From an uncultured Thermococci archaeon (GTDB taxonomy: Archaea; Methanobacteriota_B; Thermococci; Thermococcales; Thermococcaceae): DNA of 30,537 bases. The notes under the pieces are model-generated. The model did no database searches. It was not told the DNA's origin and saw only the letters and a list, made by a program, of their open reading frames with translations. The position numbers and the translations under genes are program-made. Numbering within the stretch: the first letter of the stretch is position 1; each line of letters opens with the position of its first letter. Below are positions 1 through 30,537 of the stretch, one piece after another. The DNA lies in NCBI GenBank assembly GCA_964615185.1, contig CAZTOS010000021.1:1-30537 (forward strand), read 5' to 3'.

Positions 1-112
1 AACATAGCCAAAATACTTGCACCCTTGTGCAGTATCTTCCCCCCACTTTGTGAGTGGATTTCAGAGAATAATTACATGTTTAGTAGAAGCTAATAACTAT
101 GGGGGTGTAATT

Positions 113-466
113 ATGCCGAGGAAAAGAAGATTGCCCAATGTTGTGAGCATCAAAATACCCGTTTACCAACCACCGGATGATGTTTTTGATGTTGTTTTTG
201 AGAGCGAGGAAGCCAAGAGCATGGCTGAGGAAATCATTGAGTACATTAAGAAACACGGAAGAATGGGATGGGATGAGTACAAAGAGTTATTCCCTCCAGA
301 AAAGCATTACTTATACTTTAGAGTCATCAAAAGACTTGAAGCTTTGGGATTTATCTCGAGAGGAGCCTACCACACTTACATCCTCTCTAAAAAGTTCTGT
401 GATAGAATGGAGCACTTATCAAAATTGTGGCTATTCAAAATAGGCAAAGTCGAAGAAATATGGTGA
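113..466 (+). CDS. Hypothetical protein, probable winged-helix DNA-binding fold (117 aa)
   Basis: ATG at 113 follows a GGGGGTG RBS-like motif. The segment 'YFRVIKRLEALGFISRGAYHTYIL' resembles a wHTH recognition helix plus wing. Confidence 0.7.
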   Translation: MPRKRRLPNVVSIKIPVYQPPDDVFDVVFESEEAKSMAEEIIEYIKKHGRMGWDEYKELFPPEKHYLYFRVIKRLEALGFISRGAYHTYILSKKFCDRMEHLSKLWLFKIGKVEEIW

Positions 467-521
467 TTCTAATGCCAACAAATATTAACATCCTCGGCCA
501 TACTCTGAGTAGTGGGTCTAT

Positions 522-824
522 ATGCATAGGAGTGGGCATAAAAATAGCGGCTCTCACAAAGGAGTTAGGGCGCAAAAGAAGCGAAAGAAACGCTTACACA
601 TTACCCTCGACCCGGAGGTGGTCGAGGGAATGAACGCTTTAACAATTAACAAGTCTCAGTTTTTCAATCAAACGGCAAGATGGGTTCTGTTTAATGAGAA
701 ACCACCAGAATTAATCAGAAAACTTAAGATGGTGGGGCCGCCGGGATTTGAACCCGGGTCCCCGGCTCCCGAAGCCGGAAGGATAGGCCAAGCTACCCCA
801 CGGCCCCTCGAGAATGAGGTTTAA
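522..824 (+). pseudogene. int(N) fragment of an SSV1/pT26-2-type split tyrosine integrase overlapping the tRNA
   Basis: Basic RHH-like N-terminus (KKRLHITLDPEVVEGM...NKSQFFN) runs in frame into the antisense of the tRNA 3' half (MVGPPGFEPG). This is the typical int(N)/att arrangement. Confidence 0.6.
730..807 (-). tRNA. tRNA-Pro (anticodon CGG), CCA encoded, no intron
   Basis: Reverse complement reads GGGGCCGTGGGGTAGCTTGGCCTATCCTTCCGGC-TTCGGGA-GCCGGGGACCCGGGTTCAAATCCCGGCGGCCCCACCA. Acceptor stem GGGGCCG/CGGCCCC, anticodon stem CCGGC/GCCGG, T-loop TTCAAAT. Confidence 0.97.
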
Positions 825-831
825 GGAAACT

Positions 832-847
832 GTTATAAAGATTTCGC
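832..847 (-). promoter_or_regulatory. BRE/TATA promoter of tRNA-Pro
   Basis: Minus strand GCGAAATCTTTATAAC; the TATA box lies about 26-32 nt upstream of the mature tRNA 5' end. Confidence 0.6.
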
Positions 848-875
848 AGTAAAAAGATGAAAAAGAGGGATTGTC

Positions 876-1943
876 ATGATCTCAATCATAGTTCCAACAT
901 ATAATGAGCGTGACAACATTGAGGAGCTTGTGAGTAGAATAAGTAAAGCGTTAGAGGGTTATGAGTTTGAAATCATAATCGTTGATGATGATTCTCCAGA
1001 TAAAACATGGGAAAAGGCACAGGAATTAGCACAAAAATATCCCCTCAGAGTGATTAGAAGAACAAAGGAAAAAGGATTATCTTCTGCGGTGATTAGAGGG
1101 TTTAAAGAAGCAAAAGGAGATATTTTTGTAGTCATGGACGCTGATCTACAGCATCCTCCAGAAGTAATTCCAAAGCTTATCGAGGCAATCGAAAGTGGAG
1201 CAGATATTGCAATTGGCTCCCGCTATGTAAAGGGTGGGAAGGTTGAGAACTGGTACTGGTGGAGGAAGCTAATTTCAAAAGGCGCAATAATGATTGGTCG
1301 TGTTGCGTTGCCAAAAATTAGGAACATAAAAGACCCAGTGAGTGGATTTTTTGCCATCAGAAGAGATGTTGTTGAAAATATTGCGCTGAACCCAGTAGGC
1401 TTTAAAATTCTCCTTGAGATTCTCATAAAGGGAAAATACAGCAAGGTAGTTGAGATTCCGTACACATTTGGCTTAAGATATGCTGGAGAAAGCAAACTCA
1501 GTCAAAAGCAGATTTTCAACTATTTAAGGCATCTCTATCGTTTAATGAAATGGGAGGGCGAAATTGACCGTTTGATTAAGTTCTCAATTGTGGGAATGAG
1601 CGGGATAGTTGTAAATCAGTTTTTCTTGTGGCTTTTTGTTGAGAAGGTTTTTGGAAATAGACTTGAGAGCTACATGCTATCCAACATTCTTGCGACTGAG
1701 CTTGCAATCCTCAACAATTTTACTTGGAATGATTTATGGACGTTTAAGGATTTGAAGAACAAACCCCTTTACAAGAGACTTCTCAGCTTTCACTTGGCCG
1801 CTTTAACTGGAGCTGTTGTTCAGTGGGTGATATTTGGAGTGCTTGTTTACCTTGGCATGCACTATCTAATAGCGAACTTAATCGGAATTGGGCTCTCCTT
1901 CGTGGTTAGATTTCTGGTTAACAGGCATGTAACTTGGGGCTAA
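876..1943 (+). CDS. Dolichol-phosphate mannosyl/glycosyltransferase (GT2) with C-terminal GtrA membrane domain
   Basis: SIIVPTYNE, IIIVDDDSPD, DADLQHPP and GSRY motifs; C-terminal GtrA-like TM domain (LIKFSIVG...NNFTWND...W). Confidence 0.9.
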   Translation: MISIIVPTYNERDNIEELVSRISKALEGYEFEIIIVDDDSPDKTWEKAQELAQKYPLRVIRRTKEKGLSSAVIRGFKEAKGDIFVVMDADLQHPPEVIPKLIEAIESGADIAIGSRYVKGGKVENWYWWRKLISKGAIMIGRVALPKIRNIKDPVSGFFAIRRDVVENIALNPVGFKILLEILIKGKYSKVVEIPYTFGLRYAGESKLSQKQIFNYLRHLYRLMKWEGEIDRLIKFSIVGMSGIVVNQFFLWLFVEKVFGNRLESYMLSNILATELAILNNFTWNDLWTFKDLKNKPLYKRLLSFHLAALTGAVVQWVIFGVLVYLGMHYLIANLIGIGLSFVVRFLVNRHVTWG

Positions 1944-2000
1944 TGCTCCAATTAAACGAGCAACTTAAATAGTTCTTTCCAAATTTCTTTTGGTGATACT

Positions 2001-3683
2001 ATGAAAGAGTTTCTTGAGGAAGCAAGAATAAATGTGGATGAAATTTTGAGGCACATTATGAACATCTCCCAGTTCCACAGAATCCAGGGTTCAAAGGAAA
2101 TCGTTGATGCAGCGGAGTATGTTCTTGGAGAGCTCAAAAAAGCTGGAATTGATGCCCAGCTTTTGAAGGAGGTCTATGACGGAGAAACTTGGCATCTAAC
2201 ATTGAAATCCCCAATTGCATGGGACTTAATTTACGGTGAAATTGAGATTTTTAATCAAAAATTCACCACTGAGGAAATTCCTCTCGTTGTAATGGCACAC
2301 TCGCCAAGCGGAGAAGCTGAAGGGGAGATAGTTTACATTGAAAGAGAAGAGGACTGGGAGAAAGTAAAGGGAAAAATAGTCCTAATTGACAAGAAATGGA
2401 AGGACAACTATGAAAAAGCAAATAAGAAGGGTGCTATTGGTTTTATAGCCTATCGTAAAGGAACTGGGAAAGCCTTTCCATATATGGGGCTGTTTCTCTC
2501 AAAGAAGGAGTTAGAGTGGGCAAAGATTCCGGCTGTTGCTGTGAGTGAAGAGATTGCGAATAAAATAATTGGCAAATTAAAGAAGGGAGAGAACGTAAAA
2601 GCTAAAATTAAAGTCCAAACGGAGATTAAAGATAAACAAATTTTGCCAATGGTTTATGCAAAAATTGGAAAGCCACCATATATTCTCTTCACAGCTCACA
2701 TCTGTCATCCAAAGCCGGGGGCAAATGACAATGCAAGCGGTTCAGCAATGTTCATAGAGCTGGCAAAGGCATTGAAAGAAAAATACAGCGAAGATTTCAG
2801 ATTTGGCTTTGCATTCCTGTGGATTCCCGAGTATCATGGAACACAAGCATTCATTGAAAAGTTCGCTGAGCTTGAGAACTATTATGTGATGATAAACCTC
2901 GACATGGTTGGTGGAAGTGAAGACCGCTCGAATTCAACCATAATGATTGTAAGAACACCGTTATCAAGGTTCTCAATTGTTAGCGGGCTTTTGGAGTACT
3001 ATCTTAATTTGGCGAACTCCCAAGGTGAGAGCTTTGGCGGTGAAGGAATGCCCAACCTGAAAGTTAAAAGCTACCCTTATCAGATGGGAAGCGACCACGA
3101 CATCTTCAACTTCTTTGGAGTTCCGGGAGTCATGCCAATAACTTGGCCTGACAAGTTTTATCACTCAAGTGAAGACAGCATAGAAAAGATAAGCAAAGAC
3201 TCTCTCGAAGTAATCGGAAAGGCGGTTTTGGCTACAGCCTTAGCACTGGCGAAAGCTGAGAGAGAAAAACTGCAGAGATTTGCAAGGGGCTATGCTATGA
3301 AATATCTGGGAGAACTTGGCATGGATAGAGAGATTGAGGTTGCAGAAAAGCTTGTTATGAAAGGTCTTGCGAGGGATGGAAAGTTTTTGGGAATTGATAT
3401 AGGTCATGATTTTGAGTTTAAGGCGTGGATAAAGTGGGAAAAGAAGGGATTAGTCTCAGTTAGGACAATTAGGGAATTTGATGAAAAAGCAGCAAAAGAA
3501 CTTGAAGAATTTATGGAAGATAGAAAGTTCTCAATTCACCTTCACGAGCTTCTAATGTTGGGAGAAATCTTGCCAGAGGAAGAGGCGTTTAAAGCTATAG
3601 AAGAAGAATTTGGAAAAATTGACAGGGAAAAGCTTAACAAAGCCCTTGAAATTTTGAAAAAGCTGGGGTTTGTTAGCTGTTAG
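2001..3683 (+). CDS. M28-family (DUF4910-like) aminopeptidase with PA domain
   Basis: AHICHPKPGANDNASG, WIPEYHG, INLDMVG, GSDH and YHSSED metal-binding motifs. Confidence 0.8.
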   Translation: MKEFLEEARINVDEILRHIMNISQFHRIQGSKEIVDAAEYVLGELKKAGIDAQLLKEVYDGETWHLTLKSPIAWDLIYGEIEIFNQKFTTEEIPLVVMAHSPSGEAEGEIVYIEREEDWEKVKGKIVLIDKKWKDNYEKANKKGAIGFIAYRKGTGKAFPYMGLFLSKKELEWAKIPAVAVSEEIANKIIGKLKKGENVKAKIKVQTEIKDKQILPMVYAKIGKPPYILFTAHICHPKPGANDNASGSAMFIELAKALKEKYSEDFRFGFAFLWIPEYHGTQAFIEKFAELENYYVMINLDMVGGSEDRSNSTIMIVRTPLSRFSIVSGLLEYYLNLANSQGESFGGEGMPNLKVKSYPYQMGSDHDIFNFFGVPGVMPITWPDKFYHSSEDSIEKISKDSLEVIGKAVLATALALAKAEREKLQRFARGYAMKYLGELGMDREIEVAEKLVMKGLARDGKFLGIDIGHDFEFKAWIKWEKKGLVSVRTIREFDEKAAKELEEFMEDRKFSIHLHELLMLGEILPEEEAFKAIEEEFGKIDREKLNKALEILKKLGFVSC

Positions 3684-4012
3684 ATTTCCTTCTCTTTCAA
3701 TTCCCTTTCCAGCTCGTTTATCTTTTTGACGATGTTCTCTTTCAGCTTTTCAAGGAGTTCTGTTGGTGATGTTGCCGTATAAACGTATCCAAGCCATCCT
3801 TTTTGAATTAATTCCCTCTTTAGGAGCCCTTTTCTATAAAGATTAAGCACGTGCTCTCTCACGCTTCTCTCGCTTATACCCAGCTCCCTCTGAATCTCCG
3901 TGATTCTCATAGGTACTTTTTTCTCCAGAAGTAGCCTATAGATCTTTATCTCAGTTTTTTTCACGCCCAATGACGTTAATAGGTTCTCAAGCTTCTCATG
4001 TAGTTCACCCAT
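3680..4012 (-). CDS. TrmB-like HTH transcriptional regulator
   Basis: LGVKKTEIKIYRLLL...ITEIQRELGISERSVREHVLNLYRKGLL wHTH pattern; ATG at 4012 after GAGGTG RBS. Confidence 0.85.
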   Translation of the reverse strand: MGELHEKLENLLTSLGVKKTEIKIYRLLLEKKVPMRITEIQRELGISERSVREHVLNLYRKGLLKRELIQKGWLGYVYTATSPTELLEKLKENIVKKINELERELKEKEI

Positions 4013-4067
4013 TCTCACACCTCTGCAAATTTATCTTCATACTTTAAACTTCATAAATATTGCGGTT

Positions 4068-4709
4068 CTAAGTGAAATTTATTCTACCAATATAGGTTCC
4101 TTCCGATAAATATACGTCGCCTTCTTTACTGTTTTTTAGGAAAGGTATCATTTTAATTCCTTCTTTTACGTCAAATCCCTCTAAGTAAGGATTTATTGCG
4201 GGGAGAATTAGAAATTTTCCAATCCTCAAAAAGCATTTTACTCTTTTTGCCATGCTACCAAACTTTATGGTAACCGCTGGGTGTATATGCCCGAGAAAGG
4301 CTTTTCCAAATTTTACATTGGGAAGATTTTGATGACCATGAAGGAAAAGCATCTCGTCGATTGTATAGTACCTAACCACTTTCACATTTTCGAAGTTTTT
4401 TAAAGCTTCTTCAATTTTTCCATCATGATTGCCTCTTGTTATTATTACCTCAAAGTCCCTAAGCTCAGAGAAGAACTCTATGAGAAGCTTTTTTGTAAAA
4501 GTATTAAGACCAAGGGGTTCTTTGATATCCCCTAAAATTATTACAACATCAGGATTTTTGAGCTTTACAAACTCAGCAAGCTTTCTTTCAAATTTTGTTC
4601 TTATTCTTAATCCCCTTGAAAGCTCAAAAGCTATGTGAGGATCAGCAAACACTAAAGCTTTTCCTTTTGATGTTTCAAGTTCAATAGAAAGATTCTCAAA
4701 GGCTTCCAA
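4068..4709 (-). CDS. Metallophosphoesterase (calcineurin-like)
   Basis: DxH (ADPH), GD, GNHD, HGH and GHIHP motifs; TTG start with upstream GGAGG. Confidence 0.88.
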   Translation of the reverse strand: MEAFENLSIELETSKGKALVFADPHIAFELSRGLRIRTKFERKLAEFVKLKNPDVVIILGDIKEPLGLNTFTKKLLIEFFSELRDFEVIITRGNHDGKIEEALKNFENVKVVRYYTIDEMLFLHGHQNLPNVKFGKAFLGHIHPAVTIKFGSMAKRVKCFLRIGKFLILPAINPYLEGFDVKEGIKMIPFLKNSKEGDVYLSEGTYIGRINFT

Positions 4710-4757
4710 GTTGAAGAGCCTCCGGATAATGAAAGGGGTAGAAAATAACTGAAGATA

Positions 4758-4871
4758 TCAGATTAATCCTCTTTCCTTCTTTCTCTGTCTCTTAAGCCTC
4801 CTAATTCTCTTCTTGATCCACTTCCATCTCATTCTGCCCTTCTTTTTCCACTTCCTTGGTCTCCTCTTCAT
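4758..4871 (-). CDS. rpl41e: Ribosomal protein eL41 (L41e), 37 aa; absent from the ORF track
   Basis: Translates to [37 protein letters not shown], with GGAGGG RBS upstream and the MRxKWxKKRxRRLKRxR L41e signature. Confidence 0.92.
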
Positions 4872-4898
4872 GATGATCCCTCCTATGATCGCTCCGCT

Positions 4899-6767
4899 CT
4901 AAGCTCTTTCAAGTATATTTTTAAGCTTTTCTCCTAAAAGCAATGAACCTAAAACAATGCCTAAAAGGAGCGAGATTATCGCTATTAAGCTTGCTTTACC
5001 AATCGGGAGCACTTCCTTTTCAACTACTTTTTCTACGGGTGTATAAATGATTTTTGTTTCGTTTGGACACTGAATTGCAGGCTGATTTGGTGTTGTGATA
5101 TTCTGAGTTGTGTTTCCACAGTTTATATATTTTTCAACAACTTTTTCGATTATTTGAACTTTTTTAGATTGGTAAACTGGAATTGTGGCAGTGTCAAGGA
5201 TTTGTTTCTTTGGAAATGAACTTGCAATCTTTAACGTTAAGTTGCCAGTTTTTAGTGGAACTATCTCCACCGTGAAATTCCCTTCTGAAGGACTCTCAAC
5301 CGTCATTATTGGGGATGACAAATAAGTAATCCCCTCCCCCTCTATTGTCAAAACAAAAGAGCTTGGATAGTCCGTATAGACGGTATAGGTGACTGGGGCG
5401 TTAAATGGAACTCCTAACGTTGCATTGTCTGGAAGATTGAGTTTTGCAGAAAACGTAATCTCTGGATTCAAGACTTCAAATTTGTGCGTGATGATCCTGC
5501 GGTATGTTTTTCCATCGTAATCATATAAAATCTCGATTGTGATACTTTGGTTTTCCTTCTCGATTGTGATCGTAGAGTTGTCGGTAATGATACCGTTTGG
5601 TGGGAATGATGGATCGAAGGTTCTTGATTTCATGTCATCTGTGAACACAAGTATTTCAAGATTTTCAGCCGGAGCATTTCCGATATTCCTTATTGTTAAG
5701 TTGAGTGGCACGTTCTCTCCAAGATGAACTTTTTCTGGAAGCCCAATTTTGACATCCAATATCGGGAGTGTAATGTTTGCTTCCTCTGTTTTCAAAGCCT
5801 CTTCATCCACAAATATAACGAAGTATGCGAGATTATTTTTAACCCCCTCAAATCCATACCTGAACTTTATTGCCAATGGGTAATACACCAAATAGGGACT
5901 ATCTGTGCTTAGAACTTTTTTCTCAACCATATTCCCAGCTTTGTAAAGGGTTACTTCAACGTGATTTTCGTCCATAAATTCGGAGACTTCAACTTCATAG
6001 AGTTTCGATAGTCTAATCTTTTCATGCTCGGCAATAAATCCTTCAAAATATGGTAGTTCTTTGATTGTTAGGTATGTTGCGTTTACTAAATCTAATCGAA
6101 CTAATGCACGGTTTTCATCAAATTCCAGCAATGTCAATAGGGTTACATTGTCTATGTATACCTTTTCACCCTCAAGTAACTCGTAGGTTTTGTTTTCGAT
6201 GATTAAAACAGCTTTTCCATTACTGATGCCCTTGTATACTATCTCTCCATTTTGACCTTTGTAAACATATTCTCTGAACAAATACTCAAGAGGATTTAGT
6301 CTTATCTCAAAGTTTTTGTCCCGATAGTATACTTTTTCTTCAGAAAGAGTTACATTTGTGTATCCTAAATTAAGCTTTGCATAACTTTCATTGGCTCTGA
6401 TAATCTTAATCTGCTTGTTCTTAAGAACTAAAGTTTTTCCTGCCTTGAAATAAGGAACGTCTATCTCAAGAAGAATTGCTGGATAAATTTCGGATCTAAA
6501 AGAGTCTTGCAGATAGATTTGGATATCATCTACCATAAGTCCCTCCTTAAAAGAAATTGTCCCCATTCTGTAAAGCAAGCCGTGTTTGTATATCTGAATC
6601 AGGGCTTTTGTAAAGTTTCTATCGATGTCAGCAACTCTTATAGTGTAAGTGTCAATAGTCACACTCTCCCCAATTCTGAGCCACGCAAAAATTTTGCCTT
6701 CATTTTGGGCACTCACGGGAAGGGAGAGACAGAGAAGTAACATCAAAATGGCAATGACCTTTCTCAT
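4899..6767 (-). CDS. Secreted, membrane-anchored cell-surface protein (S-layer-like N-terminus, CARDB/Ig-like domains, C-terminal TM helix)
   Basis: Signal peptide MRKVIAILMLLLCLSLPVSA; 'LNLTIRNIGNAPAENL' is CARDB-like; many NxS/T sequons; C-terminal hydrophobic helix. Confidence 0.7.
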   Translation of the reverse strand: MRKVIAILMLLLCLSLPVSAQNEGKIFAWLRIGESVTIDTYTIRVADIDRNFTKALIQIYKHGLLYRMGTISFKEGLMVDDIQIYLQDSFRSEIYPAILLEIDVPYFKAGKTLVLKNKQIKIIRANESYAKLNLGYTNVTLSEEKVYYRDKNFEIRLNPLEYLFREYVYKGQNGEIVYKGISNGKAVLIIENKTYELLEGEKVYIDNVTLLTLLEFDENRALVRLDLVNATYLTIKELPYFEGFIAEHEKIRLSKLYEVEVSEFMDENHVEVTLYKAGNMVEKKVLSTDSPYLVYYPLAIKFRYGFEGVKNNLAYFVIFVDEEALKTEEANITLPILDVKIGLPEKVHLGENVPLNLTIRNIGNAPAENLEILVFTDDMKSRTFDPSFPPNGIITDNSTITIEKENQSITIEILYDYDGKTYRRIITHKFEVLNPEITFSAKLNLPDNATLGVPFNAPVTYTVYTDYPSSFVLTIEGEGITYLSSPIMTVESPSEGNFTVEIVPLKTGNLTLKIASSFPKKQILDTATIPVYQSKKVQIIEKVVEKYINCGNTTQNITTPNQPAIQCPNETKIIYTPVEKVVEKEVLPIGKASLIAIISLLLGIVLGSLLLGEKLKNILERA

Positions 6768-6823
6768 TTTTGCCACCAATTTTATTAGGTTTGATGTTTA
6801 TTAATTCTTTGCTGGTGATGAGC

Positions 6824-7618
6824 ATGAGGATAGGATTCATTCAAATGGAGCCTAAGCTTTTAGATTTAAACGCTAATTTGAGCAAGGCTGAGAAGCTTTT
6901 AAAAGAAGCCGCTAAGCAAGATGCTCAATTGGTGGTTCTCCCTGAGCTTTTTGATACTGGTTACAACTTTGAGAGTAAGGAAGAAGTTGAAAGCATAGCT
7001 CAACAAATACCCGATGGAGAGACAACGCAGTTCTTAATAGATCAGGCGAAAGAGCATGAAATGTTCATTGTGGCAGGGACTGCGGAAAAAGATGAGAAGG
7101 GCAAGCTTTACAATTCCGCCGTTCTCGTGGGGCCAATTGGATGGGGTTACATAGGAAAATACCGCAAGATTCATTTATTCTACAGAGAAAAAGTGTTCTT
7201 TGAACCGGGAAATTTGGGATTCCATGTGTTCAACATTGGAGTGGCAAAAGTGGGCATAATGATTTGCTTTGACTGGTTCTTCCCAGAAGCCATGAGAACC
7301 TTAGCGTTAAAAGGTGCTGACATAGTTGCTCATCCAGCGAATCTTGTGATGCCTTATGCTCCAAGGGCAATGCCGATTAGAAGCTTAGAAAACAGGGTCT
7401 TTTCAATTACAGCCAACAGGATCGGGGAAGAGAGGGGGCTTAGGTTCATTGGAATGAGCCAAATCAATTCACCAAAGGCCGAAATTCTGCTCAGAGCAAG
7501 TGAAGACAAAGAAGAAGTGGGCATTGTGGATATAAACATAGAAGAAGCAAGGAACAAAAAGATAAACGAATACAACGATATTTTCAAGGATAGGCAGCCC
7601 AAGTATTATTTCGTTTAA
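6824..7618 (+). CDS. Nitrilase / carbon-nitrogen hydrolase
   Basis: Catalytic triad motifs LPELF (E), YRKIHL (K) and ICFDW (C); GGTGA RBS before ATG at 6824. Confidence 0.92.
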   Translation: MRIGFIQMEPKLLDLNANLSKAEKLLKEAAKQDAQLVVLPELFDTGYNFESKEEVESIAQQIPDGETTQFLIDQAKEHEMFIVAGTAEKDEKGKLYNSAVLVGPIGWGYIGKYRKIHLFYREKVFFEPGNLGFHVFNIGVAKVGIMICFDWFFPEAMRTLALKGADIVAHPANLVMPYAPRAMPIRSLENRVFSITANRIGEERGLRFIGMSQINSPKAEILLRASEDKEEVGIVDINIEEARNKKINEYNDIFKDRQPKYYFV

Positions 7619-7630
7619 TTCTCTCCTTGT

Positions 7631-8458
7631 TTATTTATTCGGGAGACCAACGGCAAGTAGGAGTCTGAAAGTTTCAATCAGGAGCAATCCAACACCGATA
7701 AGCAACGTTGCGGATAGCAAGGCGTTAGAATGGAAGTTGTAAGCGTTATAAAGAATCAAGTATGCATTTGCCCAAGCCAACATTATTGCAATTATCGTCA
7801 TCATTTCAGCAAATATCTTTAGTCCCTTTTTACTCATTTTTGGAGCTGTTCTCAGTATCATGGGATCTTTGGCCATATATGTGAGAGCAATTGGAAGCAA
7901 AGATGCCGCTAAAGGAAATAGAAACACCCCGAGGGTCTTCTGTGCAAAGTTATCCGGTTCACCAGCGATGTTGAAGTGAATTGCAACTATGTCGGGGAGT
8001 TTATCCCAGCTGAAAATCAAAAACAGAAAACTGATAGCCAATGCTCCAATTTGAATTGTGAGATATGGCCTAACGTTTATCCCTTCAATAGGTTTTGGTT
8101 CTCCAACTGCTGGTTCTCTGATGCTTTCTTTTTCAACAATTTCTCTTGCCATTTTGTATCCATGGGCGGTTATTAATAAAACCCCAGCGATCATCACAAT
8201 GAAGAAGATTAAGATGTTGTTAACCTTTAGGCTCAGAATAAAGAGCAGAACTCCAAAGACCATGAAAGCTTTGCCGCTGAAGGCATTAACTCTTTTCCAG
8301 GCTTCTTTTGATGCAAATGTGTATCCAATTCTAAATCCTATTGCCATGTTTGGCTTGTCTCTAAAAAGATAGGTCAGCAAACCCGATATGAACATCAGGG
8401 AGGCAATGAGCGTCTCAAACATCATGTTGAAAACCTCAATCCCACCCATATTCATCAC
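7631..8458 (-). CDS. SdpI/DUF1648-family membrane protein
   Basis: PNMAIGFRIGYTFASKEAWKRVN (SdpI-like) and LPDIVAIHFNIAGEPDNF (DUF1648) motifs; multiple TM helices. Start codon uncertain. Confidence 0.8.
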   Translation of the reverse strand: MMNMGGIEVFNMMFETLIASLMFISGLLTYLFRDKPNMAIGFRIGYTFASKEAWKRVNAFSGKAFMVFGVLLFILSLKVNNILIFFIVMIAGVLLITAHGYKMAREIVEKESIREPAVGEPKPIEGINVRPYLTIQIGALAISFLFLIFSWDKLPDIVAIHFNIAGEPDNFAQKTLGVFLFPLAASLLPIALTYMAKDPMILRTAPKMSKKGLKIFAEMMTIIAIMLAWANAYLILYNAYNFHSNALLSATLLIGVGLLLIETFRLLLAVGLPNK

Positions 8459-8807
8459 CCGTCAGCTTTTTCGTCATTCTGCTGACTGATTTTATCTCTT
8501 TCCTAAGCTCTTCAAGAACTTCCTTTCCGAGAGGGGTTATCCGGTAATATTTTCTTGCCCTCCCACCAACTTCAGCCCAAAAACCTTCTATGAGCCTGTA
8601 TTTCTCCAAACTTTTGAGGAGGTCATAGAGAGTTCCTTCGCTTGGCACTATTTTACCATTGCTCAGTTTTTCAAACTCCTTCCTGATTGCGTAGCCATGC
8701 ATATCTCCTTTATTTTCAAGAAGAGATAGGATGATAAAGGAGTAAGTACCAGCCCTAAGCTCCCTCCTCAGCTTTTTTAGGGCTTTCTCTTTCGGATCAC
8801 CAAACAA
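8436..8807 (-). CDS. PadR-family transcriptional regulator
   Basis: HGYAI, EGTLYDLLKSLE and RKYYRITPLG PadR motifs. Confidence 0.92.
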   Translation of the reverse strand: MFGDPKEKALKKLRRELRAGTYSFIILSLLENKGDMHGYAIRKEFEKLSNGKIVPSEGTLYDLLKSLEKYRLIEGFWAEVGGRARKYYRITPLGKEVLEELRKEIKSVSRMTKKLTGDEYGWD

Positions 8808-9897
8808 CCTTTTCTTCCTCCTTTTCTACTTTCGCTTTTGGAATGCCATACCGCAGTAGTATGAGGGTAATAGCGGTGATTGTGCCGTAGGTTATTATTA
8901 AGCTTATCTGGGAGTTCATGAGTTGATAGTATGATGCAAACGTATCGATAACACCGTGGGCAATACTCAATGCCACTAACGCTTTTCTTCCAAACCCATT
9001 TTTATAAGCGTATGCCAACGTAATAGTAGTTCCTCCATGGAAAAGAGTTGCGATATATCTTTCAAATGAGCCAAGCAGTGCTTGTGTTAGCTGGACTGGA
9101 GGCAGACCTCCGAGGGTAAAGCTTTGAATCAGTTGGAGCAACGGCACTAAAACTGCTTCACCAAGTCCAAATCCAATTCCAACAAAGAGTGCTTCTTTAA
9201 GAGTTTTATTTCTCACAAAAGCATACTTCAGGCCTTCTTGGAAGAATCCAGCAATGAAACCGAGCCATATGGCTGTGATAACTGTAAAGGTAAACCCTTT
9301 AGCAATTATATCTGCATTTGATTTAATTTCTAATGCCAAGAATGGAGCTTGCTGAATTATTGGCTGAATGAAAAGTGTTATTGCAACCAAAAAGAAGCCT
9401 AAAATTAATTCTGCTCCTTTGATTTTTTTGAATCCAGCAGTGTAAAATGTTAACAGGGCTAAAATTCCACCCAAAATAGTTAAACCGACTGCCAATGGAA
9501 GGGGAATTCCTCTCTCCCTCCAGACAACTTTCTGAATCCAAAGTCCGGAAAGTTTGTATTCACCGTTGGTTTGACTAAAAACAAGCTTTAGTGTAACGTC
9601 AGCTTTTTCGAATTCAAAACGATAGTATCCTAAGGTAAATGTTCCTGCTTTTCCTTTTTTGATGAATTCGAAGCTTTCAAGATTGCCGTATTTTGAAATC
9701 ATCTGTCCTCTTAAAGCATTGAAGGCTTTTTCATTAAAAGCTTCCTTCATCTTTTCGTCAAGATATGGCTCGAGAATTGAGTAATCTCCGGTTTTTAGGC
9801 TTTCGAAGACTGCTTTTGCAACTTCATCATAAGGCTGTTGGGCAAGAGCATAAAAAGCGAGCATTGTTATGATAAAAATTAATGCAACTTTTCTCAT
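8797..9897 (-). CDS. DUF3887-domain plus YhfC/PrsW-like intramembrane protease family protein
   Basis: Signal peptide, soluble domain ending LSGLWI (DUF3887-like), then TM domain with AGFFQE, GxGFGxGE, ER...H and H...D motifs. Confidence 0.72.
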   Translation of the reverse strand: MRKVALIFIITMLAFYALAQQPYDEVAKAVFESLKTGDYSILEPYLDEKMKEAFNEKAFNALRGQMISKYGNLESFEFIKKGKAGTFTLGYYRFEFEKADVTLKLVFSQTNGEYKLSGLWIQKVVWRERGIPLPLAVGLTILGGILALLTFYTAGFKKIKGAELILGFFLVAITLFIQPIIQQAPFLALEIKSNADIIAKGFTFTVITAIWLGFIAGFFQEGLKYAFVRNKTLKEALFVGIGFGLGEAVLVPLLQLIQSFTLGGLPPVQLTQALLGSFERYIATLFHGGTTITLAYAYKNGFGRKALVALSIAHGVIDTFASYYQLMNSQISLIITYGTITAITLILLRYGIPKAKVEKEEEKVVW

Positions 9898-9908
9898 CTT
9901 AATCACCT

Positions 9909-9929
9909 ATACCTCGGACTTCGATGTAT
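9909..9929. promoter_or_regulatory. Imperfect palindrome, candidate PadR operator
   Basis: ATACcTCG-gactt-CGAtGTAT lies between a minus-strand TTTATAT TATA (~9946-9952) and the GGTGA RBS of the PadR-containing operon. Confidence 0.5.
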
Positions 9930-9987
9930 TATGGGAGCATTAGAAATATAAATCTTATGGTCAAAGCTTTTCCACAGAGGGGTTAAA

Positions 9988-11037
9988 GTGAATATCTTAC
10001 ACGAAATTCCTTTCCAAGAGATACTCCAAAAAATTAAAGAGTTAAATGCAAGAAAAGTGTTGGTTCAGACTCCAGAAGGGTTAAAGGGAGAAGCCCAAGC
10101 CTTGGTTGAATTTTTAGAGAGGAATGGAATTGAGGTAATAATAAGTGGTGATATAAATTATGGAGCTTGCGATTTAGCTGATAGAGAGGCTAAGATGCTC
10201 GGTTGCGATGTTTTGATTCATTTAGGTCATTCTTACATGCAACTCAACTTGGAAGTTCCAACTATATTTGTGCCAGCTTTTGCCAAGGTTGATGTTGTGA
10301 AAGCCCTTGAGAAAAACCTTGATGAAATTAAAAAGCTTGGCAAGAAAATTGCTCTTGTAACCACAGTTCAGCACATAAGGGATTTGGAGAGAGCAAAGCA
10401 GTTTTTAGAAGGGAAAGGCTTTCAAGTTTTCATTGGCAAAGGAGATAATAGGATTTCATTTGCTGGACAGATTTTGGGCTGCAACTTTACAGCGGCAAGG
10501 GTTGGAGAAGACGTTGATGGGATTTTATTCATTGGTGCTGGCTATTTTCATCCAATTGGTGTTGCTTTAGCTGCAAAAAAGCCAACTTTAGCTATCAATC
10601 CTTACACTGGAGACTTTGCTTGGATGGATAAAGAAGTCGAGAGGATTGTGAGAAAGAGATGGGGAATGATCGCTAATGCCTATGATGCCAAAAAATTTGG
10701 TGTAATAATAAGCATCAAGAAGGGACAGCTACGCTTAGGGGAAGCCAAAAGAATAATGGGGCTTTTAAAAGAGCACGGAAGAGAAGCACAGCTGATAGCA
10801 ATGAACTACATAAATCCAGAGGCTTTGGAGGGCTTTGATTTTGATGCCTACGTTGTCGTTGCCTGCCCTCGTGTACCAATAGACGATGCAGAGAGATGGA
10901 GAAAGCCCGTATTAACTCCTCCGGAAGTTGAACTATTGCTCGGCTTGAGAGAAGAGTATGAGTTTGATGAAATTCTTGGAGGCAAAAGAGAAAAAGATGA
11001 ACCTTTTGGAATAAGCTTAAAGCTTCCAAAGAGGTGA
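9988..11037 (+). CDS. dph2: Diphthamide biosynthesis enzyme Dph2
   Basis: VQTPEGL, YGACD, ILGCN and VACPR; three Fe-S cysteines. Confidence 0.95.
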   Translation: MNILHEIPFQEILQKIKELNARKVLVQTPEGLKGEAQALVEFLERNGIEVIISGDINYGACDLADREAKMLGCDVLIHLGHSYMQLNLEVPTIFVPAFAKVDVVKALEKNLDEIKKLGKKIALVTTVQHIRDLERAKQFLEGKGFQVFIGKGDNRISFAGQILGCNFTAARVGEDVDGILFIGAGYFHPIGVALAAKKPTLAINPYTGDFAWMDKEVERIVRKRWGMIANAYDAKKFGVIISIKKGQLRLGEAKRIMGLLKEHGREAQLIAMNYINPEALEGFDFDAYVVVACPRVPIDDAERWRKPVLTPPEVELLLGLREEYEFDEILGGKREKDEPFGISLKLPKR

Positions 11038-11041
11038 AACG

Positions 11042-11419
11042 ATGCTTCGCCTTGTATTGGACTTTATGCTTCACATTTTACTAATTTTCATGTACTACAG
11101 CTTCTTGAAGACTGCCATAGAGGTTTTCACGTATAAGAAGCCAAGAAAGCTTCTGCTCCTAACCATTTCAATATTTGGTGTTTTTATTTCTCTTTACATT
11201 GATATCTTCCTTGGCTTTTTCTTCCTCTTCATTATGCTGCTCATCACAGGCTTAAACTCAAAGGAAGCGATTGTATCAGCTTTAACAGCGGAGTTTGGTT
11301 TTATAGCGGCCCTTGTGGTTGTAATGTTCATCTTAACGACAATTGGCACAATGTATAACATTCCGGGCTTCAGGTTTGAGATGCGCTTTGAAGAGCTGCT
11401 CCGCTACATGAGGGGTTAG
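11042..11419 (+). CDS. Hypothetical membrane protein
   Basis: Hydrophobic ORF packed between dph2 and the methyltransferase, with GAGGTGA RBS. Confidence 0.7.
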   Translation: MLRLVLDFMLHILLIFMYYSFLKTAIEVFTYKKPRKLLLLTISIFGVFISLYIDIFLGFFFLFIMLLITGLNSKEAIVSALTAEFGFIAALVVVMFILTTIGTMYNIPGFRFEMRFEELLRYMRG

Positions 11420-11421
11420 CT

Positions 11422-12048
11422 ATGAAGAAGAAGCATCTTGCAATGCTCCTCTCAAGGCTCAAAGGGTTTGAAAGTCCTAAAGCAGAGCTGGAGCAGTACA
11501 GAACTCCGGGAAATGTTGCGGCTGAGCTTTTATGGTTGGCATATTCTTTGGATGACGTTGAAGGCAGAGTTATAGCTGATTTAGGCGCCGGCACGGGAGT
11601 TTTAAGTGTGGGGGCTTGTCTTTTGGGGGCAGAAAAGGTCTATGCCGTTGAAATAGATGAGAGTGCTTTGAGAATAGCAGAGGAAAATGTAAAGGCCTTG
11701 GGTGTGGAAAGTTGTGTTGAGTTGATTTTGTCCGATGTGAGCTTTTTTGATAAGCGAGTTGATACCGTCATCATGAATCCTCCATTTGGCTCTCAAAATC
11801 CAAAAGCAGACAGACCTTTTCTCCTCAAAGCTTTTGAAATAAGCAGAGTTGTCTATTCAATCCATCTGGCAAAGCCCGAAGTTAGGAAATTCATTGAGGA
11901 TTTTGTGAGGGATAATGGCTTTATAATAACACACCGACTAACAGTTGACTTTGAAATTCCGGCTCAGTTCTTCTTTCATCGAAAGAGGTTGGAGAGGATA
12001 AAGGTTGACATATACCGTTTTGAGAGGGCTCAGCCAACCGAGCGCTAA
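11422..12048 (+). CDS. METTL5-family SAM-dependent N6-adenine RNA methyltransferase
   Basis: LEQYRTP, DLGAGTG and NPPFG motifs. Confidence 0.9.
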   Translation: MKKKHLAMLLSRLKGFESPKAELEQYRTPGNVAAELLWLAYSLDDVEGRVIADLGAGTGVLSVGACLLGAEKVYAVEIDESALRIAEENVKALGVESCVELILSDVSFFDKRVDTVIMNPPFGSQNPKADRPFLLKAFEISRVVYSIHLAKPEVRKFIEDFVRDNGFIITHRLTVDFEIPAQFFFHRKRLERIKVDIYRFERAQPTER

Positions 12049-12082
12049 TCACCAGTCATCCAGTGCCGGTGTCATCATCGCA
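12027..12082 (-). ncRNA. C/D-box guide sRNA (antisense overlap with the methyltransferase 3' end)
   Basis: Minus strand: ATGATGA (box C, 12078-12072), CACCGGCACTGG, ATGA (D'), CTGGTGA (C'), TTAGCGCTCGGTTGG, CTGA (D, 12033-12030). Confidence 0.7.
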
Positions 12083-12160
12083 TACCTTATTCTCCACAAC
12101 ACATAATAGATGGCGATATTCTTATTAATTTCATTTAGGTATTACATTTTGGTGATTGTA

Positions 12161-12403
12161 ATGGTAACTGTTACAAGGAAATACCAAGTAACAATTCCCA
12201 AGGAGGTTAGGGAGGCACTCAATATAAAGGCTGGTGATGAGGTTGTCTTTGTCAGGACTAAGGAAGGGTATGTGATTATGAAATTTGAAGACCTTCTTGA
12301 AGAAATGACTGAGCTTTCAAAGGACATTGATGAGACCATTGAAGAGATGAGAGAAGGGCTTAGTAAAATTTTCAGGGGGAAAACAAATGAAGATAGTTCT
12401 TGA
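12161..12403 (+). CDS. AbrB/MazE/SpoVT-family antitoxin (VapB-type)
   Basis: VTRKYQVTIPKEVREALNIKAGDEV AbrB signature; GGTGA RBS before ATG 12161; overlaps the PIN gene. Confidence 0.9.
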   Translation: MVTVTRKYQVTIPKEVREALNIKAGDEVVFVRTKEGYVIMKFEDLLEEMTELSKDIDETIEEMREGLSKIFRGKTNEDSS

Positions 12404-12680
12404 CACAAACGTTCTTCATGACAAAGAATTCCTCAAATGGCTTAAGAAAAGTCCCCACGAGCCTATACTGAGTGCAGTGGCGTATACAGAATACCTTTAT
12501 CATCATTCAAAAAAGCGTGGTAGTTATGAGGAAGGTAAAGCCTATGTTGATGCTTTTCTTAATGTCTTGGGAATAAGAGTTTATCCATTTGATGATGAGT
12601 GTGCCAAGATTGTTGTGAAAAATGCTTGGGATTTTTCAAAAAACGCAAGAGACTACATGATAGGGGTCATTCCTACGTGA
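12387..12680 (+). pseudogene. vapC: VapC PIN-domain toxin, 3'-truncated by the mobile element
   Basis: IVLDTNVL...AYTEY...RDYMIG, then the frame runs into element DNA (VIPT*). The final PIN strand with the T-x-D motif is missing. Confidence 0.8.
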
Positions 12681-12862
12681 GTTTTCGTGAGTTCACGTAG
12701 AGATTCATCCCCCGGGATTCTGCGGGTGCCCAGACTTAGACCGTCCTGCCCACTCTCCTTCTCTTTCAGCCCACTACGGCGGAACGGGTCGCCCGAACAC
12801 CCGCAGGGTTCAGCCAGCCCTCCACCTCGCCTAGCTCACCGACTTCACCAGACTGGCATCAC
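12645..12862 (-). ncRNA. Candidate TnpB omegaRNA transcribed divergently from tnpB; the last ~19 nt (host flank) would be the guide
   Basis: GC-rich non-coding tract with nested stems; several extend through G-U pairs on the minus strand. TTAAATA TATA at 12895-12889; reads out through the element end. Confidence 0.55.
12677..12692 (+). repeat. Left subterminal repeat GTGAGTTTTCGTGAGT (two GTGAGT units, 10-bp period)
   Basis: Exact reverse complement of 14073-14088. Confidence 0.9.
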
Positions 12863-12872
12863 AACCAAAAAC

Positions 12873-12898
12873 TATTTAAGTAAACAAGTATTTAAGTA
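12873..12898. promoter_or_regulatory. Back-to-back TATA elements / TATTTAAGTA direct repeat, candidate RHH operator
   Basis: TATTTAAGTA at 12873-12882 and 12889-12898; TATA-like on both strands, between the RNA and the RHH gene. Confidence 0.55.
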
Positions 12899-12912
12899 TT
12901 TTGGTGAATACA

Positions 12913-13074
12913 ATGGGAGTCATAACTGTAAAAATCCCTGATGATTTGGAAGTCAAATTCAGAAAGAAAATCCTCGACGTTTACGGTGTCAAAAAAGGAG
13001 CCCTCGGAAAAGCCATAACGGAGGCAATTGAATTATGGCTCGAAAAACACGAAAAATCCGAAGAGCGGAAGTGA
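12913..13074 (+). CDS. Ribbon-helix-helix (CopG/MetJ-like) protein, 53 aa; absent from the ORF track
   Basis: [61 protein letters not shown] at 12903-12907; its stop overlaps the tnpB GTG start (GTGA). Confidence 0.82.
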   Translation: MGVITVKIPDDLEVKFRKKILDVYGVKKGALGKAITEAIELWLEKHEKSEERK

Positions 13075-14111
13075 ATTACATCACCATTAAAACAAGGCTC
13101 GAACCGGAAACACAGGAGGATTACTTGAAACTTGCCCTTTTGACTGAGAGGTTCAAAAAAGCCACCAAACTGGCGATAAGGCTTCAACTCAAGGGCGTTA
13201 GGAAGATTGAGGGCGTAAGGGAAGTTTCCCGACTGGTTCTAAACAACTGGTGGTATTCTGATAGTGCGTGGGATTATGCGAAAATGCTGTTAAAAGGAGC
13301 AAGGCAAAACGGTGGGAATCCAAGGCACATTCACTTGAAGTCAAAATTCCTCATCAGCAAACCAAAGGAGAACGAAAATGGGAATAGGAACGTGAGGATT
13401 GAAGGGTTAAGCGTCAGAATACGCTCAAATAGGGAGTGGTTGAAATTTAAGTTAAGAACTGCAGAGAAGTTCCTTCCAGTTATCTTCGACGCTCAAAAGT
13501 TCAAATACGGTGCCCAAGTTGTTCTGCGGAATGGAAAAGTTTACCTGCACATCCAAGTGCCCTTTGAGATTTATCTGAAACGTCTCGGAAAGACCACCAA
13601 GGGTGGGCTGTATGCCGGTTTCGACCTGAACTCCGACAGGGTGAATATGGTCATTCTCGACGGTAACGGTATTATCAGGGACGTCAAGATCGAACACTTC
13701 TCCGAAGTCAATTCTCCGGGGTTCCCAAAGGAGAAGGCGAGGGGTTTGAGGTTGATGGCCATCGCCCGCCTACTGGATTATGCCTACCACCACGGCGTGA
13801 GGGTCGTGTTTTTCGAGGATTTGAGCTGGATTAAAAGGAAAAACGGGAAGATTACAAATTCAAAGAGGGGAAATCGGAAGGCGTCGAATTTCGCCAAGAG
13901 AGAGCTCCTTGAACACGGGGTTGTTATGGCATTGAAGAGAGGATTCGACGTGTATCTGGTTAACCCGTCCGGGTCTTCGAAATTGGGGAAGGAACTGGCT
14001 CAAGGACTGGGATTGGATATTCACACCGCATCGGCGTTCGTTATCGGATGGTGGGGCGTTAATTCCCTGAAGACTCACGAAAACTCACAAAAAGAGGAAC
14101 AGTTTGGGTAG
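13071..14111 (+). CDS. tnpB: TnpB-family RNA-guided RuvC protein lacking the Zn finger
   Basis: RuvC-I AGFDLN, Ruv[16 protein letters not shown] and RuvC-III-like [11 protein letters not shown]. Likely GTG start at 13071; an in-frame ATG exists at 13035. Confidence 0.85.
14073..14088 (+). repeat. Right subterminal repeat ACTCACGAAAACTCAC
   Basis: Exact reverse complement of 12677-12692; lies within the tnpB 3' end. Confidence 0.9.
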
Positions 14112-14449
14112 GCGGCATGGTGACGCTCAAGAAGGAGAAGAACATCTTAGCCTTAGCCGCCGTTCCGGTTGCGACTCCCCTTATAGCAGGGCTTGCTGCA
14201 ATAACAACTGCAATCACCCTGACAGCGGAGTATGGGATAAAGGTCTCCGCCTCAGCTATCTTGATAGCGATTCTGCTAACTGCTCTGCTGATGTTTGTAA
14301 CGCTCTACATGATTGAGAACATTAAGAAAACGACTTTAGGTGTCTTTATTAGGATAATTGGTCTCTTCACGATGGCAATTGGTGCACAAATGATGGTTGA
14401 AGGTGTTGGTGGAATTTTCCTTAGACTGCTCCAAAGCTCATCTGCCTGA
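14111..14449 (+). pseudogene. marC: MarC-family membrane protein, 5'-truncated (C-terminal half only)
   Basis: [16 protein letters not shown]...[18 protein letters not shown]arC C-terminal motifs. The N-terminal half is absent, and the conserved AGP reads AGL. Confidence 0.78.
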
Positions 14450-14501
14450 AGCAAATAACTTTTAAGGTTTTTTGCATTCTTAATGGCAGGAAGGTGGTAA
14501 A

Positions 14502-15815
14502 ATGGTAAAGGAGAGAATTGAGAGGGTAAAAGGAACGAGAGATTTGCTTCCAGAGGACATGACTAAAAGGAGATGGGTGTTTGAGAGAATAAGAGAGGTC
14601 TTTGAGGTTTATGGCTTTAAAGAAGTCCTCACGCCAACCTTTGAGTACACCAAGCTCTTTCAGCTTAGGAGCGGTGAGGAAGTAGTAAAGCAGCTTTATG
14701 CTTTTAAGGATAAGGGTGGGAGAGACATCTCTCTGAGACCAGATTTGACATCAAGCGTCGCAAGGCTCTTTGTGAACAAGTTCCAGAACGCTCCAAAACC
14801 CGTGAAGTGGTACTACATAACAAACATGTTCCGTTACGAGGAGCCACAGAGCGGCCGCTTGAGGGAGTTCTGGCAAGCTGGTGTTGAGCTGATAGGTTCA
14901 GCGAACATCGAGGCTGATGCTGAGGTAATAGCCCTAATGATTGAGAGCTATCTTGCAACGGGTCTCAAAGACTTTACAGTTAATATAGGTGACAGAGTTC
15001 TCTTAGATGAGTTTGCTAAAATGTTAGGCGTTGAAGATGATGTTGGATTGATGAGATTGATTGATAAGAAGGACAAGATGAGCAGAGAAGATTTTATCGC
15101 TTCACTCAAGGACTTTGGACTGAGCGATGATGCCGTTGAAAAGGTTCTCTTTTTGATTGGGCTTAAAGGAAAGCCTGACGAGATTTTGCCAAAGGCTTAT
15201 GAGCTTTTCAAGAGTGATAAGGCTAAAGAAGAGCTGAAAAAAATTGAGGAATTATTTGAGCTTTTGAAGGCTTATGGCGTTTATGATTACGCTTTAATCG
15301 ACTTTGGAATCGCGAGAGGCTTTGACTACTACACGAGCATTGTGTTTGAGGCAATAGCTCCCAACGATCTCGGCATAGGTTCCATCGGGGGCGGCGGTAG
15401 GTATGACAACTTAGTAGAGGTCTTCGGTGGAAAGCCAACACCAGCCACAGGCTTCGCTATTGGAATTGAAAGGTTAATCCCAATCTTAGAAAGTAAAGGA
15501 CTTTTGCCCAGCTTTAGATTAAGTCCAGATGTTTTTGTGGTCTACATTGGAAAGGAGTCTGAAGTCAGGACTAAGGCGATAGAGATAACCCAAGCCCTTA
15601 GGAAAGCTGGAATAAAGGCGGAGTATGACTTGCAGGGTAGAAAACTCAGGAAAGCTTTGGAGTATGCTGATAAGCATGAAATACCCGTTGTTGTGATACT
15701 TGGAAAGAGGGATTTGGCTGAAGGAAAAGCCACGATTAGGGATATGGCAACTGGAGAACAGAAGAGCGTTGCAATTGAAAAGATAGTTGAGGAAGTTAAG
15801 GAAATGCTTGGGTGA
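14502..15815 (+). CDS. hisS: Histidyl-tRNA synthetase
   Basis: KGTRD, LRPDLT, FRYEEPQSGRLREFWQ, RGFDYYT and GGGRYD motifs; C-terminal anticodon-binding domain. Confidence 0.98.
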   Translation: MVKERIERVKGTRDLLPEDMTKRRWVFERIREVFEVYGFKEVLTPTFEYTKLFQLRSGEEVVKQLYAFKDKGGRDISLRPDLTSSVARLFVNKFQNAPKPVKWYYITNMFRYEEPQSGRLREFWQAGVELIGSANIEADAEVIALMIESYLATGLKDFTVNIGDRVLLDEFAKMLGVEDDVGLMRLIDKKDKMSREDFIASLKDFGLSDDAVEKVLFLIGLKGKPDEILPKAYELFKSDKAKEELKKIEELFELLKAYGVYDYALIDFGIARGFDYYTSIVFEAIAPNDLGIGSIGGGGRYDNLVEVFGGKPTPATGFAIGIERLIPILESKGLLPSFRLSPDVFVVYIGKESEVRTKAIEITQALRKAGIKAEYDLQGRKLRKALEYADKHEIPVVVILGKRDLAEGKATIRDMATGEQKSVAIEKIVEEVKEMLG

Positions 15816-15864
15816 TGAGTAAACCCGTTGCTGAGTGGTGATGAGAGGACTGACTATCTGACTT
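15809..15864 (+). ncRNA. C/D-box guide sRNA overlapping the hisS stop codon
   Basis: GTGATGA (C, 15812-15818), GTAAACCCGTTG, CTGA (D', 15831-15834), GTGATGA (C', 15838-15844), GAGGACTGACTAT, CTGA (D, 15858-15861). Confidence 0.88.
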
Positions 15865-15896
15865 TAAACCTTTCTTCTAATTTTTATTTCTAGCCA

Positions 15897-17015
15897 TCAA
15901 GAAATAAATTGGTCAAGATTCATTTGTTTGGATCCAGCCCTTTCTTTAATGTGGACTGTTAGAAGTTCGATTCCAAGCTTTGAACATATTTTCCTTGCTT
16001 TATTTAGGGCTGATGGGGAAATATCAGGAACTGCAAGGTATAATTTGTCAATTTCATACGCCTTCTGATAATTAATGAGCTGTTCTATTATTTTCTCTTC
16101 ATTGGTTCTGAGAATGCCAATATGTGTTTTAACTTCAATTCCAATTATTTCATTATCTCTCCAAGCAACTATGTCAATTCTGCGAATCTTCCTTATATTT
16201 TTTGGAAGATAAATTTTGTCAGAACGAGCAAATGGGTGGCTATACTGGGCTGATAGGCTTAAGTAGCTTTCTTCAACGCTTTTTGGTGGAAACTCAAAAG
16301 CAATATTGAAATTATTTTGAAGAAAGTCTAATGCGACTATTCCTCTTACATAATCATGTAAGGTATTACTGCTTATTTTTGAAATTGGCTGGTTCAGAAG
16401 CTTTTTGACTTGCTTTGAATCCGTACATGGATTCTTTAGAGCTTTGCTAAGTTCAATAATTTCTCCACTTTCAACACTTCCGAGATAACGACCTACATAT
16501 TTGGATGCAATTACTGAGAGTTTTATAATTTTCCTGTCTTCTAATATATTCCCTAAATAATGTGAAAAGTAAAAATAGAAGCTTTTTTGAGCATTTGAGA
16601 TCTCGGTTTCAAATCTATCAGCAATATCTAAATTTTCATAGGTTCTTGGAGCAACTTCAATTATAAAGTCGCCAACAAGTAGATAGGTAAATAGTTGATC
16701 AAATGTTTTGAAAAGTTTTGATTTTGTCTCAATAAAAACTAAATCCTCATTATGTATAAACGCAATATCAACAACTTTGGTAGTATTTTGAGTTTTTACT
16801 GGAACTTCAGGAATTGCATTAATTCCTTGTTCCCAAAGAGCAAGAAGCATAGAGAACTTTATGTTGGCTTCATGCATGTGCCTATCAATAACTGGCTGTC
16901 CATGATATGAGGAAGTTTTAAGAAAAGTCATTAAAGCTTTTGGAGGTAATGTATGCCACAGCTGGGTTATTCTCCCAATCCCAATATCTATAAGACTAAA
17001 CTCAGAGGTATTCAT
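15897..17015 (-). CDS. Hypothetical protein with two PD-(D/E)xK nuclease domains and a C-terminal PIP-box-like motif
   Basis: Domain 1 PEVP..VDIAF..FIETKS; domain 2 FEFP..IDIVAW..GIEVKT..EQLINY; ends KQMNLDQFIS. GGAGGTGA RBS before ATG 17015. Confidence 0.7.
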   Translation of the reverse strand: MNTSEFSLIDIGIGRITQLWHTLPPKALMTFLKTSSYHGQPVIDRHMHEANIKFSMLLALWEQGINAIPEVPVKTQNTTKVVDIAFIHNEDLVFIETKSKLFKTFDQLFTYLLVGDFIIEVAPRTYENLDIADRFETEISNAQKSFYFYFSHYLGNILEDRKIIKLSVIASKYVGRYLGSVESGEIIELSKALKNPCTDSKQVKKLLNQPISKISSNTLHDYVRGIVALDFLQNNFNIAFEFPPKSVEESYLSLSAQYSHPFARSDKIYLPKNIRKIRRIDIVAWRDNEIIGIEVKTHIGILRTNEEKIIEQLINYQKAYEIDKLYLAVPDISPSALNKARKICSKLGIELLTVHIKERAGSKQMNLDQFIS

Positions 17016-17120
17016 AGGCTTCACCTCCAACAGATGTTCACACTTCTTTGAGTATTAAGAAATACTACCCAAAAACATTTAATATTTGCGTTCTTTGAAT
17101 TTTAATATGAGGTGAGTTTT

Positions 17121-17501
17121 ATGCTCACTAAGAAGAAAGTTCCAACAAGAAAGCCCTCTCAACTTCCTACTTTAGTAATTTCTAATATTGGTCCAGAAAA
17201 ATTTACTGTCATACTTATCGGAGCATTAGAACAAAAGGAATACAAATACGCTTATGCGTTGATAGTAGATAAAAACAAAGAAATAATCTCAGCACAAGAG
17301 ATACTATTAAGAAAAGACCCTATTTATGTGACTTACGATGTTATTGAGAAGAGTAGGGTGATTGGGCTGATAGAAGAAATTGATGAGTTATATCCAGAAT
17401 TGGGATTTGGTTATGGGATTAATATTGATAATCCAGACTTTTCAGAACCTGGAGAAATTGAATTAGACTCTCCATACGTATATAAAATTCAAAAATCCTG
17501 A
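17121..17501 (+). CDS. Hypothetical protein (126 aa)
   Basis: GAGGTGA RBS before ATG 17121; AT-rich; no recognisable motif. Confidence 0.6.
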   Translation: MLTKKKVPTRKPSQLPTLVISNIGPEKFTVILIGALEQKEYKYAYALIVDKNKEIISAQEILLRKDPIYVTYDVIEKSRVIGLIEEIDELYPELGFGYGINIDNPDFSEPGEIELDSPYVYKIQKS

Positions 17502-17518
17502 ATCACAGTGGGATTGAA

Positions 17519-17968
17519 ATGAACAGAGAAATCCTTACTCCTCTCTATGTCTTCGTTGGGCTGATTGGGATGATAGCAACCCTACTATATCCTGGATTTT
17601 ACCCACCAAACCCGATTAACCCAATCTTCTTCTCAGCTTTTCTCGTCTTTGGTCTGCATCTCTATGGTGTTAAAAAGATGATAACTTACGGAATGTTTTT
17701 GTTGTTGCTTTCGCTGTCTCTTGGAATTGAATTTTACTACCTTCTGAATGCCCAGCTTAAAAACGCCGTTCTTTTTCTAATAACTCCCTTGTTCGTGGGT
17801 GTTAAGTTTGCCATAGTGTTCATAACTTTAGCTGTTCTTCCTTTTAATTTCAAACTTATTTTTCTTCCTTTCAAAGCGCCATTTTTCGATGCTCCTTATG
17901 AATGGTCATCTCCTTCTCCATTCTGCAAAGAATTCTTTAAGCTTCATGCTTTTCACCTGAAAATTTAA
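17519..17968 (+). CDS. Hypothetical membrane protein; 3' end may be read-through
   Basis: About four hydrophobic segments in the first ~110 aa; the tail is the antisense of a small basic ORF. Confidence 0.55.
   Translation: MNREILTPLYVFVGLIGMIATLLYPGFYPPNPINPIFFSAFLVFGLHLYGVKKMITYGMFLLLLSLSLGIEFYYLLNAQLKNAVLFLITPLFVGVKFAIVFITLAVLPFNFKLIFLPFKAPFFDAPYEWSSPSPFCKEFFKLHAFHLKI
17828..17947 (-). pseudogene. Small basic ORF interrupted by an in-frame TGA
   Basis: GGTGA RBS, then MKLKEFFAEWRRR*PFIRSIEKWRFERKKNKFEIKRKNS*. Confidence 0.3.
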
Positions 17969-17982
17969 ATGAAAGATTAAGG

Positions 17983-18807
17983 CTATTGGATACTCGTTAT
18001 GTAGCTTATCACTTCTTGAGCAACTTCTTTGGATTTAATTTCAACACTGACTTCATTGTTCCAGTAAAGGCCGCTCTCGCTCCAGTTATGGCTTCCGATG
18101 AATGCAACTTTCCCATCAATGACAACAATCTTTGCGTGGAGAGTTCTGTCTGGAGAATCAAAGCGAACTTCAATGCCATTAGCTCTTAAATAGCTGTAAG
18201 CAGCTTGGTTTATCTCAACGGAATTTTCTAAAACAACATAAATGTTGAGTCCTCTCTTCTTTGCCCTAACCAATGCCCTAATTAAGTCATTAGCCCAGTC
18301 AAAGGAATCGCCTGCATCGTATTTCATGAGGAACATAGCTATGTATATGCTTTCGTTTGCTTCCTCTATCGTCTTCAAGACTTCATAGTAATATTCTCTA
18401 CCAAAAAGCACTTTAAACTCAGAGTTTTGTTGTGCGCTTTTCTGAAGCAAACACGATAAATAAGCGCTTTTAAGCTGGTTTATCTTCTCTTTTTGGTCTT
18501 TTATTGTCTCGTTTTGAGAGCTTAATATTGAGAAGCAAGAAGCTAAGCTTTGATTCAGCCGAACGACAGTTTGATTCAACTCTTTTATAGTAGAATTAAA
18601 TTGTTCAAGTTTTTCTACAGGTGTAAAGGTCTCGGTCATAGTTTTTGTCACTGTCTCAGTTGTTGTTTCCCTCATAGTTTCGGTCGTGGTTTTAGTCACT
18701 GTTTCTTTAACAGTTTCTGTAACTGTTATGATGCTTGTATATTTTTGTTCTCCCAAACACCCAGCTGAGAAAATGATAAAAATCAGCAACAATGCAGTCT
18801 TTCTCAT
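17983..18807 (-). CDS. Lipoprotein with Thr-rich linker, coiled coil and single-HKD phospholipase D/Nuc-like domain
   Basis: Lipobox FSAGC; TETV-type repeats; HAKIVVID..GSHNWS..NNE motif. Confidence 0.85.
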   Translation of the reverse strand: MRKTALLLIFIIFSAGCLGEQKYTSIITVTETVKETVTKTTTETMRETTTETVTKTMTETFTPVEKLEQFNSTIKELNQTVVRLNQSLASCFSILSSQNETIKDQKEKINQLKSAYLSCLLQKSAQQNSEFKVLFGREYYYEVLKTIEEANESIYIAMFLMKYDAGDSFDWANDLIRALVRAKKRGLNIYVVLENSVEINQAAYSYLRANGIEVRFDSPDRTLHAKIVVIDGKVAFIGSHNWSESGLYWNNEVSVEIKSKEVAQEVISYITSIQ

Positions 18808-18854
18808 GGTTTCACCTTAAAAATAGAAGGAAGAAAGCTTAAAAAGAAATCGCT

Positions 18855-20237
18855 TCAGTGCCAAGTAACAACTTTGTGAGTAACTTTTCCGGCCAATGCA
18901 TCTTTCAAAGCCTGCTCCATAATCTCTAATCCTTTCTCTGCTATTTCTTCAGTTATAACTAGTGGAGGTGTAATTCTGATGACATTTCCAAACATTCCGT
19001 AGCTCGGCAGAATTAAGCCGAGTTCAAAGGCTCTCCAGCATATCTTTCCGGTTAGCTCTGGGTCTGGTTTACCATCGGCTTTAACGATTTCAACGCCAAT
19101 CATCAGTCCTTTTCCTCTAACGTCGCCCATGACTTCATATCTCTCTTGCATTTCCTTCAAGCGCTTCATTATGAATGCCCCAACCTTTTGGGCGTTTTCA
19201 ATAATCTTTTCCTCCTCAATTATCTTCAGCGTAGCATAGGCTGCTGCTGAAATCACCGGATTTGCCGCTGGGGTTAACAGTGCTGACCCGCTCGTCATGT
19301 TCATCAGCTCAGCTTTCCCTATAACTCCGCTCAGCCCCATTCCGCTGGCAACTCCCTTTCCAAAGGAAATGAAGTCTGGCTCTACTTTGAACCACTCTGT
19401 TGCAAACCACTTTCCAGTCCTTCCAATGCCCGTTTGAACTTCATCCATTGCCAAGAGAATGTTATGCTCATCTAAGACCTTCTTCAGCTCTTTGAAAAAG
19501 TTCTCCGGTGGGACAACTATGCCAGCATCGCCTTGAATTGGCTCCGCTATTAAAGCGGCAACTTCATCTGGAGGAACCACATGGGCTAAAATGTAGCTTT
19601 CAAGATAATCCAAAAAACGGTTTATTAGTTCATCGGGCTCTTCATACCCATTAATTCCCCAAATGTTACGATATGGATTGGGATAGGGAATCCACACGAC
19701 GTTAGGAACCAATGGTGAGAATCCTCTCTTCTGGGAACTTTGGAATGCAGCTATTGATGTAGCTCCGTAAGTTTGTCCGTGATAAGCTCCGATGAATGCT
19801 ATGAACCATGGCTTCCTTGTGGCAAAGCGTGCTACCTTCATGGTCAAATCCATCGCATCGCTCCCGCTCAGGCCAAAGAGTATCTTTGGATTTTCAATTG
19901 GAGCTTTTTCTGCTAAAATCTCCGCAACTTCTATGGCTCTTTTGCTGTAAGTATAGCCTATCATGGAGTGCTGAATCTTTGCCACCTGCTCTTGGACTTC
20001 TTTTACAAGCTTGGGATGGGCGTAGCCTGTTGAAGCTGCAGCAGCTCCGGCTAAGAAGTCAATGAAAACATTCCCATCAACATCCTCTATTAACGCTCCA
20101 TAACCCCTCTCGGGTACAACGGGAAAAAGCTTGACTCCAAGACCAGAAGAGATAACCTTCTTTTCTCTCTCAATCAGCTCTTTTGCCTTTGGTCCCGGAG
20201 GCTTAACAACTATCTTTGGAAACTCGTTAAAACTCAT
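18855..20237 (-). CDS. PLP-dependent class-III aminotransferase-fold enzyme, probable alanine/serine racemase
   Basis: SGSDA, YHGQT, EPIQGD, DEVQTG and FGKG (PLP lysine). EPIQGD rather than EPIQGE is typical of Thermococcales fold-type I racemases; lies next to an alanine symporter. Confidence 0.75.
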   Translation of the reverse strand: MSFNEFPKIVVKPPGPKAKELIEREKKVISSGLGVKLFPVVPERGYGALIEDVDGNVFIDFLAGAAAASTGYAHPKLVKEVQEQVAKIQHSMIGYTYSKRAIEVAEILAEKAPIENPKILFGLSGSDAMDLTMKVARFATRKPWFIAFIGAYHGQTYGATSIAAFQSSQKRGFSPLVPNVVWIPYPNPYRNIWGINGYEEPDELINRFLDYLESYILAHVVPPDEVAALIAEPIQGDAGIVVPPENFFKELKKVLDEHNILLAMDEVQTGIGRTGKWFATEWFKVEPDFISFGKGVASGMGLSGVIGKAELMNMTSGSALLTPAANPVISAAAYATLKIIEEEKIIENAQKVGAFIMKRLKEMQERYEVMGDVRGKGLMIGVEIVKADGKPDPELTGKICWRAFELGLILPSYGMFGNVIRITPPLVITEEIAEKGLEIMEQALKDALAGKVTHKVVTWH

Positions 20238-20304
20238 TAAAAACCACCTCGCAGATTTTTAAAAGTAAACAGAAAAACACAAAAGATTAAAAAGAAGCAA
20301 ACTG

Positions 20305-21855
20305 TCAAGGATTCTCTTTTATGAACTCATCGGTGTATTTCTTGATAACGGTGTAGAGCACAATCAGTCCAATCAGGTTTGGTATTGCCATCAGACCGTT
20401 CATCATGTCTGAGAATGTCCAGACATTTTCAAGAACCGTTGTTGCACCGATATATATGAATATCACCCAGAGTATGTTATACACTAGGTGTAATTTTGGA
20501 TAGAGATTGGCGAATTTTTCTGGGTCTCCTGTGATCCACTTTGTCAGATACATTATGTTCTGTCTTCCATAGTAGTTCCATGCGAGGACGGTGGAGTATG
20601 CGAACAGTATGACGCCTATAACGACCATGACCTCACCGGCATGCCCAAATGCCCTTGCAAATGCCTCCTGTGTCAATGCTGTACTTGTTTTGCCCGTCTG
20701 CCATGCACCTGTGGCAACAATTGAAATTCCTGTCAGAGAACAGATTATGAGTGTATCAATGAGCGGGCCAAGCATTGCAACGTGAGCCTGTCTTGATGGG
20801 TTGTCGGTTTTTGCGGCAGAGTGTGCCATACTTGCTGTTCCAAGACCTGCTTCATTGGAGAACAGACCTCTTGCCACTCCCCATCTTATTACTGTTCCTA
20901 CAGCACCACCAGCAACAGCCTGTCCTGTGAAGGCGTCCTTGAATATCAGTGCTATTGCGCTCGGCAGCTTTCCTGCGAACTTGATCCATACCCCAATTGC
21001 GAAGATAAAGTAGACTATTGCCATGAACGGGACGAGGTACTCTGTGAATTCACCGATTCTCTTGATTCCTCCGATGGTGACTATGAACGTTAGGATTGCA
21101 AAGGCAATACCTGTAGCCCAGAATGGAACGTGGAAAGCTACATTCATACCCAGAGCTAATGAGTTGGACTGAGTCATGTTTCCAATTCCAAATGCTGAAA
21201 TCGCTGCGAATGTCGAGAATAGTATTGCAAGGACTTTCCCTAATGAAGCCATTGCGTGACCTCTTGCGAGGTAGTATGCAAGTATTAGGAAGAGCAGTGC
21301 AATAATGTATGCTCCAATCATTAGGCCTCCACTGAGTTTTGTACCATCATATGCTACAAACACTGCAAATATCAGCATAAATATTGATGCCAGATACCTT
21401 CCAGTTGGTGAAATCTTGACTTCTGCAAATCCTCTTTCCAAGGCGCTGAAGGAACCTCCAATCATTGTGCCATCTGGTAGCTTTCCTCTGAATGCAACAC
21501 CCAAGAGACCCTCTGAATATCTTGTAGCCATACCTACAGCAGCTGTTACCCACATCCAGAAGAGCGCTCCGGGACCGCCATGGTAGATTGCTGTTGCCAC
21601 ACCTGCTATGTTGCCTATACCAACTGTTCCGGAAATCGTTGCCATCAAGGCCTGAAATGGACTGATGTCACCTTCTCCAGTCTTTGCTCTTCCTTCTTTA
21701 CCAAAGGTGTATCTAATGGACCATCCCAGACGCCTAATCTGGATTCCTTTCAGTACAATGGTCAAGAACAGCCCAGTACCAACAAGCAAAATCATTATAG
21801 GCGGGCCCCAAACTATACCATCCAACCAATTAATAAAGTTCATCACAGCTCCCAT
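20305..21855 (-). CDS. Na+/alanine (glycine) symporter, AGCS family
   Basis: SPFQAL, GTVGIGNIAGVA, GGPGALFWMW, RGLFSNEAGLG and MAIPNL motifs; GGAGGTG RBS before ATG 21855. Confidence 0.95.
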   Translation of the reverse strand: MGAVMNFINWLDGIVWGPPIMILLVGTGLFLTIVLKGIQIRRLGWSIRYTFGKEGRAKTGEGDISPFQALMATISGTVGIGNIAGVATAIYHGGPGALFWMWVTAAVGMATRYSEGLLGVAFRGKLPDGTMIGGSFSALERGFAEVKISPTGRYLASIFMLIFAVFVAYDGTKLSGGLMIGAYIIALLFLILAYYLARGHAMASLGKVLAILFSTFAAISAFGIGNMTQSNSLALGMNVAFHVPFWATGIAFAILTFIVTIGGIKRIGEFTEYLVPFMAIVYFIFAIGVWIKFAGKLPSAIALIFKDAFTGQAVAGGAVGTVIRWGVARGLFSNEAGLGTASMAHSAAKTDNPSRQAHVAMLGPLIDTLIICSLTGISIVATGAWQTGKTSTALTQEAFARAFGHAGEVMVVIGVILFAYSTVLAWNYYGRQNIMYLTKWITGDPEKFANLYPKLHLVYNILWVIFIYIGATTVLENVWTFSDMMNGLMAIPNLIGLIVLYTVIKKYTDEFIKENP

Positions 21856-22109
21856 ACAAACACCTCCAACCATAGTTTGTTAGTTCTGTATTGCACTGTG
21901 CTATGTAGTAGGGTTTCCTGCATTAGTGTACTTTACAAACCTATTTTAGTATCGACAAAATATTTAAGGATTTTGGCTATTTTGTTGAATTTAACCTCAA
22001 GTAATTTTTTACATTGCTTATGTATAAATGTAAATGACAAAGGTTTTTGTGAACAATTGTAAAGCGGAATAAATAATATATAGGAGGATTGCATAAAACA
22101 AAAATACAA

Positions 22110-22166
22110 GGAATGATGAGTCTGGAGCCCCCTGAAATCAGTGATGAAGTTTCGCGGGTCTGACCG
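22110..22166 (+). ncRNA. C/D-box guide sRNA
   Basis: ATGATGA (C, 22113-22119), GTCTGGAGCCCC, CTGA (D', 22132-22135), GTGATGA (C', 22141-22147), AGTTTCGCGGGT, CTGA (D, 22160-22163); AT-rich TATA-like tract upstream. Confidence 0.9.
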
Positions 22167-22430
22167 GTGTTGTTAAGGGTTATATGACGAGGTTATAAAG
22201 ATTAGAACGCTTAATTATCAAGTTTGAGGATGAGGGGGGATTAGAGCTTAAAGTCCAGCTGAGGACTAAAGCGGAAAGATTACCAGCTTTAGCTATTTGA
22301 AAATCAAAACCTAAGTTACAAGCTCAGATGAATTTTCAAATCATCATAATCAATGAGAATGAGAATTAGTAAACTTAATATAAGTCCACTCTTCTGTTGT
22401 TTTTAAGGTAAGGCAGTAAAGGTGATTAAG

Positions 22431-25166
22431 ATGTCAATGGATATGACAACGAGGATGTTTAAAGAGGAAGGTTGGATAAGGAAAACTTGTAAAGTCTGCG
22501 GAAAACCCTTCTGGACCTTAGACCCAGATAGAGAGACATGTGGAGACCCTCCGTGTGATGAATATCAGTTTATTGGAAAACCAGGTATCCCAAAGAAATA
22601 CACTCTTGAAGAAATGAGAGAGGCATTCTTAAGCTTCTTTGAGAGGCATGGACATGGAAGGGTTAAAAGATATCCAGTTTTGCCCAGATGGAGAGATGAT
22701 GTGCTCTTAGTCGGTGCAAGCATTATGGATTTTCAACCTTGGGTCATTAGTGGGGAAGCTGATCCTCCAGCAAATCCTCTGACAATTTCCCAGCCATCAA
22801 TTAGATTCACGGATATTGATAATGTTGGGATAACTGGTAGGCACTTCACAATCTTCGAGATGATGGCACACCATGCCTTCAATTATCCAGGAAAGCCGAT
22901 ATACTGGATGGACGAGACTGTTGAGCTGGCATTTGAGTTCTTCACAAAAGATTTAGGTATGAAAGGAGAAGACATAACTTTCAAAGAGAACCCCTGGGCA
23001 GGTGGAGGAAACGCTGGGCCAGCTTTTGAAGTCCTTTACAGAGGTTTAGAGGTTGCTACGCTTGTGTTCATGCAGTACAAGTTAGCCCCACCGGGAACTC
23101 CGGATGACCAGATTGTAATCATCAAAGGGGATAGATACATCCCAATGGATACTAAGGTCGTTGATACAGGTTACGGTCTTGAGAGATTGGTTTGGATGAG
23201 TCAAGGCACTCCAACGGCTTACGATGCTGTCTTGGGTTATGTTGTCGAACCCCTCAAGAGAATGGCTGGTATTGAGAAAATTGACGACAGGATTCTAATG
23301 GAGAACTCAAGACTGGCTGGAATGTTCGACATCGAGGACATGGGTGACCTCAAAGTTTTGAGAAGAGAAGTTGCGAGCAGAGTAGGGGTAAGTGTTGAGG
23401 AACTTGAGGGATTGATAAGGCCTTACGAGCTTATCTATGCAATAGCCGATCACACAAAAGCCTTAACTTTCATGCTGGCCGATGGTGTTGTTCCTTCAAA
23501 CGTTAAAGCTGGTTACCTTGCTCGTCTGCTAATAAGGAAGAGCATTAGACATTTGAGAGAACTTGGCTTACAAGTTCCGCTCAGCGAAATTGTTGCCATG
23601 CACATAAAAGCCCTCCACAAGACATTCCCAGAGTTCAAGGAGATGGAAGATGTAATTTTGGACATGATTAATGTGGAAGAGAAGAGATATCAAGAAACCC
23701 TTAAGAGAGGCTCCGATTTGGTTAAAAGAGAGATTAAGAAGCTCAGGAAAGAAGGTAGAAACGAAATACCACTGGAGAAGCTTATACTGTTCTATGAAAG
23801 CCATGGCTTAACGCCTGAGATTGTTAAGGAGATAGCAGAGAAAGAAGGAGTCAAGGTTCACATACCCGACAACTTCTATAGCTTAGTAGCAAAGGAAGCA
23901 GAAAAGACGGCAAAAGAGGAAAAAGAGGAGCAAATCGTTGATTTTGAACTTGTGAGAGATTTGCCAGACACGAGAACGCTCTACTATGAGGACCCGTTCA
24001 TGAAGGAGTTCGACGCTAAAGTTCTCAGGGTCATTGATGATTGGGTCGTTCTTGATAAAACGGCATTCTATCCAGAAGGTGGTGGACAGCCGTACGACAC
24101 TGGTGAGCTTAACGGTATTGAAGTCTTAGCGGTTCAGAAGGTTGGAAAGGTAATCCTCCACAGAGTTAAGGAGCCAGAGAAGTTTAAAGAGGGAATGAGG
24201 GTTCACGGAAAAATCGACTGGGATAGGAGAATTCAGCACATGAGACACCATACTGGAACTCACGTTTTGATGGGCGCTTTGGTGAGAGTTCTCGGTAAAC
24301 ACGTCTGGCAAGCCGGTTCACAGCTGAGCACAGATTGGGCGAGATTGGATATTTCTCACTACAAGCGCATTAGTGAAGAGGAGCTGAAGGAAATTGAAAG
24401 ACTGGCCAATCAAGTTGTCATGGAGGACAGAAAAGTCACTTGGGAGTGGTTACCGAGAACAGAAGCGGAGCAGAAATATGGCTTTAGACTTTACCAAGGT
24501 GGAGTTGTGCCGGGAAGAATCATCAGAGTTCTCAAGATTGAGGACTGGGACGTTCAGGCATGTGGTGGAACTCACTTGCCAAGTACTGGCTTAGTCGGTC
24601 CAATAAAGATACTTAGAACTGAGAGAATCCAAGATGGGGTTGAAAGGATTATCTTCGCCTGCGGTGAAGCTGCGATAAAGGAGTGGCAGAAGGAAAGAGA
24701 TATAATAAGGAAGACAAGTGAAGTCTTCAGGGTTCCACCAGAAAAGTTGCCAGAGACAGCTGAGAAGTTCTTCGAGGAGTGGAAGCAGGCAAGGAAGGAA
24801 GTTGAAAAGCTCAAGAAAGAATTGGCTAAGCTTCTCGTTTACGAGCTTGAGAACAAAGTCGAGAGGATTGGCGAAATCGAGTTCATCGGAGAAGTCGTTG
24901 AGGGGGACTTAGACCACTTAAGAGAAGCAGCGCTCAAGTTAAAGAAGCCCAACAGAGTGATTGCACTCATAAGCGAAGACACGAACGCTGTTGTCGTTGC
25001 AGTTGGAGATGAAGTTCCATTTAAGGCTGGCGAGCTTATAAGAATAATAACTTCAATTGCTGGCGGCGGCGGTGGAGGAAAGAAGGACTTAGCCCAAGGA
25101 AAGATAAAGGATGTAAGAAAGGCAAGAGAAGCTTTGGAGGAGCTTAAGAAGAGGCTCTCTTCTTGA
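22431..25166 (+). CDS. alaS: Alanyl-tRNA synthetase (archaeal type)
   Basis: N-terminal CxxC..C..C Zn region, [16 protein letters not shown], editing HxxxH (HTGTH) and CGGTH, C-terminal GGGGGK (DHHA1). Confidence 0.98.
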
Positions 25167-25179
25167 TTTATCTTTATTC

Positions 25180-25569
25180 GTGGAGGTTTTGGAAATCAGG
25201 ATTAAATATCTTCTAAAAGAAGCTGAAGAACTCTGCGATCTCCATGGGTTCAGAGCAATCAGGGAGTTTCGTACTGAAGATGGGAGCAGAATTGACTTGA
25301 TAATTTTCAAGGGTGATGAAAAAGTCCTTGCAATTGAGTTTGAGAACTCCTACAAGTGGATAAAACAACGCATCTTATACAATGCTGTGAAAGCTAAAAG
25401 AGCTGGATTCAATAGGCTTGTGATAGTTTACCCCTTCAACAATGACCCTTTAAGTAGAAGCTGGGTTGAAGAATACGTAAAAGAAGAGCTAAGAGTAGAA
25501 TTGGTTCTTGTTAAGCCTGACGGCTTTCTTTCGGTATTAAAAGAAAGCTTAAAAGTCAAAGACCAGTAG
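25180..25569 (+). CDS. Small PD-(D/E)xK-superfamily nuclease-like protein
   Basis: REF...RIDLII...AIEFEN (E...D...ExE variant). Confidence 0.6.
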   Translation: MEVLEIRIKYLLKEAEELCDLHGFRAIREFRTEDGSRIDLIIFKGDEKVLAIEFENSYKWIKQRILYNAVKAKRAGFNRLVIVYPFNNDPLSRSWVEEYVKEELRVELVLVKPDGFLSVLKESLKVKDQ

Positions 25570-26314
25570 GATTGTCAATGAAAATCGTCTTAACTTCAAA
25601 CTTTTCTCTCGAGAGGGGCATTAGTGCTTTAAGTCCCACTGTCTCTGTTGCATAATGTCCCGCAACTAAAACGCTCAGCCTTAAGTCTTCAGCCGTTCTG
25701 TAGTTTCCATGGGTGAACTCGCCCGTTATGAAGAGATCAACGTTTTTCTTTACAGCTTCTTCAATTGCAAATCCTCCGGCTCCGCTTATGACTCCTACCC
25801 TTTTGATTTCCTGCCTTCCGAACTCATAGCTCTTCACATAGTCAATTTTCAGCTTTTCCACCAAAATTTGGGCTATCAGCGGCAGAGGCTTTGGCTCTTC
25901 AAATTCGCCGATAAACCCGATTGTAACTCCCCCATAGTCTCCGAAGGGTTCTTTAGGCTCTAAATCGAGGAGCTTTAAAAGCTGTGCATTGTTTCCAACT
26001 TCTGGATGGGCATCTAAGGGGACATGGGCAACGTATAGGTTTATGTCGTTCTCGAGGAGGAACTTGAGCCTCTTTTGAATGAGTCCCGTTATATAATCAA
26101 CTCCTCCCCAGACTATGCCGTGATGGACAATTATCATGTCAGCCTTGAATGCCTTTGCCTTTACAAAAGTATCTAAGCATGCATCAACGGCGAAGGCTAT
26201 TGTGTTAACTTCGCTCTTCCCTTCAACTTGGAGACCGTTTTTCGATTTGTCCGGGAAGGCTTTTATGTTCAAATACTCATCGAGGAAGCTTACAATCTCG
26301 TCTCTGCTCGCCAT
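25556..26314 (-). CDS. Nif3-like dinuclear metal center protein (GTP cyclohydrolase I type 2 family)
   Basis: NGLQVEG, VHHG, AHVPLDAHPEVGNN and GHYATE motifs. Confidence 0.93.
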   Translation of the reverse strand: MASRDEIVSFLDEYLNIKAFPDKSKNGLQVEGKSEVNTIAFAVDACLDTFVKAKAFKADMIIVHHGIVWGGVDYITGLIQKRLKFLLENDINLYVAHVPLDAHPEVGNNAQLLKLLDLEPKEPFGDYGGVTIGFIGEFEEPKPLPLIAQILVEKLKIDYVKSYEFGRQEIKRVGVISGAGGFAIEEAVKKNVDLFITGEFTHGNYRTAEDLRLSVLVAGHYATETVGLKALMPLSREKFEVKTIFIDNPTGL

Positions 26315-26389
26315 TCTTATTCACCAAAGTGAATATAAACTGACAACCTTTTTAAGCTAACCTGCTTTTCTTAAACCGAGGGGTGAGAG

Positions 26390-28159
26390 ATGGATGCTTA
26401 CAGAAAAGCTTGCGAGGAAATCGCTCAGATGATAATTTCGGGTGAGATTAAAAGTAGAGAGGAATTAAACAAAGTTAAGGTTAGAGTTGCGAGAAAATAT
26501 CATTTGAGTAAGCTTCCTGGTAACGCTGACATTTTGAGAGTTATGAGTAAAGAGGATAGGGAGAAGTTCAAAGACTTCCTTAAGAAGAAGCCTACGAGGA
26601 CAATAAGCGGTGTTGCAGTTGTTGCAATGATGACAAAGCCTTTTCCATGTCCTCACGGTAGATGCATTTATTGTCCTGGAGGTCCTAGTGAAGGTTCGCC
26701 GCAGAGCTACACTGGAAAAGAACCGTCAGCTTTGAGAGCAATTCAAAGTGCTTATCACCCTTACATAATCATGCTCCGTCGTTTAAAGCAGCTCTATGAC
26801 ATAGGGCATGACATTGACAAGGTTGAAGTGATTATTCAAGGCGGAACATTTCCAGCAATGGACTTGGATTATCAAGAATGGTTCATAAAAAATGCATTTA
26901 AGGCAATGAACGACTTTCCTTACTTTAAGGACGTAGAGAACCTTGAGGAAAAGCTGATTAGGGTTTTAGTTAAAAAAGACTACTCGGTATTTGATGAAGA
27001 TCCAAAGTTTAAAGCCGCTTGGGAGAGAACCCATAAGAAAAAATACTACTACCTCGAAGACGAGCAGAAAAAGAATGAGAAGGCAAAGGTCAGAATGGTC
27101 GGCTTGACTATTGAAACTCGCCCTGACTGGTCTTTTGAGAGACACATCGACAGAATGCTTGCCTTTGGTACTACAAGAGTGGAGCTTGGTGTTCAGACTG
27201 TTTTCAACTTCATATATGCGAGAGTTAGGAGAGGACATACCGTTGAAGACGTTGTTAGGGCGACTCAGCTTTTGAAGGATGCTGGACTTAAAATAAACTA
27301 CCACATGATGCCCGGTTTGCCGGGAAGCAACTTTGAGAGGGATTTAAAGGCCTTCCAGATAATCTTTGAAGATTCTCGCTTTAAACCAGATATGTTGAAG
27401 ATTTATCCGACGCTTGTAACGGAGGATACAATCCTGTACAAATGGTACAAAGAAGGCAAATATAGGCCATACACTACTGAAGAAGCAGTTGAGCTCTTAG
27501 TGGAGGTTTACAAGATAATTCCAAAGTGGGTTCGCGTTATGAGGATTCAGAGAGACATTCCCGTTCCTCTAATTGCTGCTGGGGTTAAGCACTCCAACTT
27601 AGGACAGCTCGTCTTCAACGAGCTCATCAAGAGAGGCATAAGGCCAAGAGAGATTAGATTCAGAGAGGTTGGTCATGTAATGCAGAAATTTGGAATTCAG
27701 CCAGAAGTTGAGCACATAAAGCTTTTGAGAGAGGATTATGAAGCAAGTGAAGGTCATGAAATCTTTCTTAGTTTTGAAGATGTTAAGAATGACATTCTAA
27801 TTGGATTCCTTAGGTTGAGGATTCCGAGCGAAAAAGCCCATCGCAAAGAGATTAACTGCTGTCCCTCCGCAATTGTTAGGGAGCTTCACGTTTACGGACC
27901 TCTTGTTCCGATTGGGGGCAAACCTAAATACGAGTGGCAGCACAGAGGATATGGAAGAGAGCTTTTGGCAGAGGCAGAGAGAATAGCAAAGGAAGAGTTT
28001 GATGTCAAGAAGATGCTTGTCATCAGCGGCGTTGGAGTTAGGGAATATTACAGAAAGTTCGGTTATAGAAAAGACGGTCCCTACGTGAGCAAACGCTTAG
28101 ATAAAAGCTATGCTGACTTTGGAAAGAGCAAAAAGTTTGATGCGCATTTGAATACCTGA
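26390..28159 (+). CDS. elp3: tRNA U34 carboxymethyltransferase, Elp3 radical SAM/GNAT enzyme
   Basis: CPHGRCIYCPGG, ETRPD, RVELGVQ, KIYP, RELHVYG, QHRGYG and ISGVGVREYY motifs. Confidence 0.96.
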   Translation: MDAYRKACEEIAQMIISGEIKSREELNKVKVRVARKYHLSKLPGNADILRVMSKEDREKFKDFLKKKPTRTISGVAVVAMMTKPFPCPHGRCIYCPGGPSEGSPQSYTGKEPSALRAIQSAYHPYIIMLRRLKQLYDIGHDIDKVEVIIQGGTFPAMDLDYQEWFIKNAFKAMNDFPYFKDVENLEEKLIRVLVKKDYSVFDEDPKFKAAWERTHKKKYYYLEDEQKKNEKAKVRMVGLTIETRPDWSFERHIDRMLAFGTTRVELGVQTVFNFIYARVRRGHTVEDVVRATQLLKDAGLKINYHMMPGLPGSNFERDLKAFQIIFEDSRFKPDMLKIYPTLVTEDTILYKWYKEGKYRPYTTEEAVELLVEVYKIIPKWVRVMRIQRDIPVPLIAAGVKHSNLGQLVFNELIKRGIRPREIRFREVGHVMQKFGIQPEVEHIKLLREDYEASEGHEIFLSFEDVKNDILIGFLRLRIPSEKAHRKEINCCPSAIVRELHVYGPLVPIGGKPKYEWQHRGYGRELLAEAERIAKEEFDVKKMLVISGVGVREYYRKFGYRKDGPYVSKRLDKSYADFGKSKKFDAHLNT

Positions 28160-28160
28160 G

Positions 28161-29831
28161 TCAGTTCACTACTATCTCAACCCCATCTATCTCCATCTCT
28201 TCCTTCTCGATCTTCTCAAATTTTTGCTTTTCCCAGTTTATTCTATACGAGGAACCATCAACATTGGCAATCCAGTCATTTGGGTCGATGATTACCTTGA
28301 GTGGTCTTTCTTTTAGTTTAACTTGCAAAATAGCAGAACCGTTTATGAAAATCCTCTTCGTGAGGCTCTCGGTGGGAGTTACAATTTTTACTTCAAGCGG
28401 CATTGCAAAACCGTTTTTCTCGGTTATGTTGAGTATCAATCCGTTTTGAATGACTTCCAAGCTGGAGACCGTGAAGTTTGGGTAATCTGCCGTGTAAAAC
28501 CACTCTTTGAAGAACCACTCTAAATCTGTATTGCTCAGGTTCTCGTAGATACCTTTTATCAGGTTTAGTGTTTCTTCAGTTTGAGTGCAATCTCTAACGT
28601 GACAGACCTCAAGGAGCTCCCTGAGTCCTTTGAAAAACATCTTGTTTCCTACAACAAACTGAAGGGAGCGGAGGATGAAAGCACCACGATAATAAAGATT
28701 TGAGGTTATCTCTATCATCCGAAATGCTTGGATATCTTTTATCTCCACTATTGGTATTCTCTTTTTTGAGCTAAAACAGAGTGCTTCCCATTTATCTAGG
28801 TTCTCAGGTGTTAGGTTATATGTAGAAATTGATACATATGTGGCAAAAGGTTCGTTTAGAATTCCAAGGTCAGCATACATCGCAAACCAGTTATGGGCAA
28901 TCTCATGAGGAATAACACTTTTGAATTGTGTCCCCAATGCTCCTCCATGTAGACCATACCCTTCATACTCACTCCTATGCCCCTTGAACCTTATGTAGAT
29001 CAGCTCATCGTAAGGATATGAAATGAGGTGGGTGGAGTAAACCTTCAGAATTTTTGAGAGTTCATCCGTTACATCCCCTTCATCAGTAAGGGCTATGACT
29101 TTTATGTTTCTGTCATTGATCTTTATTGTCTTCTCATAAACGTCCCATCTTCCGAGCAAGATGTAGAATCTTCTGCCGTCTGTGTGGAACGTATCCTCTT
29201 CCGGAAGGAGCGGTTTGTATTTACCATTTGGGAGTTTCAAAATACCTGCAAGAGTGTAATTTGTTGGATAATGAGAAACTCTAATCGTAAAATTTCCTCT
29301 CAGCTTGGAGGGAAGCATGTAAGCCTCTGGTGGAATGTAAAAATAATCCTTAGTTGATTTCATCTGCCATTCAATAGGGTCTCGCATGTTGATATCGAGC
29401 AAAGGCTGATAATGCGAAGTATAGAAAAGCCTAATCTTTTGTGTGCTTTTGGTAGGAGTCACGTTGAGTAACAAAAGTCCGTGTTCTCCATCATGGAATC
29501 CTTTTACACTCACTTTTGCACCACAGACCTCTATTTTCTCGATATCCAACCTTAAAATGGATAAATTCTCAAAGAGAAAGGGTATTACGGAGGGAGAGCT
29601 TAAGGAAAGCTCAATCTCTTGAGTTCCTTTAATTGTGACATTCCATCCATCAAAAGTTATATTGAGGGATATGCTTCCGTTAGCGGTGTTGTTTTCCCAC
29701 TTCGCTTCAAAAAGACGTTTAGCATTTGTAGTCTTTGAGAATTGGAACTCTCTAAGATCTGTTCTATGGGGGCTGATACACATAACTATAAGAACTGTTA
29801 GGGCTATCACGATGATAAAACGTGCCTTCAT
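28161..29831 (-). CDS. Secreted/anchored M1-like (gluzincin) metallo-aminopeptidase
   Basis: N-terminal hydrophobic signal, HEIAH..NE zinc motif, YYRGAFIL, and WFFKEWFY..P and IDP C-terminal M1 features. Confidence 0.8.
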   Translation of the reverse strand: MKARFIIVIALTVLIVMCISPHRTDLREFQFSKTTNAKRLFEAKWENNTANGSISLNITFDGWNVTIKGTQEIELSLSSPSVIPFLFENLSILRLDIEKIEVCGAKVSVKGFHDGEHGLLLLNVTPTKSTQKIRLFYTSHYQPLLDINMRDPIEWQMKSTKDYFYIPPEAYMLPSKLRGNFTIRVSHYPTNYTLAGILKLPNGKYKPLLPEEDTFHTDGRRFYILLGRWDVYEKTIKINDRNIKVIALTDEGDVTDELSKILKVYSTHLISYPYDELIYIRFKGHRSEYEGYGLHGGALGTQFKSVIPHEIAHNWFAMYADLGILNEPFATYVSISTYNLTPENLDKWEALCFSSKKRIPIVEIKDIQAFRMIEITSNLYYRGAFILRSLQFVVGNKMFFKGLRELLEVCHVRDCTQTEETLNLIKGIYENLSNTDLEWFFKEWFYTADYPNFTVSSLEVIQNGLILNITEKNGFAMPLEVKIVTPTESLTKRIFINGSAILQVKLKERPLKVIIDPNDWIANVDGSSYRINWEKQKFEKIEKEEMEIDGVEIVVN

Positions 29832-29894
29832 ATGTTCATTTTTCCATTCCGAGAGATTTAAAAGTTTTGGGAACAGATTTCATAAGGGTTAAAA

Positions 29895-30410
29895 ATGCGC
29901 TTTAGACCCAAACCTCTCAAAGATGACGTTAAATTTGAATGCAAATTCTGTATAGATTGCTGCCGTGGGAGGTTTATCTACCTCACACTTTACGACATCA
30001 AAAGGATAATCGAGCATGGTCATGACCCTCAAGACTTCATTCTCTTCACGGCTGAAAATGGAAAAATTAGGTTTGTCTTGGCTTACAGGGAGTGGGATTT
30101 GGGCTGCGTCTTTCATGACCCAGAGACGGGCAAATGCAAAATCCATGACTACAATCCATTAGTCTGTCAGATTTACCCGTTTATGGTCTCTCACAAACCT
30201 TTGGGCATTGAGAATGAGGAACCTTTTGAATACAAAGGAGAAAAACTCTGGCTGTATTATGATGAAAGCTGTCCGGGAATAGGGGGAGGAAAAGAAATCA
30301 TCACAAGAGAAGAGATAGCTGAGCTTGGTTTGAAATTCAAGGAGGAGTTTGATAAGACTGATTTGGATGGGCTGAGTAAGATTTTAGACGAAGCCGAAAA
30401 ACAGATATAA
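29895..30410 (+). CDS. YkgJ-family cysteine-cluster (Zn/Fe-chelating) protein
   Basis: CxxCxxCC...CVF...CKIH..PLVCQIYPF...CPG pattern. Confidence 0.88.
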   Translation: MRFRPKPLKDDVKFECKFCIDCCRGRFIYLTLYDIKRIIEHGHDPQDFILFTAENGKIRFVLAYREWDLGCVFHDPETGKCKIHDYNPLVCQIYPFMVSHKPLGIENEEPFEYKGEKLWLYYDESCPGIGGGKEIITREEIAELGLKFKEEFDKTDLDGLSKILDEAEKQI

Positions 30411-30431
30411 CACTCCACTCTTAATTTTGAT

Positions 30432-30537
30432 ATGAGATGGAAGTCGGATATTTTGCTTGGGTGTTTTGTTTTCCAAGCCGTTACTAACCTTGCGTTCTAC
30501 GGTTTTGTGCCAATCATGTTTTCCACCATCATTCCAA
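30432..30537 (+). CDS. Possible membrane protein N-terminus, cut by the window edge
   Basis: Open frame MRWKSDILLGCFVFQAVTNLAFYGFVPIMFSTIIP continues to the end of the window; no clear RBS. Confidence 0.35.
   Translation, partial: MRWKSDILLGCFVFQAVTNLAFYGFVPIMFSTIIP

Follow-up and report, generated by a model that had tools for sequence, protein, structure and literature searches.

Organization of the Locus

The window, which is the entire 30,537-nt stretch of DNA analyzed here, carries between positions 12643 and 14114 a small RHH-like gene followed by a TnpB-like gene and, on the opposite strand, a structured RNA. The features are as follows.

12643–12662, minus strand: putative guide, the flank that adjoins the scaffold on its 3' side, UAUCAUGUAGUCUCUUGCG, with a U-run further out; its length is nominal
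12663–12868, minus strand: structured RNA scaffold of ~206 nt, from a 230.5-bit match to covariance model R1, the alifold structure, pair counts and the strand test
12677–12692: left arm of a perfect 16-nt inverted repeat, within the terminal hairpin (loop and 3' stem)
12867–12898: intergenic control region, in which a 16-nt unit made of an A-rich stretch and a TATTTAAG (TATA-like) box occurs twice as a direct repeat
12913–13074, plus strand: small RHH-like gene from the ORF list, 53 aa from ATG, its stop overlapping the GTG start of the next gene
13071–14111, plus strand: TnpB-like RuvC nuclease gene, 346 aa from GTG, from TIGR01765, alignment A2 and the AF2 model
14073–14088: right arm of the inverted repeat, subterminal, inside the tnpB 3' end
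14111–14114, plus strand: TAM-like target motif GGCG, adjoining the right end from outside and reading 5'-CGCC on the RNA-sense strand

The best reading of the stretch from 12663 to 14110–14112 is a single-copy transposable element of the IS200/IS605 kind, ~1.45 kb in length. The right junction has a 2-nt register ambiguity, which makes the element either 12663–14110 or 12665–14112.

The TnpB-like protein scores 75.1 bits against NCBIfam TIGR01765 (cut-off 47.25) and 28.3 bits, below the cut-off of 100, against guided_TnpB. No Pfam family matches it at E ≤ 0.1, and a PDB sequence search returned spurious adiponectin matches only; the precomputed Pfam family PF27229 is present on every homologue. 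Cultured species with close homologues include Thermococcus indicus, T. henrietii, T. aciditolerans and Pyrococcus kukulkanii. A Foldseek search with the AF2 model (pLDDT 86.7, pTM 0.69) gave 92 PDB matches at E ≤ 0.001, led by AsCas12f (5e-10), Cas12k, and TnpB entries 8h1j and 8exa (~3e-7), both TnpB–omegaRNA complexes. As modeled, the protein has the TnpB/Cas12 fold, with wedge, helical and split RuvC domains. Residues D185, E249, D316 and H318 are invariant in the 19 sequences of alignment A2, and the RuvC-III motif reads D316-x-H318-T-A-S-A in all 19. The C4 zinc finger is absent, as evidenced by the lack of Cys pairs at residues 250–316 in the same alignment and by the unmatched Pfam family OrfB_Zn_ribbon. 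With the altered RuvC-III (H318) and the missing zinc finger, nuclease activity is not assured from the sequence. A His where the family has Asp is also reported for RuvC-III of the RHH/MazE-TnpB group, where the site is classed as rearranged but possibly still active (PMC10691335).

The RHH-like protein of the window has no Pfam match better than E 0.14, and its orthologues show sub-threshold matches to RHH_3 and RHH_6 (E 6e-4 to 0.02). At more distant loci an AbrB/MazE-like gene stands in its place. Upstream of these genes, the control region is nearly invariant in 15 copies of the element. The initial annotation had pointed to a TTAAATA box here, and two such boxes (TATTTAAG/TTAAATA) are found, at 12873–12880 and 12889–12896. 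We read the control region as a predicted, interleaved pair of divergent archaeal promoters, and it is likely to be the RHH operator as well. The distance from an archaeal TATA box to the start site is usually ~26 nt, a spacing that would place the start sites near 12866 on the minus strand and 12902 on the plus strand.

A Structured RNA on the Minus Strand

The analysis confirms a minus-strand structured RNA of ~206 nt at 12663–12868, which is kept in 15 Thermococcaceae copies. Every stem that had been named in the initial annotation was found in its place and was recovered by RNAalifold from the 15 homologous copies. These are the 5' stem, in which GCCAGUCU (12857–12850) pairs with GGGCUGGC (12820–12813), the long arm closed by CUGCGGGUG (12806–12798) and CACCCGCAG (12728–12720), the inner extensions of that arm (UUCGGGC/GUCUGGG and GACC.GUUC.GCC/GGC.GGAC.GGUC), and the terminal hairpin CUACGUGA/UCACGUAG. 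Overall, the scaffold is laid out as a 5' domain (helices 1–3), a long arm (helices 4–5) and, at the 3' end, a terminal hairpin with GGGG/CCCC as its closing pairs. It does end in GACCCC as proposed, but these bases occupy 12668–12663, so that the end lies 2 nt beyond the 12665 originally given. Homology among copies ends at 12663 as well.

Folding of single sequences gives modest support for the RNA. For the 256 nt originally delimited, the minus strand has a z score of −1.15, with 28 of 200 shuffles folding as well, and the plus strand −1.58 (14/200). Trimming to 12663–12868 gives −2.29 on the minus strand (3/200) vs −1.37 on the plus strand (19/200).

Comparison of the copies argues strongly for a minus-strand RNA. 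The 56 pairs of the consensus structure, which was derived from the same alignment as was used for counting, make up 840 pair cells in the 15 copies, and 813 of these (96.8%) are standard on the minus strand vs 698 when read as a plus-strand RNA. On the minus-strand reading, G-U cells outnumber A-C cells by 135 to 20, which fixes the strand of the RNA as minus, and five G-U pairs are invariant or nearly so. The alifold energy is −77.7 kcal/mol for the minus strand vs −47.1 kcal/mol for the plus strand, and the minus-strand fold is the better one in 15/15 copies. None of 500 shuffles matches the observed paired fraction, double-change cells or covariation score, though these three favorable measures overstate the case because the copies are related; 54 of the 500 shuffles, however, contain at least as many pairs showing double changes, and 362 at least as many further pair types. 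The expectation that an alignment would reveal a conserved and covarying scaffold is borne out across the 15 copies, and on the minus strand only. The caveat in the initial annotation that part of the structure pairs better on the plus strand is also well founded, as the terminal hairpin holds the most non-standard cells (91.5% paired), many of which would be G-U when read on the plus strand.

The non-coding stretch surpasses the genes in conservation, being 83–90% identical among copies vs 77–84% for the whole element. It contains 2-nt indels, which exclude a coding frame; an 84-aa plus-strand ORF that runs across the GC-rich stretch (12687–12941) was rejected as a coding reading on this ground. 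An IscB-like reading, with a plus-strand RNA and a 5' guide, was ruled out by the strand test. No Rfam 15 family reaches its gathering score over the RNA region, and a permissive search gave chance-level matches (E ≥ 1.4).

Association of the RNA with the TnpB-like Gene

Covariance model R1, which was built from the Thermococcaceae copies, matches in 13 of 97 Thermococcaceae genomes, and all matches lie at element loci. Fifteen matches exceed 200 bits: thirteen of them are beside the protein gene or its remains, one is cut by a contig end, and one is a solo RNA copy of 256 nt in genome G006. At 69 loci of other archaea, the full model gave 14 matches at E ≤ 0.01 and no match at this threshold for the other 55. 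All 14 lie upstream of the protein gene and on the opposite strand, and the partner is, as in the window, a TnpB-like gene without the zinc finger. The lineages with distant matches include Archaeoglobaceae, Baldrarchaeota, Desulfurococcales and Sulfolobales. The RNA accompanies the gene across archaeal phyla, with relative position and orientation kept.

Element Ends and Insertion Sites

The 3' end of the RNA, GACCCC, coincides with the left end of the element. The left limit of homology among copies is GGGGTC and the right limit is ...TA|GGC, and matching boundaries are seen in multi-copy Sulfolobales elements and in Archaeoglobaceae-type copies. Conservation that stops sharply at GACCCC and gives way to a variable flank had been predicted, and it is found in all three sets of copies. 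At the other end, the tnpB stop codon (TAG, 14109–14111) abuts the right junction as described in the initial annotation. The argument drawn from it, that no room is left downstream for a guide RNA, does not hold by itself, because canonical omegaRNAs overlap the tnpB coding sequence.

Three insertions could be compared with their empty sites: the copy in genome G089 against window position 12066/7, the window copy against the vapC gene of G089, and the copy in G022 against G063 and G066. In each case, the element sits exactly 3' of 5'-GCC (RNA-sense strand) with no target duplication, and the RNA 3' end adjoins the downstream target. As GCC is present in the three empty sites, it is part of the target and not of the element. 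GGC comes directly after the element in 15 of the 18 rows covering the right end, in 6/6 Sulfolobales group-1 copies and in 3/3 Archaeoglobaceae-type copies; it is absent at the far end in 3/3 copies of a second Sulfolobales subgroup. The conserved minus-strand GCC at the far junction is where the initial annotation had proposed the TAM. Insertion sites differ at every locus, two species of one genus each supply the empty site for the other's copy, and four copies are present in one Sulfolobales genome.

On the minus strand, the left flank reads UAUCAUGUAGUCUCUUGCG followed by U6, as first described, and the stretch in the putative guide position is antisense to the truncated vapC gene. In the uninterrupted vapC of G089, this same sequence is preceded by GCC. 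From these alignments, the GCC at the far end is positioned like a TAM, with the variable flank in the position of a guide.

A Probable Divergently Transcribed Guide RNA

The best reading of these data, and in our judgment probably the right one, is that the RNA is an omega-type guide RNA for the TnpB-like nuclease, transcribed divergently from it. The interpretation put forward in the initial annotation is supported by all of its predictions that alignments of homologous loci can address. The RHH-like gene and the zinc-finger-less TnpB-like gene would be transcribed rightwards from the central control region with its two TATA-like boxes, and the ~206-nt RNA leftwards on the minus strand from a start near 12866. 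Because the scaffold ends exactly at the left end of the element, a transcript that runs on past GACCCC would carry host flank, ~20 nt of it, at its 3' end. The 3' position is the place of the guide in TnpB omegaRNAs and Cas12 crRNAs. Insertion immediately 3' of 5'-GCC means that in the vacant site GCC lies directly 5' of the guide-matched sequence, where it may serve as the TAM. It is with this TAM-plus-target geometry that TnpB recognizes the vacant site and cleaves it, so that its transposon is restored, and the protein of the window would likewise bind the RNA and restore the transposon by RNA-guided cleavage. The RHH protein would repress the shared control region.

An RNA that is a genuine part of the RHH-TnpB module but takes no guide from the flank, being either a fixed-end antitoxin-like or regulatory RNA or a scaffold trimmed at GACCCC, is an alternative that we consider unlikely. 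The describers of the clade favored a toxin-antitoxin role and called the clade non-mobile (PMC10691335), which fits such an RNA, as do the one or two copies per genome found in Thermococcaceae and flanks that, by eye, contain no consistent T-run terminator. Against this, the scaffold 3' end is the element end to the base in three lineages, and a target motif lies at the other end, a geometry for which a fixed-end RNA has no need. The element is also clearly mobile, given the differing flanks, the reciprocal empty sites and the Sulfolobales genome with four copies.

The mobility raises the matter of the transposase. The ORF list contains no transposase gene within the element. Y1 TnpA (PF01797) is encoded in 28 of the 97 genomes, and among the 10 that hold a full-length element copy it is found in just 3, so that the homing logic stands without the usual TnpA partner. 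The TnpA of the window genome belongs to a separate element on contig C16, which encodes TnpA and a 404-aa TnpB and has no R1 match. Mobilization in trans by this TnpA element appears doubtful, since the two elements have no R1-like RNA in common and TnpA is missing from most genomes that carry the present element.

The ends of IS200/IS605 elements act as single-stranded DNA hairpins, and the conserved structure could in principle be a set of such recognition hairpins for a transposase acting in trans, with no RNA made at all. Features of the ends lend this some substance: the terminal hairpin folds as DNA too (z −2.36 for the RNA-side end), its loop is inverted in 3 of 15 copies (L037, L040 and L044), which points to some DNA-level behavior of this hairpin, and the two ends are linked by the 16-nt inverted repeat, ~11 nt of which is common to other copies by eye. 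The tnpB-side end, however, has no DNA hairpin on either strand (z +1.17 and +1.07), so that the IS200/IS605 trait of subterminal hairpins at both ends is seen on the RNA side only. The structure is also ~200 nt long, far beyond the size of an end hairpin, it needs the 135 G-U cells and the five invariant or nearly invariant G-U pairs, and a conserved TATA-like box lies upstream at the right distance. We regard a DNA-only structure as very unlikely.

Least probable of all, and hardly credible, is a canonical guide RNA that overlaps the tnpB 3' end on the plus strand and runs into the right flank, with the GC-rich RNA an unrelated passenger: it would follow the rule for TnpB (PMC10691335), solo right-end remnants of ~90 nt persist in four genomes (L014–L017), and the tnpB 3' end holds the same 16 nt as the RNA terminal hairpin, but the last 215 nt of this plus-strand region fold weakly (alifold −22.3 kcal/mol, covariation term −0.04) into nothing comparable to the scaffold, their GC content is ordinary for a structured RNA of a hyperthermophile, and the conserved GGC flank on that side is the place of a TAM, not of a guide.

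Comparison with Known Systems

Judging from sequence features, the protein and its RHH partner belong to an already published group, the RHH/MazE-TnpB group within TnpB clade RIIIr-4 (Altae-Tran et al. 2023, PMC10691335). As in that group, the genes are archaeal and patchily distributed over both euryarchaeal and crenarchaeal lineages, tnpB is immediately preceded by a small gene of the RHH or AbrB/MazE type, the C4 zinc finger is missing, and RuvC-III carries a His (H318, invariant here). In that article, the clade is described as non-mobile, a toxin-antitoxin role is proposed, and the guide is expected in "a long untranslated 3' region" (PMC10691335). In the window, by contrast, the stop codon abuts the element end and leaves no 3' untranslated region, the RNA lies 5' of the operon on the opposite strand, and the insertions are site-specific with matching empty sites. 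We found no upstream or antisense RNA for this clade in the literature, though Fig. 5A or the SI Appendix of PMC10691335 may depict one; one supplementary table of that article mentions neither RHH nor MazE.

The element resembles the OMEGA systems of IS200/IS605 (ISDra2 TnpB and its omegaRNA) in its TnpB/Cas12f fold, in a scaffold that ends at the transposon end with the flank in the 3' guide position, in insertion 3' of a short fixed motif with no target duplication, and in having this motif on the 5' side of the sequence that the guide would match in the vacant site. Terminal inverted repeats are lacking, and the 16-nt inverted repeat is subterminal only. Unlike in those systems, the RNA gene does not overlap tnpB, has the opposite orientation and has its own predicted promoter. 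The element has neither tnpA nor a hairpin at the tnpB-side end, its motif is the 3-nt, GC-rich GCC vs a T-rich penta- or tetranucleotide, and its protein lacks the zinc finger and has an altered RuvC-III.

An RNA gene upstream of the nuclease gene is shared with the IscB omegaRNA and the Cas9 tracr. The IscB omegaRNA is co-oriented with its gene and has its guide at the 5' end (PMC10691335), whereas the RNA here is encoded on the strand opposite to the gene and has its guide position at the 3' end, as in the TnpB/Cas12 lineage. Another parallel is found in the Arc (RHH) repressors of bacterial IS605 elements (Moon et al. 2026, preprint, doi 10.64898/2026.09.24.754181), in which a tiny RHH protein is likewise encoded in a TnpB-bearing element, and the neighboring intergenic region has repeated motifs and a pair of divergent promoters. 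In those bacterial elements both divergent partners are proteins (tnpA/arc vs tnpB), whereas here one partner is an RNA gene. The archaeal RHH protein may bind the two 16-nt repeats.

To our knowledge, in every characterized TnpB, Fanzor and Cas12 ancestor the guide comes from the 3' end of the nuclease transcript itself or from a downstream array. This coupling of guide and nuclease underlies current views of omegaRNA processing and of the origin of CRISPR arrays. In the present element, an RNA gene that is opposite to the TnpB gene and points out of the element end most likely supplies the guide, an arrangement not described for the family. If true, a separate, oppositely oriented guide gene in a large archaeal clade would show that the coupling is breakable. 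It would also supply the guide RNA that the describers of the clade tentatively put in the 3' untranslated region, and the clade would be re-read from a toxin-antitoxin module to a mobile homing element. On the practical side, the element offers a defined scaffold, GCC as a candidate TAM, and a hyperthermophilic nuclease of 346 residues.

A wider proposal, which taken as a whole is speculative and rather doubtful, would have the RHH/MazE-TnpB clade be a family of GCC-targeting, IS200/IS605-like transposons in which the guide RNA is an independent, divergent gene with its own promoter. The RNA would contain two K-turns and form a three-part TnpB–RNA–L7Ae particle suited to 80–100 °C, the RHH protein would set the ratio of guide to nuclease, and solo RNAs such as the 256-nt copy in G006 would act in trans as additional guides and mark a step towards an array. 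The K-turn reading, if true, raises the idea of an RNA-guided DNA nuclease with a host K-turn protein among its components. It stems from a K-turn-like signature (canonical stem, 3-nt bulge and tandem G-A/A-G) read by eye at two places against the K-turn consensus. Two such sites recall the archaeal K-turn RNAs bound by L7Ae (box C/D and H/ACA sRNAs, RNase P RNA), but the RNA here, unlike those, has no box C/D or H/ACA architecture and no Rfam match. The first place is GCCAGUCU-GGU-GA-AGUC with GGUG-GA-GGGCUGGC, and the second is GGGG-AAU-GA... with ...GA-CCCC at the RNA 3' end. The UGA and GA positions of both are invariant in 15/15 copies, and the Sulfolobales copies read GGGG-AAU-GA-GGAC...GUCC-GA-CCCC at the second place.

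Results and Discussion

The window genome was assigned to a Thermococcaceae-like family, 97 genomes of which were used for comparison. It holds a single copy of the element, whose features are as follows.

12663-12868, minus strand: structured RNA (the scaffold), about 206 nt
12867-12898, putative control region: a direct repeat of two 16-nt units, both made up of an A-rich stretch and TATTTAAG (repeat search)
12913-13074, plus strand: RHH-like ORF, 53 aa, ATG start (ORF reading)
13071-14111, plus strand: TnpB-like ORF, 346 aa, GTG start (ORF reading)

The start of the 346-aa ORF overlaps the RHH stop codon, and GC content reaches 53-65% at 12650-12850 compared with a genome average of ~40%. 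The initial annotation had read the left end as a candidate omegaRNA gene opposite to tnpB. Its stems lie at the positions it gave, and the same holds for its TATA-like boxes, for the flanking sequence and for the tnpB stop codon abutting the right junction. The GACCCC end is present too, though the scaffold ends at 12663, not 12665.

Fifteen copies of the RNA were aligned on the minus strand, and RNAalifold predicts a structure of seven helices (56 pairs; -79.1 kcal/mol). When the helices are slid out of register, all registers are <50% paired.

Helix statistics of the 15-copy alignment and shuffles reaching the observed value; these pair-count figures lean towards structure, as the copies share ancestry and the same alignment also yielded the structure
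Cells paired: observed 96.8%; shuffles 0/500
Double-change cells: observed 25; shuffles 0/500
Covariation score: shuffles 0/500
Pairs with compensatory change: observed 9; shuffles 54/500
Further pair types: shuffles 362/500

The choice of strand is independent of this bias. Among the 840 pair cells, G-U occurs 135 times vs 20 for A-C, so that standard pairs in the same helices number 813 for the minus strand and 698 for the plus strand. Folded independently, the strands reach -77.7 (minus) and -47.1 kcal/mol (plus), and the minus strand is the more stable in all 15 copies. The single-sequence signal is modest, with z scores of -2.29 (minus) and -1.37 (plus) for 12663-12868 of the window copy, and neither strand stands out in such folding over the wider interval of the initial annotation. 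These data confirm the observation of a structured minus-strand RNA. No Rfam family matches the region. An 84-aa ORF that crosses it is excluded by two-nucleotide indels among the copies.

Comparison by eye with the general K-turn consensus gives two candidate K-turns, one in the 5' domain and one in the 3' terminal hairpin, both made up of a stem, a 3-nt bulge and GA opposite GA. Their key bases do not vary in the alignment; in Sulfolobales copies the non-canonical stem is changed on both sides (GGAC and GUCC) with the signature kept, which suggests that the RNA may be bound by L7Ae. Separately, the loop of the terminal hairpin (window 12677-12692) is inverted, flip/flop fashion, with its stem kept in 3 of the 15 copies (L037, L040 and L044), which suggests that the hairpin may also behave as a DNA palindrome.

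A covariance model built from Thermococcaceae copies matches 13 of the 97 family genomes, at element loci only. Fifteen matches exceed 200 bits: 13 adjoin the gene or its remains, one is cut by a contig end and one is a solo copy. We also ran the model on 69 loci in other archaea that encode relatives of the protein (E <= 0.01). The full model matches 14, in every case upstream of the protein gene and on the opposite strand, in lineages that include Archaeoglobaceae (85 and 83 bits), unclassified MAGs, Baldrarchaeota, Desulfurococcales and Sulfolobales; the remaining 55 have no match at this threshold with what is a narrow model. The motifs UGAAGUC...GGUGGAG and GGGGAAUGA and the terminal GACCCC are kept across these lineages. 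The solo copy, 256 nt of RNA gene and control region (L045 1501-1756; G006:C1:258692-258899 plus adjoining promoter), is 100% identical to the full element of the same genome. It ends ...CAATGG/CG (here and below, a slash in a sequence marks a junction), the point at which the RHH gene would start, and has a different flank of its own; it may act in trans as an additional guide or may have arisen by deletion.

When the region is compared by BLAST with loci of 12 further family genomes, homology spans 12663 to 14113/4, and none of the compared loci has related flanks. The left break is /GGGGTC (16 left ends aligned) and the right break ...TA/GGC (18 right ends), in agreement with the predicted sharp scaffold end at GACCCC followed by variable flank. 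Three empty sites were compared with filled ones. First, G089, a congeneric species, carries the element in opposite orientation at a site unoccupied in the window: window 12066/7 reads CCAGTGCC/GGTGTCATC and G089 reads CCAGTGCC-(CAAAAT...GACCCC)-GGTTTCATC. Second, the uninterrupted vapC of G089 marks the window insertion point, ...AACGCGCC/TATCATGTAGTC on the RNA-sense strand. Third, CTGTCGCTC/GGCGTTCGACG is uninterrupted in G063 and G066 and split exactly there in G022. In 3/3 comparisons the RNA-sense strand has the element 3' of GCC, which bears out the TAM-like motif proposed for the opposite junction, and the RNA 3' end abuts the downstream target; no target duplication is seen in any of the three, only a 2-nt register ambiguity. 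The GGC that follows the right end is therefore part of the target; 15/18 Thermococcaceae rows have it, or 14/17 when two shared-flank rows are counted once. This is the geometry of IS200/IS605 elements, where a single motif serves both for insertion and as TAM, and the guide is the flank past the RNA. The interpretation of the RNA as a putative divergent guide RNA is supported by every comparative test available.

Relative to G089 (L039 456-890), 434 bp that lie between two GGCG tetramers are missing from the window; the loss begins exactly at the tnpB-side junction (window 12663 and 14111-14114 vs L039) and removed the vapC 3' end and the marC 5' half. This is a microhomology deletion with its anchor at the TAM-side end. 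The left neighbour, vapC (PIN), breaks off at position 96 of a 120-position profile; on the right, the final 97 positions of marC remain. The vapC gene forms a pair with vapB (MazE/AbrB-like, PF04014) at 12110-12680. Because the insertion cuts vapC short, the putative guide runs antisense to a disrupted toxin gene, a relation that looks incidental since the flanks differ at every locus.

Termini were also compared in other lineages. Sulfolobales genomes hold several copies of ~1.5 kb, six of which start AGGGGTC (...GACCCC on the RNA strand) and end ...GAC/GGCR. A second subgroup of three (L080, L095 and L107; Stygiolobus, Metallosphaera) has different termini without GGC, AGAGTTC... on the left and ...AGAC/AAT or TAC on the right, and may use a different target motif. 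Four Archaeoglobaceae-type copies start GGGGTC, and the three right ends aligned read GTAAC/GGCR. Solo tnpB-side ends of ~85-200 nt followed by GGC also occur (L014, L015, L016 and L017, in G087, G085, G084 and G010, respectively) in genomes that have no other part of the element; the flanks of L015 and L016 are identical. A perfect 16-nt inverted repeat links the terminal hairpin (12677-12692) to the tnpB 3' end (14073-14088), so that the tnpB mRNA and the RNA have a common 16-nt sequence, of which only ~11 nt are common to other copies.

No transposase is encoded in the element. Y1 TnpA (PF01797) occurs in 28/97 genomes, but in only 3/10 with a full-length copy. The TnpA of the window genome belongs to a separate classical IS200/IS605 unit (L126 2452-4181, G000:C16), a 144-aa Y1 TnpA followed by a 404-aa TnpB, with no similarity to the RNA of the element. 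No DNA hairpin was found at the element's tnpB-side end.

The direct repeats at 12867-12898 are nearly invariant in the left-end alignment. With the spacing that archaeal TATA boxes usually keep from their start sites, transcription of the minus-strand RNA would begin near 12866 from the distal box, immediately 5' of helix 1, and that of the operon near 12902 from the proximal box, upstream of a GGTGA ribosome-binding motif. Such an arrangement would interleave the two promoters, with the repeats as natural operators for the RHH protein. A parallel is offered by the bacterial Arc proteins of IS605 elements (preprint 10.64898/2026.09.24.754181).

The TnpB-like protein gave no match in the Pfam profile library used; among NCBIfam models, the TnpB N-terminal domain (TIGR01765) scores above cut-off and guided_TnpB far below it. 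The precomputed family PF27229 is assigned to every homologue. The family, with 189 representatives at E <= 0.001 in a library of 1.84 billion proteins, is confined to hyperthermophilic archaea. In an alignment of 19 diverse sequences D185, E249, D316 and H318 are invariant and a zinc finger is absent, and the AF2 model (pLDDT 86.7) matches Cas12f, Cas12k, TnpB and Fanzor structures. At distant loci the small gene is RHH-like or AbrB/MazE-like. In the text of Altae-Tran et al. 2023 (PMC10691335), clade RIIIr-4, 'RHH/MazE-TnpB', is described as having no zinc finger, a RuvC-III Asp-to-His change and an upstream RHH or AbrB/MazE gene; by these features the window protein fits the clade. Those authors regarded the group as non-mobile, preferred a toxin-antitoxin role for it and thought that a guide would lie in a long 3' untranslated region; the window element has no such region. 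Its plus-strand tnpB 3' end reaches only -22.3 kcal/mol in consensus folding, and no covariation was found there. In the text passages covered, those of PMC10691335 included, no upstream, opposite-strand RNA is described for this clade.

Elsewhere in the window, a box C/D sRNA lies at 22111-22165 on the plus strand (Rfam sR23, 58.7 bits) and a tRNA gene at 733-807 on the minus strand (53.5 bits).
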